DNA from: Candidatus Multivorans sp.
Lineage (GTDB): Bacteria; Acidobacteriota; Thermoanaerobaculia; Multivoradales; Multivoraceae
NCBI GenBank assembly: GCA_965247095.1
Contig: OZ251997.1
Coordinates: 4,032,001-4,096,000 of the forward strand
DNA length: 64,000 bases
Reading direction: 5' to 3'
Shown: one piece after another, positions 1-64,000 of the stretch
How positions within the stretch are numbered: position 1 is the first letter of the stretch
Layout of the letters: each line of letters starts with the position of its first letter
Notes under the pieces: model-generated
What the model was told of the DNA's origin: nothing
Databases searched by the model: none
The model's input: the letters and a program-made list of their open reading frames with translations, nothing else
Position numbers and translations under genes: made by a program

Positions 1-864
1 CGTCTCGAGCGCACTGATCGCCTGCTGGTAGCCCTCTGCTGCGTCCTCGTCGAGCGCCGAGGTCCTGACTTCGCGGATCGTGCCGACCTTCAGACCCTCG
101 ATGCCTTCTTCGATCGATTCGAGGTAGTCCTCCACCGGGAGTTCGCTGCAGGTCGAATCGCGGGGGTCGGGGCCGGCGATGGCGCCGAGCGCCAGCGCGG
201 CGTCACGTACCGTGCGGGTGAGCGGTCCGATCTGGTCGAGAGACGAAGCGAAGGCGACCAGGCCGTAGCGGGAAACGCGGCCGTAGGTTGGCTTGACGCC
301 CACGACGCCGCAGAAGGCGGCCGGTTGCCGGATCGAGCCCCCGGTATCGGAGCCCAGGGCGAGCGGCACCTCGGTGGCCGCGACCGCGGCTGCCGAACCG
401 CCGCTCGAACCGCCGGGCGCCATGTCCAGATTCCAGGGATTGCAGGTGACGGCCAGCCCTGAGTTCTCGCACGAAGAACCCATCGCGAACTCGTCCATGT
501 TCACGCGGCCGATGGGCACTGCGTCGGCAGCCAGCAGGCGCTCGACAGCACCGGCGGTGTAGGGCGCGCGGTAGCCGGAGAGAATCCGGGAGCCGCAGTT
601 CAGTTCGTGTCCGGCCAGCGAGAGGTTGTCCTTGAGCGCAGTCGGGAGGCCGGCCAGAGTGCCGAGTGATTCGCCGGAATCCCTGCGCCGGTCGATGTCG
701 GTTGCGCGTTCGGCCGCCGGTTCCCGCCAGAGTTCGAGGAACGCTCCCACCGAAGCGTCGACCTCGTCGATGCGGGCGAATGCCTGCTCGACCGTCTCGA
801 CCGCTGTTCGTTCGCCCGAACGGACGGCGGCTGCCAGCGCTTCGGCGGTCACGGTCGGCCTCAC
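1..864 (-). CDS. gatA: Asp/Glu-tRNA amidotransferase subunit A (3' end outside the window)
   Basis: Manual translation from a GTG overlapping the gatC stop gives ...LAGLPTALKDN... and the amidase signature (PGGSSGGSAAAVAA, ALGSDTGGSIRQPAAFCGVVGVKPTYGRVSRYGL); follows gatC. Confidence 0.93.
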   Translation of the reverse strand, partial: MRPTVTAEALAAAVRSGERTAVETVEQAFARIDEVDASVGAFLELWREPAAERATDIDRRRDSGESLGTLAGLPTALKDNLSLAGHELNCGSRILSGYRAPYTAGAVERLLAADAVPIGRVNMDEFAMGSSCENSGLAVTCNPWNLDMAPGGSSGGSAAAVAATEVPLALGSDTGGSIRQPAAFCGVVGVKPTYGRVSRYGLVAFASSLDQIGPLTRTVRDAALALGAIAGPDPRDSTCSELPVEDYLESIEEGIEGLKVGTIREVRTSALDEDAAEGYQQAISALET

Positions 865-1166
865 TCTGCGCCGCCGGGCGTCGCCTTGACCTGGGGCACC
901 AGAAGGAAGCGGTCGAGGGATGCGGGTGCGTTGTCCAGAAAGTCGTCGAGGAGCGGTCGGCCTCCCGCCGGCACGTCGTTGGCGGCGGCATCCTGTTCCG
1001 GGTCGGTGTCGTCCGACGGTGCGGCGCCCGCGTCGAACGTACGAAGCTGGTCGATGTAATCGACGATCTCGGAGAGCTGGGACGCGAACTTCGCTTCCTC
1101 ACCGGCCGAGAGTTGTAGCCTCGCCAGTTCGGCGATCCGCCGAAGCTCCTCGACATCCAGAGACAC
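861..1166 (-). CDS. gatC: Asp/Glu-tRNA amidotransferase subunit C
   Basis: 101 aa; 'ELRRIAELARLQLS...IVDYIDQL...FLDNAP...FLLVPQV' GatC pattern; directly upstream of gatA. Confidence 0.92.
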   Translation of the reverse strand: MSLDVEELRRIAELARLQLSAGEEAKFASQLSEIVDYIDQLRTFDAGAAPSDDTDPEQDAAANDVPAGGRPLLDDFLDNAPASLDRFLLVPQVKATPGGAE

Positions 1167-1347
1167 TTCGCTATAAGTCTAGCATTCCCCGCGATTGCGC
1201 GGCAGAAACCGGGTGCTGCTGCCCTTCTGGCCGGATGCGGCGCAAAACGCCGGCCCTCGGGAGTTTTACCGCGTTGCGGGGAGCCAAGGCACGGAGCGCA
1301 CGCTTGCATGGAACAAACCCCTCGTCCTGGCCGGCCCTTCGTGCCTA

Positions 1348-1372
1348 ATGCGGGCGAGACGCCCGCGTTCCC
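1348..1372. repeat. REP-like palindrome, family A (GGGAACGCGGGCGTCTCGCCCGCAT, reverse orientation)
   Basis: ATGCGGGCGAGACGCCCGCGTTCCC is the exact reverse complement of 43787-43811; related copies at 41704-41727 and 43736-43762. Confidence 0.8.
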
Positions 1373-1408
1373 CAGGGCGGACCGAAGTAGCGACCACGCT
1401 CTTACGGT

Positions 1409-1460
1409 GTTCCCTGCGCGACAGCGCAGCGATACCGCTGTGGGTACTTGCATGGAACAA
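1409..1460. repeat. 52-bp palindromic direct repeat, copy 1 (left of IS110)
   Basis: GTTCCCTGCGCGACAGCGCAGCGATACCGCTGTGGGTACTTGCATGGAACAA, identical to 3052-3103; internal IRs GTTCCCTGC/GCATGGAAC and CAGCG/CGCTG. Confidence 0.95.
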
Positions 1461-1500
1461 ACTGATGCTGGTTCCTTTTGGGTGAAGCGGATTCCGGGAT

Positions 1501-2820
1501 TCAGGCGGCTTGTTCAACGGCCACGAGCTTCAGGTTGAGGCGTCTGGCCTGTCGCTGGAGGTTCTTGAGTTGGCGTTCGCGCCGGACGGCCTCCATTTCG
1601 GCGAGGTCGCGTTCGACGTACTCTTCGCCGTGCGTGAGCATGGCGAAGATCATGCGGCCGAGCTGGTGGGCGGTTGCCTTGACCGCCCTCGCGGTGTCCA
1701 TGCGGTGCATTCGGCGTCGGTGGGATGCGCCGATGGCGGTCTTGCTGTTGCGGGCGGTGGTTGCGGCCATTCGCAGCGCCTGGCCGACCCGGTTGGTGTG
1801 TTGTCTGGGCTTGCCTTTGAGGCGTTTGTCGCCGCTGATGTTGGTCGGCGGAGCCAGACACAGCCACGAGCAGAAGTTGCCCTGCGAGGGAAACCGGGAC
1901 AGGTCCGGGCCGATCTCAGCGGCAAACGTCAGCGCCGTTTCGACGCCAATGGTCGGGATGGCGACCAGGTCCACTCCGAGCATGCGGTGCAGCCGCTGGC
2001 GCAGGGCGTGCTCGCGGACCTTCGAGTCCGGCGGCGAAGCCTCCCCTGCGCCGTCCTCAGCCAGCTTGTCGAGTTCGGCGTCGATGCGCTCCTCGCACAT
2101 CTCGATCTGGCCCTGCAGCATGTCGTGGCGCGCCAGCGCCTGCCTGAGGGCGAACAGATGCTCGTCGCGCCAATTGCCCTCGAGACTCGCTGCGATCGTC
2201 GCCGCGCTCGCCTTGCACCGGCCGTCACGGTGGCGGGCCAGCACCTCGCCGTCCCGCTCGCCGGCGACGATCGCGCGCACGATGAGCTGGCCGGTCTTGC
2301 CCATGATGTCGCTGAGCACGTTGTCCAACTGCACGTTCATCTGCAGGAGCGCCTTCTGAACGTGCTGCACCGAACGGCTGCGGTCGCGGATCAACTGCCC
2401 GCGCTGACGCGTATAGGAACGCAGCGGGCACAGCGCGTCCGGCGCACGAAACGCGCTCCGCAGCAACCCGTAGCTCATCAACTGCCGGATCCACTGACAG
2501 TCCAACACGTCGCTCTTGCGACCGCTCACCTGCTTCGTCGCCTTCGGATTCACCAGGTAGACCTCGAAACCCGCACGGTCGAGCACCTCGAACACCGGGA
2601 TCCAGTACACGCCCGTGGACTCCAACGCCACCTGCCGCACGCCGTGCGCCTCAAGCCACGACGCCATCGCCTCAAGATCGCGTGTGAACGACCCGAAGCT
2701 GCACACCGGGCGCTCGAAACGCGACGGGTCCACCGCCACGTAGTGCTTGCGCTTGCCCACGTCGATCCCCGCACAATCCGGGTGAACGACCTCCAGACTC
2801 TCCGCCTTCCTGCTCGCCAT
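1501..2820 (-). CDS. IS110-family transposase/recombinase (DEDD RuvC-like + Transposase_20)
   Basis: GIDVGK, ALESTG and KSDVLD supply the DEDD residues; C-terminal 'SWLCLAPPTNISG' carries the catalytic Ser; AGGAGG 8 nt before the ATG at 2820. Confidence 0.96.
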   Translation of the reverse strand: MASRKAESLEVVHPDCAGIDVGKRKHYVAVDPSRFERPVCSFGSFTRDLEAMASWLEAHGVRQVALESTGVYWIPVFEVLDRAGFEVYLVNPKATKQVSGRKSDVLDCQWIRQLMSYGLLRSAFRAPDALCPLRSYTRQRGQLIRDRSRSVQHVQKALLQMNVQLDNVLSDIMGKTGQLIVRAIVAGERDGEVLARHRDGRCKASAATIAASLEGNWRDEHLFALRQALARHDMLQGQIEMCEERIDAELDKLAEDGAGEASPPDSKVREHALRQRLHRMLGVDLVAIPTIGVETALTFAAEIGPDLSRFPSQGNFCSWLCLAPPTNISGDKRLKGKPRQHTNRVGQALRMAATTARNSKTAIGASHRRRMHRMDTARAVKATAHQLGRMIFAMLTHGEEYVERDLAEMEAVRRERQLKNLQRQARRLNLKLVAVEQAA

Positions 2821-2847
2821 CTCCAGCACCTCCTGTACGATTCAAAT

Positions 2848-3010
2848 GGTCGCGCTGGACAGAGACCGCGGCGGAAACGTCACTCTTGCATACGGGGTCG
2901 CGGCAAAAGCTGCGCCGCCAGCGTCAGAACGCCGATCACGGTCCGGGCCAAACTTGCATTGCGGGTGCGAACACACCAGTGCTTCGACGGCCTCGCTGCC
3001 CAGCGCGACC
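2848..3010 (-). ncRNA. Candidate bridge RNA in the IS110 left end
   Basis: Perfect 11-bp IR GGTCGCGCTGG (2848-2858) / CCAGCGCGACC (3000-3010) closes the region; two similar internal motifs (minus strand ACCCGCAATGCAAG and ACCCCGTATGCAAG); TTCTGC-N17-TAGAGT promoter-like element just upstream. Location matches known IS110 bridge RNAs. Confidence 0.6.
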
Positions 3011-3051
3011 CAACTCTACGCATCCTGCAACGACCGCAGAATCCACCACCC

Positions 3052-3103
3052 GTTCCCTGCGCGACAGCGCAGCGATACCGCTGTGGGTACTTGCATGGAA
3101 CAA
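3052..3103. repeat. 52-bp palindromic direct repeat, copy 2 (right of IS110)
   Basis: Identical to 1409-1460; followed after 5 nt by a degenerate partial third copy GTTCCCTGTGCGTCAGCGCGGCG (3109-3131). Confidence 0.95.
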
Positions 3104-3151
3104 TCCCTGTTCCCTGTGCGTCAGCGCGGCGCGGACGCCGCGACTCGACTC

Positions 3152-5227
3152 CTAGGCCTGCGTCAGGCTGGCGGCTTCGAGGTTCTCGATCGCCTGCAGG
3201 GTGAAAGTCTCGCCATCCATCTCGACCTCGGCGCCGGGCTCGGAGCCGAGCAGCTTGACGGCGAGGTCGGACTCGTACGAGATGATTCCGCGCTCGGGTG
3301 CGCTTTCCCAGGGGCCGAGGATGGCCAGAGTGCGCTGTTCGCCCCTTTCCGACTCGAAGACCGCCCGGTTGCCGATGCGGAGCTTGTCGCAGGCCGCGGC
3401 GGCGATGTCAATCGGCGTGGAGCGCTGCAGATCCTGCTGCAGTTGCGTGGCTATCGAAGTCAGATACTCGTGGCGTTGACGGGCCGCCTTGTACTCGAAG
3501 TTCTCGCGCAGGTCGCCGAGTGCGCGCGCTTCTTCGATCGCTCTGCGATTGGCTGGCAGCTCCTTCCCGGCCAGCTCCCGCAGTCTCTCGCGCTTTTCTG
3601 CGATTGAGGCCGGCAGGGCGTAGAGATCGCTGTGGTCGGTGTCCTGGTCGGCCACCAGATCGGGGAACTTCAGGTGCAGTGCCGCGAGCAGAGGCTCACG
3701 CCGGTAGTCCTCGAGCGCCGCGTGACGGATCGAGACGTCGGCTTGCCGGGCCTCTTCCAGGGTCAGTTCGGGCAGCAGCTTCGGGACCGTGCCGCCGGAG
3801 TCGAAGAGGGCCTTGAGGCGGAGTCGGAACGGGGCGAAGGCCTCGTGCCTCAGGGAGTGGATCAACAGGTTGAGGAGGCGGCTCTGCCGCCCGGCGCGGA
3901 GTGCCGGCTCGGCCGCGGCGCCCTCCGCGAGCCAGGTGAAGGCCGCTGGCGTGCGATGCGGCTGAACTTGGGCGCGCGCGGCGCAGCGGCGCAGCAGATC
4001 CTCGTCGATCAGGCCGGCGATCGTGCCGATCGCCTTCGTGTCGGTCTCCAGGAGGAAACGCTTCTCAAGCACTTCGCGCCAGTCGCTGCGACAGTCGGGC
4101 AGGAGGGTGTATGCCTGCTCGCGTGGACCGCGCTGCTCGATCGACGAGAAGAAGTCCAACGGATCCTCCAGGTTGGCCAGGAGTTCCTCCGCGGGCCATG
4201 AGGGCTCGGCGCCGAACCGCTCCAGTGCGCAGCGAATCTCGAACGCGAGCGCCGGCTGCTTACCGGTCAGGCGCTGGCCCAGGTCGTCCAGGAAGGCCGC
4301 CATCCGATCCCGCAGCTCCTGCGACTGATTCGCCGCTCGCCGCAGCAGGGGGACCTTGGCGCGGTTCGGCGCCCGCCTGAACTCCTGCCAGAGCGAACTC
4401 TCGGCGTCGGTCGCTTCGACCCAACGATAGGTCTGCCGGGATCCGCCGGACGACAGGACCTGCGCCTGCTTCCGCGCGCTGGTCCACCAACTCGACCAGC
4501 GTCGCTCGGGGATGATGCCGACCACGATGGCCCGCACCTCGGCCCCCGTCAGCGGGCGGTCGTAACTCTTGAGCGTCTGCTCAAGCAGCTTTGGCGGCTT
4601 CAACGTCGCCAGTTGCTCCGGTTCTTCGAGCTTCCGTCGCAGCACATGCTTCGGGGGCAGCAGGGTGAGCATCTTGCCGGCGGCCCGGAAGCCGACCGCG
4701 ACTCCCTTCGCCTTCTCGAGGTCGACCTTGAAGGTCTGCAGCGGCATGTTCACCTGGGCGATGCGGCCGACTCCTCGGGCCGTCATCTCGACGATGTCGC
4801 CGCGCTCGAATGCCATCAGGTTGCGGAGCCGGTCCACCTTGTCCCAGAGCTTGAGCGTCTCCTGCCGTCCCCGGTCCAGGTCCAGTTCGTGGAGCAACTC
4901 GTTCAGATCGGACTCGCGGTCCCGGTAGAGCTCGTGCAGAGTCTCGAGAACGGTCTCATAGACCTGGCCGCTGCGCAGATACCTGCCGCCGGCGCCGCGG
5001 ATCAGGTCCAGGCGGTCCGCCCACAGGCCGCGCTCCTGCAGTTGGTCGTCGAGCAGTTCGAGCAGTGTGCCTACACGCTCCGCTTCGCCGAGTCGAACCA
5101 GCCCACTGGTGATGGCGAGGAAGGCGTCGACCGCGATCGCTCCCTCGACCGCGGCCAGCCACTCTGCCTCGACTGCGTCGATGTCACCGCTGGCGAGGCT
5201 GTCTTGAATGCGTTGCGGGATCCTCAT
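3152..5227 (-). CDS. Long GreA/GreB-family transcription elongation factor (~690 aa, large N-terminal extension)
   Basis: C-terminus 'ELPANRRAIEEARALGDLRENFEYKAAR...ILGPWES...ISYES' is the Gre domain; start re-called at MRIPQR (5227). Confidence 0.88.
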   Translation of the reverse strand: MRIPQRIQDSLASGDIDAVEAEWLAAVEGAIAVDAFLAITSGLVRLGEAERVGTLLELLDDQLQERGLWADRLDLIRGAGGRYLRSGQVYETVLETLHELYRDRESDLNELLHELDLDRGRQETLKLWDKVDRLRNLMAFERGDIVEMTARGVGRIAQVNMPLQTFKVDLEKAKGVAVGFRAAGKMLTLLPPKHVLRRKLEEPEQLATLKPPKLLEQTLKSYDRPLTGAEVRAIVVGIIPERRWSSWWTSARKQAQVLSSGGSRQTYRWVEATDAESSLWQEFRRAPNRAKVPLLRRAANQSQELRDRMAAFLDDLGQRLTGKQPALAFEIRCALERFGAEPSWPAEELLANLEDPLDFFSSIEQRGPREQAYTLLPDCRSDWREVLEKRFLLETDTKAIGTIAGLIDEDLLRRCAARAQVQPHRTPAAFTWLAEGAAAEPALRAGRQSRLLNLLIHSLRHEAFAPFRLRLKALFDSGGTVPKLLPELTLEEARQADVSIRHAALEDYRREPLLAALHLKFPDLVADQDTDHSDLYALPASIAEKRERLRELAGKELPANRRAIEEARALGDLRENFEYKAARQRHEYLTSIATQLQQDLQRSTPIDIAAAACDKLRIGNRAVFESERGEQRTLAILGPWESAPERGIISYESDLAVKLLGSEPGAEVEMDGETFTLQAIENLEAASLTQA

Positions 5228-5380
5228 GCGGTCGCGGTCGCGGCGGTGCAAGCGGCGCGTGTGCGGATTGATGATGGTATCAAGCCGGGAAGGAGTTGGG
5301 GACGGCCTCGAAGCGGTGCGAGACTCGGAGTTGGCCGAGTCCCCACCGCACCAGGAGCTTGGGCCGCCGAACCCAGTCCG

Positions 5381-6957
5381 AGCGTAGTCCAATCCTGAAA
5401 TGAGCGTGAACGGGACCGTCATGGAGAGTCGAGTCGGGTCGGTCTCGGGGTAGTTCTGGAGCGGCAGACGGTTCTGCACCGTCTGCCGCCTGCGGTAGCG
5501 CCCGCTGCGAGGCCGCGGCGGGTTACTGGCGTTGTGTTCCGGCCTGGGCCGGTGGTGGTGGGCGGTGTATGGCATCGGGCTGCGCGGTCTGCGGTTCAGG
5601 CGCTCCGGCGCCGGTGGGGATCGGACTCCCGGTCGATGAGTTCAAAGAGTCTGGCACGAGCCAGCTTGAGGGCGCTCGCGGCGTCGAGGTCGCTCGTGGC
5701 GCCGGCCTGGTCTTGGAGGGCGGCGATGGTGACGCCGGGCCTGAGGTACCGCTCCGCGTCCGGCAGGGACTTGAGCTTCTCGAACGGCGTCATGGTGTCC
5801 TGGTAGCGGTAGCGTTTCCTGGTGCGGCCCTTCCTGTCGGTGACCTCGGTGGGAAACAGGCACGGGCGATGGAAGTTGAGGAAGGGGGTGAGCACATCGC
5901 GTGCGAAGACGTTGATCTCGCGGGCGAAGAGCTTGGGGATGTGCCGGTATCCGAACTGGCGCCGGATCACGTTGCCGTTCTTGCTCTCGACCAGGGCGTT
6001 GTCGTTGGTGTGCCGGCTGCGGGACTTGGTGAACTCGGGGACGTGCAGTTGGTTGAGCATCTCGGCGACCTTGCGGTTGATGTACTCGGAGCCGTTGTCG
6101 GCGTGGAAGCCCAGCACCTTGAAGGGGCAGGACTCGATGAGCTCCTTGAGCACCGGCACGAGACACCGTTGGGAGATGGCCCGTACCGTCGCCACGTGCT
6201 CCCACTGCAACACCTCGTCCACGAGGTTGATGTGGTACACGCCCTTCTCGCCGTCTTTGTCCCCCTGATGCACCGTGTCCACCCGCAGGTAGCCCGGCTT
6301 CCCCTCCGGCTGGGGCTTGCGTCGTTCCCCGATCCCGACCGCGGTCGACCGCGTCTTCTTGAACGTCGTCCGGCGCCGCTGGTAGGTGGTCGACTTGCGC
6401 AGGTTGTAGAACTGGCCGTTCGAGATCACAGCCAGACGCTCGAAGCGCTCGTCGCCGTACACCTCGAACTGGCGCCGCATCACCGCCCGCGTGCTGTGAC
6501 CGCACATCTGGCCCAGTGCCGCGTCGACCTCGGCGAGAAGGCCGATGTCGGCCTTCGTGTAACGCCGCCCGAATGCGTGAGGCGGCGCACCGCGGCGGTC
6601 CTCGATGCGGCCCGTCTCCCGGTGCTGCCGGATCAGCCGCGTCAACTGCGACTCGGACTTCCCGGTCATCTTCATCAGGTAGCGCCGAATCATGCCCTTG
6701 TCGCGCCTCACAAGCGCCCGGTAGCGGAACCTGACCAGCGTCTCACGGATGAACTCGTACGTCGATCCGCGGTCCACCACCACGAAGTCCACCGCCTCGT
6801 TGCCGGCCACGAAACTGCGGACCTCACAAAGAGTCTGAAGTCGGCCTGTCTGGAGCGTCACGATCATCCTCCGATGATCCCCGATACCGGCGCTTCACGC
6901 TCACTTCTCGCTGGATTCACGCACCCCGCTCACGCTCACTTCTCGCTGGACAGCTCT
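5381..6957 (-). mobile_element. IS element with rve/DDE transposase (unclassified, ISNCY-like); 5-bp TSD GTCCG
   Basis: GTCCG at 5376-5380 and 6958-6962; imperfect terminal IRs AGCGTAGTCCAATCCTGAAATGAGCGTGA vs rc AGAGCTGTCCAGCGAGAAGTGAGCGTGA; 21-bp repeat TCACGCTCACTTCTCGCTGGA at 6895-6915 and 6930-6950. Confidence 0.85.
5596..6867 (-). CDS. DDE integrase-core (rve) transposase
   Basis: 'PGYLRVDTVHQGD', 'FHADNGSEYIN', 'NDNALVESKNG' form the D-D-E triad; 423 aa intact. Confidence 0.92.
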   Translation of the reverse strand: MIVTLQTGRLQTLCEVRSFVAGNEAVDFVVVDRGSTYEFIRETLVRFRYRALVRRDKGMIRRYLMKMTGKSESQLTRLIRQHRETGRIEDRRGAPPHAFGRRYTKADIGLLAEVDAALGQMCGHSTRAVMRRQFEVYGDERFERLAVISNGQFYNLRKSTTYQRRRTTFKKTRSTAVGIGERRKPQPEGKPGYLRVDTVHQGDKDGEKGVYHINLVDEVLQWEHVATVRAISQRCLVPVLKELIESCPFKVLGFHADNGSEYINRKVAEMLNQLHVPEFTKSRSRHTNDNALVESKNGNVIRRQFGYRHIPKLFAREINVFARDVLTPFLNFHRPCLFPTEVTDRKGRTRKRYRYQDTMTPFEKLKSLPDAERYLRPGVTIAALQDQAGATSDLDAASALKLARARLFELIDRESDPHRRRSA

Positions 6958-7032
6958 GTCCGTAGCGTTCTGCGGCGCAAGCTCCTAGAATGGATGGCGT
7001 CGGCCGTGGTCCCGAACAATACCGATGGAGAT

Positions 7033-7779
7033 ATGAGCGAGGAGAATCAGGCTGTGGCGCCTGCGGGCGAGGGAGAGTCGTTCGGCTCCTGGCTTCGCAG
7101 CCAGCGTGAAGTTCGCCAGGTCGAGTTGCGGACGATCACTCAGTCGAGCAAGATCAACATCCGGTATCTGGAGGCGCTGGAGCAGGATCGGTTCGACCTG
7201 CTGCCTGCCAGCATCTTCGTCAAGGGCTTCCTCCGCGAGTACGCGCGGATCGTCGGCCTCGATCCCGACGAGGTGCTCAACTTCTACCTCGCCGCTTCGG
7301 CCCAGGAAGACCTTGAGGGCGGGATCGAGAACCTGGCGAAGGGGTCTCCAACGCGGTCGTTCGGACGGACCGTCGTGGTTGTGCTGGTCTTGGTGGCGAT
7401 CGCCTTGTTCCTCGTGTGGCGTTGCTACCCCGGTCTGGACCGCGAAGCAGCCGAGGACGTGGAGACGATGGCGCCGCCGGTTACCGAAGGGGCGCCTCCG
7501 CCACCACCGCCGGCGCCGCTGCCCGAGCAGGCCCTGCGGGTCACACTGGAGTTCCGGGCGACGAGCTGGGTTGACGTTTACAGCGACGGCGAGCGCACGG
7601 TCAGCGAGCTGCGGATTCAGGGCGAGTCCCTGACGGTTGCAGCGGACGAGGAGATCCGTCTCAAACTCCGGAACGCCGACGCAGCGACGATCGAAGTGAA
7701 CGGTGAGCCGTTCGAGCACGAAGCGGGCGACGACGAGGAGATCGTGATCGCGGCGCCGGAGACCGGCGACCCGGCTTGA
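7033..7779 (+). CDS. RodZ-like protein (HTH + TM + DUF4115-like)
   Basis: 'SFGSWLRSQRE...KINIRYLEALEQDRFDLLPASIFVKGFLREYARIVGLD', one TM segment, C-terminal 'SWVDVYSDG'. Alternative start at 6994. Confidence 0.85.
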   Translation: MSEENQAVAPAGEGESFGSWLRSQREVRQVELRTITQSSKINIRYLEALEQDRFDLLPASIFVKGFLREYARIVGLDPDEVLNFYLAASAQEDLEGGIENLAKGSPTRSFGRTVVVVLVLVAIALFLVWRCYPGLDREAAEDVETMAPPVTEGAPPPPPPAPLPEQALRVTLEFRATSWVDVYSDGERTVSELRIQGESLTVAADEEIRLKLRNADAATIEVNGEPFEHEAGDDEEIVIAAPETGDPA

Positions 7780-7833
7780 CGCGGCGTCGCTCTGAAAGCT
7801 GGACTTCCTGCCTGTGGGACCGTATCCTGCGGC

Positions 7834-7906
7834 GTGCCATCCGTGCGCCCGATGACGGACGCACGGACTGGTTCGCGAATGGCGCGGACCGCGCCATTCG
7901 GGTACC
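7834..7906 (-). repeat. 68-bp double-hairpin REP-like unit, family B (inverted copy upstream of tRNA-Pro)
   Basis: Reverse complement ACCCGAATGGCGCGGTCCGCGCCATTCGCGAACCAGTCCGTGCGTCCGTCATCGGGCGCACGGATGGCAC matches the units at 51966-52169. Confidence 0.85.
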
Positions 7907-7913
7907 GGTGCGG

Positions 7914-7990
7914 CGGGGCGTAGCTCAGCCTGGTAGAGCGCACGGTTCGGGACCGTGAGGCCGGAGGTTCGAATCCTCTCGCCCCGACCA
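7914..7990 (+). tRNA. tRNA-Pro (anticodon CGG)
   Basis: Acceptor CGGGGCG/CGCCCCG, D-arm, anticodon arm CACGG-TT-CGG-GA-CCGTG, T-loop GGTTCGAATCC, encoded CCA. Confidence 0.97.
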
Positions 7991-8053
7991 TTCCGCCGGT
8001 AACGGGTGCCTGCGCCGACAACGGGTGCCTGCTCGTCAAGTAGACTCCCGAAG

Positions 8054-9484
8054 ATGCACGGCTCGCTGAAGCTGTCACGCTTGGGAAGTCTCTTGCGGCT
8101 GGCGTTCGCCCTTGCGCTGGTCCTGGCGCCGCTGGTCCTGCTCGCCGACGAACCCCGATCGGAAGCGTCCCGGGCCGCGGAACCTGAGGACGGGGAAACG
8201 GGGTCGCCTGCGGACGGCGATCCTCCCGCCGAGGCCGACGACCCGGTTGGGGAGTCCGCGCCGGAAGTGATCGTGGCGACCGTGGACTCCGTGATCCAGG
8301 TCGTCGTCGCCGAGTTCATCGAAGAGGTGACCGCGGAGGCGGACCGGGTTGGGGCGGAGGCCCTGATCGTCGAGTTGTCCACGCCGGGCGGCGAGATGCA
8401 GGCGATGCGCAAGATCTTCACGGCCTTCCTGGAGGCCAGAACGCCGGTCGTCGTCTACGTGTCCCCGAGCGGCTCCCAGGCTGCGTCGGCCGGCTTCTTC
8501 ATCCTGCTGGGCGCCGACGTTGCCGCGATGACCCCTGGAACGAATACGGGCGCGGCTCACCCGGTTGCCGGCGGCGGCGAGGACATCCCGGGGGCGATGG
8601 GGGAGAAGGTGACTCAGGATGCGGCGGCGACCATCCGTTCGCTGGCGGCCCGTCGCGGCCGGGACGAGAAGCTGGCGGAGTCGGCGGTGCTCGAGAGCAA
8701 GTCGTTCACGGCGCAGGAGGCGCTCGACGGGGGTCTCGTCGATCTGGTCGCGCCCAGCCTGCAGTCGCTGCTCGTCGATCTCGACGGCCGCGTGGTCGAG
8801 AAGGGCGGGCGGGAGCTGACGCTGGCTACCCGCGAAGCGACGGTGCGCCGCGTGGAGATGTCGGCCTTCCAGCGTGTGCGGTCGGTCATCGCCCACCCCA
8901 ACATCGCGCTTCTGCTGATGTCGCTGGGGTCGATCGGCCTGATCTTCGAGATCACCCATCCTGGAGCGATCTTCCCGGGAGTCGTCGGCGCCGTCTGCCT
9001 GATTCTCGGCCTGTGGGCGATGTCCGTCCTGCCGGTCAACTACGCTGGTCTGGCCCTGTTTTTCGTGGCCGTCGTCCTCTGGGTGCTCGAGATCAAGATC
9101 CCCAGCTTCGGCATGCTGACGCTCGGCGGCGCGATCTGCTTCTGTCTCGGGGCGATGATGCTGTTCCGGGACGCCGACCCGGCGCTGCGGGCGAGCCTGA
9201 ACTTGATCATCGCGGTCGGCATCACGATCGGGCTGCTGGCCCTCGGTCTCGCCCGGCTTGCGCTCAAGGCGCAACGCAACCACGTGGCGACGGGAAGAGA
9301 GGGCCTGCTCGATGAGCTGGGTCTGGTGAGCGCCGGCATCGAGGTCGGCCTGCCCGGCAAGGTGCGGTTGCACGGCGAGATCTGGAACGCGGAATCCGAT
9401 GTCGCGGTCGAGGTCGGCGGTCGGGTCCGGGTCGTTCAAGTGGACGGCATGATTCTGCGCGTCGAACCGGTCGGCGACTCCTAA
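8054..9484 (+). CDS. nfeD: NfeD-family membrane-bound serine protease (long form)
   Basis: 'ELSTPGG', '[17 protein letters not shown]', '[11 protein letters not shown]', TM block, C-terminal OB-fold '[14 protein letters not shown]'; paired with stomatin. Confidence 0.92.
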
Positions 9485-9515
9485 GCACTTCGAAGAAGAA
9501 AGGACCCTGATCAAT

Positions 9516-10280
9516 ATGGCGAGCCTTCCCTTTATCGGCTTCCTGGTCGTTGCAGGCCTGTTCCTGCTCACCCGGTGGATCAACATCATGGCCGAGTACG
9601 AGCGCGCCGTCGTGTTTCGGCTGGGTCGCATCCTGAAGAAGCCGAAAGGTCCCGGTCTGGTCCTGGTGCTCTGGCCGATCGACCGCATGGTCAAGGTGTC
9701 GCTGCGCACGGTCGTGCTGGACGTTCCGCCACAGGACATCATCACCCGGGACAACGTCTCCGTGAAGGTGAACGCCGTCGTCTACTTCCGCGTACTGGAA
9801 CCGATCAAGGCGATCATCGAAGTGGAGAACTTCCTCTTTGCAACCAGCCAGTTGGCTCAGACGACGCTGCGGTCGATCCTCGGCCAGACCGAGCTCGACC
9901 AACTGCTGAGCGAGCGGGACTCACTCAACGACCGGCTCCAGACGGTGATCGATCAACAGACCGATCCCTGGGGCATCAAGGTCTCCATGGTGGAGGTCAA
10001 GCACGTCGACCTGCCTCAGGAGATGCAGCGCGCGATGGCCAAGCAGGCCGAGGCGGAACGGGAGAAGCGAGCCAAGGTGATTCACGCCAGCGGTGAGCTC
10101 CAGGCGTCGGAGTCCCTGGCCCTGGCGGCGAACGCGATCAGCGTCAACCCCGTCACCCTGCAACTGCGCTACCTGCAGACCCTGGCGGACATCGCCACCG
10201 AGCGGAACTCGACCATTATCTTCCCGCTGCCGCTTGACCTCTTCAAGGCGTTCTCGGCGTTCAAACTGCCCGAAGAGTGA
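9516..10280 (+). CDS. SPFH/stomatin-like protein
   Basis: '[12 protein letters not shown]', '[25 protein letters not shown]', 'LQLRYLQTL'. Confidence 0.95.
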
Positions 10281-10846
10281 ACCGCGACGCCTACGAGCCC
10301 TATGAGGTTGCTGTCAGCAACAGCCAGATTGCCGCCTTCGTAGCTCTTCTGGCGCTGGCCTTGGTTGGAGCGTTCGCCGCCGGCGTGTGGTGGGGGCGGT
10401 CGAACGATCTCGATCTTGCCGAAACCGAAGCGGCCGTCAGGCTGCCGGACTTGCCGTCTTCGGAGACGGTCGTGGGCATGGCTACTCCTGCCGCCGGTGA
10501 GGTGGAAAGCGAAGCGGCGCTGGCCGAAGCGGTGCGGTTCTTCGGCGCCGCCGAAGAGGGAACGCCGCCGGGCGAGAGCGTTCGCCCGGCCTCCGCCGCG
10601 GCAACGACCACGGCCGGCCTGGTCGTCCAGGTCTTCTCGAGTGCCGACGCCCGGCAGGCGGCCTCGGTGGAGCAGAAGCTGCGCGCGGACGGACACCGCG
10701 CCTTCCTGTCACCCCAGGCGCTCGACGGCCAAGTGATGCAGCGGGTGCGGGTAGGCCCGTTCGAGGACCAGGACTCCGCCTCGGCCGCCGCCGAGCTGCT
10801 CTCCAAACAGTACGGGCTCGAGACCTGGATCACGCCGAACAACTGA
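10277..10846 (+). CDS. SPOR-domain protein
   Basis: N-terminal TM segment; C-terminal 'VVQVFSS...[10 protein letters not shown]' SPOR pattern; GTGA overlap with the upstream gene. Confidence 0.8.
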
Positions 10847-12405
10847 CCGCCGGCCAGCGTACGCCGTCGGCACCGTCGGCGACATGGCGCCTTGTCTCGT
10901 CGATCTGGTTCCAGTTCGCTCTGGCCATTTGCGGCGGCGTTTGGTGGGCGTTCTGTTTCGACGAGCGCCCTGGGTTCCTGATTCCTCTGGCGGCTGCCGC
11001 GCCGCTGTGTCTGATTGCCGGGGCGCCGCTCGGGCCCTGGCGCAGGCTGTGGCTCGGGTGGCTTCACGGCACGGTGGCGTGGCTGATCGCGGTGCCGTGG
11101 CTGTCGACGATGCTGACGGTCTATGGAGGCTTGCCCAGCGTGGTGTCGGCCTGCCTCTTGGCCGTCGTTGCCCTCTACCTGGGCGTCTACCATGGCTTGT
11201 TCTGCTGGCTGGCCGGGGCGGCGCTGGCGCGTCGCGACGTTCTTTCCCTGGTTGCGGCGCCGGCGATCTGGGTCAGTCTGGAACTGGTGCGGGGCGCCGG
11301 CCCTTCGGGATTCCCGTGGAATCTGCTCGCGTACACGTGGGTCGATGTTCCGGGCGCGCTCGACGTGACCCGGTGGATCGGCAGCCTTGGCCTTTCAGGT
11401 GTCGTCGTGGTCTCCGGACTGGGGGTGTTGAGGCTTGCGGACCGCGGGACCCGCCGTCAGGCGATGATCGTTGTGACGGGGGTTGCAGTGCTCTTGACGG
11501 TCGCGCGCTGGACGAATCTCGACCGGACGGCCCCGGCCGGACCGGTGCTTGATGTTCGCGTGGTCCAGCCGAACATCGGCATGATGACGGACGATCAGCT
11601 TCTTGGCGGTCTGGACTATTCGTCGATTCACGCCAACTACCGTCGGCTCTTCGAACTGAGTCACGAGGCCTGCACGCCAGGTGCGCTCGTCGTGTGGCCC
11701 GAGAGTGCCGGCTGGCCGTACGAGCTGGAACGCGACGTGGTACTCGCCCGCGACGTCGAGTCGCTGGTCGGTCGCGGCTGCTCGCTGCTGTTCAACAGCG
11801 CTCGCCGCTTCAACTCCGGCGAGGAGGCGGGGGCGTTCAACTCGGCCTACCTGGTGACGCCCGGCGCCGCGCGGGCCGACCGCCAGACCTACGACAAGAT
11901 GCACCTGGTTCCGTTCGGCGAGTACGTCCCGTTCGCGCGCTACCTGCCCGGTGTGCGCCAGTTGGCGCGGAACACGGGGAGCTTTTCGACCGGGGACGAG
12001 GTGAGGCTGCTCGACATCGGAGGCGCCCGTCTGGGAATCTCGATCTGCTTCGAGATCGTCTTTCCGAGGCAGGTGGCAGCCCGTGTCCGGCGCGGGGCTT
12101 CCGTGCTCGTCACCATGGCGAACGATTCCTGGTACGGCCCGACCTGGGCGCCCCATCAGCATCTGCGAGCTGCCCGCTTCCGGGCCGCCGAGAACGGGCG
12201 GCCGGTGATCCGGGCCGCGATCACCGGCATCTCGGCGCTGATCGATCGCCGCGGCGGGATCCTGGCGACCGCCGACATCGATCAGACGGCCGTGCTGCGA
12301 GTGCCGGTTACGCCGCTCGACGGGATGACGCCGTTCTCCCGCGCGCCCCTGCTGGTGCCGCTGCTTTGCCTCGCACTGGTCGGCTTTGCCATACTGCGCC
12401 GATGA
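10843..12405 (+). CDS. lnt: Apolipoprotein N-acyltransferase (probable CTG start)
   Basis: 'GFPWNLL', 'VVQPNI', 'VVWPESA', 'YDKMHLVPFGEYVP', 'ICFEIVF', 'NDSWYG', 'RAAENGR'; frame is open and hydrophobic back to a CTG at 10843. Confidence 0.92.
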   Translation: MTAGQRTPSAPSATWRLVSSIWFQFALAICGGVWWAFCFDERPGFLIPLAAAAPLCLIAGAPLGPWRRLWLGWLHGTVAWLIAVPWLSTMLTVYGGLPSVVSACLLAVVALYLGVYHGLFCWLAGAALARRDVLSLVAAPAIWVSLELVRGAGPSGFPWNLLAYTWVDVPGALDVTRWIGSLGLSGVVVVSGLGVLRLADRGTRRQAMIVVTGVAVLLTVARWTNLDRTAPAGPVLDVRVVQPNIGMMTDDQLLGGLDYSSIHANYRRLFELSHEACTPGALVVWPESAGWPYELERDVVLARDVESLVGRGCSLLFNSARRFNSGEEAGAFNSAYLVTPGAARADRQTYDKMHLVPFGEYVPFARYLPGVRQLARNTGSFSTGDEVRLLDIGGARLGISICFEIVFPRQVAARVRRGASVLVTMANDSWYGPTWAPHQHLRAARFRAAENGRPVIRAAITGISALIDRRGGILATADIDQTAVLRVPVTPLDGMTPFSRAPLLVPLLCLALVGFAILRR

Positions 12406-13512
12406 TCGCTTCCGACGCGAACCGCTCGCTGACCGAGCTCAGGTCCTGCCTGGACGGTCTGCGGAGGTATCTTTGACCCGGCCGAGGTCCGGGAACAGCT
12501 CGCCGCGCTCGATCATGAGATGGAGCAGCCGGGATTCTGGGACGATCCCAGGCGGAGCGCGCCCATGCTGCGGCGCCGGCGGACGCTGGAACGGCGACAG
12601 ACGACCGTCGACCGGCTGAACGCGGACAGCGACGAAATCGGGGCCTGGCTCGAACTGCTTGCCGAGAGTGCGGAGGCGGTCGAGGGCGAGAAGGACCTGG
12701 GCGAGTTCATCGACCGCGTGAGGCGCGAGACGGAGGCGCTCGACCTGGAGTTGAAACTCTCGGGCGAGGACGACGACCGTAGCGCCCTGCTCGCCATCCA
12801 CGCCGGTGAGGGCGGCACCGACTCCCAGGACTGGGCCGAGATCCTGCTGCGCATGTACCTCCGTTGGGCGGAGCGGAGCGGCTTCGACGTCACGCTGCTC
12901 GAACGGCTCGACGGCGACGAGGCGGGGCTCAAGAGCGCGACCGTCGCGGTACGCGGGGACTACGCCTTCGGTCGCCTTCGCGGCGAGAACGGCGTACACC
13001 GGCTGGTCCGGATCTCGCCCTTCGACGCGGCGAAGAGGCGGCACACCTCCTTCGCCTCGGTCTACGCCTACCCCGAGGTCGACGACAGCATCGACATCGA
13101 GATCGAGGACAAGGATATTCGCATCGACACCTTCCGATCGTCCGGCGCCGGCGGCCAGCACGTGAACGTGACCGACTCGGCGGTGCGCATCACTCACCAT
13201 CCGTCCGGGGTCGTGGTCAGTTGCCAGAACGAGCGCAGCCAGATCAAGAACCGGGCGATGGCGATGAAGGTCCTCAAGGCGCGGCTCTACGACCGGGAGG
13301 TGCAGAAGCGTCGCGAAGAACAGGCCGAGCGCGAGGGGCAGAAGATGGGGATCGGCTTCGGCTCCCAGATCCGGAGCTACGTGATGCACCCGTATCGCAT
13401 GGTCAAGGACCATCGCACGAAGCTCGAGGTCTCGGCCGTGGAGCGCGTCCTCGACGGCGAGATCGACCCGTTCATCGATGCCTGGCTCGGGCAACAGCTC
13501 GAGACGGGGTAA
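12402..13512 (+). CDS. prfB: Peptide chain release factor 2 (programmed +1 frameshift)
   Basis: ATG at 12402 ... GGAGG-TAT-CTT-TGA-C (CTT at 12471-12473); the +1 frame continues into the SPF and GGQ motifs. Confidence 0.97.
12463..12477 (+). promoter_or_regulatory. prfB +1 frameshift signal (internal SD + CTT TGA C)
   Basis: GGAGGTATCTTTGAC is the canonical RF2 autoregulatory site. Confidence 0.95.
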
Positions 13513-13523
13513 GGGGAGATGAG

Positions 13524-15155
13524 GTGTCGGTGACCGGACCGGCAGTCGACTACGTTTCGCCGCTGCCTCCGGTGCGGTCGGGCATCGCCGACTACAGCGT
13601 CGACCTGCTGGAGGAGCTTGCTCCTCTGTGCGACCTGCGCCTGGTGCGCCTGCCCGGGCAGGAGGTGGCGTCCGAGGTCCGGCGTCGCTATGAAGTCGTC
13701 GAACCCGCGGCGCTCGACCCGGTGCGGCGCCTTCCGTTCTACCAACTGGGCAATAACGTGTACCACGAGGGCGTGCGGCGGTTCGCTCTCGAAGCGCCTG
13801 GGGTCGTGACCGTGCACGACCTGCGGCTCCATCACCTCGTGGTCGAGGCCACGCTCGCCAGCGGCGATTTGGACGCCTACGTGGCCGCGCTGGGCGGGGA
13901 GCACGGCTGGGAGGGCTCTGCCGTGGCGATACCGACCCGCTGGGGCGCCCATGGCCGGGCGCGGCTGTTCGAGATGCCGGCACACGGCTCGCTGCTGCTT
14001 CGCCAGCGCGGCCTCTTGGTTCACAGCGACTGGGGCCGCCGTTTCCTCGAGGAGGAGCTGGGTGAGCGGGCGCGCGGCCACTCCCTGCCAGAGGTTCGGC
14101 GGGTGCCGATGCCGATGCCGGCGCCCGATCCGCCGAGCCGGGAGGATGCCGCGGCATGGCGGCGCCGGTTGGGCGTCGCGCCGTCCGCCGTTCTGCTCGG
14201 CTCCTTCGGCTTTCAGACGCCGATCAAGCGGACGGATGTGCTGCTGCGGGCGCTGGCGGAACCCGGCATGGAGGAGGTGCATGCGGTCGTTGCCGGGGAA
14301 GTGGCGCCCCAGCTCGATCTGGCGACGCTGATGCGGGACCTGGGAGTCCAGGACCGGGTCACAGTGACCGGCTTCCTCGACGAGGCCTCCTTCCCGATCG
14401 CCATTGCCGGTTGCGACCTGTGCCTCAATCTGCGCTATCCGAGCGCGGGCGAGACCTCCGCTTCGCTGCTCCGCATCCTGGCCCTGGGACGGCCCGCGGT
14501 GGTCTCGGACTACGGCCAGTTCACCGAACTGCCGGACGACGTGGTGGTCAAGGCGCCGCTCGGGGACGATCCCGGGGAGGAGGCGGAGGCGCTCGCCGGT
14601 CTTCTGCGCCGGTGCCTGGCTGCACCCGACCGGCTGCGGGAGATGGGTGTTGCGGCGCGTTCCTTCATCGAGCGCGAGCACCGGCCGTCGTCGTCGGCCG
14701 GGGCGGTCGCCGAGGCCCTTGTGGAGTGGTCCGGCACACCTGCGCAGGCGTCCACCGTGCCTCCGCCGCCGCGTCCTTCGCCACCCACGTCGTTGACCTG
14801 GGGCTGGTTGCCGGGACGGATCGAAGTCGAAGGCTGTGAACGACCCTGGGCGGAGGGTGAGCGGCGCGCGGTGGAGATCGTGGTCACGAACACCGGCTTC
14901 GCCACCTGGCTCTCGGGCCGTCACGCCGACGGCGGCGTCGTTCTCGAACCCCAGCTCTGGTGCGGCGGCCGCGACCTGTTCAGGGGCAGGCCGTGGATTC
15001 CCCTACCGCACGATCTCGTGCCCGGTGACGCGTGCCGGATCGGTCTGAGGCTCCGCAAGCCGATTGGACCGGCGCGGTTTCGTCTCGAGCCCCACGTGTT
15101 TGGCGGCGGCTCAATGACCCAGTGCGGGGCCCAGGCCTTCGACCGCGACCTGTGA
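13524..15155 (+). CDS. Glycosyltransferase family 4 with C-terminal Ig-like extension
   Basis: 'YVSPLPPVRSGIADYS', 'YQLGNNVYH', 'VTVHD', 'NLRYPSAGETSASLLR'; start at 13524 or 13530. Confidence 0.85.
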   Translation: MSVTGPAVDYVSPLPPVRSGIADYSVDLLEELAPLCDLRLVRLPGQEVASEVRRRYEVVEPAALDPVRRLPFYQLGNNVYHEGVRRFALEAPGVVTVHDLRLHHLVVEATLASGDLDAYVAALGGEHGWEGSAVAIPTRWGAHGRARLFEMPAHGSLLLRQRGLLVHSDWGRRFLEEELGERARGHSLPEVRRVPMPMPAPDPPSREDAAAWRRRLGVAPSAVLLGSFGFQTPIKRTDVLLRALAEPGMEEVHAVVAGEVAPQLDLATLMRDLGVQDRVTVTGFLDEASFPIAIAGCDLCLNLRYPSAGETSASLLRILALGRPAVVSDYGQFTELPDDVVVKAPLGDDPGEEAEALAGLLRRCLAAPDRLREMGVAARSFIEREHRPSSSAGAVAEALVEWSGTPAQASTVPPPPRPSPPTSLTWGWLPGRIEVEGCERPWAEGERRAVEIVVTNTGFATWLSGRHADGGVVLEPQLWCGGRDLFRGRPWIPLPHDLVPGDACRIGLRLRKPIGPARFRLEPHVFGGGSMTQCGAQAFDRDL

Positions 15156-16984
15156 GCCGCCGGGCAACGGTGCGGCGGTGGTCCTGGCTGGTTCTGGCCG
15201 GGCTGCTGACGGCGCTTCTCTTCTTCGCCGCGCTGACGGATGCGGGCACGGCGGGGGAGCGCGAGGTCACCTACCTGATGGCCGCGGCCAGCCTCGCCTG
15301 GGACGGCGATCTGTCCTACGACCGCGATGACTACGACCGCTACGTGCGGACCTGGGAGCGGGAACCCGAGGCCGTTGCGCTTACGACCACCGCCGGCAGC
15401 TCGAAGATCGGTTTCGGCAGGCCGCCGGTCTATGCCGTGGTCGCTGCGCCCTTCGTCCGCATCTCGCCGCGGCGGGGACCCGCGGTGCTGAACTGGCTGT
15501 TGCTGGCGTTTGCCGCGGCCGCCTCCGCTCTGCTGCTGGAGCGATCGGTCGGCCCCTGGGCGCCCGCCTGGATCGCGCTGTGCGTCGCCGGTACGACGGC
15601 GTTCACTCTGCTGCCGCTGCCCTCTCCGGAGCTGTTTCGCCTCGCGGTGTCGGCCCTGGCCTGGGCGCTGGTGGTGCAGGTCATGCCCTCGCCACGACGG
15701 ACGGCCGGACGCGCGGCCGGCTCGCGGCGCCCTATCGAGACGACCGGTCGGACGGTGCTGCGCTGGTCGCTGGTCGGATGCCTGCTGGCGCTGGCGGTGA
15801 TGGCTTCGGTTGACGGGTTCAGCCTGCTGCCGGCTCTTGGGGCGGCGGCGTGGCTCTCGCTGCTGCAGCCGCGCCGGCGGCTCGCGGCGGTTGCCCTGTC
15901 GGCGGCTTCGGTACTGACCTTCGCGGTGCTCTTCGGCGCGGCGGCGCTGGCCCGCGGCGGGGCGGGCCCGGTCGAGCACGAAGTGTTCGATCGCGCAACG
16001 GGCTTTCCGGCGGTCGACTTCGAGGCGGAAGAGTGGAGCCGGACCGGCGGACTGCGCCGCGAGGGCCTCCGCGCCGGCGGCGCGGCGCCCGATCGTCCCC
16101 AGTTCGACATGCGGGCCGCCGAAGGCCTTCGTCTTCCAACCCTGCTGTATGCGCTCGTCGGCCGCACGGTCGGCTTCCTGCCCTACTGCGCTCCGCTGGT
16201 GTGGGCCGCGTTCTGGGGGCTCGCCGCCGGCGGCTGGCGGCGGGTGCTCCTGGTCGCTGCGGTCGGGTCGTTCGCCGCCCGCGCCCTGTTGTTCCCGTTC
16301 GACCTGGGCGACGAGTCCACGACCCTCGGACCGGGCGGTATCGGCGCCTTGGCGCCCATGTTCTGGTTCCTGGTGGCGCGGCTCAGCCTGATGCGGATTC
16401 TCATGGTCGCCGTGTCCGCGGCTCTCGTTCTCTACCCGCTCTGGCTTGAGCCCGACGCGGCGCTGCGACCGGCGCCGCCGCCGGCCGGTCTCCTGAAACC
16501 GTTTCTGCCCCAGGAGACGACCCAGCGACTGCAGCCGGCCGGGTCGCCGGACCTCTTCGTGGGTGGTTTGTGGTTGCGCCCCATCGCCGGCAGGATCGCC
16601 CCCTTCGGGGAGGAAAGCCTGGTGGTGGGAACCGCTGAGCGCGGGTCAGGAGACCCGCGTGAGGACGGTTGGGCCGAGTTCCTGGTCGCCTGGGAGGACG
16701 GCGGCGCCGGCGGCTCGGGAGCGGAAGTGCTTCCCCGGGCCGCGAGGCTCGAGGTGGTCCTCGATGGGAGCACCCGCCTCGAAGTCGTGGGCGCGGAGGT
16801 TGAGGAACGGGTGACCCTGCCGCCCGGACGGACCGCGGTCGGTCTGCGGTTGGCGGCGCCCGTGGCCCGCCATCGCCTGTGGTGGTCGAGCGAACCGGTT
16901 GGCCTGCACCGGCTGCGGTTGACCCTGGGCAATGCCGACGACAGCTCGAACTCGGTTCATCGCCTGGAGCTTCGCCCGCGGTAG
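15152..16984 (+). CDS. Polytopic membrane protein, possibly GT-C-fold glycosyltransferase-like
   Basis: Many hydrophobic segments; 'EVTYLMAAASLAWDGDL' after TM1; GTGA overlap with the GT4 gene. Confidence 0.55.
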   Translation: MSRRATVRRWSWLVLAGLLTALLFFAALTDAGTAGEREVTYLMAAASLAWDGDLSYDRDDYDRYVRTWEREPEAVALTTTAGSSKIGFGRPPVYAVVAAPFVRISPRRGPAVLNWLLLAFAAAASALLLERSVGPWAPAWIALCVAGTTAFTLLPLPSPELFRLAVSALAWALVVQVMPSPRRTAGRAAGSRRPIETTGRTVLRWSLVGCLLALAVMASVDGFSLLPALGAAAWLSLLQPRRRLAAVALSAASVLTFAVLFGAAALARGGAGPVEHEVFDRATGFPAVDFEAEEWSRTGGLRREGLRAGGAAPDRPQFDMRAAEGLRLPTLLYALVGRTVGFLPYCAPLVWAAFWGLAAGGWRRVLLVAAVGSFAARALLFPFDLGDESTTLGPGGIGALAPMFWFLVARLSLMRILMVAVSAALVLYPLWLEPDAALRPAPPPAGLLKPFLPQETTQRLQPAGSPDLFVGGLWLRPIAGRIAPFGEESLVVGTAERGSGDPREDGWAEFLVAWEDGGAGGSGAEVLPRAARLEVVLDGSTRLEVVGAEVEERVTLPPGRTAVGLRLAAPVARHRLWWSSEPVGLHRLRLTLGNADDSSNSVHRLELRPR

Positions 16985-17008
16985 CCCAGCCGAGGAATCC
17001 CGGGGATA

Positions 17009-17596
17009 GTGTCGGTTCCCGTGAGCTGGATTCTCGAGATGCGGCGCATGCTGGAGCAGTCGAAACCGCTGCCGGCAGCGGGAGGAAGCGGCACTCGGGT
17101 CGCCTTGGTGGTGCCGCTGTACGTCGAAGCGGCCGAACTGTGGATCCTGCTGCGGGAGGAGCCGAACGAGACGCCGCCGCTGAGCTTCGCCGCTACGCCC
17201 TTCGAGGGCGACGACCCCTGGCCGACGGTGGCGCGGCTGGTCAGCGTCGGTCTCGGTGTCGAGCCGTCGCGCGTTCTGCGCTTGGGCGAGCTGGACGAGA
17301 TGGGCTCTACAGGTGGTTTCCGGCTTCGTGCATGCGTCGTCGCCGTGCCGTCTCCCGAGGATGACGGCAGCAATGTCGAGGCGCCGCCCGTACGGTTACC
17401 GCTGTCGGCCCTGAGGCATCCCCGGCTGATCGAGGAGCGGACCTTCGAGATCGAGGGACAGCAGGTGCCGCTCACCGTGTACCACGTCGGGCGCCACCGA
17501 CTCTGGGGTCCTCCGCTCGACGTGCTGCTCAGGCTGCTCGAACGGCTGGACCAGCCCGAGTCCGGCGCCGAAATGCCTGTCGGCGGCCTGAACTGA
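17009..17596 (+). CDS. NUDIX-like (CoA pyrophosphatase-like) protein with a degenerate Nudix box
   Basis: 'ALVVPLY...ELWILL', 'LGELDEM', 'YHVGRHRLWG' resemble NudL; the catalytic REXXEE is absent. Confidence 0.6.
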   Translation: MSVPVSWILEMRRMLEQSKPLPAAGGSGTRVALVVPLYVEAAELWILLREEPNETPPLSFAATPFEGDDPWPTVARLVSVGLGVEPSRVLRLGELDEMGSTGGFRLRACVVAVPSPEDDGSNVEAPPVRLPLSALRHPRLIEERTFEIEGQQVPLTVYHVGRHRLWGPPLDVLLRLLERLDQPESGAEMPVGGLN

Positions 17597-17670
17597 TCGG
17601 CCGCGCGGCGCTACAATCGCGCCGCACCTGATCCACCGACATCTTCTCTGAGGAGTACCTGAGACCAGCC

Positions 17671-18732
17671 ATGGCCGATATCGCGCGCATCGAACAGCTT
17701 CTGGGCAGCGAGGCGGAGAGCCTCCTCGGACACGTCTGCACCGGGATTCCGAAGGAGCTTCTGACGGTGCCGGGGCCGGACACCGTGGACCGGGCCTTCG
17801 GCCCTTCGGACCGCAACAACCGCACCCTCGGCAGCCTGGAACGCCTGCTCGAGCACGGTCGCTTGGGCGGCACCGGCTACGTCTCGATCCTGCCTGTGGA
17901 CCAGGGGATCGAGCATTCGGGAGCAGCGTCGTTCGCGCCGAACCCCATCTACTTCGACCCGGAGAACATCATCCGGCTCGCGATCGAGGGCGGCTGCAAC
18001 GGTGTCGCCTCGACCCTGGGGGTGCTGGGCAGCATCGGCCGGCGCTACGCGCACAGGATCCCGTTCATCGTCAAGATCAACCACAACGAGAGCCTGACCC
18101 ATCCTCACACCTACCACCAGGTCCTGTTCTCCCAGGTCGAGCAGGCCTGGGATCTCGGCGCGACTGCCGTCGGCGCCACGGTGTACTTCGGCGCCGAGGT
18201 GTGCCGCGAGGAACTCGTGGAGATCGCCGAGTGCTTTCAGCAGGCCCACGAACTTGGCATGGCCTGCATCCTCTGGTGCTACCTCCGCAACGACGCCTTC
18301 AAGAAGGACGGTGTGGACTACCACGACTCGGCCGACCTGACCGGCCAGGCGAACCACATCGGGGTGACGATCGAAGCCGACGTGATCAAGCAGAAGCAGG
18401 CGACGAAGAACGGCGGCTACCCGGCGATCGGTTTCGGCAAGACCCACGATCTCGTCTACAGCGAGCTGGTCTCCGACCATCCCGTCGACCTCGTGCGCTG
18501 GCAGGTCGCGAACTGCTACATGGGCCGGATCGGCCTGATCAACTCGGGCGGTTCCTCCGGCGGCGCCGGCGACCTGGCCGCCGCGGTGCGCACCGCCGTG
18601 ATCAACCGCCGGGCCGGCGGTCAGGGCCTGATCTCGGGCCGCAAGGCGTTCCAACGGCCGATGGCGGAGGGCGTGGAACTCCTGAACCACATTCAGGACG
18701 TCTACCTCTGCGACGAGATTGGAATCGCTTAG
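17671..18732 (+). CDS. fbaB: Class I fructose-bisphosphate aldolase
   Basis: '[38 protein letters not shown]', '[12 protein letters not shown]'. Confidence 0.96.
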
Positions 18733-19919
18733 GCGCCGATGAGCGCCGCGATATCGGCGTGCCGCGCCTCCGCGTCGCGCTCGCCGACCTCGATCATGGC
18801 GCGGATGTAGTCGGGCTGGAACATCAGCAGGCTGAGCAGGTCCGGGCTCTTCGTGTCGCGGGTGCCGAGGCCGCGGGTGAGGAACCGGAACGCCTTCGGC
18901 AGCCGGGGCTCGAACTGGGTCGCGAGCCGGCCCAGGTCCTCCGAGGGGCGCAGCAGCACGAGGTCGACCAGCCGGAGCGGGCCGCGCTCCGCCTTCGGCA
19001 GCTTCGCCAGCAGGCCGTTGATCAGTTCCAGCCGGTTCGCGTCCTGGTCGAGTTGGTCCAGGAACACGGCGTTGAGCAGCACGCCCGCGAACTGGGCCGG
19101 CGGCGGGTAGCTGCTGGCCTCCGCTCGGGGCGCCAGGGGCTGGTGCCGGGTGGAAACGGCGATCAGTCGGTCGCACCCGAGGTGCAGGGCGGGCGATAGC
19201 GGGGAGGTGAGGCGGACGCCGCCGTCGCCGTGCCAGGCGCCGGCTATCCGTACCGCCGGGAAGATCAGCGGCAGAGACGCGGAGGCGAGTACGTGGTCGA
19301 GGGTCAAAAGGGCGCGTTCCGACCGCCGTTTCGGCCTTTCCCAGGCCTCGACATCCCGGCCCTGAACCCAGGTGACGGTATGTCCCGTCGACCATTCGAC
19401 GGTCGTCACCGCGACCGCGTCGAGCCGTCCGCGCTCCAGGTTCCTTGCAATACCGGGAAGGATTCGGCTGTTTCCTGCTTCGACACCGAGCACGTTCGCG
19501 AGGTGTCCTCCCAGTGGTGAGGTGTCGACCAGACCGCGGACCCGGGGCCGGTAGCGCAGACCGCCCGAGGCCAGGTTCAGGAGCCAGCGGACCACCATGC
19601 CGCCCAGCGACCATCCGTCGTCGCGGAACACATGGTCGGGAGTCAGGTCGAGCCATATCCGGCTCAGATCTTCCGTCGCTTCGGCGGCGCTGCCCGGATG
19701 CGAGGCGAGGAACGAGGCGTTGATGGCGCCGGCGGAGACGCCGGTCAGGACATCGAAGTGGAACTCCGGCATCCGCGCCGCCAGATGGCGGACGAGTCCG
19801 ACCTGGTAGGCAGCCCGCGCGCCGCCTCCGGTCAGGACGAGCCCGATGCGGGGCTTTCGCCCGCGGTACCGCCCGCCGTTGTCCCCGGGTCGGCGTGCGG
19901 GCGATTCTCCGGTGGGCAT
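18729..19919 (-). CDS. Patatin-like phospholipase
   Basis: '[15 protein letters not shown]', GVSAG nucleophile motif, DGG motif. Confidence 0.92.
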
Positions 19920-20184
19920 CGGCAGTGCTGGACTGTATCGGATGCCCCGGAGCCTGGGACGCGAGCACTCTGGCCCCCTGGTTCACGGGCGTCTCGCCCG
20001 CATCCGGCCATGCGCCGGCCGGAACATCGGCCCGCCCTGCTTTCATCCGACCAAGCCGGTGTTGACGAGACCTTGGCTGCGTTGGATCAGGGCTTCGAGC
20101 GCTACGCACGTTCCGAAGAGAAGAGGGAGTCAGGCCGCGACCACACGGGACCATCAGGGCGAGCATTCCCCCGATGAGTAGTGT

Positions 20185-20640
20185 CTAGTCGTTCTGCCCG
20201 AACACGCTCGGAGTGCCGACGTAAAGCAACTCCACTTCGGAGTCGGTCAGGTTGCTCGCGTTGTGGACGGTGCGCGCGTTGAAGTGCATCGAGTCGCCCT
20301 CCGTAAGAGTCATCTTTTCGTCTCCTAGTTCGCAGTAGAGCTCGCCCTTGATGACGTACAGAAAGTCCTCGCCCTCCCGCTGGTCGTCGGTGAAGACGTG
20401 GCCGGCAGGGATCTCCATGAAGGCCGAGGCCTTCACGTCGAGGGCTCGAGCCAGATTCAACAGGGAAACAAGGGACGGGCTCGCCTTGTTGCGCTCCACC
20501 AGGGAGATGAAGGCGGGAGAGAGCCCGGCCTTCTCGCCCAACTGTTGCAGGGTCAGCCCGAGCTGCACGCGACGAGCCCGGATCATCTGGCCGGCCTGCA
20601 GCAGTCGCTTTGAAGCTGTTTTCTCGCCCCTCTTGAACAT
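20185..20640 (-). CDS. XRE-family HTH + cupin regulator (appears internally shortened)
   Basis: HTH 'LTLQQLGEKAGLSPAFISLVERNKASPSL'; cupin 'EGEDFLYVIKGEL...GDSMHFNARTVH'. Confidence 0.82.
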   Translation of the reverse strand: MFKRGEKTASKRLLQAGQMIRARRVQLGLTLQQLGEKAGLSPAFISLVERNKASPSLVSLLNLARALDVKASAFMEIPAGHVFTDDQREGEDFLYVIKGELYCELGDEKMTLTEGDSMHFNARTVHNASNLTDSEVELLYVGTPSVFGQND

Positions 20641-20744
20641 AGCCAAGCCTCTTGAATCAAGCCCCTAATGGTATACCGAGCATGGGAGTAGCGACGGGTA
20701 GTGGCTGGAGCAGGCGGCCACGTACAAGGCGTAGTGTTGTGGAC

Positions 20745-21500
20745 ATGGGCGAAACGGGGCCGAACGCTGCTCGAAAGGTGGAGACGCCGATCCGCGCGGC
20801 CTATCTGGGCCGGGTGGGTTACGAAGCCGGTGTCGAGTTGCAGCACCGGGTCCGGCAGTCCATCCTTGACGCCGACCCCGATGCCGCGGACACGTTGCTC
20901 CTGCTCGAGCATCCGCCGACCTACACGGTGGGCCGAAACAGCGACCGGGGCGACGTCCTGGCGGCGCCGGACTGGCTCGAGCAGCGCGGAATCGCCGTCG
21001 CCCAGTGCGACCGGGGCGGACGCGCCACGTACCACGGTCCGGGTCAGCTCGTGGGATACCCGGTGCTCGACCTGAGGCCGGACCGGCGGAACGTTCGCGC
21101 CTACGTCCGTGATCTGCAGGAGGTGCTGGTCAGGACGCTGGCGGTGTTCGGCGTCAGTGCCTTGGGCGGCGAGGAACGCGAGCGGATCGGCGTCTGGGTC
21201 GGGCATCGGAAGATCGCCTCGATCGGCATCCACCTCCGGCGCTGGGTCACCACCCACGGTTTCGCGCTCAACGTGTCGACCGAACTCGACGACTTCGCCG
21301 GCATCCTCTCCTGCGGCTTCGACGCCGGCGTGATGACCTCGATCGAGGACCTCACCGGCCGCCGCCACAGCCTGGCCGAAGTCGCCGCGTGCTGCGCGGA
21401 GACCTTCGCGGAGGTCTTCGAACGCCGGCTGCTCACGGTGGAGGCCGCTAGGATTCGAGAACACGCGCGGCCGGAGGAGGGTCGGCCGCCGGAGTCGTAA
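20745..21500 (+). CDS. lipB: Octanoyltransferase
   Basis: 'LLLLEHPPTYTVGR', 'RGGRATYHGPGQLVGYP', 'KIASIG', 'HGFALNV'; start approximate. Confidence 0.95.
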   Translation: MGETGPNAARKVETPIRAAYLGRVGYEAGVELQHRVRQSILDADPDAADTLLLLEHPPTYTVGRNSDRGDVLAAPDWLEQRGIAVAQCDRGGRATYHGPGQLVGYPVLDLRPDRRNVRAYVRDLQEVLVRTLAVFGVSALGGEERERIGVWVGHRKIASIGIHLRRWVTTHGFALNVSTELDDFAGILSCGFDAGVMTSIEDLTGRRHSLAEVAACCAETFAEVFERRLLTVEAARIREHARPEEGRPPES

Positions 21501-21505
21501 CCCGC

Positions 21506-22438
21506 ATGGACGAACTCGTTCCCATCGGCGCCCCGCCGGCCGCGGCCGGCGCCGCCCGCTTGCCGCGGCCCGACTGGCTGCGGATCCGGCTGTCGACGCC
21601 GGAGCCGTATCACCGCGTGCGCCGGTTGGTCGAGGGTTTGAACCTGAACACGGTATGCGAAGAGGCGCGCTGCCCGAACATCTACGAGTGCTGGGGCCAG
21701 CACGGTACCGCCACGTTCATGATCCTCGGCGACACCTGTACCCGCCGCTGCGGCTTCTGCGCCGTCCATACGGGACGGCCCGCCCCCGGTGTCGACGCGG
21801 ACGAACCGGCGAGGGTGGGGAAGGCCGCGGCGACCATGGGGCTCCGGCACGTGGTCGTCACCTCCGTCGACCGCGACGACCTGCCGGACGGCGGCGCGGG
21901 CCACTTCGCGGACACCATCCGGGCGATCCGGGCGCAGGTGCCCGGTGCCGCGGTCGAGGTGCTGACGCCGGACTTTCGGGGCGTCGCCGACGCCCTCGAC
22001 ATCGTCCTCGAAGCCCGGCCGGAGGTCTTTTCCCACAACACGGAGACGGTGCCCCGGCTCTACCGTCAGGCGCGCCCCGGCAGCCGCTACGAGCGCAGCG
22101 TCGACCTGCTCAGCGAAGCGGCGGCCCGCCGCGACGGTGGAGGCTATGGCGGGAGGGTGAAGACGGGCCTGATGGTCGGCCTGGGCGAGACGACGGCGGA
22201 GCTCGAATCGACGATCACGGACATCCGCGCCGCGGGAACAGAGATCCTCACCATCGGTCAGTACCTGCGGCCGACCCGGGACCACCTGCCTGTCGATCGC
22301 TACGTTCACCCGGACGAGTTCGCGCGACTACGCGAGTTCGCCCTGGGGCTTGGCTTCAGCCACTGCGAAGCGGGCCCCCTGGTCCGCAGCAGCTACCACG
22401 CGCACGAGCACGTTCGCCGGCAGGATGAGAGCCTGTAG
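21506..22438 (+). CDS. lipA: Lipoyl synthase
   Basis: 'TVCEEARCPNIYECW', 'CTRRCGFC', 'GPLVRSSYHA'. Confidence 0.97.
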   Translation: MDELVPIGAPPAAAGAARLPRPDWLRIRLSTPEPYHRVRRLVEGLNLNTVCEEARCPNIYECWGQHGTATFMILGDTCTRRCGFCAVHTGRPAPGVDADEPARVGKAAATMGLRHVVVTSVDRDDLPDGGAGHFADTIRAIRAQVPGAAVEVLTPDFRGVADALDIVLEARPEVFSHNTETVPRLYRQARPGSRYERSVDLLSEAAARRDGGGYGGRVKTGLMVGLGETTAELESTITDIRAAGTEILTIGQYLRPTRDHLPVDRYVHPDEFARLREFALGLGFSHCEAGPLVRSSYHAHEHVRRQDESL

Positions 22439-22473
22439 CGAGCATTCCCCGTGCCGCCCCCGGAAGTGAGACC

Positions 22474-23436
22474 ATGACGATCTTCTCGCGTTTCGTCGGC
22501 TGCTCCCTGCCACTGTTGCCGCCTCCCCTCGTGCGTTGGGTGGCGGCGCCCTACGTGGCCGGCGACGAGCCGGACGATGCGCTCGCCCGTACCGGCGGCC
22601 TGAACCGCAGGGGACTGGCTGGGACCCTGGCGCTCCTCGGCGAGGAGGTCGACAGCCGGGAACTCGCAGTCGAGGGCACCGGGCTTTACGTCGACCTCGT
22701 CGAGGCGATCAGCGACCAAGGTCTCGACTGCAACGTCTCCGTCAAGCTGACCCTCCTGGGGCTCAAGGTCGATCGCGAACTCTGCCGCGAGCACCTCGCT
22801 CGCCTGGTCGAGCGGGCAGCCACTCGCGGCAACTTCGTCCGTATCGACATGGAGGACCACACCTGCACCACGGACACCTTGGACCTGTACGGCGAGGCGC
22901 TTGCCGACTCGCGGTCCCGCGCCGACGCCGGTGGCCCGCGCGGCGCCGGCGCCGGCGGCGACGCGGTCGGAATCGTGCTCCAGGCCTACCTCCACCGCAC
23001 CCTCGCAGACATTGCGGCGTTGCCGGAGCGGGCGAACGTCCGCCTCTGCAAGGGGATCTACGTCGAGCCGGGGACGGTCGCTCTCACCGGCTACGAGCAG
23101 GTGCGCCAGAACTTCCTGGCGTCACTCGAGGCCCTGTTCGACCGCGGCGCCTACGTCGGCATTGCCACCCACGACGGCTATCTCCTGCGCGAAGCGGCGG
23201 CGATCGTCGAGCGGCGCGGCCTTGCGGCTGACCGGTACGAGTTCCAGATGCTCCTGGGGGTGACCGAAGATCGCCGGGATGAGCTCGCTGCCGCCGGCCA
23301 TCGGGTACGGATCTACGTGCCCTACGGCCGCCAGTGGTATGCCTACTCGACGCGCCGGCTGCGTGAGAACCCGCAGATCGCCGGCCATGTGGCGCGGGCG
23401 TTCTTCCTCCGGGTGCTAGGAGGCCGTCACTGGTAA
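22474..23436 (+). CDS. Monofunctional proline dehydrogenase
   Basis: 'SVKLTLLGL', 'FVRIDMED', 'VRLCKGIY', 'IATHD', 'EFQMLLGV', 'RRLRENP'. Confidence 0.92.
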   Translation: MTIFSRFVGCSLPLLPPPLVRWVAAPYVAGDEPDDALARTGGLNRRGLAGTLALLGEEVDSRELAVEGTGLYVDLVEAISDQGLDCNVSVKLTLLGLKVDRELCREHLARLVERAATRGNFVRIDMEDHTCTTDTLDLYGEALADSRSRADAGGPRGAGAGGDAVGIVLQAYLHRTLADIAALPERANVRLCKGIYVEPGTVALTGYEQVRQNFLASLEALFDRGAYVGIATHDGYLLREAAAIVERRGLAADRYEFQMLLGVTEDRRDELAAAGHRVRIYVPYGRQWYAYSTRRLRENPQIAGHVARAFFLRVLGGRHW

Positions 23437-23496
23437 CTTCCCTCGGAAGGCAAGTCGGCATAACGTCGCGGCCCGACGAACCGAGGAGATCCGAAG

Positions 23497-24348
23497 GTGA
23501 CCACGAGCAGGAACGAGGAAGGCGGCGCAGGCGGTGGCGATGCCCGCGTTGCTGTGATCGGCGCGGGCAAGATGGGCCAGACCCTGATCGGCGGCTGGCT
23601 CGACGCCGGCGCCGTCGCCGCCGGGTCGATCGTGGCGACGGCGGCCCATGCGGATCGAGTCGCCCGGGTGGCGCGGAGTTTCGGAGTCGCCGGCACCGTC
23701 GACAACCGAGCCGCGGTCAAGGGCGCCGACATCGTGATGCTTGCAGTCAAGCCGCAAACTGCCGACCTCGTCCTTGCCGAGATCGGCGACGCCCTGCGCC
23801 CGGAACAGCTCGTCGTCTCGATTCTGGCCTCGGTGACCACGTCCTACATTGAGGCCCGCCTGCCGGTCCCCATCCCGGTCGTGCGGGCGATGCCGAACAC
23901 GCCGAGCCTCGTGGGGGCCGGCATGACGGCGATTTGCGCCGGCCGCCATGCGTCTGCCGACCACATGGCGGCGTCGGAACGTCTGTTCAAGCCCCTCGGG
24001 CGCACCGTCGTGGCGGACGAGAAGCACATGGACGCGATCACCGGACTGTCCGCCTCCGGACCGGCGTTCCTCTACATCGTGATCGAGGCCCTGGCGGACG
24101 GGGGCGTGAAGGTCGGCCTGCCGCGGAAGATGGCGATCGAACTGGCTGCCCAGACCTGTCTCGGCGCCGGCAAGATGGTGCTCGACACGGGCCGCCACCC
24201 GGCGCTGCTCAAGGACGAAGTGACGACGCCCGCGGGCTGCACGGTCGACGGCATCCTGCGGCTGGAAGAGGGTGGCCTCCGGGTGACCCTGATCAAGGCG
24301 ATCGTCGAGGCGGCGTCACGCGCCGCCGAACTGGTGTCCGACGAGTAG
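23497..24348 (+). CDS. proC: Pyrroline-5-carboxylate reductase
   Basis: 'IGAGKMG', 'LAVKPQ', 'VVRAMPNTP', 'SASGPAF', 'VTTPAGCT'. Confidence 0.96.
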   Translation: MTTSRNEEGGAGGGDARVAVIGAGKMGQTLIGGWLDAGAVAAGSIVATAAHADRVARVARSFGVAGTVDNRAAVKGADIVMLAVKPQTADLVLAEIGDALRPEQLVVSILASVTTSYIEARLPVPIPVVRAMPNTPSLVGAGMTAICAGRHASADHMAASERLFKPLGRTVVADEKHMDAITGLSASGPAFLYIVIEALADGGVKVGLPRKMAIELAAQTCLGAGKMVLDTGRHPALLKDEVTTPAGCTVDGILRLEEGGLRVTLIKAIVEAASRAAELVSDE

Positions 24349-24367
24349 CCGGCTACGCAGGCATCCG

Positions 24368-26083
24368 ATGCTGCGCTCTCTGTACGTGCAGAACCTGGCC
24401 GTGATCGAACGGGCAGAGCTTCAGTTCGGGCCGGGCCTGAACGTGGTCACGGGCGAGACGGGCGCGGGCAAGTCCCTGGTCGTCGATTCGCTGTCCCTGC
24501 TTGCCGGGGGTCGCGCCAGTTCGGAGACGATCCGTACGGGCGCGGACACGCTGGTCCTGAGCGGCGTCTTCGAGCCTTCGGGCAGCGACTGGCGGCGGCT
24601 GCTCGAAGAGGCCGGCGTGCCGGCGGAAGGGGACGAGCTCCTGGTGCGCCGCGAGGTTACCCGGGCGGGGCGCAACCGCGTGTTCGTGAACGATCACCCG
24701 GTGACGCTGCGGTTTCTTTCCGCGGTGACCCGCCGTCTGATCCGCATCTTCGGTCAGCGCGACGAACTCGGCATGCTGTCGCCCGAACTGCAGCGGGCCT
24801 GGCTCGATCGGTCGGGCGGCGACTCCGTTGCGGCACTCGTGGCGTCGTGCGCCAGCGCCTACGAGGCCTACCGCGAGACGGCCGATCGGCTCGAGCGCTT
24901 GAGCGGCGACGATCAGCTTCGCCTGGAGCGGATCGACCTGCTCAAGTTCCAAACCTCGGAAATCGACGCCGCGGGCCTCTTGTCCGGCGAGGACGAGGAG
25001 CTGCGGGCCGAACGGGAAGTGCTGCGCCATGCCGAGGCGATCGCGGGCGCTTTGCACCGGGCGCTCGCCCTGCTCAGCGACGACGATCAAGCGGTTGACA
25101 GCCGGCTCGCTCAGGCCGGAAACGCGCTGCAGGACATCGCGCGCTGGCAACCCGAGGCCGGGGCCTGGGCCGACACCCTGGTCGAGGCGGGCACGCTGGT
25201 GAACGATCTGACGGCCGACCTACGGACACGGGCGGTCGGTTCCGATTCGGATCCCAGGCGGCTCGACCGGATCGAGGAGCGCTTGAGCGTGATCGAGCGT
25301 CTGACCCGGAAGTACGGCGGCAGCAGTGCCGACGTGCTGGAGCACGGCCGCCGTCTGGCCGAGGAGCTGTTCGAGTTGGAGACGGCGGACGTTCGCCGCG
25401 ACGAGGTGGAGCAGCAGGCCGCGGCCTGCCTCGCTGAGTACGCCGCGCGCGCCGAGGCTCTGTCTCTCACGCGCCGCGAACTCGGGGCCGCGCTGGAGAG
25501 CGATGTCCTTGGCCACCTCCGGGATCTGGCGCTCGATCGCGCCGCGTTCGAGGTGGAGATCGGCCGTGCGCCGCGCCCGGACAGCTCCCTTGAACTGGAC
25601 GGCGAGCGCGTCGCCTTCGATCGCCTGGGCGTCGATCAGGTGACCTACCGCTTCAGCGCCAACCCGGGCGAGGCGCTTCGCCCGCTGTCCAGGGTCGCCT
25701 CGGGCGGCGAGCTGGCGCGCCTGTTCCTGGCGCTCCAGACCGCTGTTCGCGGCGCGGGACCTGCGGCGGAATCGACCCTGGTCTTCGACGAGGTGGACTC
25801 GGGGGTCGGCGGCGCCGAGGCGGCGATCGTCGGCCGCAAGCTGCAGCGCCTGGCCGGCGGCGGCCAGATCCTGACCGTGACCCACCTGCCCCAGGTGGCG
25901 AGCCGCGGCGACCTCCACCTCGAGGTCAAGAAGGAGGTGCGAGCCGGCCGGACGCTGGTCGACGTCCACCGCCTCGACGACGAACGCCGCGTCGAGGAAA
26001 TAGCCCGCATGCTCGCCGGCGAAGAGATCACCGAGACCGCCCGCTCGGCGGCCGAGGAACTGATCGCCGCCGCCGCCGAGTAG
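24368..26083 (+). CDS. recN: DNA repair protein RecN
   Basis: 'TGETGAGKS', 'VASGGELAR', 'LVFDEVDSGVGG', 'VTHLPQVA'. Confidence 0.96.
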   Translation: MLRSLYVQNLAVIERAELQFGPGLNVVTGETGAGKSLVVDSLSLLAGGRASSETIRTGADTLVLSGVFEPSGSDWRRLLEEAGVPAEGDELLVRREVTRAGRNRVFVNDHPVTLRFLSAVTRRLIRIFGQRDELGMLSPELQRAWLDRSGGDSVAALVASCASAYEAYRETADRLERLSGDDQLRLERIDLLKFQTSEIDAAGLLSGEDEELRAEREVLRHAEAIAGALHRALALLSDDDQAVDSRLAQAGNALQDIARWQPEAGAWADTLVEAGTLVNDLTADLRTRAVGSDSDPRRLDRIEERLSVIERLTRKYGGSSADVLEHGRRLAEELFELETADVRRDEVEQQAAACLAEYAARAEALSLTRRELGAALESDVLGHLRDLALDRAAFEVEIGRAPRPDSSLELDGERVAFDRLGVDQVTYRFSANPGEALRPLSRVASGGELARLFLALQTAVRGAGPAAESTLVFDEVDSGVGGAEAAIVGRKLQRLAGGGQILTVTHLPQVASRGDLHLEVKKEVRAGRTLVDVHRLDDERRVEEIARMLAGEEITETARSAAEELIAAAAE

Positions 26084-26086
26084 GCA

Positions 26087-26695
26087 ATGCTCCGCATCTG
26101 GCCCTGGGACGGCGATCCCCGCGACTTGAGTCAGGCTCTGGCCGACGGCCGCGTGCTCGCGATCCCGACGGAGTCTTCCTACGGTCTTGCGGTCGATCCG
26201 CGTTCCGCGGCGGGTGTCGAGGCGATCTACCGTCTTAAGGAACGAGAGCGGGGCAAGCCTCTTCCAGTCGTAGCGGCGAGCCTGACGCAGGCGACCGACC
26301 TCGGCATCGAACCGAACGAGGCGGTGCGGATGGCGGAGGCCCACTGGCCGGCGGCGCTGACGGTGGTGGCGCCGCTTCGTTCCGGTGTGTCGGTACCCGC
26401 GGCGGCGGGCGGCCGGACGCTGGCAGTGCGGGTACCGGCGCATGAACGGCTCCGGGGACTGCTCCGCGCCCTGGGACACCCGTTGACCGCAACCAGTGCG
26501 AACCGGAGCGGGGAGCCGCCGATCTGCGAGCTGCCGGCGCTCGAACCGATCCTCGGCGACGCCGGCGCGATCCTCGGCGATGCCCGAGCCATCGTGGTCG
26601 GCGGCGACACGACGCCGGGAGGGCCGCCATCCACCGTGGTATCTTGGACTTCCGCCGGCTTGCGGGTGTTGCGCCGCGGGCGCTTCGATCTCTAG
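26087..26695 (+). CDS. tsaC: L-threonylcarbamoyladenylate synthase (TsaC/YrdC)
   Basis: 'IPTESSYGLAVD', 'IYRLKER', 'TATSANRSG', 'PSTVV'. Confidence 0.9.
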   Translation: MLRIWPWDGDPRDLSQALADGRVLAIPTESSYGLAVDPRSAAGVEAIYRLKERERGKPLPVVAASLTQATDLGIEPNEAVRMAEAHWPAALTVVAPLRSGVSVPAAAGGRTLAVRVPAHERLRGLLRALGHPLTATSANRSGEPPICELPALEPILGDAGAILGDARAIVVGGDTTPGGPPSTVVSWTSAGLRVLRRGRFDL

Positions 26696-26741
26696 CACCG
26701 GTCGCCGGTTCAACTTGCCGACTGCGAAGCGAACCCTGACA

Positions 26742-28586
26742 GTGACCCGTTCCGTCGCCCTCGGTCTTCTGGTTGCCGCCCTGCTGCCGGTCGCTTTGGC
26801 CCGCGCGCAGGAACCGGTCGCGGCGTCGCGTACCGAGTCGGCTCCTCCGGTCGATCTGAACGGCAACGAGATCGGCGTCGACGAGGTCTCCCGCGGGCAA
26901 ACCGGCTACGGCCTGTCCGTGTTCGCCGGCAGCGAGCCTACGCGTTTCGGAGTCGAGGTCGTCGGCGTGATCCGCGAGATGGAACCGGGCACGAGCTACA
27001 TCGTCGCCCGCCTGAGCGGCAATGGCCTCGAGGAGTCGGGCATCGTGGCCGGGATGAGCGGCAGCCCCGTCTACATCGACGACCGCCTTGCCGGGGCAGT
27101 CGCCTATTCCTGGGCGTTTAGCAGCGAAGCGCTGGCGCTGATCACACCGATCGCCGCGATGCGGGAGTTGAGCGCGCTCGAAGGCGGGGAAGCCGCAGGC
27201 GAGTCGCAGGGACTGGCTGCTCCGGGTTCGCCACAGGCGTTCGACCAGGCCGTGCGGCAGATGCTCGAACCGCCCGACGACGTTGCCGCGGCGGTTCGGG
27301 AGACCGTCGCGGAGCAGCTCGGCACGCTGGTCGCGCCGGCGGACTGGGGTGGTCGCGGGGGCGCACAGGTTGTTACCCTGGGCTTCGGCGAACCGCTGCG
27401 ACGGATGCTCGCCGCCGCCCCGGCGGGGCGCGCCGACACGGCCGAGATGCCGGACCTCGGCGCCGGCAGTGCGGTCGCGGGTGTCTTGATCGACGGCGAC
27501 CTGAAGATTGCGGTCGGCGGTACGGTGACCCGGGTCGAGGACGGCGAGGTGCTGGCCATGGGGCACCCCTACCTCGGTGTGGGTCCGCTGCGCGTGCCGA
27601 TGGCGACGGTGGAGGTGATCGGGGTGGTGCCGCGGCTCAACAGTTCGATGCGGCTCAGCAACATCGGCTCGGTGGTCGGCGCCTTCGACCAGGACCGCTT
27701 CGCGGGACTGAGGGGGCGGGTCGGCGCCGAGGCGCGCACGATCCCCATGACGATCCAGGTCGAGGCCCCGAACGGCGATGTCCGCCGCTTCGACCTCCGG
27801 TTGGCGGATCTGCCCAGGATGCTGCCTTCACTGGTCGGCATTCCGACCATGCAGGCGCTCAATTCCGCTTCGTACGGCGGCGGCGAGAGCGGTCTGGACA
27901 TGACCGGCACCCTGCGCCTGCGCGGGCACGAGGACGTGCCGCTGCGCCAGAACTTCGACGGCTCGGGCCCCGGCACGAGCGCCGCCTTCTACCTGATCGC
28001 CCTGATCGGGGCCTTGGTCAACTCGGACTACGAAGGCGTCGAGATCGAGGGCATCGATCTCACCCTGAGCCAGACCCACAGAGTGCGGACGGTCGAGATC
28101 GAGCGCGCCCAGGCCTCTTCGAGGAGGGTTCACGCGGGCGACACGGTGGACGTCGTGTTCGATCTCCGGCGGCATCGCGGCGACCGGTACCAGGAGACCC
28201 TGCAGGTGACGATTCCCGAGGACCGCCGGCCGGGCCGCTACTACCTCTTCGTCGGCGACGGCGTGAGCATCGACGCGGCGCGGCTGCAACTCGAGCCCAG
28301 CAAGGCGTCGTCCCTGACGGACCAGCTCGACATGCTGCGTTCGTTCCAGCCGAAGAGCCGGCTCGCTGCGCTCGGCGTCGTGCCGGCCCGTGGGTTGATC
28401 GTCGAGGGACGGCCGATGCCGCAGCTTCCGGCCTCGGTGCGGTCGATCTGGCAGGCGTCTCCCCTGCAGGGAGAGCCCCGGGCCCTGAACCTGGCGATCG
28501 TGAACGAGCAGGGACGCGATCTCGGAATTCCGCTCGACGGCCTGTTCCGGCTCGACCTCGAGATCCTGCCCGGTACCGCGCCTTGA
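26742..28586 (+). CDS. Secreted SpoIVB/peptidase S55-domain protein
   Basis: Signal peptide; 'GIVAGMSGSPVYIDDRLAGAV', 'GGTVT', 'MGHP'. Confidence 0.85.
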   Translation: MTRSVALGLLVAALLPVALARAQEPVAASRTESAPPVDLNGNEIGVDEVSRGQTGYGLSVFAGSEPTRFGVEVVGVIREMEPGTSYIVARLSGNGLEESGIVAGMSGSPVYIDDRLAGAVAYSWAFSSEALALITPIAAMRELSALEGGEAAGESQGLAAPGSPQAFDQAVRQMLEPPDDVAAAVRETVAEQLGTLVAPADWGGRGGAQVVTLGFGEPLRRMLAAAPAGRADTAEMPDLGAGSAVAGVLIDGDLKIAVGGTVTRVEDGEVLAMGHPYLGVGPLRVPMATVEVIGVVPRLNSSMRLSNIGSVVGAFDQDRFAGLRGRVGAEARTIPMTIQVEAPNGDVRRFDLRLADLPRMLPSLVGIPTMQALNSASYGGGESGLDMTGTLRLRGHEDVPLRQNFDGSGPGTSAAFYLIALIGALVNSDYEGVEIEGIDLTLSQTHRVRTVEIERAQASSRRVHAGDTVDVVFDLRRHRGDRYQETLQVTIPEDRRPGRYYLFVGDGVSIDAARLQLEPSKASSLTDQLDMLRSFQPKSRLAALGVVPARGLIVEGRPMPQLPASVRSIWQASPLQGEPRALNLAIVNEQGRDLGIPLDGLFRLDLEILPGTAP

Positions 28587-30892
28587 GGGCCCTTACCCTG
28601 GGGGACCGTGCCCGGGCCGCAGCGGGAGTCGCGGCGGGGCTCTGGTTGATGCTGGCCGGCGGCGGCGTCGCCCGCGCCTCGGAAGTCCAGATCTGGCGGG
28701 CCGACAGCCAGGCCGCGTTTCTGGCGGGCGAGCTCGTGGACGTAAGCGTCGATCGGCTGGGGGTTCTGCGTCTGGCCCAGCGGGCCGAGCAGTTCGCCAC
28801 CGTCGCGGAGCCCTTCCTGTTCTCCTTCGTCGGAGCGGAGGGGCGCTTTGCCGCGGGTACCGGCAACTCGGGCAAGGTCCTGGAGGTCGAGATCGACGGG
28901 GATGCCGGTACGGTCACCGAACTGTTCGCCACCGAGGAACCCGAAGTGTTCGCGGTCTGGGTTGACGCCGACGGCGCCGTCTATGCCGGCTCGTCGCCGG
29001 ACGGCAAGGTCTACCGGAAGCGGCCCGAGGGCGAGGTCGAAGAGCTGTTCGATCCGGATGCGCAGTACATCTGGGCGCTCCTGGGCACCGGAGACGGCGG
29101 CCTGCTGGTGGCGACCGGTCCGGAGGGGAAGCTGCACCGGGTGGACCTCGCGAGCGGTGAATCGAAGTTGCTCTACGACAGCACGGATGTCCATATCCGT
29201 TCGCTGGCGCTGCGCCCGGACGGTACGGTGCTGGCCGGCACCGCGGGCGAGGGTCTGCTGCTCGAGATCGACGCGGAGGGCGAAGCCCGCACGCTCTACG
29301 ACGCCGCCGGACCCGAGGTGCTGGCGATCACGCCGGGCGAGGACGGCGCCTTCTACGCCTCCGCGCTGGCCTCCGAGGCGAGCTTCGTCGACCTGAGCAG
29401 CACGCGAAGCTCCCCGAGTGGCAGTTCGTCGGCAAGCAGATCGACGGGAAGCGCCGCCGCGGCCGGGGGTGACTCTTCGAGTTCGAACGGCAAGCAGAGC
29501 GGGGTCACGGTCCAGACGGGGGCGATCTCCGCGGGGAGCCGTGCCGCCTCCTTCAAGGGTCCGCGCTCCGAGGTGCTGCGGATCGACGCGACAGGCGCCG
29601 TCGAGTCGATCTGGAAGTTCGAGATGGAGACGGTGTACGCCCTGAGCTACCAGCAGGATCGGCTCTGGGTCGCCACCGGTCAGGAGGGCAAACTGTTCAG
29701 CTTCCAGAACGATCAGATGGTGCTCGAGAAGGACCTCGACCAGAGCCAGATCGTCGGCCTGGGGCGGGGCTCGGCCGGCCCCGTCTTCGCCAGCGTCAAT
29801 GCGGCAGCCGTCTACGGCTTCGTCGGCGGCGACAACGGCGGCCTGGCGCAGCAGGGAACGGTGACGGGCAAGCCGCTCGACGCGTCTTCCGTCTCGAGCT
29901 TCGGTTCGATCCGCTGGCGCGGGCGCGCGGGAGACGGCGCCCTCGTCGCGCTCTCCGCCCGCAGCGGGATGAGCTCGGACCCGGACGAGACGTGGTCGGA
30001 CTGGACCGAGGCTTCCGTAGCGCGGGAGGCGCCGCTTTCCGACCTGCCGCCGGGCCGCTACCTCCAGTGGCGGGCGGAACTCCACGGCAGCGGCGACCGT
30101 ACGCCCGAGGTCGTGGCGGTCGAGGTCACCTACCGGCAGCACAACCGCAAGCCCGAGATCAAGAAGCTGGAAGTGCTCCCGGCGGGGACGATCCTGGTGC
30201 CGACGAACTTCAACCCATCGAACCAGGCCTACGAGCCGGCGCACCCGAACCGCGACCGCATCTTCACCACCCTCGGCGATCCGGCCCAGACCAAGCAGGG
30301 CGCAACGAAGAGCCTGTGGAAGCTGGGATACCGGACGTTGCGCTGGGAGGCCGAGGACCCCAACAAGGACCGTCTCCGCTACCGGCTCTCCTTCGCCCGC
30401 GAGGCGGAACTCGCGGCCGGCGACGAAGACGCGGACGACTCCGATGCGCTGTGGCTCGAGATGGCGGATGACCTGAAGGCCGCCTTCTTCAGCTTCGACG
30501 CGACCGTGCTGCCGGACGGCGTCTACCGGTTTCAGGTCAGCGCCACCGACAGGCTCGACAACACCCCCGGCGAGGCGCTCGAGGCCGAGGAGGTGTCGGC
30601 CGCCGTGGTCGTCGACCACAGCCCGGCGCGACTGGTCGAGGCTTCGCGCGACGGCGGCCGCGTGACCGCCGTCGTCGAGGACGCCTGGAGCCCGCTGCGC
30701 GAGGCGGTGGTCAGCGTCGACGCCGGCGAGTGGCGCGCCGTCGGGGTCGAGGACGGTCTGCTCGACAGCCAGCGTGAGACGCTGGCGATCGATGCCGCCG
30801 AGGGCGCCCGGCTGTTGCTGCTGCGACTGACCGACGCGGCCCACAATGTGACCACCATCGACCTCTCAAGCCAACTCGGAAGCGGACAATGA
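28583..30892 (+). CDS. Secreted beta-propeller-repeat protein with C-terminal Fn3/Ig-like region
   Basis: Signal peptide; repeated blades 'YAGSSPDGKVYR', 'VATGPEGKLHR', 'AGTAGEGLLLE', 'VATGQEGKLF'; overlaps the S55 stop. Confidence 0.75.
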   Translation: MRALTLGDRARAAAGVAAGLWLMLAGGGVARASEVQIWRADSQAAFLAGELVDVSVDRLGVLRLAQRAEQFATVAEPFLFSFVGAEGRFAAGTGNSGKVLEVEIDGDAGTVTELFATEEPEVFAVWVDADGAVYAGSSPDGKVYRKRPEGEVEELFDPDAQYIWALLGTGDGGLLVATGPEGKLHRVDLASGESKLLYDSTDVHIRSLALRPDGTVLAGTAGEGLLLEIDAEGEARTLYDAAGPEVLAITPGEDGAFYASALASEASFVDLSSTRSSPSGSSSASRSTGSAAAAGGDSSSSNGKQSGVTVQTGAISAGSRAASFKGPRSEVLRIDATGAVESIWKFEMETVYALSYQQDRLWVATGQEGKLFSFQNDQMVLEKDLDQSQIVGLGRGSAGPVFASVNAAAVYGFVGGDNGGLAQQGTVTGKPLDASSVSSFGSIRWRGRAGDGALVALSARSGMSSDPDETWSDWTEASVAREAPLSDLPPGRYLQWRAELHGSGDRTPEVVAVEVTYRQHNRKPEIKKLEVLPAGTILVPTNFNPSNQAYEPAHPNRDRIFTTLGDPAQTKQGATKSLWKLGYRTLRWEAEDPNKDRLRYRLSFAREAELAAGDEDADDSDALWLEMADDLKAAFFSFDATVLPDGVYRFQVSATDRLDNTPGEALEAEEVSAAVVVDHSPARLVEASRDGGRVTAVVEDAWSPLREAVVSVDAGEWRAVGVEDGLLDSQRETLAIDAAEGARLLLLRLTDAAHNVTTIDLSSQLGSGQ

Positions 30893-31428
30893 GCCCACAC
30901 TCGCCTCGGCCGCCTGCCTCGGATGGTTCCAACTGTGTTCCTGGTGGCCGACGTAGAATCGGCGTCTTCCCCGGCTCCTTCGACCCGGTCCACAACGGCC
31001 ATCTCGATCTGATCGAGCGCGCCCGCCGGCTGTTCGACGTGCTCTACATCGCGGTGCTCTACAACGAGCAGAAGCAGGCGCTGTTCTCCGTCGAGGAGCG
31101 GATCGACCTCCTGCGCGAGCTGCTCGGCGAATCGGACGACTGCCCGGTCGAGAGCTTCAGCGGCCTGCTGGTCGACTACGCGCGCGAGAAGGGCGCCTGT
31201 GCCGTCGTCCGCGGCCTGCGCTCCGGCGCCGACTTCGACTACGAACTGCCGATGACGTTGATGAACCGCCGCTTGGCGTCCGACATGGACACCATCTTCC
31301 TGCTGCCGGCGCCGGAGTGGATCTTCCTCTCCAGCCGGCTGACCAAGGAGGTCCGTAGCCTCGACGGCGACATCTCGGGCGTCGTGCCGCCCGTGGTCCT
31401 GGAGGCGCTGCGGCGGAAACTGGGCTGA
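30889..31428 (+). CDS. coaD: Phosphopantetheine adenylyltransferase
   Basis: 'FPGSFDPVHNGHLDLI', 'VRGLRSGADFDYE', 'FLSSRLTKEV'. Confidence 0.96.
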   Translation: MSPHSPRPPASDGSNCVPGGRRRIGVFPGSFDPVHNGHLDLIERARRLFDVLYIAVLYNEQKQALFSVEERIDLLRELLGESDDCPVESFSGLLVDYAREKGACAVVRGLRSGADFDYELPMTLMNRRLASDMDTIFLLPAPEWIFLSSRLTKEVRSLDGDISGVVPPVVLEALRRKLG

Positions 31429-31504
31429 GGGTGGCAGCGGCCAAGGAAGTGTCTGCGCTGCAGACACCTGGGCGGCCGGGACCGGAAGGCGGCGCACCGA
31501 CCTC

Positions 31505-33121
31505 CTACTTCGGATGGCTCTCTCCGGTCGACGTCAGGATCTTTCCTGACAAGGGGTCGTACACCGCGATCACGTACGTGTGCTCGCGCCGGCGGAGCTG
31601 CAGGTCGGTCTGGTAGTAGAAGACTTGGCCGGGCTGCGGTCTTTCGGGCCCGGCGATCGGGACCTTCTCGTCCGACACCTCCGCGCGGTTACCGCTCAGG
31701 TCCATCGCCGCGACCCGAACTTCCAGCACGTTCAGCCACTCGCCGGCCACGGGCAGGAGCTGGACCTCGTCGAGCGGAATCGCCACTTCAAGGGACACCG
31801 ACATCTTGCCGCGTCCGGCACGAACCGGCTCACCGAGGCGCACGTCGAGCGGTCTGGCGTTGGGCGGATCGCCGAACAGCAGGGCGGCTTCGACCGTCAT
31901 GGCGACCTCGCGGTCGCGCGACATGTCCACGTAGCCTTCGCGCGTCCGTACTTCGAGATCGGTTCGGCCGACCGTTCGCACGACGATCTCGTGGAAGGCG
32001 TCGTCCTCGCGCCGTTGCGGCTCGAAGCCGAGCCAGTAGTAGGAGCGGGTGTCCGCGACGACTCGGGACAGCGCCGTATCCCGCTGCGCCACGAGCATCG
32101 GCACACCACCGGTTGAGGCTGCCAACTGCTGCAGGGTACTCCGCAGGTTGCCAGACCGTTCCCCAGAGCCCATCGTCGCGGCGCGCACGTCCACCGGATA
32201 GAGCGCGAAGCCGACCAGGTTCGCCGTCGACGCCAGGGGGCCGTACAGGTCGTCCTCACTGGCCACCCTGTGGTCGATCGCTTCGGTGTCATCCAACGGC
32301 GGCCGCCCCAAAGTGTAGACCTTGGGGGACCACGGCCAGCCGCCGGCGAGCAGCAGCATCACGTTGCGGCCGGACCGATCGGTGAATCTGCGCATCGTTG
32401 CCACCGCCGCCAGCACCGAGCGCTCCAACTGGTCGCTCAGCTTCTCCTCGTAGAAGATCTCCGCCCTGGACGCGAGACGTCTCACGTCTGCTCTGGGTCC
32501 CAGGCTTTCCTCCAACTGGGAAACCGACTCCCTGTCGCTATCGACCATTCTCAGTTCGCTTCGCCGCCGCAGGCCGTAGGCGGGCCGTGCACGCGCCCGG
32601 TCGAGTGCTTCCCGTAACCGGTTCGCCGAGTTCGTCCAGGTGGTCAGGGTCTCCACCCTGTTGCCGTCGAAGGCGACAGCGGCCACCCGGTCGGCCGGGC
32701 CCAACTCGCCAAGGTCTTGCTCGAGGCGGTCGAGCACCCTGTTCCGATCGCGCTCGATGGAGAACAGATCGTCGATGTAGATCAGGAAGTTCGTGGCGGC
32801 CGGGGCCTTCGGATCCAGACTCGGCACCCCTGCCACGTCGCCGTCCGCCGCATCCAGAGCAAAGCCGTCCTCGATCGCCGTGAAGTAGTCGATCGGCGTC
32901 GGCTCGCCGTCGACCAGGAGTTCGAAGTCCGAGGCATTCAAGCCGTGGACGCGGTGTCCCTTCCTGTCCGCGACGACGACCTCGATGTTCACGACCCGGA
33001 CATCGACGACTTCCGAGAACACCTCCGGCAGAGCCGGCTGCTGGGCTGACGCCGCGGTGCCGAGCAGCACCAGGGCGAGGAGAATCCAGGTGGTCCCGAA
33101 GGTCCAATGGCGCCACTTCAT
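31505..33121 (-). CDS. Acidobacterial VWFA-related secreted protein (paralogue 2)
   Basis: Signal peptide; 'VDVRVVNIEVVVADRKG..VHGL...DFEL', 'TGG', 'YYWLGFEP', 'VRTREGY'. Confidence 0.85.
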   Translation of the reverse strand: MKWRHWTFGTTWILLALVLLGTAASAQQPALPEVFSEVVDVRVVNIEVVVADRKGHRVHGLNASDFELLVDGEPTPIDYFTAIEDGFALDAADGDVAGVPSLDPKAPAATNFLIYIDDLFSIERDRNRVLDRLEQDLGELGPADRVAAVAFDGNRVETLTTWTNSANRLREALDRARARPAYGLRRRSELRMVDSDRESVSQLEESLGPRADVRRLASRAEIFYEEKLSDQLERSVLAAVATMRRFTDRSGRNVMLLLAGGWPWSPKVYTLGRPPLDDTEAIDHRVASEDDLYGPLASTANLVGFALYPVDVRAATMGSGERSGNLRSTLQQLAASTGGVPMLVAQRDTALSRVVADTRSYYWLGFEPQRREDDAFHEIVVRTVGRTDLEVRTREGYVDMSRDREVAMTVEAALLFGDPPNARPLDVRLGEPVRAGRGKMSVSLEVAIPLDEVQLLPVAGEWLNVLEVRVAAMDLSGNRAEVSDEKVPIAGPERPQPGQVFYYQTDLQLRRREHTYVIAVYDPLSGKILTSTGESHPK

Positions 33122-33163
33122 GGCCGTTGCCCGTCTCCGCAGCCTGCCACTTGGGGACGAGTC

Positions 33164-34859
33164 CTAGTTCGGACCGATCACTCCAGTCCAGGTCAGGTTC
33201 GTTCCCGTCAAGGGGTCGTGTACCGTCATCACGAGCGAGTGCTCGCGCCGGCGGAGTTGCAGATCGGTCTGGTAGTAGAAAGTCTGTCCTGGCTGCGGCT
33301 CTTCGGTGCCGGCGATCGGGACCTTCTCGAACGATACTTCCGAGCGGTTGCCGCCCGAGTCCATCGCCGTCACGCGAATCTCCACCACGTTGAGCCATTC
33401 GTCGGCCACAGGCAGGAGCTGGATTTCGTCGAGGGGAATCGCCACCTCTACAGGCACCGACATCTTTCGCCGGCCGGCGGGAACCGGCTCCGAGAAGCGC
33501 ACCTGAAGCGGTAGAGCCTCGGGCGGATCGCCGAACAGCAGGGCGGCTCTCGCTGTCATATCGAGTTCGTGGTCGCGCGACATGTCCACGTAGCCCTCGC
33601 GTGTGCGAGCGTCGAGGTCCGCTCGGCCTACCAACTGCACCGCGATCTCATGGAACCTGTTGTCCTCGCGCCGTTGGGGCTCGAAACCGAGCCAGTAGTA
33701 CGAGCGGGTGTCCGCGACCACGCTCGCCAACGCGACATCCCGGCGCGCGTTCATCAGCGGCACGCCTCCGGTCGAGTGAGCCAGGAGGTGCAGGGCGCTG
33801 TGGATGGTGTCTTCCTTTTCGAGCGTTCCCGGCGCCGCGCCGATCACGTCGGGCTCGGCGTTGGCGCCGAACCCTCTCGTTGCGTCGCCGTAGAAGTCTC
33901 TGGTGAGGCCCGGCAGGTCCACGGGGTAGAGCGAAAAGCCGATCAGGTTCGCGGTCGACACCAGCGGACCGTATAGCTCGTGCTCGCTCATGACTCGACG
34001 GTCGACGCGAAGGTTTCCTTCGGACAACCGCTCCCGGGCGTAGATCTCCACGGATCTTGGCCAGCCGCCGGCGAGCAGCAGCATCACCTTGCGGCCGGGC
34101 TGGTTGGCGAACCGGCGCATGGTGGCCATCGCCGCCAGTACGGAACTCTCCAACTGGTTGCCCAACGATTCCGTATAGGCGACGTCCATTCGGAGGGTGG
34201 TGTCGCTAAAGCCCGATGCGACCTGCGGGGCCGATCCAAGGAGTCCGCTTTGATCCCTGCCCGCCTGGTGATCGGCGAGCACTTGTCGGTCTTGAGTGAC
34301 CTGCCTCCGTGCCGACAGTTGCTGCAGACCGTCGGACGGCCGGGAGCGGGCTCGGTCCAGCGCGTCTTCGAACTGGTCTGCGGAGTTCGTCCACGGCGTC
34401 AGGATCTCCGCGGTTTGGCCGTCGTAGGCCACGGCGGCGACCCGGTCCGCTGGACCGAGTTCGCCAAGGTCGTCCCTCAGGCGGTCGAGCACCCTGTTCC
34501 GGTCGTGTTCGAAGGAGAAGAGGTCGTCGATGAAGATGAGGAAGTTCGTGCCCACCGGCGCGTTCAGGTCCAGGCTCGGCACCCCGTCCACACCACCAGC
34601 CGTCCCATCCCGAGCAAAGCCGTCCTCGATCTCCGTGAAGTAGGCGATCGGGGTCGGTTCACCGTCGACCAGGAGTTCGAAGTCCGACGGTCTCAGGCCC
34701 TGGACGCGGTTCCCCGCTCGGTCGGTAACGACGACCTCGACGTTCACCACCCGGACGTCGATCACCTCCGAGAAGACGGCGGGCACGTCTTGCTGCTGAG
34801 CCGGCGCCGCGGCTGCCAGCAACACCAGGCCGGCGAGAATCCAGCGAGGCTTGTGGCCC

Positions 34860-34888
<29 letters not shown>
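33164..34888 (-). CDS. Acidobacterial VWFA-related secreted protein (paralogue 1)
   Basis: Same motifs; long near-identical protein blocks shared with 31505-33121. Confidence 0.85.
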
Positions 34889-35918
<1,030 letters not shown>

Positions 35919-35925
35919 CTCTACC

Positions 35926-37791
35926 TCAAGCCTCTGCCATTCGCTCAATTCGATGGAGGATTTCGTCCCGCGTGAAGGGCTTGCCCTCGACCTTGGAGAA
36001 GGTCTCGATGTCCTTCAGGTAGCGGGCCCGCAGGAGCAGCGCCAACTGACCGAGGTTCATCTCGGGCACCAGAACCCGCTCAAAGCGGTCGAGGATGTCG
36101 CCCAGGTTGCGGGGGAAGGGGTTGATGTGCCGGAGGTGGGCGCGACTGACCGTGAGGCCGTCCGTCCGCGCCTGGTTCACGGCTCCCGTGATCGCGCCCA
36201 GGGTGCTGCCCCAACCGAGGACGAGGAGCTTGCCGCTCTCGGGTCCGTCGACCTCGATGTCGGGAATGTCGCCCGCGATCCGCGCGATCTTTTCGGCTCG
36301 CAACCGCACCATGTGGTCGTGGTTGTCCGGCTCGTAGTTGACGTTGCCGGTGACATCCTCCTTCTCGAGACCGCCGATCCGGTGCTCGAGGCCGGGAGTG
36401 CCCGGAATCGCCCAGGGCCGGGCGAGGGTCTGCTGGTCGCGCATGTAGGGCAGGAAGCCCTCCGCGTCCTGGTGGAAGTCGACCCGAAGGTCGGGGAGTT
36501 CCTCGACCTGGGGGATGCGCCAGGGTTCGGAGCCGTTGGCGATGTAGCCGTCGGACAAGAGGATGACGGGTGTCATGTAGGTCGTCGCCATGCGGACCGC
36601 TTCGAGCGCGGTGTCGAAGCAGTCGGCGGGCGAGGCGGCCGCGATCACCGGTACGGGCGATTCGTTGTTGCGCCCGAACATGACCTGCAGCAGGTCCGCC
36701 TGCTCGGTCTTCGTCGGCAGGCCGGTCGACGGCCCCCCGCGCTGGATGTCGCAGATCACCAGGGGCAGCTCGACCATCACCGCCAGGTTGATTCCCTCGG
36801 CCTTGAGCGCGATCCCGGGGCCGCTCGAACAACTGACGCCGAGGCTGCCGCCGAAGGAAGCGCCGATCGCGGAGCAGACGGCGGCGATCTCGTCCTCGGC
36901 CTGGTAGGTCACAACACCGAAGTGCTTGTAGGTCGCCAGTTCGTGGAGCACGTCGCTGGCGGGCGTGATCGGGTAGGCGCCGAGGAAGAGGGGCAGTCCG
37001 CTGCGGCGGCTTGCCGCGACCAGGCCGATGGCCAGCGCCGAGTTGCCGTGGATGCTGCGGTAGATGCCCGGCTCGAGCGGGGCCGGCTCCACGTCGTACC
37101 GGACCTGGAAGGCGTCCGTGATGTCGCAGAAGTTCCAGCCCGCCTTCATCACCTTGACGTTCGCCTCGGCGATCTCGGGCCGGCGCTTGAACTTGACCCG
37201 CAGCCAGTCGATCGTCCCTTCGAGCGGGCGGCTGAACAGCCAGTAGACCATGCCCAGGGCGAGGAAGTTCTTGCACCGGTCCTTCGAGCGGACGTCGAGC
37301 GGACTGTCCTCCAGGGCGCGCCGCGTCATCGTCGTCAGGCCGACCCGGTGGAGCCTGAAGGCGTTCAGGCTGTCGTCTTCGAGCGGATTCGACTCGTAGC
37401 CCGCCCGCTTCAGGTTGCGCGGGGTGAACTCGTCGGTGTTGACGATGATCACGCCGTTGTCGCGCAGGTCGCGGAGGTTGGCCTTGAGCGCCGCCGGGTT
37501 CATGGCGATCAGGACGTCCGGGGCGTCGCCCGGGGTGTGGATGTCGTGATCGGCGATTCGGACCTGGAAACCGGAAACGCCCGCCAGCGTGCCGGCCGGC
37601 GCCCGGATCTCGGCCGGGAAGTCCGGCAACGTGGACAGGTCGTTGCCGATCAGTGCCGACGTGTTCGTGAACTGCGTGCCGGTGAGCTGCATCCCGTCGC
37701 CGGAATCACCGGCGAAGCGGATCACGACATCGGAGACAGTTGCTTCGGAGGCTCTGCCGGCGGCCGCTTGCCCTGCGATCGGGAGGGTCAT
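35926..37791 (-). CDS. korA: 2-oxoacid:ferredoxin oxidoreductase alpha subunit (fused gamma domain)
   Basis: 'IRFAGDSGDGMQLTG', 'YPITPASD', 'QAEDEIAA', 'QRGGPSTGLPTKTEQ'; start re-called at MTLPIA. Confidence 0.93.
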   Translation of the reverse strand: MTLPIAGQAAAGRASEATVSDVVIRFAGDSGDGMQLTGTQFTNTSALIGNDLSTLPDFPAEIRAPAGTLAGVSGFQVRIADHDIHTPGDAPDVLIAMNPAALKANLRDLRDNGVIIVNTDEFTPRNLKRAGYESNPLEDDSLNAFRLHRVGLTTMTRRALEDSPLDVRSKDRCKNFLALGMVYWLFSRPLEGTIDWLRVKFKRRPEIAEANVKVMKAGWNFCDITDAFQVRYDVEPAPLEPGIYRSIHGNSALAIGLVAASRRSGLPLFLGAYPITPASDVLHELATYKHFGVVTYQAEDEIAAVCSAIGASFGGSLGVSCSSGPGIALKAEGINLAVMVELPLVICDIQRGGPSTGLPTKTEQADLLQVMFGRNNESPVPVIAAASPADCFDTALEAVRMATTYMTPVILLSDGYIANGSEPWRIPQVEELPDLRVDFHQDAEGFLPYMRDQQTLARPWAIPGTPGLEHRIGGLEKEDVTGNVNYEPDNHDHMVRLRAEKIARIAGDIPDIEVDGPESGKLLVLGWGSTLGAITGAVNQARTDGLTVSRAHLRHINPFPRNLGDILDRFERVLVPEMNLGQLALLLRARYLKDIETFSKVEGKPFTRDEILHRIERMAEA

Positions 37792-37938
37792 GTTCGTCTC
37801 TTGCGATGTGGACGCGAGGCGTTCTTGGACGCGGGCCGAGGCCACTGCCACGCCTGCGGGCGGTCCGAAATCCGTCCGCGGGAAGTGAGGGCGCAGATAG
37901 TACCATGACGCTGCCCCGCGCGTTGGCGAGAACTTCCA

Positions 37939-39999
37939 GTGCCTAGTCGCGAGAACACAACGAGTCCAAGGAGGCCTTGGCGTCGAGCCGCCTGGCTGTT
38001 GGGGCTGCTTCTCGCTCTGGGACTGTCGAGCGTCACCCTCTCGCTCGACGCGCCGCTGGTGCTGGACCTGCTGGCCGGGACCGTCGCCAGCGTGGCGGGA
38101 CTCGTCATCGCGTGGGTGGTCTTCGTCTGGTTGCAGCGCCGGTTGCTGTGGCGGGTCGGACGCCGGTTGGCCTTCAGCTACGTGTTGCTGGGCCTGCTGC
38201 CCTTCCTGCTCAACCTGGTGCTGGTGATCGTCGCCGCCTACCTGCTGTCCGGGTTCTTCCTCGGCCACCTGTACCGGGACGCGGCCATCGGCCTCCACGA
38301 GGAACTGGACGCGGTGTCCGCGTTCCTCATCCAGCCGCTCGAAATGGGGCTCCTCGACCCGTCCCGTCTACCCACGACGGTGGGCGGCGCCGCGCTGGCG
38401 TACTACCAGGGCGACATTCGCGTGGCCGGAGACCCGCGGGCCCCGGATTCCTTTCCGGCATGGCTGGAGGCCGCGGACGAATTCGATGGTGAGCGGCGGC
38501 GGAGCAGGGTTCCGCAGTTGGTCGTGCTGCCCGACGGCTCGGCGACGCTGGCCGCCGCTTTTGGCCGCGGGACATCCGCCGTGGTGGCCTTCTACGATCC
38601 CGAGGCCGGGGGCCTGCTGGAACGGGAGTTGAGCCGCCGAAGCGATGTCTGGACGCGGCTCCGGCGCCAGGGCGAGACGGACGGCACGGAGACGACGGTC
38701 CAGATCCTCGACACCCAGTTCGTGCTCCAGCCGCTGGCGCGGACCCGTGGCGGCGCCGAACGCGAGGCGTTCTTCGAGTCCCTCGGCGCCAGTTCGCCGC
38801 TCAGCATCGTCGGCGTCGAAATGGCCGGACCGCTGTACGCCTTCGCCAGCGGCGAACCGGTCTCGCCGCCGGTGTCGGCGTCGCTCGCCGCGACCCAGCG
38901 GATCGTTTTTCGACACCTGTTCTCGTCATCGGCCCAGGTCGACGGTCTCGGCTGGATCGCGTTCGGCGTCGCGGCTTTCCTGCTCTTCGACGTCTTCATC
39001 GCGGCGACGGTCATGGCCATGTTCATGATCCTGGGGCTGAGCCGCGCCGTGAACCGGTTGAGCGCGGCGACCGGGGCGCTGCAGGCGGGCGACTTCTCGG
39101 CCCGCATCCCGGTGCGGCGCCGGGATCAGATCGGCGCGCTGCAGACCTCCTTCAACGAGATGGCGCGGAGCCTCGAGGGCCTGGTCGCCGAGCGAGCCGC
39201 GAAGCACGCGCTCGAGCAGGAACTCGAGATTGCCCGCGAGGTCCAGAAGAGCCTGATTCCGGGAAGCAGCCTGCAGGCGGAGGGGGTCGAGTTCGCCACC
39301 TACTTCGAGCCCTCCGCGGCGATCGGCGGCGACTACTTCGACATCGTTCGGTTGCCCGGAGAGGATGGCGGCGAGAGCGATCGCCTGGCGGTGGTGATCG
39401 CGGACGTGGCGGGTCACGGTCTCTCGGCGGGTCTGCGCATGGCGATGCTCAAGGCGGGGCTGCTGACCCTGGTCGATGAGGGCAAGCCACCCCGGGAGAT
39501 CCTGTCGGCCCTGGATCGACTGGTGCGTTCGGGCGGCGACCGCACCTTCGTGACCGCGAGTCTGTCCCTGGTCGATCTGAAGGCGGGCGTCGTCGACATC
39601 ACGAACGCGGGCCATCCGCCGGCGTACCTACTGCGGCGGAACGAAGTCGAGGAGATTCTGCTGCCGGGGACCCCGCTCGGCGCGCTCGGCGAGGACTACG
39701 GCTTCCGGCGTATCGAGCTGCAGCCGGGTGATGTCCTCGTTTGGCTTTCCGACGGCTTCATCGAAGCCGTGGGCCGCGACGGTGAGCCGTTCGGCTACGA
39801 CCGGACCAGGACTTCGCTCCTGGGACCCGCAGCCAACGCCAAGGAGGTGTGCGACCGCATCCTGGCGAAGATGAGGCGCCATACCGACGGCGTCGGCGCC
39901 GAGGACGATCTGACCCTGGTCGTCATGCGCTACCAACCGGAAGCAGCCGCGGCAGAGAACCCCGCCGGCCCGGAGCTCATGACCGCGGCCGGCGCCTGA
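37939..39999 (+). CDS. Membrane HAMP + PP2C/SpoIIE (RsbU-like) phosphatase
   Basis: TM segments, HAMP 'DQIGALQTSFNEM', 'IGGDYFD', 'IADVAGHG', 'NAGHP', 'SDG', 'DDLT'. Confidence 0.92.
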   Translation: MPSRENTTSPRRPWRRAAWLLGLLLALGLSSVTLSLDAPLVLDLLAGTVASVAGLVIAWVVFVWLQRRLLWRVGRRLAFSYVLLGLLPFLLNLVLVIVAAYLLSGFFLGHLYRDAAIGLHEELDAVSAFLIQPLEMGLLDPSRLPTTVGGAALAYYQGDIRVAGDPRAPDSFPAWLEAADEFDGERRRSRVPQLVVLPDGSATLAAAFGRGTSAVVAFYDPEAGGLLERELSRRSDVWTRLRRQGETDGTETTVQILDTQFVLQPLARTRGGAEREAFFESLGASSPLSIVGVEMAGPLYAFASGEPVSPPVSASLAATQRIVFRHLFSSSAQVDGLGWIAFGVAAFLLFDVFIAATVMAMFMILGLSRAVNRLSAATGALQAGDFSARIPVRRRDQIGALQTSFNEMARSLEGLVAERAAKHALEQELEIAREVQKSLIPGSSLQAEGVEFATYFEPSAAIGGDYFDIVRLPGEDGGESDRLAVVIADVAGHGLSAGLRMAMLKAGLLTLVDEGKPPREILSALDRLVRSGGDRTFVTASLSLVDLKAGVVDITNAGHPPAYLLRRNEVEEILLPGTPLGALGEDYGFRRIELQPGDVLVWLSDGFIEAVGRDGEPFGYDRTRTSLLGPAANAKEVCDRILAKMRRHTDGVGAEDDLTLVVMRYQPEAAAAENPAGPELMTAAGA

Positions 40000-40011
40000 C
40001 GGGGGCTGCGT

Positions 40012-40701
40012 GTGAGCGTCGCCTTGCGGGCCGCCGCGGTGGTCCTGGTTCTGGTCCTTTGCGCCTCCGCGGCCGGGGCGGAACTGGCCGTTCTGACCAA
40101 CGGTTACCGGTACAAGGTGACGGCGTGGGAGCTCCTCGAGGGGCGGGGCACGAGCGCCGAGCGCATCCGGCTGACCCTGGAGAACGGCGGTTCCGTCACC
40201 CTGCCGCTGATGCGGATCGAGCGCATCGTCGACGACGAGATCGGCGAGGAGCCCCTTCCCGAGCCGCCGTCGGAGGCCGGCTTCTCGCTCGCCTACAGGC
40301 TCGGACAGACGGCGCCGGCCGTTCCCTACGGCGAGCTGTTCCTCGAGATCGGCCGCGAGCATGAACTGAACCCCGATCTCCTGGCGGCGATGGCGCGCGC
40401 GGAGTCGGCCTACGATCCCGGCGCCATGTCGTCGAAGGGCGCCCGCGGTCTGCTGCAACTCATGCCGGCGACCGCCGAACGCTTCGGCGTTTCGCCGGGC
40501 GAGCTCTACGACCCCGCCCGCAACGTGCTCGCCGCGGCCCGCTACCTGACCTGGCTGCGCCGGCGGTTCGAGGACGACCTGCCGCGCGTGCTGGCCGGCT
40601 ACAACGCCGGCGAAGGCGCCGTCGACGCCCACGACGGGGTGCCGCCGTACCGGGAGACGGTGAACTTCATCGGCCGCGTCTACGGCTTCCTGGGCCTGTA
40701 G
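40012..40701 (+). CDS. Lytic transglycosylase (SLT domain)
   Basis: 'AES', 'SSKGARGLLQLMP', 'AGYNAGEG', 'PPYRET'. Confidence 0.93.
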   Translation: MSVALRAAAVVLVLVLCASAAGAELAVLTNGYRYKVTAWELLEGRGTSAERIRLTLENGGSVTLPLMRIERIVDDEIGEEPLPEPPSEAGFSLAYRLGQTAPAVPYGELFLEIGREHELNPDLLAAMARAESAYDPGAMSSKGARGLLQLMPATAERFGVSPGELYDPARNVLAAARYLTWLRRRFEDDLPRVLAGYNAGEGAVDAHDGVPPYRETVNFIGRVYGFLGL

Positions 40702-40715
40702 GAGGGGGCTGCCCG

Positions 40716-41642
<927 letters not shown>

Positions 41643-41703
41643 TTGTATAGCGAATAATCTATCAGTGCGGACGGATCCCTGAACGCAGGTTCCTCCGGCT
41701 CGA

Positions 41704-41727
41704 GGAACGCGGGCGTCTCGCCAGCAT
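41704..41727. repeat. REP-like palindrome, family A
   Basis: GGAACGCGGGCGTCTCGCCAGCAT, one mismatch from the 43787 copy. Confidence 0.75.
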
Positions 41728-41767
41728 CTGCCGACCGTCGGCTGACCGGGCGCGCTACGATTCGACG

Positions 41768-43420
41768 ATGACAAGACGAAACCTGCTACTCGCATTCTCC
41801 CTGCTCTTTGTACTTGCGGCCTGCGGCCAACCCGACCTCCCGACACGACTCGACACCTGGCTCGCCGACCTCTCAGACGACGCCATGGAGGGTCGCGGCC
41901 CCGGCACTGCCGGTGATGTCGCCGCGCGCCAGTACATTGCCGACGCGATGGCGGACATGGGCATCGAGCCGGCGGCCGCGGACGGTAGCTGGGAGCAGCC
42001 GTTCGACATCGTCGGCATCAACGCCACGGTGCCCGAGACCTGGACCTTCGAGACGGGCGGCGGCGACAGCGTCGAGTTCGCGTTCTGGGACGAGTTCATC
42101 GCCGGCAGCGGCGTGCAGTCGGAGCAGGCGGTGGTCGAGGACGCCGAGGTCGTGTTCGTCGGCTACGGCATCCAGGCGCCGGAGTACGGCTGGGACGACT
42201 ACGGCGACGCCGACCTCGCCGGCAAGGTGCTGGTCATGCTGAACAATGATCCGGACTGGGATCCGGACCTGTTCGAAGGCGACCGCCGGCTCTACTACGG
42301 CCGCTGGACCTACAAGTACGAGAGCGCCGCGGCCCAGGGCGCGGCCGGCGCGATCATCATCCACACCACGCCCTCGGCCGGCTATCCCTTCCAGGTGGTC
42401 CAGACGTCCTGGACGGGTCCCCAGTTCGAACTGCCCGCCGAGGGCGAACCGCGCTCACAGATCAACGCCTGGTTGACGGAGGAGGCGGCCCGGCGCCTGT
42501 TCGACCTGGCCGATGTCGACTACGACCAGACCCTGGAGTCGGCCAGGAGCGCCGGCTTCGAACCCGTGCCGCTTGGTGTCATGACAAGCCTGGCGCTCGA
42601 GAACATCGTGACCAGCGAGCAGACGGCCAACGTGCTCGGCGGCCTGCCCGGCAGCGACCCGGACCTGGCCGACGAGTGGATCGTCTTCACCGCCCACCAC
42701 GATCATCTGGGCGTCTCGCCCGACGAGAGCCTGGAAGATCGCATCTACAACGGCGCCCTCGACAACGCGGCCGGCGTCGCCCAGGTGCTCGCGATCGCCA
42801 GGGAACTCGCCGCCCAGGAACCGGGACCGAGCCGCTCCGTCCTGTTCGCCTTCGTGGGCGCCGAGGAGCAGGGCCTGCTCGGCTCCGAGTACTACGCCGC
42901 CCACCCGACCGTGCCGCCCGGCAAGATGGCCGCGAACATCAACTACGACGGCGGCAACCAGTGGGGCCCCACCCGTGACGTGACCTACATCGGCTACGGC
43001 AAGTCGAGCCTCGACGCCGTGGTCGAAGCGGCAGCAGCCGACCAGGGCCGCACGGTGCTGCCCGACCAGTTCCCGGCCAACGGCTACTTCTACCGTTCGG
43101 ACCAGTTGAACTTCGCCCGCATCGGCGTGCCGGCGATCTACCTCGACAACGGCACCGACTTCGTCGACCGACCGGAGGGCTGGGGCCGTGAGCAGTTGGA
43201 GGCCTGGACCGAGAACGTCTACCACCAGCAATCGGACGAGTACCAGCCGCTGAACGAGGAAGGCGAGGGCTGGAACCTCGAGGGCATGGTCGAAGACGTC
43301 GAGCTCGGCCTCGCCTGCGCCCGCGCCATTGCCGAGAACCCCGAACTCCCGTCCTGGAACCCCGGCGACGAGTTCGAAGCCGCAAGGCTGGCGGCGCTCG
43401 CCGCCGCGGCGGGCGAGTAG
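41768..43420 (+). CDS. M28-family peptidase lipoprotein with PA domain
   Basis: Lipobox LAAC; 'TAHHDHLG', 'GALDNAAG', 'AEEQGLLGS', 'RSDQ', 'YHQQSD'. Confidence 0.92.
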   Translation: MTRRNLLLAFSLLFVLAACGQPDLPTRLDTWLADLSDDAMEGRGPGTAGDVAARQYIADAMADMGIEPAAADGSWEQPFDIVGINATVPETWTFETGGGDSVEFAFWDEFIAGSGVQSEQAVVEDAEVVFVGYGIQAPEYGWDDYGDADLAGKVLVMLNNDPDWDPDLFEGDRRLYYGRWTYKYESAAAQGAAGAIIIHTTPSAGYPFQVVQTSWTGPQFELPAEGEPRSQINAWLTEEAARRLFDLADVDYDQTLESARSAGFEPVPLGVMTSLALENIVTSEQTANVLGGLPGSDPDLADEWIVFTAHHDHLGVSPDESLEDRIYNGALDNAAGVAQVLAIARELAAQEPGPSRSVLFAFVGAEEQGLLGSEYYAAHPTVPPGKMAANINYDGGNQWGPTRDVTYIGYGKSSLDAVVEAAAADQGRTVLPDQFPANGYFYRSDQLNFARIGVPAIYLDNGTDFVDRPEGWGREQLEAWTENVYHQQSDEYQPLNEEGEGWNLEGMVEDVELGLACARAIAENPELPSWNPGDEFEAARLAALAAAAGE

Positions 43421-43474
43421 AGGGCGGTGTGCGCGGCACGGGCATCGTCATGGGCGTCGGACGCACCCGCCTGT

Positions 43475-43638
43475 GCCGGATCCGGAGGGGAGGCTCCCAG
43501 CGGTCGTTCGCGCTCAGTCGGATGGTGGGAGGTGGGCACTCACTTCACTCCGCTCGCTTCGGTTTGGTCTCGGCCGATGAAAGGTCGTCGGGCGTCGCTC
43601 GCTTCGAGCCCGCTGGGACCCTCCCCTCCAGACCCGGC
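43475..43638. repeat. ~165-bp intergenic element bounded by 29-bp inverted repeats (MITE-like or structured RNA)
   Basis: GCCGGATCCGGAGGGGAGGCTCCCAGCGG (43475-43503) vs rc of 43610-43638 GCCGGGTCTGGAGGGGAGGGTCCCAGCGG: 26/29 identical. Confidence 0.7.
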
Positions 43639-43735
43639 TTGGGCTGGACGTCGCCGGGCAGCCAGATCCACGCACACTCACGACCGACTCGACGTGTTCC
43701 CGACCGAGGCTAGGTGCTTGTGCCGCGGAACGCCA

Positions 43736-43818
43736 GGAAGCGTGGGCATCCTGCCCGCATCCGGCGCGAAGAGCTGCCTCTGGCCTGGGAACGCGGGCGT
43801 CTCGCCCGCATCCGGCGT
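43736..43818. repeat. Tandem pair of family A REP-like palindromes
   Basis: GGAAGCGTGGGCATCCTGCCCGCATCCGGCG and GGGAACGCGGGCGTCTCGCCCGCATCCGGCG. Confidence 0.75.
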
Positions 43819-43850
43819 GCTACCGGCTGATCAACAAGGAGAATCACCCG

Positions 43851-44090
43851 ATGACCGAAGCCCGAATTGCAGCCCGTGAGCCCGCCAAGATCGAGTTGGA
43901 GGCCGGCACCTACTTTTGGTGCCGTTGCGGCCAGTCGCAGAACCAACCGTTCTGCGACGGCTCCCACCGGGGGACGGAGTTCGAGCCCATCCGCTTCACG
44001 CTGGAGGCGGACCGCAGGGTCGCGCTCTGCCAGTGCAAGCGCAGCGGCAAGATGCCGCACTGCGACGGCAGCCACCGCTTCCTGGACTGA
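43851..44090 (+). CDS. CDGSH iron-sulfur domain protein (two CDGSH motifs)
   Basis: 'WCRCGQSQNQPFCDGSH' and 'LCQCKRSGKMPHCDGSH'; AAGGAG RBS. Confidence 0.95.
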   Translation: MTEARIAAREPAKIELEAGTYFWCRCGQSQNQPFCDGSHRGTEFEPIRFTLEADRRVALCQCKRSGKMPHCDGSHRFLD

Positions 44091-44726
44091 GGGTGCCGCA
44101 GAGAGTCACGAACCTCGCAGACGCGGCCTGCTGCTGCCGAAGGGTCGGATTCCGTGAACCTCGGGGAGCCGATGCTCGGCCTTTAAGTGGTGGTGAGTTG
44201 GAGCGACCGGCGCCTTGCCCTTCGGCATCAAGACCCAGCTCCCAACCGAAGCGTCAGTCCGGGCCATCGCCGACTGCAGGTGCCTAGCGGTGGGGCGTGA
44301 TTGAGTAGTGTGGCCGCGGCCCCCAGAGAGAGGCTGCGCGGTGTTTACGGGCACCGGCCGCGCTTGAGTTAGGCGAGCGGGCCTGGCCGACCGAGTTCGT
44401 TCTGTGGTCGGCATTTCCCTCAATGCCGGCCGGATGGCGGACGATCGGACTCCCCTGACGGGAGCCCCTCATTGTCATCGGCAATTTCGGGCGAGTCGCC
44501 TCGTGGCGTACTCGCGGAGTCTCACCGATAAGCTGGCCCGTACCCGAACAAGGACGACCGCTGTTGCCTTCATCCTCACGAATGCCCGAAGCCTAGAGGG
44601 AGAGCGGTCGCTCCCGACCATTGTCCGGGAAAGCGTGGGGCGCGGAGCTCGAGTAAGTTTGGCGAGGGGGCTGTTCGATTGGATCGCCGGGGTGCTGCCG
44701 ACTGGGAAGCCGTTGTCCGGGGTTCC

Positions 44727-45758
44727 TCACCCAGCGACTCGCCTCAGCTGTTCGAGAAAGTAGGTCGTGTCCAACTGATAGTTGGGGTACGCGCGCTGTA
44801 CGGCTTGAATGGAATCCGCTGAGACCAAGACAGCCTCCGCTCCGTCGATACCACCGGCGTCTCTCTCGGCAGCCAAGTATTCCCTAGCTATCTTGAGCTG
44901 CTGACCGGGCCTATAGCTGCGGATAGTCAGTTTGCGAAGGTCCGGGCGCCGTTCCAGCAAGAAGAACTTCAGTCTCTTGGCCGAGCTGAGAGGAGCAATC
45001 ACCTTAATCAAGTCTCGGTATTCCTTGAGACGTGAAGCCGCGTCCAATCGTCGGGAATACTTCTGTATCTCCTTCCGCAGCGCCTCATCTTCGGTCGGTG
45101 TACCGGGTACAGTTGCGCACCCCTCCTCCAAGGCAAACGCAGCGCTTACAAGTGCGAAGAACCTAAGCCAGTCTTTCTCTCCTTCACTGGACTTCAAGGC
45201 CTGGCCAAGAAAAGCACCGGCCGTTTCAACGGCGGTCGCCCATGCGTGCTGACGACGAGTCCGCAGTTGAATCTCGATAAGGTGGCCGTTGTACGTCATC
45301 TTTCTTGCGCTGTGGTATCGGTAGACTAGATGAAGACTCCTGTACCCCGACATCTTGGGAGAGTCGATGTAGTTCTTATCGTTCATGAACCGGTGTCTTG
45401 TCCGCGGCCCGAGATATGCCTCATGCAGTTTCCTGACCTGCCCGACTGTAGTCACTACTGCCCGGCAGCCGCCGATATCCTGCATCTGGGATAGCTTCAT
45501 GGTTGGTAGTCTAGCCAGTTTCTGGATGGCGGAAGGTAGGCGCTTCAGTCGCTGGGACACGACCGCGACTGCGCAGACCTTGGTGGCCTTTGCCCGGAGG
45601 CCGTTCTGGAACGTGTTGAGCGGGAAGGCGTGGGAAGACCGCCAGTTTGCGAAGATCTCGAGGTCTTCCTCAGGAAGTGGACGTGGGGCAGCGGCTACCA
45701 AGGCACTTCCTGCCCGGTCAACACGGCCCTTGGTGTATTCAGGCTCGATCCATTGCAC
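44727..45758 (-). CDS. Stand-alone RelA/SpoT synthetase-domain protein
   Basis: 'QRLKRLPSAIQKL', 'MQDIGGCRAV', 'YIDSPKMSGYRSLH', 'IEIQLRT..QHAWA'; no HD hydrolase domain; visibly lower GC. Confidence 0.88.
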   Translation of the reverse strand: MQWIEPEYTKGRVDRAGSALVAAAPRPLPEEDLEIFANWRSSHAFPLNTFQNGLRAKATKVCAVAVVSQRLKRLPSAIQKLARLPTMKLSQMQDIGGCRAVVTTVGQVRKLHEAYLGPRTRHRFMNDKNYIDSPKMSGYRSLHLVYRYHSARKMTYNGHLIEIQLRTRRQHAWATAVETAGAFLGQALKSSEGEKDWLRFFALVSAAFALEEGCATVPGTPTEDEALRKEIQKYSRRLDAASRLKEYRDLIKVIAPLSSAKRLKFFLLERRPDLRKLTIRSYRPGQQLKIAREYLAAERDAGGIDGAEAVLVSADSIQAVQRAYPNYQLDTTYFLEQLRRVAG

Positions 45759-45925
45759 TAGATGAACTCCCCCTCCCGAGGAGACAGCAGTTAGCCGGGT
45801 CGTGGCTCAGGACGGTAGATGGTACCTCGTGCTAGCACTTGGCGGTCGGCACACTAGACGGCTGCGTCCGACATTGTCAGCATTCGCTTTCTCCGGCGAG
45901 CCGCCGCATCAACTGCGGGTGCCGG

Positions 45926-46739
45926 TCAGGGTGTGTCCTCTTCCTCCTCATCCACTTTGCGAATGGGAAGGTCAAGCAGGCGGGCGATCGCCTCCAGAAA
46001 AGTGAGATTTGTCAGGAACCACTCCTTTCCTGTGCCCTTCGGTCGCCGTTGTTGAATGTGCCCCGCGGCCTCTAGATGCTCATGGAAGCTCCTCTCGACT
46101 TCACGGGCGCTGTCTTTCGCCGTCTCGTAGACCCTGAAGAGAACCGCAGGCTCCGGGAGTGCCGTTTGAGTCGATTGCTGGCGGAATCTTCGAATGACGT
46201 CATCATCCGACTTGCCCACCTTGTAGTAGGTGCGGTCGTTCGTCACGCTGTCATCGTCTTCGCGTGTGGCAGGGAGTACTGGGCGGCGCCGGTAGTGCGG
46301 GAGTGAATAAACGTAGATTCCAGTTGTGTCCCGTTTCTCGGCAGTCGCAGTCCGTTGCTGAGGGGACCGGTCTTCAGCGTCGACGCCCTGGCGATCGTAT
46401 GACCTGTTCTCACAATCTTCTGCGCGGCGGTGGAGGATCTCTCGCGTCGTGTCGTCCAGACTGGTTCTTTCTCGCGAAGTTCCTCAGTGCAGAGGCTGCT
46501 TGGGCGGCCAGTGAGGGGCCTGAAGGTACGGTGCCGAAGAGTCTGGCGTCGATGACGGCCCAGTAGTTGTGTGCTTGTTGACGCATTGTCGTCGCGATCT
46601 CTTTGCGTTGAAGACTGTCCTTACGTAGCGCCCACAGTTTTCCGAGATTGTTGGCGTTTTGGTCCAGTGCTTCCGTCACTTCGGACACATAGGTGGACTC
46701 CCGGTCGACGGGCGTGTTGACTTGTTCATTACTCTCCAT
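45926..46739 (-). pseudogene. GIY-YIG/T5orf172-like nuclease split by a frameshift near 46460
   Basis: ORF 46739->46410 shifts frame after ...RKNQ into LDDTTREILHRRAEDC...TGIYVYSLPHY...RTYYKVGKS...ERSFHEHL...GKEWF, ending at 45926. Confidence 0.75.
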
Positions 46740-46902
46740 GGCAGTGGTCTCTCGTGTTCAGGTGGCGACGACTCGGTACGCCGGTGACGGGGGAGACGAG
46801 TAGTTGAGTGTCTGGCGTTTTCCGCGCAGGGAAAGACAGGGATCCGTGAGAAAATCTCCATCGGCTTAGGGTCGTCCTAGATGGGACAGTTCGTCTTGGG
46901 GC

Positions 46903-48153
46903 TTAGACCACCTCCGCGTCATGCCCGCACCACACCAGCCCGGACACCAGCTTCGGTAGAAACCGGGTCGATTTGGGCGGCAGCAGATCGCCGTCTTCGG
47001 TGGCGAGGGCGAACTGCTTCGGCGTCATCGGCGGCAGGAAGACGCCGACGCTGATCTCGGAGCGCCTGAGCAGGGCGATGATGTCGTTCGGGTCGGCCTC
47101 GTAGGCGATGCTGCCGTCGGTGGCGGCCTGAAACGGCACGCCGGCGGTCTGCAGCAGGTGGTGGTGGAGCAGAACGGCTGGGAGAGCCGCCTTGCGGCCC
47201 GGCGTGTCGGCCGGGGCGGCCTCCGGGTCGAGGGTCCAGAGTTCAGGAGCCTCGTCGCCCTGGAACCAGACCGCCAGCGCAGGCTGGGGCGCGGCAGCGA
47301 CGCGGGCGGCGATGGCGGCGCCGCCGGTCTCCTGGAGCGGTTCGCGCCGCGCCGGCAGGGCGGACATCGCGTCGCGGTCCACCGCGACGCGGATGCCGCG
47401 GTGGACGGGGTCGATCCGGAGGTTCGCGGAGGCCAGGCTGGTGAGCACCACCATCTTGCAGGCCGCCGCGGTGCCGCCCGCCGCGCCCTCTTGGGCGGCG
47501 TAGGTCTGGGCCACGTGGGTGCGGTGGTGGCCGTCGGCGATCGCGGCGCGGGCGTCTGCGAGTGCCGCAGCGTAGGCACCGATCCGCTCGGGGTCCGTGA
47601 TCCGGAAGAGGCTGTGGACATCGCCGGTCCAGGGATCGGTGTGGCTGACCAGGGCGGCGCCGGCGGCGCCTCCGCAATCGGAGGCGAGCAGGCGTTCGAG
47701 GGCGCCGTTGTCTTCGGCGAGGTAGAACACGGGCTCGATGTCGATCTGCGTGAGCCGCAGCAGGGCCAGACGCTCGGCGATCGATTTTGCCACCGTTTGC
47801 TCGTGCGGCCAGAGGTCCCCCTCGCGTCCCGGTTCGACGCCGACCAGGGCGCACAGGCCGAGACGGCTCGAGCCGTCGGGCTGGGTGATCGCGTACGGGT
47901 AGAGCGAGGGGGTCTCGTCGCGCGCGACGACGCCGCGCTCGAGCCACTCGCGGTGGAGCGCCGCGGATTGCTCGTGCGGACTCCGGCCGTCCTGAGCGAC
48001 GGGCTTGGTCACCTGCGCGAACTGGTGCGGCGACTGCGCGTGCAGGCGGTCGCGCAGGGACTCGTCGATCTGGTCGAAGGGCGGCGCCGCCTGGGCGGCG
48101 GCATCGAGCTTGGCGGAGTTGTAACGGTAGCCCTGGAAGGCGTAGAGCTTCAT
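46903..48153 (-). CDS. DUF1015 family protein
   Basis: 'AFQGYRYN...PPFDQI', 'PHEQT', 'IADGHHR', 'LPPKSTRFLPKLVSGLV'. Confidence 0.88.
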   Translation of the reverse strand: MKLYAFQGYRYNSAKLDAAAQAAPPFDQIDESLRDRLHAQSPHQFAQVTKPVAQDGRSPHEQSAALHREWLERGVVARDETPSLYPYAITQPDGSSRLGLCALVGVEPGREGDLWPHEQTVAKSIAERLALLRLTQIDIEPVFYLAEDNGALERLLASDCGGAAGAALVSHTDPWTGDVHSLFRITDPERIGAYAAALADARAAIADGHHRTHVAQTYAAQEGAAGGTAAACKMVVLTSLASANLRIDPVHRGIRVAVDRDAMSALPARREPLQETGGAAIAARVAAAPQPALAVWFQGDEAPELWTLDPEAAPADTPGRKAALPAVLLHHHLLQTAGVPFQAATDGSIAYEADPNDIIALLRRSEISVGVFLPPMTPKQFALATEDGDLLPPKSTRFLPKLVSGLVWCGHDAEVV

Positions 48154-48203
48154 GTCGGCTCCTGGTGTGGGGTTGGAGTCGGGAGTGGGAGGACGGTGCT
48201 TCT

Positions 48204-50861
<2,658 letters not shown>

Positions 50862-50899
50862 ATCGTCTAAATACTCCTGTTTCGTTCAGGGGGCTTTGC

Positions 50900-51886
50900 T
50901 CAGCGCTCTCCGCCGCCGGTCCCGGAGGCGTCGCCGGACGGCTCGAAGTCGGAGGTCTCACGGAGCTGCTCGAACAGTGCCTTCTCCTCCGCGGTGAGCC
51001 GCTTGGGGACGACGACCTGAACTTCGGCCAGCAGATCGCCGTCCGGGCCCTTGGGATCGGGCAGTCCGCGGCCGCGCAGGCGCATCTTCCGACCGGTCGA
51101 CGAGCCGGGCGGAAGCTGTGCCTCCGCGTGCCCGCCGAGGGTCGGAATCCGCACCTTGCCGCCCAGCGCGGCGGTCCAGGGCGCCACCGGCACGTCGCAG
51201 TGAAGGTCGCGCCCGCGGCGGCGAAAGATCGGGTGGGGCAGGGCTTCGACCTTGAGCAGCAGATCGCCGTCGGGCGCGCCCATGCCCTTGCCGCCCTGGC
51301 CGCTGAGTCGGATCGACTGGCCGGGAAGCACGCCCGTCGGAATCTGCACCTGGAGGTTCCGGGTCCGGCCGGTCGAACGGTCGAGGAACTCGATCGCTTG
51401 TGGACCGCCTTCGGCCAGGTTCTCGAGGCTGAGCGGTAAAGCGACCTCGTGGTTCCGGCCGCGGCGGGGCCGGGTCCAGCTTCCCTGCCGGCCCCCGCCG
51501 GGGAAGCCCTGCGGGCCGGCGCCTCCGAACAGCATGTCGAAGAAGGAGCTGAAGCCGGAGGCGTCGCCGGGGTCCCGGGCGCTGCCGAAGTCGAAACGCT
51601 CGTCGCCGCCGACGTTGAAGTGGAATCCCTCCCAGCCGGGCGGGGGAGCGTCCCCGGTCTGTACTCGTTGCCAGGCGGCGCCGTACTGGTCGTACTTGCT
51701 CCGCTTGTCCTGGTCCTTGAGCACTTCGTAGGCCTCGCCGATGTCCTTGAAGCGGGCCTCGGCGCCCGGGTCCTTGTTCACGTCCGGGTGGAACTGGCGA
51801 GCCAGCTTGCGGTAGACGCGCCGGATCTCCGCCGCGGAGGCGTCCTTGGCGACCCCCAGCGTCTTGTAGTAGTCCTTGTATTCCAC
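50900..51886 (-). CDS. cbpA: DnaJ class II / CbpA-like co-chaperone
   Basis: 'EYKDYYKTLGV...HPDVNK', G/F-rich region, no zinc finger; GTG start at 51886 preceded by GGAG. Confidence 0.88.
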   Translation of the reverse strand: MEYKDYYKTLGVAKDASAAEIRRVYRKLARQFHPDVNKDPGAEARFKDIGEAYEVLKDQDKRSKYDQYGAAWQRVQTGDAPPPGWEGFHFNVGGDERFDFGSARDPGDASGFSSFFDMLFGGAGPQGFPGGGRQGSWTRPRRGRNHEVALPLSLENLAEGGPQAIEFLDRSTGRTRNLQVQIPTGVLPGQSIRLSGQGGKGMGAPDGDLLLKVEALPHPIFRRRGRDLHCDVPVAPWTAALGGKVRIPTLGGHAEAQLPPGSSTGRKMRLRGRGLPDPKGPDGDLLAEVQVVVPKRLTAEEKALFEQLRETSDFEPSGDASGTGGGER

Positions 51887-51937
51887 CCGTTCTCCGTTTC
51901 GTGGGTCTGAGCACCAACGACCCAAGTTGGGCACATA

Positions 51938-51958
51938 GTTTAGTCCATCACACTCAAC
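51938..51958 (-). promoter_or_regulatory. HAIR-like (HspR) operator upstream of cbpA-clpB
   Basis: Minus strand GTTGAGT-N7-ACTAAAC vs the HAIR consensus CTTGAGT-N7-ACTCAAG; ~50 bp upstream of the cbpA start. Confidence 0.65.
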
Positions 51959-51965
51959 CTTGGGA

Positions 51966-52175
51966 ACCCGGGTGGCGCGATCGGCGCCACCCGTGAACCA
52001 GTCCGCGCGCCCGTCATCGGGCGCATGGATGACACCCGGGTGGCGCGATCGGCGCCACCCGTGAACCAGTCCGCGCGCCCGTCATCGGGCGCATGGATGA
52101 CACCCGGGTGGCGCGATCCGCGCCATCCGTGAACCAGTCCGTGCGCCCGTCATCGGGCGCGCGGATGGCACCCGG
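51966..52175 (+). repeat. Three tandem 68-bp double-hairpin units, family B
   Basis: Units start at 51966, 52034 and 52102; first two are identical (ACCCGGGTGGCGCGATCGGCGCCACCCGTGAACCAGTCCGCGCGCCCGTCATCGGGCGCATGGATGAC); no spacers. Confidence 0.93.
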
Positions 52176-52210
52176 CGAGGGTTCCGGCTGGTGGACCGCA
52201 GATACACGAA

Positions 52211-52232
52211 GGGCGCGACTCGCGTCGCGCCC
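52211..52232 (-). terminator. Putative terminator hairpin after the ferredoxin gene
   Basis: GGGCGCGAC-TCGC-GTCGCGCCC 9-bp stem 30 nt past the stop; weak U-tract. Confidence 0.5.
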
Positions 52233-52261
52233 CGGATTTCGCTTGAACGCTGGTCAGTTCG

Positions 52262-52519
52262 TCAAGGCGGGTCGAAGCCGAACATCGTGTAGTTCAGCGC
52301 GATGTACTTGTCCTGACCCTCGGGGACCTCCTCGAGCGGCAGGATCGCCTGCACCGGGCAGGCGTCGACGCACAGGCCGCAGTCGATGCACTCCTCAGGG
52401 TGGATGTAGAGCATGTCCCAGTCTTCCTCGTCCTTGCCATAGATGCAGTCGACAGGGCAGACATCGACGCACGACTTGTCTTTCACGCCGATGCAGGGTT
52501 CAAAGATGATGTGGGTCAT
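52262..52519 (-). CDS. Dicluster (7Fe/8Fe) ferredoxin
   Basis: 'CIGVKDKSCVDVCPVDCI' and 'CIDCGLCVDACP'. Confidence 0.95.
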   Translation of the reverse strand: MTHIIFEPCIGVKDKSCVDVCPVDCIYGKDEEDWDMLYIHPEECIDCGLCVDACPVQAILPLEEVPEGQDKYIALNYTMFGFDPP

Positions 52520-52616
52520 CGGACTCTTCCTCAGGCGGGCCGGTGAGTGCCGGACTATCGAGTTTCCGGCGGACTCAGAGTGCGGGAGACAGTAGCAGAG
52601 TCGCCGTCAGGTGAGA

Positions 52617-52690
52617 ACCTGGGTGGCGTCATCCGCGCCACCCCGTGAACCAGTTCGTGCGTCCGTCCCCGTACACGCGGATGGAACCGG
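52617..52690 (+). repeat. Degenerate family B unit
   Basis: ACCTGGGTGGCGTCATCCGCGCCACCCCGTGAACCAGTTCGTGCGTCCGTC...GCGGATGG. Confidence 0.8.
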
Positions 52691-52704
52691 CTCCGGGGTG
52701 GTCG

Positions 52705-54657
52705 TCACTCTCTCAGCGTCGCCGCGTGCAGGCGCGCTCGCATGGCGATGAGATGGCCTCTTGCGGCCGAGTCGAGGGCTTCGAAAGCGGCCCGGGCCCG
52801 TGGCCTGTACCCTTCCTGCCCGTCGTTGGCCAGCTCCAGGAGGGCCAGGGCGAGTGTGTACTGGACTGCTTCCTGACCGGCATCGCCGCGCTCGGAAGTA
52901 TCCAGCGCGCTCAGGCGCCGGACGGCCTCCGCTGCGTCGCCGCTGCCGAGCAGCAGGGTCGCCAGGTTGAGTTCGAGGAACCAGTGCGGGATGTCGCCGG
53001 CAAGTTCGATCTCGCGCAGCAGCGAGGCGGCGGTGGCGGCAGGCAGCAGTTCCGGGTCGAAGATGTCGATCTGGGTCCAGGCCCATTCCGGCTCGACGGT
53101 CCGAACGGTTGTGCCGCCATCGCCGTCGCGCGTCTCCAGCTCGATCGTTTCACCGGACCTGAGTTCTCGGAGAGTTGACGCCAGCAGCTCGCTGGTGGCC
53201 GGCTGACCGTCAATGGCGACCACCTCCGCGCCCGGGTCGAGGCCGGCCGCTTGTGCCGGCCCGTCGGGTTCGACGGTGGCAACGATGAGCGCCTCTACCG
53301 CCAGGGAGTCGATCAGCGAGGCGCCGACTCGGGGCTCTCTGCCGCCCAGGTCAGGGCGCAGCGCGCGGGCGAGACGCCGGAGTGCACCGTCTTGAAGTCG
53401 TCCGTTCCTGATCGGGACGGTTCGAACGTCGGGCCGCGCGGGGCCGGGGACGGCGGACCACCACCACAGGTCGACGGCAGTGGCTACCAGTTCGTCGTTC
53501 AGAATGGCGGCGAAGTAGAGGCTTGCGGGGAGCTGCGCCTGGACCTGCTGCTGAATCGCCGTCCAGTCGAGTTCCAGTCTCGCCGCCGGTGCTCGGTCGC
53601 GCAGCGCCGCGATGTCGGCGCCCAGGTCGCGGAACAGGCTGGCGCCTTCATCGGCACGATTCAGCACGGTGTAGATGTTCTGCTCTCGGAGGAACTCGAC
53701 CCCTGAGATCACCGCTTTCCGGCCGGCAGCGTCGCCACCGAAGACGCCCAGGAAGGCGAGGGCGGGACGCAACTCGATCTCGACCTCGGCCCGGTTGTGG
53801 TCGTCGACCACAACCGATGTTTCGAAGTAGCCGTGGGCGCCTCGTGTCACCGTCAGTTGGTAGGTGCCCGGCGGCACGACGACTTGAGGCGGCCACCTTT
53901 GATGGTCTGGCTGCAGCGCGCGGCCGTTGCCCAGGACACTCGCGTCTTCGGGCAGGCCCTTCAGACCGATGACCGCTTGCTCGGGCTCCAGCACGATGGG
54001 AGGGATCTCCGTGTCGCTCAGGCCGCGTGTACTTAGGTCGGTGCGATGGCTGCGGAAGCCCTCCTTCCGGACCTCGAGTCGGTAGGGACCGGGCGCAAGA
54101 TCGGCGATGAGCAGTTCCCGCGAGAAGTCCCTTGGCAGCAAACCTGCCACCGCACCCCGCGGAACGAAGCCGGGCTCCGCGGTGCCTCTCGTCCGGTCGC
54201 GTTCGTAGCCGTCGATCAGAACGGCGGCGTCACTCGGCGCGGTGCGAAGGCGTAGTGTGGCGCTCTCCCGTTTGAGGCTGACGGTGACCTCGATCTCTTC
54301 GCCGGCGGTGACCGTGAACCCGGCCAGGGTCGGCCGGTAGCCGGGACGGGACACCTCGGCGACGTAGTCGCCGGCCCGGAACGCGAGAGGTCCGTGGAAC
54401 TCGCGCCGGTCAACGCGGATCGTTGCGTCGTTGGGGGAAACGAAGAAGGAGACGTGCCCGAAGACTTCGCTCAGGTCTTCCGACGGGAGTTGTTCCGCTT
54501 CTTCGGCCGCGGCATCGTCTGCACCGGAGCCCGGCGGCGGGGCGGGTTGCGCAGCGGTGCCCGGGGCGTTCCAGAAGAGCGGCACAACCAGCAGGGTTGC
54601 GATCGCCGGTCGCGCGGCGAACAGGAGCCGGCGGGAGATTCTGTGTGCGGTCGTCAC
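52705..54657 (-). CDS. Secreted PEGA + PDZ domain protein (paralogue 3)
   Basis: Signal peptide; PEGA-like 'LRTAPSDAAVLIDG', 'PGPYRLEVRKEGF'; PDZ 'VEPDGPAQAAGL...EVVAIDG'; TPR-like C-terminus. Confidence 0.75.
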   Translation of the reverse strand: MTTAHRISRRLLFAARPAIATLLVVPLFWNAPGTAAQPAPPPGSGADDAAAEEAEQLPSEDLSEVFGHVSFFVSPNDATIRVDRREFHGPLAFRAGDYVAEVSRPGYRPTLAGFTVTAGEEIEVTVSLKRESATLRLRTAPSDAAVLIDGYERDRTRGTAEPGFVPRGAVAGLLPRDFSRELLIADLAPGPYRLEVRKEGFRSHRTDLSTRGLSDTEIPPIVLEPEQAVIGLKGLPEDASVLGNGRALQPDHQRWPPQVVVPPGTYQLTVTRGAHGYFETSVVVDDHNRAEVEIELRPALAFLGVFGGDAAGRKAVISGVEFLREQNIYTVLNRADEGASLFRDLGADIAALRDRAPAARLELDWTAIQQQVQAQLPASLYFAAILNDELVATAVDLWWWSAVPGPARPDVRTVPIRNGRLQDGALRRLARALRPDLGGREPRVGASLIDSLAVEALIVATVEPDGPAQAAGLDPGAEVVAIDGQPATSELLASTLRELRSGETIELETRDGDGGTTVRTVEPEWAWTQIDIFDPELLPAATAASLLREIELAGDIPHWFLELNLATLLLGSGDAAEAVRRLSALDTSERGDAGQEAVQYTLALALLELANDGQEGYRPRARAAFEALDSAARGHLIAMRARLHAATLRE

Positions 54658-57600
54658 GGGTAGTAGCCGCTGATGGTGCGCGCCCGATAGCCGCCCCCGA
54701 CCCGGACCTCGACCTGACGGAACGCTTCGCCGGGCCCTTCCTTGTTCGACGTGTAGGCGAGGAGGTACTGGGAGCGCAGTTCTCGTTCGATCTGGCGGTA
54801 GACGGGTTTGAGGTCCTTAGCCGCGGCAATGAAGAAGGCGCGGCCACCGGTAGCCTGAGCGATCTCCTCCAGCTTCTGTCGCAAAAATTCCTCGGTCCGG
54901 CCCACGCCCAGGCCGATGGTGTAGATGACGACCTCCGACTGTCTCGCGTACTCCAGTACATCCGCGTACTGCGCGGTGCTCGAGGTGTCCTCTCCGTCCG
55001 ACAGAAGGATCATGGCGCGGCGACCGCGGACGCCGCGGAAGTAGTAGAGACCGGTCATCAGGGCGTCATGCAGCGACGTGCTGCCGCCGGCGCGAAGGCC
55101 CCGGAGCGTGTCGACCACTGCACGGACATCTGACGTGCGGCCGGTGAGAAGATGCGGGCGTGAGGCGAACGCGACGGCGAACGAACTGTCGGTCGGCCTG
55201 ATCAGGTTGGTCAGAAACTGCGCCGCCGCGCTCCTCGCCTCGTCGAGGACATCCTCCATCGAGGCCGAGGTGTCGATCGCGACCCCGATCGTGAGAGGGA
55301 GGTCTTCGACCAACTCGAATCGCGCGATCTGCTGCCGGTTCCCGTCCTCGAAGACCGCGAAGGCCGTGTCCGTCAGGCCCGTGATGGGGCGGTTCCCCTG
55401 ATCCACGACGGTTATGTAGAGCTCAACCAGGTCCACTTCGACATGCTCGATCACAGCCGCGGAGCTGAGGATCCGGACCTCCTCGGCGCTGCTGCCGTCG
55501 TCCAGTATTGCGGTGACCGTGAGGTAGACGAGCGTGGCGTCTCCCGCTGCCGCCGGAACCTCGATTTCGGTCTGCCACGGTGGCCTCTGCAGTACTGCCT
55601 GCACCTCTTCGCCGACCCGAAACTCGACTGAGCCGATGGTCCTGTCCTTGGGAACCACAACGGACGCTCTGGCCTGGACCGCGCCACTGACGTCGATGCC
55701 CGCGGGCGGTTCTTCGACCCGCACCCGCAGGTCGCCGCGCTGCTGGTTCAGCACCAGCTCGTCCGAAGCCAGAACCTTGCCGTCGGCACCCAGGCCCTCG
55801 ACCCGGACGACCTGCTGGGTCGGGTACTTGGCCAAGCGCAACGTGGCCCAGGATTGCGGTCCAGCCTGGGTCGTCTGGACCTTGCCGTCGACCAGGAAGC
55901 GTACTGCCACGATGTCGCCGCCCGTGGTCAGGACCTCCGCGCGATACTCGCCTACGACGATCTCGTTGTCTGGCGGAATCAGGGCAAGTGAAGTCTTCGC
56001 ATGCAGGCGCGCGCGGGCCGCGATGGATGGCCCGTCGTCACTTCGCAGGCGGCTTCGTTCAGCGAACTCGAGGTCGCGGAAAGCGACCGTCGCCTGGTCC
56101 CGATACTCGGGACGCTGCTGCTCCGCGAGCTCGGTCAGGCCCAGCGCGATGAGGTATTGCACGGTGTCATGGCCCAGGCCGCCGCGCCGGGGCGCTTCGA
56201 TCATTCGCAGCCGTCGCACCGCTTCCTCGACATCGCCCCGGGCGAGCAGGATCGAGGCGAGGTCGAGTTCCAGTAGCCAGCGGGGAATGTCACCCGATCG
56301 CTTGAGTTCCCGCGTCAAGTGGGCGGCAGCAGCCGAGGTCAGGAGTTCCGGGTGAAACGGATCCTGCGTCGTCCAGCCCCAGGTGGGCTCGATACGATGC
56401 GCCGCGGGGGCGCCGTTCTCAGATTCGACCCATACTTCCAGTATGTCGTTGGGTCTGAGCGCGGCGACCGCGGCGGACCAGTCGTCCTGTTCGACATCCG
56501 GAGTGGTGCGCAGGGACGCGATCTCCATGCCCGCCTCGAGCCCCGCCTGGGCGGCCGGCGAACCGGGTTCGACGGCGGCAACTACGGGGCCGTCGAACGC
56601 CAGAGAGTCGATTACGGTGGCGCCGGTGCTTGGGGTACGGCGTGCCGTCTCGGGGCGTAGTGCACGGACAAGGCGGGTCAGGGCATCAGGATCCAGCCGG
56701 CCGTCCTGAATGGGCACGGTGCGTACGTCGGGGCGGCTCGGGCCGGGGGCGGCGGCCCACCACCAGAGATGAACCTGATCGGCGTCCTGTTCGTTGCTTG
56801 GAACCTGGCCGCCTTCGGCGGCAGTCGGCCGGAAGGCCGGCGCACCGACGGCGGCGAGATACAGCGCGGCCGGCAGTGCGTTCTCCACGCGGGCACGGAA
56901 CGCAGCCCAGTCCACTTCTTGTTCGGCCGAATCCGACCATCGCCGCAGAGCGGAGCCGTCGATACCGGACTCGCGGAACACTGTCGCGCCAGTTCGGGCG
57001 CGGGAGACCACGGTGTAGGAGCCCTCTTCCCGGAAGGCGTCGAGACCGGCGTGGACAGCCGTGGTGGCCGCCGGCTCGGAATCCAGTACGCCGAGGAACG
57101 CGAGGGCCGGGCGCAGATCGACCTCGACATCGACCCGGCGCCTGTCCTTCGCCAAGACCGAAGTCTCGAAGTAGCCACTTGTGCCCTGGGTGACCGTCAG
57201 GTCGTATCTGCCGGGTGGAAGATGGACTTCGGGGGGCGTTTTCAGGTAGTCCGGCTGGACTGGCAGGCCGTTGGCCGTGACCACCGTGTCGGTCGGCAGG
57301 CGGGGGAAGCCGATCGCCGCCAGCTCCCGCTCCAGCGCGATCGCGGGCAGGACGTAGTCTCGCAACTCCGGCAGTTGGAGCGTGGCCTCATAGGTGCGGA
57401 AGCCCGGTCGCGCGACTTCCAGTTCGAATTGCCCCGAAGGGATTCCGGCGATCCAGAACTCCCGAGAATCTTGCGCCGCATCGCTCTGGCGGCCGCGGGG
57501 CCGCTCTGCTGGACCGACAGTGCGGCCGCGCTCGATGCCGTCGATGCTGATCCTCGCGTCGGAGGGGTCGGTTCGCAGCCTGAGCACGGTGCTTGTGCGT

Positions 57601-58136
57601 TCGAGGTCCACCGTGACTTTCGCCACCTTCCCGGCCTCGACTGTGAAGAGGGTCGTGGCCGGCCGGTAGCCCGGTCGGGCGGCTTGCAGCAAGTAGCCGC
57701 CGGCAACCAGCGGCGCAGGTGCGGACACTTCCACCTGTCCCAGGGCGGTGTAGACGGCACTGGTCGGGGTGGGGAGTGAGCTTCGGGAGAGAAGGGCGAC
57801 TGCTGCGAGTTTTGCGGGTTCGTCCGGCTCGGATCCGGGCGGCGCTATCCCCCATAGCACGTCGCCGAGGGCTTCCAGGCTTCCCATTCGCAGCGTCGCG
57901 TCGGCCGGCGAGACGGAGAAGGTCGCCAGACCGGGGACCTCCGGCGGGCGATCTTCACCCTGCAGGTCCTGCGCCGCCAGGTCCTGCGGTGTCGGCTGCG
58001 CAAGGGCCGCGGCGACGCCAAGGAATGAGACTGCGGCCAGCCAGGCAACCCGGCTCGACCGCGGTCCGGCGGCCGGATCGGCCGACCCACTGCAGTTCTC
58101 GCGGGCCCTTCGCGTCCGCAGGTTCGACCGCGGCAC
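54654..58136 (-). CDS. Secreted PEGA + PDZ + Ig-like + VWA fusion protein (paralogue 2)
   Basis: N-terminal ~720 aa homologous to the other paralogues; C-terminal VWA with MIDAS 'DTSAS', 'TSLHDA', 'LLSDGED', 'ELRSQYLLAY'. Confidence 0.8.
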   Translation of the reverse strand: MPRSNLRTRRARENCSGSADPAAGPRSSRVAWLAAVSFLGVAAALAQPTPQDLAAQDLQGEDRPPEVPGLATFSVSPADATLRMGSLEALGDVLWGIAPPGSEPDEPAKLAAVALLSRSSLPTPTSAVYTALGQVEVSAPAPLVAGGYLLQAARPGYRPATTLFTVEAGKVAKVTVDLERTSTVLRLRTDPSDARISIDGIERGRTVGPAERPRGRQSDAAQDSREFWIAGIPSGQFELEVARPGFRTYEATLQLPELRDYVLPAIALERELAAIGFPRLPTDTVVTANGLPVQPDYLKTPPEVHLPPGRYDLTVTQGTSGYFETSVLAKDRRRVDVEVDLRPALAFLGVLDSEPAATTAVHAGLDAFREEGSYTVVSRARTGATVFRESGIDGSALRRWSDSAEQEVDWAAFRARVENALPAALYLAAVGAPAFRPTAAEGGQVPSNEQDADQVHLWWWAAAPGPSRPDVRTVPIQDGRLDPDALTRLVRALRPETARRTPSTGATVIDSLAFDGPVVAAVEPGSPAAQAGLEAGMEIASLRTTPDVEQDDWSAAVAALRPNDILEVWVESENGAPAAHRIEPTWGWTTQDPFHPELLTSAAAAHLTRELKRSGDIPRWLLELDLASILLARGDVEEAVRRLRMIEAPRRGGLGHDTVQYLIALGLTELAEQQRPEYRDQATVAFRDLEFAERSRLRSDDGPSIAARARLHAKTSLALIPPDNEIVVGEYRAEVLTTGGDIVAVRFLVDGKVQTTQAGPQSWATLRLAKYPTQQVVRVEGLGADGKVLASDELVLNQQRGDLRVRVEEPPAGIDVSGAVQARASVVVPKDRTIGSVEFRVGEEVQAVLQRPPWQTEIEVPAAAGDATLVYLTVTAILDDGSSAEEVRILSSAAVIEHVEVDLVELYITVVDQGNRPITGLTDTAFAVFEDGNRQQIARFELVEDLPLTIGVAIDTSASMEDVLDEARSAAAQFLTNLIRPTDSSFAVAFASRPHLLTGRTSDVRAVVDTLRGLRAGGSTSLHDALMTGLYYFRGVRGRRAMILLSDGEDTSSTAQYADVLEYARQSEVVIYTIGLGVGRTEEFLRQKLEEIAQATGGRAFFIAAAKDLKPVYRQIERELRSQYLLAYTSNKEGPGEAFRQVEVRVGGGYRARTISGYYP

Positions 58137-58140
58137 GGGT

Positions 58141-59508
58141 CTACTCGACGACCAGCACGGTTTCCATGCGGCCCTCGGCGATGAAGACCCGTCCCATTCC
58201 GTCGACCGCGATGTCGTTGGGCGCTCGTAGTTCGATGCCGCCGGGGAGGTATGGACCCAGGGCGCCGACCTCGGCTCCGTCCTGGCTGTAGACGAGAATC
58301 CGGCGGGTGCCGCCGTCCAGCACGTAGCTGTTACCGAACGGGTCGACGGCCAGAGCCAGCGGGCGTTCCCAGTTGCCGCTGAGCGTTTGCAGGATTTGCC
58401 AGTTTTCGTCGAACGACAGCAGGACCGGGGGCGAGGAACGCGAGCCTGCGTCCAGGACGTGTACGGCGCCCCTTGGACCGGCCGCCATGTCGACGGGTCG
58501 GGTCAGGGTGGAAGCGCTGAAGTCCAGCAGTCGACCGTCGGCGCGGTAGCGCAGGACGACATCCATGCGACGGGAGAGCACCGTCCAGTCGCCGAAGGGA
58601 CCTCGGTGGACGGCGGCGATTTGATCCAGCTTGCCCCCCGATGGCCGCACGAAGGAGAAGGACCCGCCACCTTCGAGCGGAACCGCACTGGTTGGGGTCG
58701 TGACCAGTCCGTGCAGGCCACCCAGGGGTCCGGAAGGGCCGAGACTCGCTCCCACGACGCCCCGGAGTTCGCGCGTGGCCACCGTGTTGCCCTCCCGGTC
58801 CAGCAGCACGACGCGGTCGTTGTCGCCAACCAGCAGGTCGCCGCGGATGCCAGCCGCCACCGTGCGCGGCCTCTTCAGCTTCAGTTGCTCCGGCAGATAG
58901 TCACCGGAAAGATGGATGCGGGTTGTGGTCCAGGGAGAACGACCCGCCAGCGGTCTCAGGATGAGCCGGTGGATTCGGGTCATTCGCTCGAGGGCGATCC
59001 GGGCGACGTCGATGTCGTTGGCCGGGTCGGCCCGGTTTGGGTCGGCCAGCTCCAGCGCGCCTGCCCGGGCCAGCCGGAGATGCTCCGCCGCCAGTCGCCA
59101 GTCGCCGCCGGCCAGCACGAGCTCGGCCAACTCCAGGTGCGCCCTGGGAGTCCATTCGTTCGGGGCCTCGCGTTCCAGCACCTGCAGCAATTCGCCGGCG
59201 GCGGCGTTCGAGGAGCCGAGGCGGCGTCCCAGCGCTGCCGCTTCCACCAGGGCCCGGCTGCGGTCCGGGAATCCCGGATGGAGGTTCCGCGGATAGCGTC
59301 GACTCAGGTTCAGGAGTTCGGCCCGCGCGGCCTCGAGTTCCGCCGTGCTACTTGCGGCCCTGGCCGCGGCCAGCGCCGTCGTCGTCTCACCGTTGATTGA
59401 AGGCGGCCCCTGGGCGTGCGTCCATCCGCCCGCGAGCAGCAGGACCAGAGTCGCCGGAAAGAGGGGCGTTCGGGGCCGGTTGGGGCCGGAACCAGTCGCT
59501 GGAGTCAA
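58141..59508 (-). CDS. Secreted TPR + NHL/6-bladed beta-propeller protein (copy 2)
   Basis: Signal-like N-terminus; 'RPVDMAAGPRGAVHVLDAG', 'RPLALAVDPFGNSYVLD', 'APNDIAVDGMGRVFIAE'; TTG start at 59508 inferred. Confidence 0.75.
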   Translation of the reverse strand: MTPATGSGPNRPRTPLFPATLVLLLAGGWTHAQGPPSINGETTTALAAARAASSTAELEAARAELLNLSRRYPRNLHPGFPDRSRALVEAAALGRRLGSSNAAAGELLQVLEREAPNEWTPRAHLELAELVLAGGDWRLAAEHLRLARAGALELADPNRADPANDIDVARIALERMTRIHRLILRPLAGRSPWTTTRIHLSGDYLPEQLKLKRPRTVAAGIRGDLLVGDNDRVVLLDREGNTVATRELRGVVGASLGPSGPLGGLHGLVTTPTSAVPLEGGGSFSFVRPSGGKLDQIAAVHRGPFGDWTVLSRRMDVVLRYRADGRLLDFSASTLTRPVDMAAGPRGAVHVLDAGSRSSPPVLLSFDENWQILQTLSGNWERPLALAVDPFGNSYVLDGGTRRILVYSQDGAEVGALGPYLPGGIELRAPNDIAVDGMGRVFIAEGRMETVLVVE

Positions 59509-59531
59509 GCGGGCGAAACTGTACCAGAGAG

Positions 59532-60662
59532 TCAGGTGTGAACTGGTGCGGGGGAGTCCAGACGGCTCGGCAGCATGTCGACCGGGATGGCGAATTGTGG
59601 GTCCGCGGGCCGGCCGAGGACCAGCGGCGCCATCATCCTGGCGGTGAGCGGGGCGAGCAGGATGCCGTTGCGGAAGTGTCCGGCGGCGATGTACAGGCGG
59701 TCGCTCAACTGGCCGACCAGGGGCCATCCGTCGGGCGTTCCCGGGCGAAGCCCGGCCCAGTGTTCGACCGGTTCGCGACCGCGTAGCGCTGGCAGCAGAT
59801 CGGCGGCCGCACTGGCCAGTCCGCTGCCGACATCTGCGCTCAGGCTGAGGTCAAAGCCGGTGTGCTCGACCGAGGCGCCGATCAGGAGGCGGTGACCGGC
59901 ACGTCGGACGGCATAGAAGGACGGGGTTCGGATGGCGCCGGTAAAGGGCCAGTCGACCCGGTCGAAGGCGATCATCTGGCCCTTGACGGGACGAATGGGC
60001 AGAGTCGGCAGACCGTGGATCGCCGGTGTCCAGGCGCCGCCGCAGATCACGACGGCGCCGGCGGCGCGCGCGAAACCGGCGCCCGCGGCAGAGACGCCGC
60101 CCGGTTCCTCCGTCACGCTCTCGACCTTGGCCCGGTGGAGGGTCACGCCCTGCCGGCGCAGGGCTGTCGCGGCTGCGGCAGTGGCAAGGCGGTTGTCGAC
60201 GCGGTGCTCGCCCGGCAGCAGCAGCGCAGCCTCGATTCCGGGACGAAGGTCCGGCACCAACAGGAGCAGTTCGGCGCGGTCGAGCTCCGCGGTCGGCTCG
60301 CCGAGGTCTATGGCCTGTGTCCGGATCCCCTTCAGCACCTTGCGGCCTGTCTCGTCGAGGACCGGCAGGATGGCGCCCGTGTTGTCGTAGTCGATCGAGG
60401 TCTCGCTCTCGTGTTCGAGGGCCGGCGCCAGCTCGATCCAGAGGTCGCGCGATTTGAGGGCCATCTTCGCGAAGGCCGCATCGGTGCTGCTCTCCGCGAT
60501 CGGGGCGATCATCCCGGCCGCGTTGGGCGAGGCGGCGCCCGCGCGGCGGTCGTCCGCGACCTCGACCCGGGCGCCGTGGCGGATCAACTCGCGCGCGATC
60601 AACAGGCCGATCAGGCCGCCGCCGACAACCAGGACGTCGGGCCGCGGCCCACCGGGAGGCAT
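59532..60662 (-). CDS. thiO: FAD-dependent glycine oxidase / D-amino-acid oxidase (ThiO-like)
   Basis: 'VVGGGLIG', 'ASPNAAGMI', 'RPVKGQM', 'WAGLRPGTPDGWP', 'GHFRNGILLAP'. Confidence 0.78.
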   Translation of the reverse strand: MPPGGPRPDVLVVGGGLIGLLIARELIRHGARVEVADDRRAGAASPNAAGMIAPIAESSTDAAFAKMALKSRDLWIELAPALEHESETSIDYDNTGAILPVLDETGRKVLKGIRTQAIDLGEPTAELDRAELLLLVPDLRPGIEAALLLPGEHRVDNRLATAAAATALRRQGVTLHRAKVESVTEEPGGVSAAGAGFARAAGAVVICGGAWTPAIHGLPTLPIRPVKGQMIAFDRVDWPFTGAIRTPSFYAVRRAGHRLLIGASVEHTGFDLSLSADVGSGLASAAADLLPALRGREPVEHWAGLRPGTPDGWPLVGQLSDRLYIAAGHFRNGILLAPLTARMMAPLVLGRPADPQFAIPVDMLPSRLDSPAPVHT

Positions 60663-63055
60663 CAGTTGTCCGCCAGGGCGTCGGCCTGCAGGCGCGCTCG
60701 CGGCGCGACTCGCGGCCCGGCGTCGGACCCGAGCCGCCCGCGCTCCGCCGTGGCGAGGGTCTCGAAGACAGCCCTGGCGCGTGCCCGGTACTCGTCCCGG
60801 CCCTCGTCGCTAAGCATCTGCAGGGCGAGGCCGACTGTGTACTCCACCGTCTCACGGCCCAGTCCGCTGCGACCGGGAGCGTCGATCGTCCGCAGGCTGC
60901 GGATGGCCTCGGCAGCGTCCCCGCCCGCGAGGAGCAGGTTGGCGAGATTGAACTCGAGCAGCCAGCGCGGGATGTCGCCGCTTCGCTCCAGTTCCTGGAG
61001 CAGCCGGGCGGCGGCGGCGGACGGCAGCAGGTCGGGGTCGAAGACGTCGAGCCCCGTCCACCCCCACTCCGGCTCGACGGTCAACACGAAGACGGTGTCC
61101 CGATCCTGGATCTCGAGTTCGACCGCGCCGCCGGGTTCCAGGTCCTCGAGAGCCGCGGTCAACTGAAGGGTCGAGGAAGCGGCCGTGCCGTCGATGGCGA
61201 GGACTTCCATTGCGGGCCGGAGCCCCGCCTCCTCCGCGGGTCCGCCGGGTTCGACCGTGGCCACGATGGGCACGCCCGCAGTCAGAGAATCGATCAGAAC
61301 GGCGCCGAACCGCGGCGTCTGGCGGCCCAGGTCCGGATCGAGCGCTCCGGCGAGACTCAAGAGCGGCCCGTCCTCGAGGCGGCCGCTATCGATCCGCACG
61401 GTCCGCACGTCGGGCCGCGCCGGCCCAGGGGCGGCCGGCCACCACCACAGATCGACCGCATCGGCGACCAGGTCGTCGTTCAGGACGGCGGCGAAGTAGA
61501 GCGCTGCCGGCAGCCTGGCCTGGACCTGCTCCTGGATCGCGTTCCAGTCCAGTTCCCGGCGGGCGGTTGCCCGCTCGCGCAGCGTCTCCGCATCGACTCC
61601 CAGCTCTGCGAGTGCCGCGATCCCTTCGGCGGCGCGTCCGAGGACGCTGTATGCGCCGGCGCCGCGGAACGACTCAAGGGCCGATTCCATGGCCCGAACG
61701 CCGGCCGGGTCGTCGCCCAGCACGCCGAGGTAGATGAGCGCGGGGCGGAGTTCGATCTCGATGTCGATCCGGCGCCGATCCGCAGCGACCACGGAGGTCT
61801 CGAAGTAGCCCAGGGTGCCGTGGGTCACCGAGAGGTCGTAGGCGCCGGGAGGCAGGCGCACCTGGGGCGGCGACTTCGACCAGTCGGGGCGCAGGACCCG
61901 GCCATTGCCGAGGACGGTCGCGCCTTCGATCAGGCCGGTCAGTCCGATGACCGCTTCCTCCCGCTCGAGAACGATCGGCGGCAGGTCGTAGTCGCGCAGA
62001 TCAGGCAGTTGCAGGCTGGTCTCGACGCTGCGGAAGCCGTCCTTCTCGATCTTGATCCGGTAGCGGCCGGGGGATAGGTCCTCAATCCAGAGTTCCTCCG
62101 AGAAGTCCTCGGGCGGATGCTCCGAAACCGGGCCCTCCGGCCTGAACCAGGGCTCCGCCTGGCCGGCCGTTCGCCCGCGCTCGATGCCGTCGACCAGCAC
62201 CGTGGCGCCGGTCGGTGCGGTGCGCAACCGGACGACGGCGCTGTCGCGGTCCAGCTCGACCTCGACTTCGAGGTCTCGCGCGCCCACGATCGTGAAGGCG
62301 GCGGTGGTGGGCAGGAAGCCCGGGCGGGACACGGCGGCCAGGTAGTCGCCGACCAGCAGGGGACTGGGCTCGGGAGGCTCGACCGGTTCGGGCGCCGGCG
62401 CCGTCTCGACGTCCGGGTCGGAGGCCGTGGAGTCGTCGGCGTCATCGGCGGGAGGAGTCTCCGGCGGCGTCGCGTTCTCGAACTCCACGCCACCGACCAG
62501 AATGCGGGCGTCCCGCGGCAGCACCAGGAAGGAGACGCGGCCCACCAGTTCTTCCTTCCGGCCCTTCAGCCGGTCGGTCAACTGCTTGCCGGCGGTCTCC
62601 TCGTCCAGCTCGAACAGGGGATCGAGGCGGACGATCCGGTCGAGCGCCTCGTCGGCGGCGTCCCGGTCGCTGAGCGTCCAATGGGCGGCGGCCAGGTAGA
62701 GCCACGCGGTGCGCAGGGTCTCGAACAGGCGTGGGTCGTTGCCGGCGAGTTCTCGTGCATCGCCGGTCGCCGCGGCGACCGGCGCCAGAGTCTCGATCAC
62801 GCTCTGCAGGAGCGGGATCGCCCCCTCGGAGTCGCCATCCGCGTAGAGATCGCCGGCCTCGGCCAGTGCGGCCGCCGCCTGCGGCGGCAGCCGGCTCGAG
62901 TGCTCGATCTCGAGATCGCTGCGGCCGATCTCCTGGACACCAAAACGCTGCGCGGCGAGGGGGCCGGAGAGGCCGAGGAGCGCCGGCAGGATGGCCGCGG
63001 CCAGGGCGGCCCTTCGGGGTCGCCCCTTGGTGGTGAGCTTGTGGCGCGTTCCCAT
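60662..63055 (-). CDS. Secreted TPR + PEGA + PDZ protein (paralogue 1)
   Basis: Signal peptide, N-terminal TPR-like helices, same PEGA/PDZ blocks; start re-called at MGTRHK. Confidence 0.78.
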   Translation of the reverse strand: MGTRHKLTTKGRPRRAALAAAILPALLGLSGPLAAQRFGVQEIGRSDLEIEHSSRLPPQAAAALAEAGDLYADGDSEGAIPLLQSVIETLAPVAAATGDARELAGNDPRLFETLRTAWLYLAAAHWTLSDRDAADEALDRIVRLDPLFELDEETAGKQLTDRLKGRKEELVGRVSFLVLPRDARILVGGVEFENATPPETPPADDADDSTASDPDVETAPAPEPVEPPEPSPLLVGDYLAAVSRPGFLPTTAAFTIVGARDLEVEVELDRDSAVVRLRTAPTGATVLVDGIERGRTAGQAEPWFRPEGPVSEHPPEDFSEELWIEDLSPGRYRIKIEKDGFRSVETSLQLPDLRDYDLPPIVLEREEAVIGLTGLIEGATVLGNGRVLRPDWSKSPPQVRLPPGAYDLSVTHGTLGYFETSVVAADRRRIDIEIELRPALIYLGVLGDDPAGVRAMESALESFRGAGAYSVLGRAAEGIAALAELGVDAETLRERATARRELDWNAIQEQVQARLPAALYFAAVLNDDLVADAVDLWWWPAAPGPARPDVRTVRIDSGRLEDGPLLSLAGALDPDLGRQTPRFGAVLIDSLTAGVPIVATVEPGGPAEEAGLRPAMEVLAIDGTAASSTLQLTAALEDLEPGGAVELEIQDRDTVFVLTVEPEWGWTGLDVFDPDLLPSAAAARLLQELERSGDIPRWLLEFNLANLLLAGGDAAEAIRSLRTIDAPGRSGLGRETVEYTVGLALQMLSDEGRDEYRARARAVFETLATAERGRLGSDAGPRVAPRARLQADALADN

Positions 63056-63057
63056 TG

Positions 63058-64000
63058 CTACTCCACGACCAGGACGGTGCCGAGCCGGCTGTCGGCGATG
63101 AAGATGCGGGCCCGGGCGTCGACCGCGATGTCCTCCGGCGCCCGCAGCTCCTGGGCGCTCGGGAGGATGGGTCCGATGGTGGCGATGGGTGCGGCAAACG
63201 GGTCGTAGACCAGGACCTGGAGCTTTCCTGTGTCGAGCACGTAGCGGTTGCCGAACGGGTCGACATCGATTGCTGTGGGCCGCTTCCATTCGGCGCGGAA
63301 GGACTCCTGGAACCTGCCGTCGGCGCCGAAGCGGAGCACCGAGGGGGCTTGCGAGCGGGAACCTGCGTCCAGGACGTGGATGGCGCCGTCTTCGCCTACG
63401 GCGAGGTCGATGGGCTCGGTCATCGAGCCCACCCGCAGGGTTTCGAGCGGGCGGCCGTCCGGGCCGTAGCGGAGCACTTCGGCGGCGCGGCGCGAGAGCA
63501 CGGTCCAGTTGCCGAAGTCGTCCCGGTGGGCGGCGACAATCCGGTCGAGAGCGCCGCCCTGGGGGCGGGTGAAGGACACAGTCGCAAGATCCTGGAGCTG
63601 GGTCACTCCGTCGGCTGTGATCACGGCGGCGCCGCCGCGGGAAGTCTGGCTGGGCCGGACGATCCCCCGAAGGTCGCGGGCCGAGGACGCCGTCCCGCGG
63701 GCATCGAGAATCGCCGCCCGGTTCGTGTCGGTGACCAGGAGTTCGCCGTCCGGTCCGGCGGCGACTCCACGGGGCTTCTCGATTCCGACCTGCTCGGGCA
63801 GGTAGGGCCGGGAACGGCGCCAGGGCTCCTGCCCGGCGAGCGGCCGCAGGATCAGGCGGTGAATCAGGGTCATTCGCTCGAGTGCGGCATCGGCGAGGTC
63901 GGTCACAGGTTCCGCACCGGCGGCGGCGCGGCGAAGCCAGCCTTCCCGTGCCAGCCGTAGATGGTTGACTGCTCCCTGCCAGTCGCCCCGCATGAGCAGC
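63058..64000 (-). CDS. TPR + NHL beta-propeller protein (copy 1, 5' end outside the window)
   Basis: Paralogous to 58141-59508 ('ALERMT.IHRLILRPLAG', 'VDPFGN.YVLD', 'ELRAP.DIAVD', C-terminal 'TVLVVE'). Confidence 0.8.
   Translation of the reverse strand, partial: LLMRGDWQGAVNHLRLAREGWLRRAAAGAEPVTDLADAALERMTLIHRLILRPLAGQEPWRRSRPYLPEQVGIEKPRGVAAGPDGELLVTDTNRAAILDARGTASSARDLRGIVRPSQTSRGGAAVITADGVTQLQDLATVSFTRPQGGALDRIVAAHRDDFGNWTVLSRRAAEVLRYGPDGRPLETLRVGSMTEPIDLAVGEDGAIHVLDAGSRSQAPSVLRFGADGRFQESFRAEWKRPTAIDVDPFGNRYVLDTGKLQVLVYDPFAAPIATIGPILPSAQELRAPEDIAVDARARIFIADSRLGTVLVVE

Follow-up and report, generated by a model that had tools for sequence, protein, structure and literature searches.

A predicted bridge-RNA IS110 element of the ISPpu9 type, apparently stacked among mini-elements built from its own two ends

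A 1,643-bp IS110-family insertion sequence (IS) occupies positions 1449–3091 of the window, the 64,000-nt stretch of DNA analysed here; it belongs to the ISPpu9 type, and its core reads AG on the transposase strand. The locus as a whole is very probably best explained as a bridge-RNA IS110 element that lies among mini-elements and whose own joined ends make up the 52-mer found on both sides of it. As the first-pass annotation had stated, a repeat search of the window recovered identical 52-bp copies at 1409–1460 and 3052–3103 (100% identity, 1,643 nt spacing); they form exactly one two-copy family, 52 nt in length. An exact repeat of 52 nt is far beyond chance. The partial copies reported at about 1303–1320 and 3109–3131 were likewise found, at 1303–1320 (18 nt, 89–94% identity to 1447–1464 and 3090–3107) and 3108–3131 (24 nt, 88% identity to 1408–1431). 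The 52-mer was also called a palindrome, a term that holds loosely: it does fold into a hairpin (-18.3 kcal/mol), and the hairpin is imperfect.

The duplication had been flagged as a potential assembly artefact. Contigs from four sequencing runs of one sample, probably the source sample, contain the stretch. An independent short-read assembly has a 101-nt contig covering 1434–1534 and a second contig covering 2931–3081, and in the short-read contigs the depth of the IS is about twice that of its flanks, the expectation for two copies, which argues against an artefact. Loose contig ends at 1303 and 1463 correspond to other genomic copies of the units. These contigs showed neither a circle junction nor an empty site, a result that weighs neither way on excision. 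BLAST of the element and of the 52-mer, a check proposed with the first description, returned a second IS copy (98.9% identity over 1,575 nt) and nine exact 52-mers in the 4.6-Mb genome. A CRISPR-like array of hairpin repeat plus “spacer” was considered and rejected, since the “spacers” do not differ from unit to unit or from locus to locus.

The assignment to the IS110 recombinases was borne out by Pfam and NCBIfam matches. The transposase/recombinase ORF occupies 1501–2829 on the minus strand (442 aa from the GTG at 2829); the likelier start is the ATG at 2818–2820, behind GGAGG. Its product matches DEDD_Tnp_IS110 (PF01548, E 4.2e-25, residues 20–164) and Transposase_20 (PF02371, E 2.6e-12, residues 290–363), so that by profile matches it has the DEDD (RuvC-like) N-terminal and IS116/IS110/IS902 C-terminal domains of the family. 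The NCBIfam equivalog NF033542, “IS110 family RNA-guided transposase”, scored 259 bits against a cut-off of 140. The left end of about 270 nt (2821–3089) and the right end of 52 nt (1449–1500) give the long-left/short-right layout of the IS110 group. Tblastn against plasmids returned 510 records, with identity under 60% in every case except one; they were labelled only “IS110 family transposase”, with no named relative among them. A scan of 1250–3200 for consensus promoters gave 0 sites, and therefore neither a junction promoter nor an internal promoter can be claimed. A -10-like TAGAGT lies about 80 nt inside the left end.

The limits of the element were set by copy boundaries in relatives. 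On the transposase strand these copies part immediately ahead of ...CTAGG-AG and immediately beyond ...GTTCCATGCA-AG, and the core is therefore AG (CT on the plus strand of the window, at 1447–1448 and 3090–3091), not the GT proposed earlier. In one related genome (G024) 14/14 copies of an 84%-identical IS are alike up to ...CTAGGAG on the left and ...GTTCCATGCAAG on the right and are divergent beyond. In another (OY762279) 13/13 copies diverge after GTTCCATGCAAG, the left flank being CTAGGAG in 12 of the 13 and CAAGGAG in one. All families examined retain the right terminus at their end, and immediately past it the copies differ. Classical terminal inverted repeats and long target duplications are absent; among the 13–14 copies per genome in relatives the junctions have only AG in common, in agreement with the 2-nt core and lack of long duplication described at first. 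A Pseudomonas relative (L069) with 57% amino acid identity obeys the same junction rules and the guide rules given below. A third IS110-family gene in the present genome (C1:1495556...) lacks the guide motifs as well as the terminus.

With relatives' boundaries and the covariation of the guides taken together, the full-length element covers 1449–3089 on the minus strand (1,641 nt; 1,643 with one core), in place of the earlier limits of 1463–3049. The two copies in this genome share the same 14 nt on the left, and for that reason the left limit here rests on relatives and the guide. The right terminus at 1449–1460 reads TTGTTCCATGCA on the transposase strand and forms the donor half-site that the second guide loop matches. 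Beyond it lies the core at 1447–1448, the crossover site in the element model. A right-end spacer of 40 nt (1461–1500, “variant A”) separates the stop codon from the terminus. It is similar to the spacer in the 84%-identical IS, and in the second local copy it has been replaced, in a manner left unexplained, by unrelated sequence of the same length. The first 38 nt on the transposase strand (3052–3089) form the left-end hairpin unit, which is followed outward by the core at 3090–3091. Left-end hairpin unit, core and right terminus together are the 52-mer.

A conserved structured RNA with two internal loops is predicted beside the recombinase gene. RNAalifold places it at 2848–3010 on the minus strand, where an outer stem (2998–3010 with 2848–2860) encloses the putative target-binding and donor-binding loops. 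For 21 distinct sequences the model has 44 pairs, 17 of them with compensatory changes, and 97.3% of cells are paired. Shuffled alignments gave 7.6 ± 1.7 compensatory pairs and slid controls 1–6, and the observed RNA values were reached by 0/500 shuffles for four of five measures and by 2/500 for the fifth. An Rfam 15 scan of positions 1–6000 at E up to 1 gave 0 matches, which shows only that there is no curated model fitting this clade.

Three guide segments could be assigned within the predicted loops. The 5' segment of loop 1 (GUCGAAGCACU, 2978–2988) is complementary in relatives to the right flank of the insertion, and its 3' segment (CAAUGCAAG, 2953–2961) runs in the same sense as CCATGCA-AG, the left flank, itself the right terminus of a neighbouring element. 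The 3' segment of loop 2 (UAUGCAAG, 2885–2892) has the same sense as the element's own right terminus plus core. Both 3' segments end in the AG core. By sequence comparison across the clade, the loop-1 3' segment thus corresponds to the sequence adjoining the element on its left and the loop-2 3' segment to its own right terminus, and in relatives the loop-1 5' segment appears complementary to the right flank.

The 19 guide sets used to examine these correspondences fall into seven guide classes. An exact match to the locus's own loop-1 7-mer lies 85–120 nt upstream of the loop in 50/55 loci, and a match with at most one mismatch in 53/55; foreign guide classes match there in 2/330 tests. The loop-2 3' segment equals the right terminus in 51/53 loci of five classes, a count in which only two positions were free because the search pattern for the terminus fixed 10 of 12. 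A register scan of the loop-1 5' segment against the right flank gave a single best register (3.51 of 6, against 1.2–2.2 elsewhere). At least five of seven positions match at 11/14 sites in G024 and at 5/13 in OY762279. Both copies in the present genome match at 3/7, and the predicted right flank CTTCGAC occurs in neither, so that insertion here would need tolerance of a half-match between right flank and loop-1 5' segment. For the donor side at the left-end hairpin, no guide was found in 16 representatives, just scattered 6-mers at inconsistent positions.

The main model of the first-pass annotation had the recombinase recognise the hairpin loop between host tandem units, with an element at 1463–3049, a GT (AC) core and the 52-mers as host DNA. 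With 1463–3049 removed, a GCATGGAAC...GTTCCCTGC hairpin indeed remains that closely resembles the uninterrupted junction at 3092–3117, and REP-targeting IS110 elements are described (Tobes and Pareja 2006, as cited in PMC11208160; ISPpu9/ISPpu10 papers). Nevertheless, the element ends elsewhere. The supposed host units, that is the 38-nt “REP unit” and the TTGTTCCATGCAAG motif, move with every copy into the 13–14 different flanks per genome in relatives, and the guides covary with junctions 38 nt further out on one side and 12–14 nt on the other. Around GT, the left-end RNA has no 6-mer in common, in either sense, with the proposed target GGAACGG-GT-TTGTT or donor AGCATCA-GT-GGTGG, and the second IS copy lacks GT at the corresponding right junction. 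The two adjacent 52-mers that this model places before the insertion occur nowhere else in the genome. It is already largely refuted, and the chance that it is correct is minimal. Boundaries, guides and array arrangements instead support the alternative offered in the same annotation, namely that the 52-mer is carried at the circle junction and that the element integrated into a copy of it.

The IS is flanked by two miniatures, both on the minus strand. Mini-element M1 (1305–1446; 142 nt, 144 with core) consists of a right terminus (1305–1316), a 92-nt cargo (1317–1408) containing a host REP-like hairpin, and a left-end hairpin unit (1409–1446) identical to that of the IS. It meets the unique flank (...GGAGCGCACG) at a core at 1303–1304 (CT on the plus strand, AG on the transposase strand), as judged from copy boundaries in relatives. 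A BLAST comparison of M1 with the IS aligned only the 38-nt left-end unit and a 14-nt right terminus, both at 100%. The core of its cargo (1321–1408, 88 nt) has five identical genomic copies with differing flanks. Mini-element M2 (3092–3148; 57 nt, 59 with core) consists of a right terminus (3092–3103), a 5-nt link and a diverged left-end hairpin unit (3109–3148). Its 57-nt body has 31 BLAST matches in the genome, 18 of them across all 57 nt. After M2 come a core at 3149–3150 and the target half-site, which reads CCTAG (on the transposase strand, CTAGG); together, at 3149–3155, they overlap the stop codon (3152–3154) of a GreA-like ORF. AG thus stands at both ends of the element on the transposase strand, with crossover there in the element model, and non-autonomous elements with the same ends occur in tandem and alone (M1 cargo core, M2).

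Twenty M2 copies stand directly after CTAGGAG in varied flanks. Among 133 CTAGGAG sites in the genome, M2 follows at 20 and the REP-type flank NNTGCGC at 33, and unoccupied sites of the form CTAGGAG followed by CNTGCGC hold one AG. Relatives carry the loop-1 guide CUAGG-AG, the target being CTAGG-AG followed by CNTGCGC at the edge of a host REP, and the REP-related target suggested at first was in this respect confirmed. True host REPs (CTAGGAG followed by CTTGCGCGG.AGAAC... hairpins) are targets, not units.

A further explanation is that the 52-mer, M1 and M2 are host REPs moved by a RAYT or by homologous recombination, or else an assembly artefact; it would also take in an IS family that had merely acquired REP-like ends, or homologous recombination between arrays that placed the IS. 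One Y1_Tnp (RAYT/IS200-like) match is present in the genome (G000:C1:2898256-2898492), other REPs are abundant in it, and M2-like units occur in 16 of the 31 genomes of the genus, including one (G016) where the full IS was not found. Against this, M1 and M2 have in common with the IS exactly its end-defining parts and nothing else, they are bounded by the same AG cores, and the 20 M2 copies occupy the CTAGG-AG site that relatives' guide specifies. The independent contigs and the doubled depth reported above speak against the artefact. This explanation is considered very unlikely.

The arrangement of the array could be compared with other places. Twelve tandem junctions of right terminus to left end are present in the genome. 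The pre-insertion arrangement expected if the 52-mer is the joined ends (start–X–52mer–terminal unit) was found at two other genomic places, and the arrangement required for the second IS copy likewise at two other places. In another genus, locus L053 has the same architecture, with CTAGG-AG, a mini-element, AG and then an IS with the AAUGCAAG guide. In the orthologous spacer between gatC and the GreA-like gene, the whole array is absent in 13/13 same-genus loci, with gatC adjoining the gene in 12, and an intermediate allele with one or two 52-mers was found in none of these 13 relatives. The array-free spacer indicates only that the whole array is an insertion. None of 76 related loci holds a full-length IS with an M2-type left end, and for this reason the parent of M2 was not found. 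The full target predicted from both loop-1 segments has 17 genomic places within two mismatches, of which 0 are occupied by the IS.

By analogy with IS621 and ISPpu9 biology, the following sequence of events is proposed. The element encodes a DEDD recombinase and, upstream of it, a predicted bridge RNA of about 160 nt with two guide loops. On leaving, the IS would form a circle joined through right terminus, AG and left-end hairpin, a junction that is exactly the 52-mer, and recombinase and RNA would recombine this junction with a target at AG. The AUGCA-AG guide of this genome equals the right terminus of kin elements, so that the IS would land immediately behind a resident element. It may thus have inserted between the 59-bp and 144-bp miniatures, each composed of left-end hairpin and right terminus, in an array at a REP-side CTAGG-AG site, and both IS junctions would thereby recreate the 52-mer. 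The “REP-like tandem repeat” would then be a head-to-tail stack of elements with cores in between. With the IS head-to-tail between two miniature copies of its ends, the 52-bp repeats would therefore be its own joined ends and not a cut host palindrome.

The same limits are also compatible with an insertion that loop 1 did not direct, in which donor–donor or half-match recombination placed the IS and the AUGCAAG segment is incidental or non-functional. The target of the first copy, the M2–M1 junction, shares an identical stretch of 52 nt with the circle junction, and the donor loop alone could for that reason recognise it. The loop-1 5' segment fits the flank of neither copy. For IS621 there are reports of half-match recombination and of donor-only recombination (10.64898/2026.08.31.748434), and donor matches confined to one side are described at the boundaries of repeat units in expanded IS110 loci (10.64898/2026.08.14.744561). 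Nevertheless, the AUGCA-type guide always accompanies insertion behind a right terminus (in this genome, G000, and at L053, L056, L058, L059 and L070). At L056 and L070 the targeted terminus is CATGAA-AG and the element's own CATGCG-AG, a target that the donor loop would not pick, and the target of the second local copy is only half donor-like. An insertion without direction by loop 1 is therefore regarded as rather unlikely.

Under the preferred reading, insertion guided by loop 1, the origin of the AUGCA-AG guide may itself be an insertion. At one locus (L091) a mini-element of about 85 nt lies inside the CTAGG guide of a bridge-RNA gene, and at another (L042) a whole IS directly adjoins a second copy, precisely at that copy's guide. 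It is tentatively suggested, at somewhat less than even confidence, that guide-encoding DNA is a half-target and that a sibling insertion redirects the element to its kin's right ends, leading to integron-like stacking. The insertion would replace the REP-directed CUAGG-AG guide by the sibling's right terminus AUGCA-AG. Such a switch may have occurred in at least two genera, as represented by this genome and by L053, whose sisters L047 and L054 keep CUAGG. Full IS and 59–144-bp mini-elements would then be stacked head-to-tail with a complete donor site at each internal junction, and any run of stacked units could exit as a circle. If this is true, part of the annotated REP/BIME repeats in these genomes is still-mobile IS110 debris.

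For annotation, it is easy to place the limits of hairpin-ended IS110 elements 12–40 nt inside the true ones and then to take joined ends and miniature derivatives for host REPs, as with the 57-nt unit here and its 31 matches in one genome. For work on bridge recombinases, the clade offers a natural series of guide variants with seven target classes, five donor classes and known insertion sites. The series includes guides aimed at the element's own end, insertions at half-matches to the RNA, and a donor side that lacks a visible guide and adjoins a conserved hairpin. It bears on specificity, half-match recombination and locus expansion in nature. The basic picture of IS110 biology is unchanged.

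The units resemble the REP/BIME and REPIN families moved by RAYTs in being short GC-rich hairpins that are intergenic, just after stop codons and often clustered, but they differ in being bounded by IS cores and made of the two ends of an IS. As in the subterminal inverted repeats of the IS1111 group, GTTCC...GGAAC arms flank the core at the circle junction, whereas the RNA upstream of the gene, the long left end and the short right end follow the IS110-group layout, as these groups are described in PMC11208160.

With IS621, as presented in PMC11208160 and PMC11208158, the element shares the DEDD recombinase, a left-end RNA with two internal loops, a 2-nt core and a REP-associated target. The loops are also alike, with a 5' segment of 9–11 nt, a stem-loop, a 3' segment ending in AG and then a U-rich linker. 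The core of IS621 is CT on the transposase strand, in contrast to AG here. When the opposite strand is read, the 5' and 3' segments come to stand where IS621 has its LTG and RTG, and we therefore infer that gene and RNA are inverted relative to the polarity of the site. Unlike the RNA depicted in those two accounts, the present one has an outer stem enclosing both loops and no visible 5' stem-loop, and a search of 16 representatives found nothing corresponding to the 8-nt LDG.

Expanded IS110 loci likewise have repeat units stacked beside the transposase, with boundaries that retain one donor half-site (10.64898/2026.08.14.744561), and insertion at sites matching half the RNA is common to that work and the present locus (10.64898/2026.08.14.744561; 10.64898/2026.08.31.748434). 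The main text of 10.64898/2026.08.14.744561 does not use the term “target-binding loop”. Where the pattern set out in these two surveys is statistical, the units here can be read as discrete mini-elements with cores, and a guide specifying the right end of kin is identified.

The account of ISPpu9 in PMC12288879 describes AG at both ends, A/B boxes, a tandem MITE with the same ends and several types of circle. The element resembles ISPpu9 of Pseudomonas putida KT2440 in the terminal AGs with crossover there, in a left-end box whose inverted repeat resembles the target palindrome, and in insertion at AG within REP/BIME sequence (PMC12288879). The promoter appears native and not junction-formed, as in ISPpu9, being represented here just by the -10-like TAGAGT, with no scored consensus promoter. 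Like MITEPpu9, the mini-elements are short and non-autonomous, carry the same end boxes and occur in tandem behind the IS and alone elsewhere; at 59 and 144 bp they are much smaller (PMC12288879). The likeness is one of description, the nearest Pseudomonas locus being 57% identical. A loop-1 guide equal to the right terminus, a point not met in the portion of the ISPpu9 account drawn on here (PMC12288879), would by that alone explain the tandem arrangement. The closest known system is ISPpu9 with MITEPpu9, and the element is a fresh member of that known sort.

The window corresponds to G000:C1:4032001-4096000 in the single-contig, 4.6-Mb genome G000. Identical 52-mers noted in the first-pass annotation were present at 1409-1460 and 3052-3103, with a spacing of 1,643 nt, as were partial copies at 1303-1320 and 3108-3131. 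Between the two 52-mers sits a 442-aa ORF on the minus strand (1501-2829). It has both IS110-family transposase domains, in agreement with the recombinase assignment made there, and scored 259 bits against the NCBIfam model "IS110 family RNA-guided transposase" (cut-off 140). The array is bordered on the left by gatC (861-1166) and on the right by the stop codon (3152-3154) of a long GreA-like ORF. At the orthologous gatC/GreA-like region, the array was wholly missing from all 13 same-genus loci read, and gatC adjoins the GreA-like gene in 12 of them. The GreA-like ORF (3152-5575, minus strand, 807 aa) is itself conserved in each of the 31 genomes searched within the genus. GreA/GreB N- and C-terminal domains are found in it only within the last 150 residues (657-788), and the ~650 residues ahead of them have no Pfam match. 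At its end, where the stop codon adjoins the array, the final three codons are not shared with the nearest relatives.

The ends of the element were read from relatives, using G024, a genome of the same genus with many copies of an 84%-identical IS, and 76 related loci obtained by a transposase scan of species-representative genomes (Ca. Multivorans, Ca. Foliamicus, Azotimanducaceae and other Pseudomonadales MAGs). At the left junction in G024 the DNA differs up to ...CTAGGAG, after which the copies agree across a 38-nt hairpin unit and on into the left end (14/14 copies read). At the right junction identity runs to ...GTTCCATGCAAG, with divergence directly after it (14/14). A second genome, OY762279, showed the same right-hand divergence in 13/13 copies, and its left junction was CTAGGAG in 12 and CAAGGAG in one. 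The left and right junctions have AG alone in common. Hence the TTGTTCCATGCA motif, like the hairpin unit, is element sequence, and AG on the transposase strand (CT on the window + strand) forms the core.

These boundaries were transferred to the window and checked letter by letter. On the + strand, the flank extends to 1302 and is followed by a CT core (1303-4), the miniature derivative M1 (1305-1446), CT (1447-8), the IS (1449-3089), CT (3090-1), a second miniature derivative, M2 (3092-3148), CT (3149-50) and a CCTAG half-site (3151-5). Each 52-mer consists of the left-end hairpin unit, core and right terminus, which is the sequence expected of a circle junction of the IS. The first-pass annotation, in its main reading, had instead placed a GT core in the hairpin loop of a host repeat. 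This could not be upheld: the second genomic copy of the IS has no GT at the position required, and the proposed target and donor words around GT have no 6-mer counterpart in the left-end RNA.

This second copy (C1:1057357-1058931) is the one further copy of 1461-3051 in G000, with 98.9% identity over 1,575 nt. The two copies are nearly identical from the left end through the stop codon, and the 40 nt from there to TTGTTCCATGCAAG have the same length and unrelated sequence. The variant spacer region of copy 2 (C1:1057339-1057380), ahead of the conserved 14-nt terminus, is also found in a 94-95% identical, left-truncated G024 copy (L002/L021), in which unrelated DNA takes the place of the left end and, with it, the RNA gene. 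G000 also has a third IS110-family transposase gene (C1:1495556-1496530), of a different subtype and with no guide or terminus motifs of the IS clade. The 52-mer occurs exactly nine times in the genome. The remaining ones sit in intergenic arrays that combine a small set of modules. These are a start (CTTGCATGGAACAA), an 88-nt X or 45-nt Y module, the 52-mer, and a terminal unit with ...CTCCTAG at its end.

In M2 (57 nt), 5 nt separate a right terminus from a diverged left-end hairpin. BLAST with M2 gave 31 hits in G000, 18 of them full-length, with differing flanks, and M2-M2 tandems with a spacing of 59 nt were seen in two cases. The sequence common to M1 (142 nt) and the IS is limited to the 38-nt left-end unit and the 14-nt terminus, each at 100%. 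The cargo of M1 includes a widespread host REP-like hairpin, and the 88-nt core of this cargo occurs five times in identical form. Among 53 right-terminus-like 11-mers, 12 are immediately followed by the left-end unit, forming head-to-tail junctions. M2-like units are present in 16/31 genomes of the genus, including G016, where 10 matches were found and the search for the full IS was empty. A mobiliser of M2 was absent from G000 and from the 76 related loci.

Across the families, the left ends could be aligned between a -10-like box and the start codon. RNAalifold analysis of 21 distinct sequences predicted 44 pairs, 17 with compensatory changes, and 97.3% of cells were paired on the alignment. 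Shuffles gave 7.6 ± 1.7 compensatory pairs and none of 500 reached 17; sliding the partners by 1-3 columns reduced the number to 1-6. In the predicted fold, an outer stem encloses a first loop, which is closed by GGCC/GGCC and contains a stem-loop, and a second domain, which has stems of its own and likewise contains a stem-loop.

The unpaired segments differ among families and covary with the junctions. The 3' segment of loop 1, the predicted target loop, is CAAUGCAAG in the window IS, ACUAGGAG in G024, and UCCAGGAG, AAUUGUAG, CAUGAAAG, AAUGCGAG or AAUGAGAG in other families. In 50/55 loci the left junction, lying 85-120 nt upstream, has exactly this 7-mer (exceptions: L041, L052, L071, L077 and L083), and in 53/55 it has it at ≤1 mismatch, compared with 2/330 control tests using 7-mers of foreign guide classes. 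The loop-1 5' segment is complementary to the right flank in a single register (mean 3.51 of 6 versus 1.2-2.2 in six others), with at least 5 of 7 matching at 11/14 sites in G024 and 5/13 in OY762279. In loop 2, the predicted donor loop, the 3' segment equals the right terminus plus core in 51/53 loci, the terminus pattern fixing all but two positions; five classes occur at these positions (CA, CG, AA, GG and GA). No guide for the hairpin side of the donor was found in 16 representative elements. A Pseudomonas element (L069, 57% identity) follows the same three guide rules inside a classical Pseudomonas REP. In G000, a small cluster at C1:3965881-3966020 contains three CATGCG-AG-type right-terminus-like motifs in both orientations adjoining an M2 copy, which suggests past activity of a second terminus class in G000.

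CTAGGAG targets are occupied by the relatives' IS and by M2. G000 has 133 CTAGGAG sites: the M2 left-end unit comes next at 20, NNTGCGC at 33 and other sequence at 80. NNTGCGC opens a host REP hairpin (CTTGCGCGG.AGAAC...) and is the flank specified by the relatives' 5' guide. The 33 sites thus represent numerous unoccupied targets. The host REP family begins CTAGGAG-C(T/G)TGCGC(G/C)G.AGAAC..., with a hairpin of ~45 nt and 33 copies without an element (for example C1:215013, 345739 and 3305989, and window flank 1180-1302). A second REP type (GGGAACGCGGGCATCCTGCCCGC) often comes next, and one copy lies inside module X of M1; module X has >90 partial matches in G000. The single Y1_Tnp (RAYT/IS200-like) match, at C1:2898256-2898492, is a possible mobiliser for these host REPs.

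The loop-1 3' segment of the G000 IS is AUGCA-AG, the right terminus itself, and not CUAGG-AG. Copy 1 lies directly behind the right terminus of M2 and copy 2 behind that of a Y-type mini-element. Other lineages with AUG..AG guides are likewise placed behind a right terminus (L053, L056, L058, L059 and L070). In L053, from another genus, the order is CTAGG-AG, mini-element, AG, IS, and its sisters L047 and L054 retain the CUAGG guide. The guide of L056 and L070 targets the terminus CATGAA-AG, and their own terminus is CATGCG-AG. The 5' guide of the G000 IS predicts a CTTCGAC flank, which both copies match at 3 of 7 positions only, so insertion would need a half-match. This appears plausible, half-match recombination being reported for IS621 (10.64898/2026.08.31.748434). 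For copy 1, whose target is identical to the circle junction, the donor loop might instead have sufficed for recognition, which is a serious alternative.

DNA that encodes a CUAGG-AG guide is identical in sequence to the left half of the target. In L091 (OY762824, about 905-1080), a ~85-nt mini-element-like insert lies exactly inside the CTAGG guide of the bridge-RNA gene. Its hairpin is left-end-like and its terminus is ...CTTCCATGCA-AG, and the segment ahead of UUUGGCC is changed to CCAUGCAAG. In L042 (OY762279, 2515-2860), a complete IS with ...GTTCCATGCA-AG as its end directly precedes the RNA gene of a second copy, which starts just past its own guide; 180 nt are identical and the match continues into the transposase gene. 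Here guide-coding DNA seems to have been used as a target or recombination site. From these two cases we infer a guide switch, in which a sibling would insert into CUAGG-AG guide DNA and a subsequent deletion would leave a guide like that of G000.

In IS621 (PMC11208160, PMC11208158), the 9-nt LTG is followed by a stem-loop and then by an RTG that ends in AG, with a U-rich linker after it. The LTG/RTG layout fits the window IS when the site is read on the CT-core strand; relative to the site, gene and RNA would be inverted compared with IS621. A 2026 preprint (10.64898/2026.08.14.744561) describes non-coding units repeated in tandem next to IS110 transposases; the unit boundaries show one-sided donor matches. 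A target guide equal to the right terminus was not found in the accessible ISPpu9, IS621 and IS110-repeat literature. Within these sources, ISPpu9 is the closest described system. Each of its ends has AG, and its left box contains an inverted repeat resembling the palindrome of its target; a MITE with ISPpu9 boxes is found both behind the IS and solitary, there are several circle types, and there is no junction promoter (PMC12288879). Given these features of ISPpu9, IS621 and the preprint repeats, the window IS belongs to a kind of system that is already known.

What the first reader, a model, noticed from the sequence alone, without database searches (positions are those of the whole stretch)
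2830..3049. Structured non-coding left end of the IS110: candidate bridge RNA with a long-range closing stem
Seen: on the minus strand, TTCTGC-N17-TAGAGT is followed within a few nt by GGTCGCGCTGG, which pairs perfectly with CCAGCGCGACC ~140 nt downstream; the helix extends imperfectly inward. Two near-duplicate motifs lie inside (ACCCGCAATGCAAG, ACCCCGTATGCAAG), and ATGCAAGT also occurs in the flanking 52-mer. Short matches to the inferred junction exist (CTGACGCTGG vs CTGATGCTGG at 1462-1471; CACTGGTG vs CACTGATG), but I found no perfect IS621-style guides. Known: IS110 left ends encode bispecific bridge RNAs with two similar loops. Inference: a bridge RNA whose loops are enclosed by one outer stem, possibly a different architecture for this longer (~440 aa) recombinase type.
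Basis: partly seen in the sequence, partly recalled or inferred. Interest (0 to 1): 0.75.

Follow-up and report, generated by a model that had tools for sequence, protein, structure and literature searches.

The report
Bridge RNA of an IS110-family element
The structured stretch upstream of this transposase gene is very likely a genuine guide ("bridge") RNA that tells the mobile element where to insert, built on a somewhat different plan from the well-studied IS621 example.

Summary

- **Structure:** on 30 distinct relatives, 92% of cells pair against 35-45% when partners are slid. 26 of 42 pairs show compensatory changes (0 of 500 shuffles reach this).
- **Fold:** an outer stem closes a three-way junction that carries two internal loops.
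- **Guides:** the two ATGCAAG motifs are the guides. Loop 1 copies the left flank and loop 2 copies the element's right end. The cognate 7-mer lies in the expected place in 62 of 77 and 64 of 83 loci, against 1.2% and 1.8% for non-cognate guides.
- **Right-target guide:** a short one (4 nt plus the core G) lies 5' of the loop hairpin.
- **Right-donor guide:** none was found.
- **Guide order:** it is the reverse of IS621 and ISEc21 and matches that reported for IS1111-type seekRNAs, although the RNA lies upstream of a long (439-442 aa) transposase.
- **Target:** here both guides are the same, so the element targets right ends of its own family.

Expression and activity are not shown. I rate it a new variant of a known kind, of moderate interest.

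The parts
1447..3089 (-). Whole IS110-family element, 1,643 bp (left end starts at 3089 with TACCC; right end finishes at 1447 with ...TTGTTCCATGCAAG).
   Evidence: A second copy in the same genome is 99% identical. Ends were fixed by 14 copies of an 86%-identity relative, whose flanks diverge exactly at these positions. The per-locus table gives lengths of mostly 1,590-1,665 bp, excluding rows with doubtful ends.
3090..3096 (-). Left target half-site plus core (ATGCAAG, core AG), the last 7 nt of a 59-nt miniature element (3090-3148).
   Evidence: It is identical to loop-1 guide 2959-2953. In relatives this flank changes together with the guide.
3052..3089 (-). Left-end terminus: 38 nt holding two overlapping hairpins and the left subterminal inverted repeat GGGAAC (3057-3052).
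   Evidence: There are 9 exact copies in the genome, 2 of them in the IS copies. The repeat covaries with the right-end GTTCC in relatives.
3013..3041 (-). Candidate internal promoter: TTCTGC (3041-3036), 17 nt, TAGAGT (3018-3013).
   Evidence: A TAnAnn-like box sits a few nt upstream of the outer stem in many relatives (by eye in alignment A1). It is below the scan threshold. It is not shown to be a promoter.
2848..3010 (-). Bridge RNA body (~163 nt), from outer-stem 5' arm to 3' arm.
   Evidence: Covariance model R1 scores 155.3 bits here.
2996..3010 (-). P1 outer stem, 5' arm (GGUCGCGCUGGGCAG); it pairs with 2862-2848.
   Evidence: Of the 13 pairs counted, 11 show changes on both sides among 30 relatives, and 86.6% of cells are paired.
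2848..2862 (-). P1 outer stem, 3' arm (CUGUCCAGCGCGACC).
   Evidence: (pair I25).
2946..2992 (-). Target-binding arm: P2 (GGCC 2992-2989 with GGCC 2949-2946) enclosing an internal loop and hairpin P3 (2978-2962).
   Evidence: P2 is 100% paired, with 2 of 4 pairs changed on both sides. P3 is 97.2% paired.
2980..2988 (-). Loop-1 5' strand. GUCGAAG is the candidate right-target guide (only the last 4 nt, GAAG at 2985-2982, are supported). It is followed by the near-invariant C2981 (pairs the core G) and A2980.
   Evidence: Complementarity to right flank +1..+4 is 2.55 of 4 against a null of 1.74 +/- 0.13 (0 of 5000 permutations; 44 lineages, 76 insertions). The C becomes U in two core-AA lineages (L093, L094; table).
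2952..2959 (-). Loop-1 3' strand: the left-target guide AUGCAAG (2959-2953). U2952 follows it and often equals the first base of the element.
   Evidence: Alignment columns 51-57 match the left flank at 0.91-1.00, against a null of 0.36-0.63. The base after the core equals the element's first base at 0.85, against a null of 0.43. That second signal does not hold in the 57%-identity clade (by eye).
2863..2944 (-). Donor-binding arm: P6 (GGACCG 2944-2939 with CGGUCU 2868-2863) and P4 (GGCG 2933-2930 with CGCC 2873-2870), enclosing an internal loop and hairpin P5 (2920-2893).
   Evidence: P6 is 83.9% paired, with 4 of 6 pairs changed on both sides. P4 is 98.3% paired. P5 is 95.2% paired, with 6 of 9 pairs changed on both sides.
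2885..2891 (-). Loop-2 3' strand: left-donor guide AUGCAAG, identical to the element's last 7 nt.
   Evidence: Alignment columns 119-125 match the right end at 0.90-0.97, against a null of 0.36-0.79. The cognate 7-mer is found downstream in 64 of 83 loci, against 19 of 1079 for non-cognate guides.
2874..2884 (-). Conserved AGUGAC... segment after the donor guide; its role is unknown.
   Evidence: It is conserved as nnUGAn in almost all relatives. No covariation with donor DNA was found.
2921..2929 (-). Loop-2 5' strand (UUCUGACGC); it is not a detectable right-donor guide.
   Evidence: There is no complementarity to the element's first bases at offsets 0-5 (293 to 2540 of 3000 permutations reach the observed value). 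It is nearly absent in a distant clade.
1501..2829 (-). Recombinase gene. The listed ORF has 442 aa from a GTG start. The likely start is the ATG at 2820 (439 aa), 8 nt after AGGAGG (2834-2829).
   Evidence: Pfam PF01548 and PF02371. NCBIfam NF033542 'IS110 family RNA-guided transposase', 259 bits against a cut-off of 140. Database relatives are 439 aa.
1447..1460 (-). Right-end terminus TTGTTCCATGCAAG: the right subterminal repeat GTTCC (1458-1454), then the left-donor half-site plus core, ATGCAAG (1453-1447).
1461..1500 (-). 40 nt between the stop codon and the right-end terminus; unrelated in the two otherwise 99%-identical copies.

Best explanation
Window 2848-3010 (minus strand) encodes the bridge RNA of a 1,643-bp IS110-family element (3089 down to 1447).

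**Fold.** The RNA folds into a three-way junction. An outer stem (P1) closes two arms, and each arm carries an internal loop capped by a hairpin.

**Target loop.** The 3' strand AUGCAAG has the sequence of the top strand of the left target half-site plus the AG core, so it would pair with the bottom strand. [quoted passage not shown]

**Donor loop.** The 3' strand AUGCAAG matches the element's own last 7 bases in the same way.

**Mechanism, by analogy.** With IS621, ISEc21 and ISEc11 as models, the recombinase-RNA complex would bring the circularised element (right end joined to left end) and the target together and exchange strands at the AG core.

**Consequence here.** Target guide and donor guide are the same. 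The preferred target is therefore the right end (..CCATGCAAG) of members of its own family, including miniature derivatives. This builds head-to-tail arrays like the one seen in the window.

**Shown:** the conserved structure, and the covariation of both 3'-strand guides and of a short right-target guide with the DNA.

**Inferred:** transcription, binding to the recombinase, and the recombination chemistry.
For: **1. Family context.**
- The adjacent gene has both IS110 domains.
- It passes NCBIfam's 'IS110 family RNA-guided transposase' model.
- It is a distant relative of IS621 (E 5.4e-9).

**2. Structure.**
- On 30 distinct relatives, 92.0% of 1248 cells pair, against 34.7-44.7% with partners slid by 1-3 columns.
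- 26 of 42 pairs have changes on both sides (shuffles 15.2 +/- 2.1).
- 0 of 500 shuffles reach any of the five measures.
- Invariant U-G pairs in P3 and P5 (30 of 30 each) fix the strand.

**3. Element ends.** Fourteen copies of an 86%-identity relative in one genome diverge exactly before TGTCC... and after ...CATGCAAG.

**4. Guide and DNA covariation.**
- That relative has CUAGGAG in loop 1 and CTAGGAG as its left flank, while loop 2 and the right end stay ATGCAAG.
- Across all loci parsed, the cognate loop-1 7-mer is found exactly in the 125 nt upstream of the RNA in 62 of 77 loci, against 30 of 2464 non-cognate tries.
- The cognate loop-2 7-mer is found in the 400-nt window after the gene in 64 of 83 loci, against 19 of 1079.
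- There are 29 distinct target guides and 13 distinct donor guides.

**5. Right-target guide.** Complementarity at +1..+4 is 2.55 of 4 against 1.74 +/- 0.13, with 0 of 5000 permutations reaching it.

**6. Core.** It is AG in nearly all lineages. It is AA in a few, where both guides end in AA and, in L093 and L094, the core-pairing C is a U.

**7. Reach of the model.** R1 finds the RNA only at the two IS copies in this genome. It also finds it upstream of 44-49%-identity recombinases on plasmids.
Against: - No RNA ends, strand or abundance are shown. Metatranscriptome contigs cover 2780-3020, 2863-3020 and 2823-3103, but contigs cannot show transcription and DNA carry-over is possible.
- No sigma-70 consensus promoter passes the scan. 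[quoted passage not shown]
- No right-donor guide was found, so one of the four canonical pairings is missing or lies elsewhere.
- The window element's own right-target guide (ideal right flank CTTC) fits its two observed right flanks (TACC, CCTG) poorly: 4 of 7 pairs each, with wobble allowed.
- The left- and right-end positions used were located by searching for the guide, so that test is circular. One search is the non-circular control.
- Relatives are not independent, so permutation figures overstate significance.
Confidence: 0.88

Rival explanations
1. The structure is only a cis-acting leader of the recombinase mRNA (translation or stability control) and does not guide DNA recognition.
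For: It lies directly upstream of the ribosome-binding site; the outer stem ends 13 nt before AGGAGG. No separate RNA has been shown.
Against: A leader has no reason to carry two 7-nt segments that change in step with the left flank and the right end in 29 and 13 distinct versions.
Confidence: 0.04
2. The conserved motifs act as DNA: subterminal binding sites for the recombinase in the left end. The apparent helices are by-products.
For: The element does have DNA-level features in its left end: hairpins and a subterminal inverted repeat that covaries with the right end.
Against: Compensatory changes occur in six helices, with strand-specific U-G/G-U pairs that would be A-C on the other strand. 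This is the signature of a folded single strand read in the gene's direction. The guide segments sit in the unpaired loops.
Confidence: 0.05
3. The resemblance is chance in G+C-rich DNA.
For: The single-sequence fold has z of only -1.87, and Rfam has no match.
Against: The covariance model scores 35 to 166 bits across the matches, apart from two cut fragments (25.8 and 27.6 bits).
Confidence: 0.01

Closest known systems
IS621 bridge RNA (Durrant et al. 2024, PMC11208160; Hiraizumi et al. 2024, PMC11208158; passages read)
   Same: It is encoded in the left end upstream of a DEDD/Tnp recombinase. It has two internal loops, one for the target and one for the donor. The left guides have the sequence of the top strand including a 2-nt core. 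The natural right-target guide is short (4 bp in IS621, about 4 nt here).
   Different: [quoted passage not shown] Here there is no 5' stem-loop, and an outer stem closes both arms.
- The IS621 order in each loop is stem, left guide, stem-loop, right guide, stem. Here the left guide lies 3' of the hairpin and the right-target guide 5' of it.
- The core is CT in IS621 and AG here.
- IS621 has a right-donor guide and handshake guides; none was detected here.
- The IS621 promoter is rebuilt at the circle junction. Here the only candidate -10 box is about 70 nt inside the left end.
- The recombinase has 326-328 aa in IS621 and 439-442 aa here, with only E 5.4e-9 similarity.
IS1111-type seekRNA (Siddiquee et al. 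2024, PMC11187229; passages read)
   Same: Guide order: the segment complementary to the top strand lies 5' of the segment complementary to the bottom strand. The element has subterminal inverted repeats.
   Different: - In IS1111-type elements the RNA lies downstream of the gene; here it lies upstream.
- Their repeats are usually 11-13 bp, with terminal extensions of 7 and 3 bp. Here the repeats are 5-8 bp, with extensions of about 32-40 bp (left) and 7 bp (right).
- Their transposases have 330-350 aa; this one has 439-442 aa.
ISEc21 seekRNA (IS110 type; same paper) and ISPpu10 bridge RNA (preprint 10.64898/2026.03.19.712850; outline and section 6 read)
   Same: The non-coding region lies upstream. 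ISPpu10 also lacks the 5' stem-loop and targets intergenic repeats.
   Different: - ISEc21 has the opposite guide order.
- Its recombinase is barely alignable with this one (pairwise E 0.058).
- ISPpu10 uses a CT core and a junction promoter.
Survey of 86 bridge-RNA covariance models (preprint 10.64898/2026.10.21.760802; passages and section 8 read)
   Same: It states that many models deviate visibly from the IS621 structure yet covary with target and donor.
   Different: I could not see its supplementary figures or models, so I cannot tell whether this architecture is among them.

Membership tests
Bridge RNA of IS110-family elements | Encoded in a non-coding end of an element with a DEDD (PF01548) plus Tnp (PF02371) recombinase | tested here: met
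   The RNA lies 2848-3010, inside the element ends 3089 and 1447.
Bridge RNA of IS110-family elements | Conserved secondary structure with two internal loops | tested here: met
   92.0% of cells pair; 26 of 42 pairs are compensatory; 0 of 500 shuffles reach the observed values.
Bridge RNA of IS110-family elements | One loop covaries with the left target flank plus core | tested here: met
   62 of 77 cognate loci against 30 of 2464 non-cognate tries; 29 distinct guides.
Bridge RNA of IS110-family elements | The same loop is complementary to the right target flank | tested here: met
   At +1..+4 only: 2.55 of 4 against 1.74 +/- 0.13, 0 of 5000 permutations. No signal at +5..+7. The fit is poor for the window copy itself.
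Bridge RNA of IS110-family elements | Second loop covaries with the element's right end (left donor) plus core | tested here: met
   64 of 83 against 19 of 1079; 13 distinct guides.
Bridge RNA of IS110-family elements | Second loop is complementary to the element's left end (right donor) | tested here: not met
   No signal at offsets 0-5, in the column scan or near the subterminal repeat. Donor left ends vary little, so power is low.
Bridge RNA of IS110-family elements | RNA is transcribed and bound by the recombinase; it is needed for recombination | not testable with these tools
   Only contigs from RNA libraries are available.
IS621-type architecture | 5' stem-loop, then two separate stem-loops; order stem, left guide, stem-loop, right guide, stem | tested here: not met
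   An outer stem closes both arms, and the left guides lie 3' of the hairpins, against the description in PMC11208158.
IS621-type architecture | [quoted passage not shown] | tested here: inconclusive
   The scan found no site in the linear sequence. The junction was inspected by eye only.
IS1111-type (seekRNA) elements | Non-coding region downstream of the transposase gene | tested here: not met
   About 270 nt lie upstream and 54 nt downstream of the gene.
IS1111-type (seekRNA) elements | Top-strand complement lies 5' of the bottom-strand match | tested here: met
   against the text of PMC11187229.
IS1111-type (seekRNA) elements | Subterminal inverted repeats, usually 11-13 bp; transposase of 330-350 aa | tested here: not met
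   Repeats of 5-8 bp that covary. The transposase has 439-442 aa.

The most novel reading that the evidence does not exclude
This clade may represent a third, undescribed plan of IS110-family guide RNA. Its features would be:
- left-end encoded, beside a long recombinase;
- a closed three-way junction;
- IS1111-type guide polarity;
- only three RNA-read half-sites (left target, short right target, left donor), with the element's left end recognised by protein through a hairpin and a subterminal repeat rather than by RNA;
- natural retargeting to the right ends of sibling elements, which builds tandem arrays and drives a family of miniature elements.
Probability: 0.3. Interest if true: 0.6.

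Novelty: new variant of a known kind. Interest (0 to 1): 0.5.

Why it matters
Bridge and seek RNAs are the basis of programmable recombinases.

- **Engineering.** Only a few orthologues (IS621/IS622, ISEc21, ISEc11, ISPpu10, ISCro4-type) have been dissected. A clade with a different fold, reversed guide order, an AG core and perhaps no RNA-read right donor would widen the design space.
- **Evolution.** It would bear on how the IS110 and IS1111 types are related. [quoted passage not shown]
- **A natural series.** The relatives form a reprogramming series of 29 target guides on one scaffold.
- **Genome biology.** An element whose target is its relatives' right end would explain the modular intergenic repeat arrays in this genome.

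Tried and rejected
- **Rfam.** There was no match at E up to 1 in 1000-3600.
It is below the scan threshold. I also looked by eye for a -35/-10 pair across the joined right-end/left-end junction and found none convincing.
CTGACGCTGG versus the right end, and CACTGGTG, are rejected as guides. Both are conserved in relatives with other ends, and the second copy has an unrelated 40 nt there.
- **Right-donor guide: loop-2 5' strand.** Compared with the element's first bases at offsets 0-5, 293, 2153, 2537, 895, 2540 and 368 of 3000 permutations reach the observed value.
- **Right-donor guide: scans.** The column-by-position scan gave only scattered z of 3-5 among about 2000 comparisons. The scan against the 18 nt before the left subterminal repeat gave a maximum z of 3.3.
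- **TGACGC resemblance.** The loop-2 5' strand resembles a left-end segment in some lineages. I dropped this because lineages such as L039, L045 and L046 break it (listing).
- **AGUGAAC and the right subterminal repeat.** Pairing between them does not covary (by eye).
- **Column scan for the right target.** With one flank per lineage it was not informative. The pooled test was used instead.
- **Transcription.** Runs X1, X2, X13 and X3 are contigs only, so they give no starts, ends or strand. Parts without cover prove nothing.
- **Placing the recombinase in the IS110 or IS1111 branch by a tree.** This was not done. The ISEc11 record was not in the collections. A plasmid search with ISEc21 listed no named IS1111-type reference among the 60 rows shown.
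- **Names for relatives.** None of the 120 listed database relatives carries an IS name. No listed plasmid hit at or above 40% identity carries one either.
- **Supplements.** These were closed. Durrant's Supplementary Table 5 and Extended Data Fig. 10, Siddiquee's Supplementary Fig. 2 and the 2026 preprint's Fig. S12 may already show this architecture.
- **Rows dropped.** Loci with truncated or interrupted elements or doubtful right ends were removed.
  - L049, L059, L063, L066, L068, L075, L082, L086, L087, L088.
  - L049, L059, L063, L066, L068, L075, L088.
  -, in addition to those: L102, L103, L106, L108, L121, L141, L144, L146, L155.
- **Rows dropped.** Thirteen loci failed the parsing pattern: L099, L100, L112, L114, L116, L117, L118, L129, L136, L137, L142, L153, L154.
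- Mis-parsed guides (for example ACCGTGA) were kept and count as misses.
Full report
**The observation**

The 11-bp perfect stem (3010-3000 with 2858-2848) extends to 15 pairs with one G-U. A perfect stem that long arose in 2 of 300 Markov resamples. The fold of the whole 220 nt is only modestly better than shuffles (z -1.87), and Rfam has no match. On its own the sequence is suggestive, not conclusive.

**The element and its ends**

- The adjacent ORF (1501-2829, minus strand) has the two IS110 domains. It passes NCBIfam's 'IS110 family RNA-guided transposase' model at 259 bits against a cut-off of 140.
- Its only solved relative is IS621, at E 5.4e-9.
- The genome holds two copies that are 99% identical from TTGTTCCATGCAAG-TACCC... 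down to the stop codon. The 40 nt after the stop are unrelated in the two copies. Both then end in TTGTTCCATGCAAG.
- A scan of species genomes gave 76 loci with relatives of 94% to 43% identity.
- Fourteen copies of an 86%-identity relative in one genome fix the ends. Left flanks diverge just before (C)TAGGAG|TGTCC..., and right flanks diverge just after ...GTTTGTTCCATGCAAG|.
- By homology the window element runs from 3089 to 1447 (1,643 bp).

On the left, 14 nt are flank and 38 nt are the element's left end. On the right, 14 nt are the element's right end and 38 nt belong to the next repeat module.

**The structure**

I aligned 30 distinct left ends (A2) and wrote a structure from the window sequence and visible covariation.

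- P1 is the outer stem.
- P2 closes a first internal loop capped by hairpin P3.
- P6 and P4 close a second loop capped by hairpin P5.

On A2, 92.0% of 1248 cells form standard pairs, against 34.7-44.7% when the 3' partners are slid by 1-3 columns. Changes on both sides occur in 26 of 42 pairs, against 15.2 +/- 2.1 in shuffles. None of 500 shuffles reaches any of the five measures. The structure was derived partly from one of these sequences, which favours it on cells paired. The compensatory counts are less exposed to that bias.

U-G pairs that never vary (30 of 30 in P3 and in P5) would be A-C on the other strand, so the folded strand is the recombinase's sense strand. RNAalifold, run independently, found P2, P3, P4 and P5 and part of P1.

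The covariance model R1 (163 positions, 42 pairs) gave these results:

| Search | Result |
|---|---|
| Own genome | The two IS copies only |
| Genomes of the same order | 6 of 151, counting the window's own |
| Loci from species genomes | 56 matches |
| Mostly metagenome loci | 65 matches |
| Recombinases of 49% and 44% identity on a Caballeronia and a Citrobacter freundii plasmid | 63 and 37 bits |

**The guides**

In the window, the 3' strand of loop 1 reads C-A-AUGCAAG-UUU and the 3' strand of loop 2 reads U-AUGCAAG-AGUGAC. The left flank ends in CCATGCAAG, and so does the element itself.

In the 86% relative, loop 1 reads CUAGGAG and the left flank is CTAGGAG, while loop 2 and the right end stay ATGCAAG. 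Across lineages the same rule holds for many other sequences:

- loop 1 with the left flank: CCAGGAG, ATGAAAG, ATTGTAG, GAGGGAG, ATTCTAG, CTCTGAG, CAAAGAG, CACGAAG, TAAGGAG and others;
- loop 2 with the right end: ATGCGAG, ATAAGAG, ATGGGAG, ATAGAAG, TTAGGAA and others.

A column-by-position scan over 33 lineages gave these identities:

| Comparison | Observed | Permuted |
|---|---|---|
| Loop-1 columns with left flank -7..-1 | 0.91-1.00 | 0.36-0.63 |
| Loop-2 columns with right end | 0.90-0.97 | 0.36-0.79 |

In that work the ends had been located by looking for the guide, so I ran a control that does not assume them.

- The cognate loop-1 7-mer occurs exactly in the 125 nt upstream of the RNA in 62 of 77 loci. 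Guides of other lineages occur there in 30 of 2464 tries (1.2%).
- The cognate loop-2 7-mer occurs in the 400-nt window after the gene in 64 of 83 loci, against 19 of 1079 (1.8%).

The core is AG almost everywhere. It is AA in L093, L094 and the Citrobacter plasmid element, where both guides also end in AA.

**The right-hand guides**

The 5' strand of loop 1 ends in a near-invariant C-A just before P3. The C is U in the core-AA lineages L093 and L094, and the A is U in two distant clades, giving CU opposite AG.

The 7 nt before it were tested against the right flank.

- With 24 lineages: 4.06 of 7 pairs against 3.26 +/- 0.21 (0 of 5000 permutations).
- With 44 lineages and 76 unique insertions: 3.90 against 3.07 +/- 0.17.
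- All of the excess lies at +1..+4 (2.55 of 4 against 1.74 +/- 0.13; 0 of 5000). None lies at +5..+7 (1866 of 5000).

The right-target guide is therefore short, as in natural IS621 (4 bp, per PMC11208160). It lies 5' of the loop hairpin. The window copy's own guide (ideal flank CTTC) fits its two right flanks poorly.

For the donor I found no right guide. The loop-2 5' strand shows nothing at offsets 0-5, the scans show nothing, and that strand is nearly absent in a distant clade. The only donor-left-end signal is that the base after the loop-1 core often equals the element's first base (0.85 against 0.43). That does not hold in the 57%-identity clade (by eye).

The left end instead carries conserved hairpins and a 5-8 bp subterminal repeat that covaries with the right end:

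| Right end | Left end |
|---|---|
| GTTCC | GGAAC |
| GTTTG | CAAAC |
| GTTAG | CTAAC |
| AGTTTCT | AGAAACT |
| GTTAC | GTAAC |

**How it most likely works**

The RNA is a bispecific guide. [quoted passage not shown] The recombinase then exchanges strands at the core between the circular element and the target.

The pairings are shown by covariation. Transcription, protein binding and chemistry are inferred from IS621, ISEc21 and ISEc11 (PMC11208160, PMC11208158, PMC11187229; passages only).

In this element the two left guides are the same. It therefore targets right ends of its own family, which fits several observations.

- The window has a head-to-tail arrangement: a 59-nt miniature element, then the IS, then a 144-nt module that starts with the IS's own 38-nt left end.
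- Two RNA copies one element apart occur in L050 and L058.
- Several lineages have target guides equal to a sibling's donor guide.

**Comparison with what is known**

- *IS621.* Its RNA has a 5' stem-loop and two separate stem-loops. Each loop has the order stem, left guide, stem-loop, right guide, stem. Here there is no 5' stem-loop, an outer stem closes both arms, and the order is reversed.
- *IS1111-type seekRNAs.* Siddiquee et al. report exactly this reversed order (top-strand complement first). Those seekRNAs lie downstream of 330-350 aa transposases in elements with 11-13 bp subterminal repeats.
- *IS110 type.* ISEc21 has the IS621 order, and the subgroup around IS110 itself has 395-455 aa transposases with upstream non-coding regions.

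This clade combines an upstream RNA and a long recombinase with IS1111-like polarity and short subterminal repeats. The paper mentions exceptions such as ISMtsp17, which has an upstream region. A 2026 preprint states that many of its 86 bridge-RNA models deviate from IS621. I could not see the supplements of any of these papers, so the architecture may already be recorded. I did not build a recombinase tree.

**Expression**

Metatranscriptome contigs near-identical to the window cover 2780-3020 (243 nt, run X1) and 2863-3020 (160 nt, run X2, same study). A relative's contig covers 2823-3103 (run X3). Most of the gene is not covered at 90% likeness. This is compatible with an abundant small RNA. 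But contigs show no ends or strand, the shared stop at 3020 may be a branch point between strains, and DNA carry-over is possible. I count it as no more than a hint.

**Verdict**

The finding is correct: this is a bridge RNA, and the outer closing stem is real. The existence of such an RNA beside an IS110-family recombinase is expected: Durrant et al. predict one in 85.7% of IS110 and 93.0% of IS1111 elements.

What is less ordinary:
- the closed three-way fold;
- the reversed guide order at the left end;
- the apparent lack of an RNA-read right donor;
- the natural series of 29 target specificities;
- the targeting of sibling right ends.

I rate it a new variant of a known kind, of moderate interest.

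Noticed in passing
window 3090-3148 (minus strand); genome-wide: A 59-nt miniature element (TCGAGTCGCGG...GGGAACAGGGATTGTTCCATGCAAG) has a left-end-like hairpin, the subterminal repeat pair GGAACA/TGTTCC and the family's right end. Its first 30 nt occur 32 times in the genome with up to 4 mismatches, and 20 of those are preceded by CTAGGAG. That is the target of the 86%-identity relative, which is not present in this genome. In the window, the TAG of that target is the stop codon of the 807-aa ORF 3152-5575.
   Followed up: partly
window 1303-1446 (minus strand); seven other places in the genome: Modules of about 97 and 144 nt begin with the IS's exact 38-nt left end and finish with TTGTTCCATGCAAG. 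There are 9 exact copies of the 38-mer, only 2 of them in the IS copies. They look like non-autonomous derivatives that the IS's RNA and recombinase could move in trans. The genome has 28 exact TTGTTCCATGCAAG sites.
   Followed up: partly
window 1461-1500 versus G000:C1 about 1057341-1057380: The 40 nt between the stop codon and the right-end terminus are unrelated in the two otherwise 99%-identical copies. Each version is unique in the genome. No explanation was found.
   Followed up: partly
L083:930-1182: In one relative the DNA encoding the target guide (GTCTAGG...AGTTTGG) is itself split by an insert of about 88 nt. The insert ends in CTTCCATGCAAG and has its own covarying repeat pair GGAAG/CTTCC. 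A family member seems to have inserted into the guide-coding copy of its own target.
   Followed up: no
L050 (990-1148 and 2871-3029), L058 (987-1150 and 2622-2782), L100: Two RNA copies lie one element-length apart, and on a Caballeronia plasmid two IS110-family transposase genes lie in tandem. These look like head-to-tail arrays of family members.
   Followed up: no
window 1468 joined to 3047 in RNA-library contigs of runs X1 and X13: Contigs join the element's last 22 nt to its first ~43 nt, with CGG between, skipping 1,578 bp. This would be an internal-deletion derivative of this very element. Only 22 letters lie on the shorter side, so confidence is low.
   Followed up: no
L099 (Citrobacter freundii IncF plasmid NZ_CP150625.1, 1340-1488 of the locus): A 44%-identity recombinase, found on 61 Citrobacter and 21 Enterobacter plasmid records, has the same RNA family upstream (37 bits). 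Its guides end in AA.
   Followed up: no
left flanks of L015-L053: The CTAGGAG target of many relatives often seems to overlap the end of the upstream gene (stop codon TAG followed by GAG). This was seen by eye and was not tested against gene calls.
   Followed up: no
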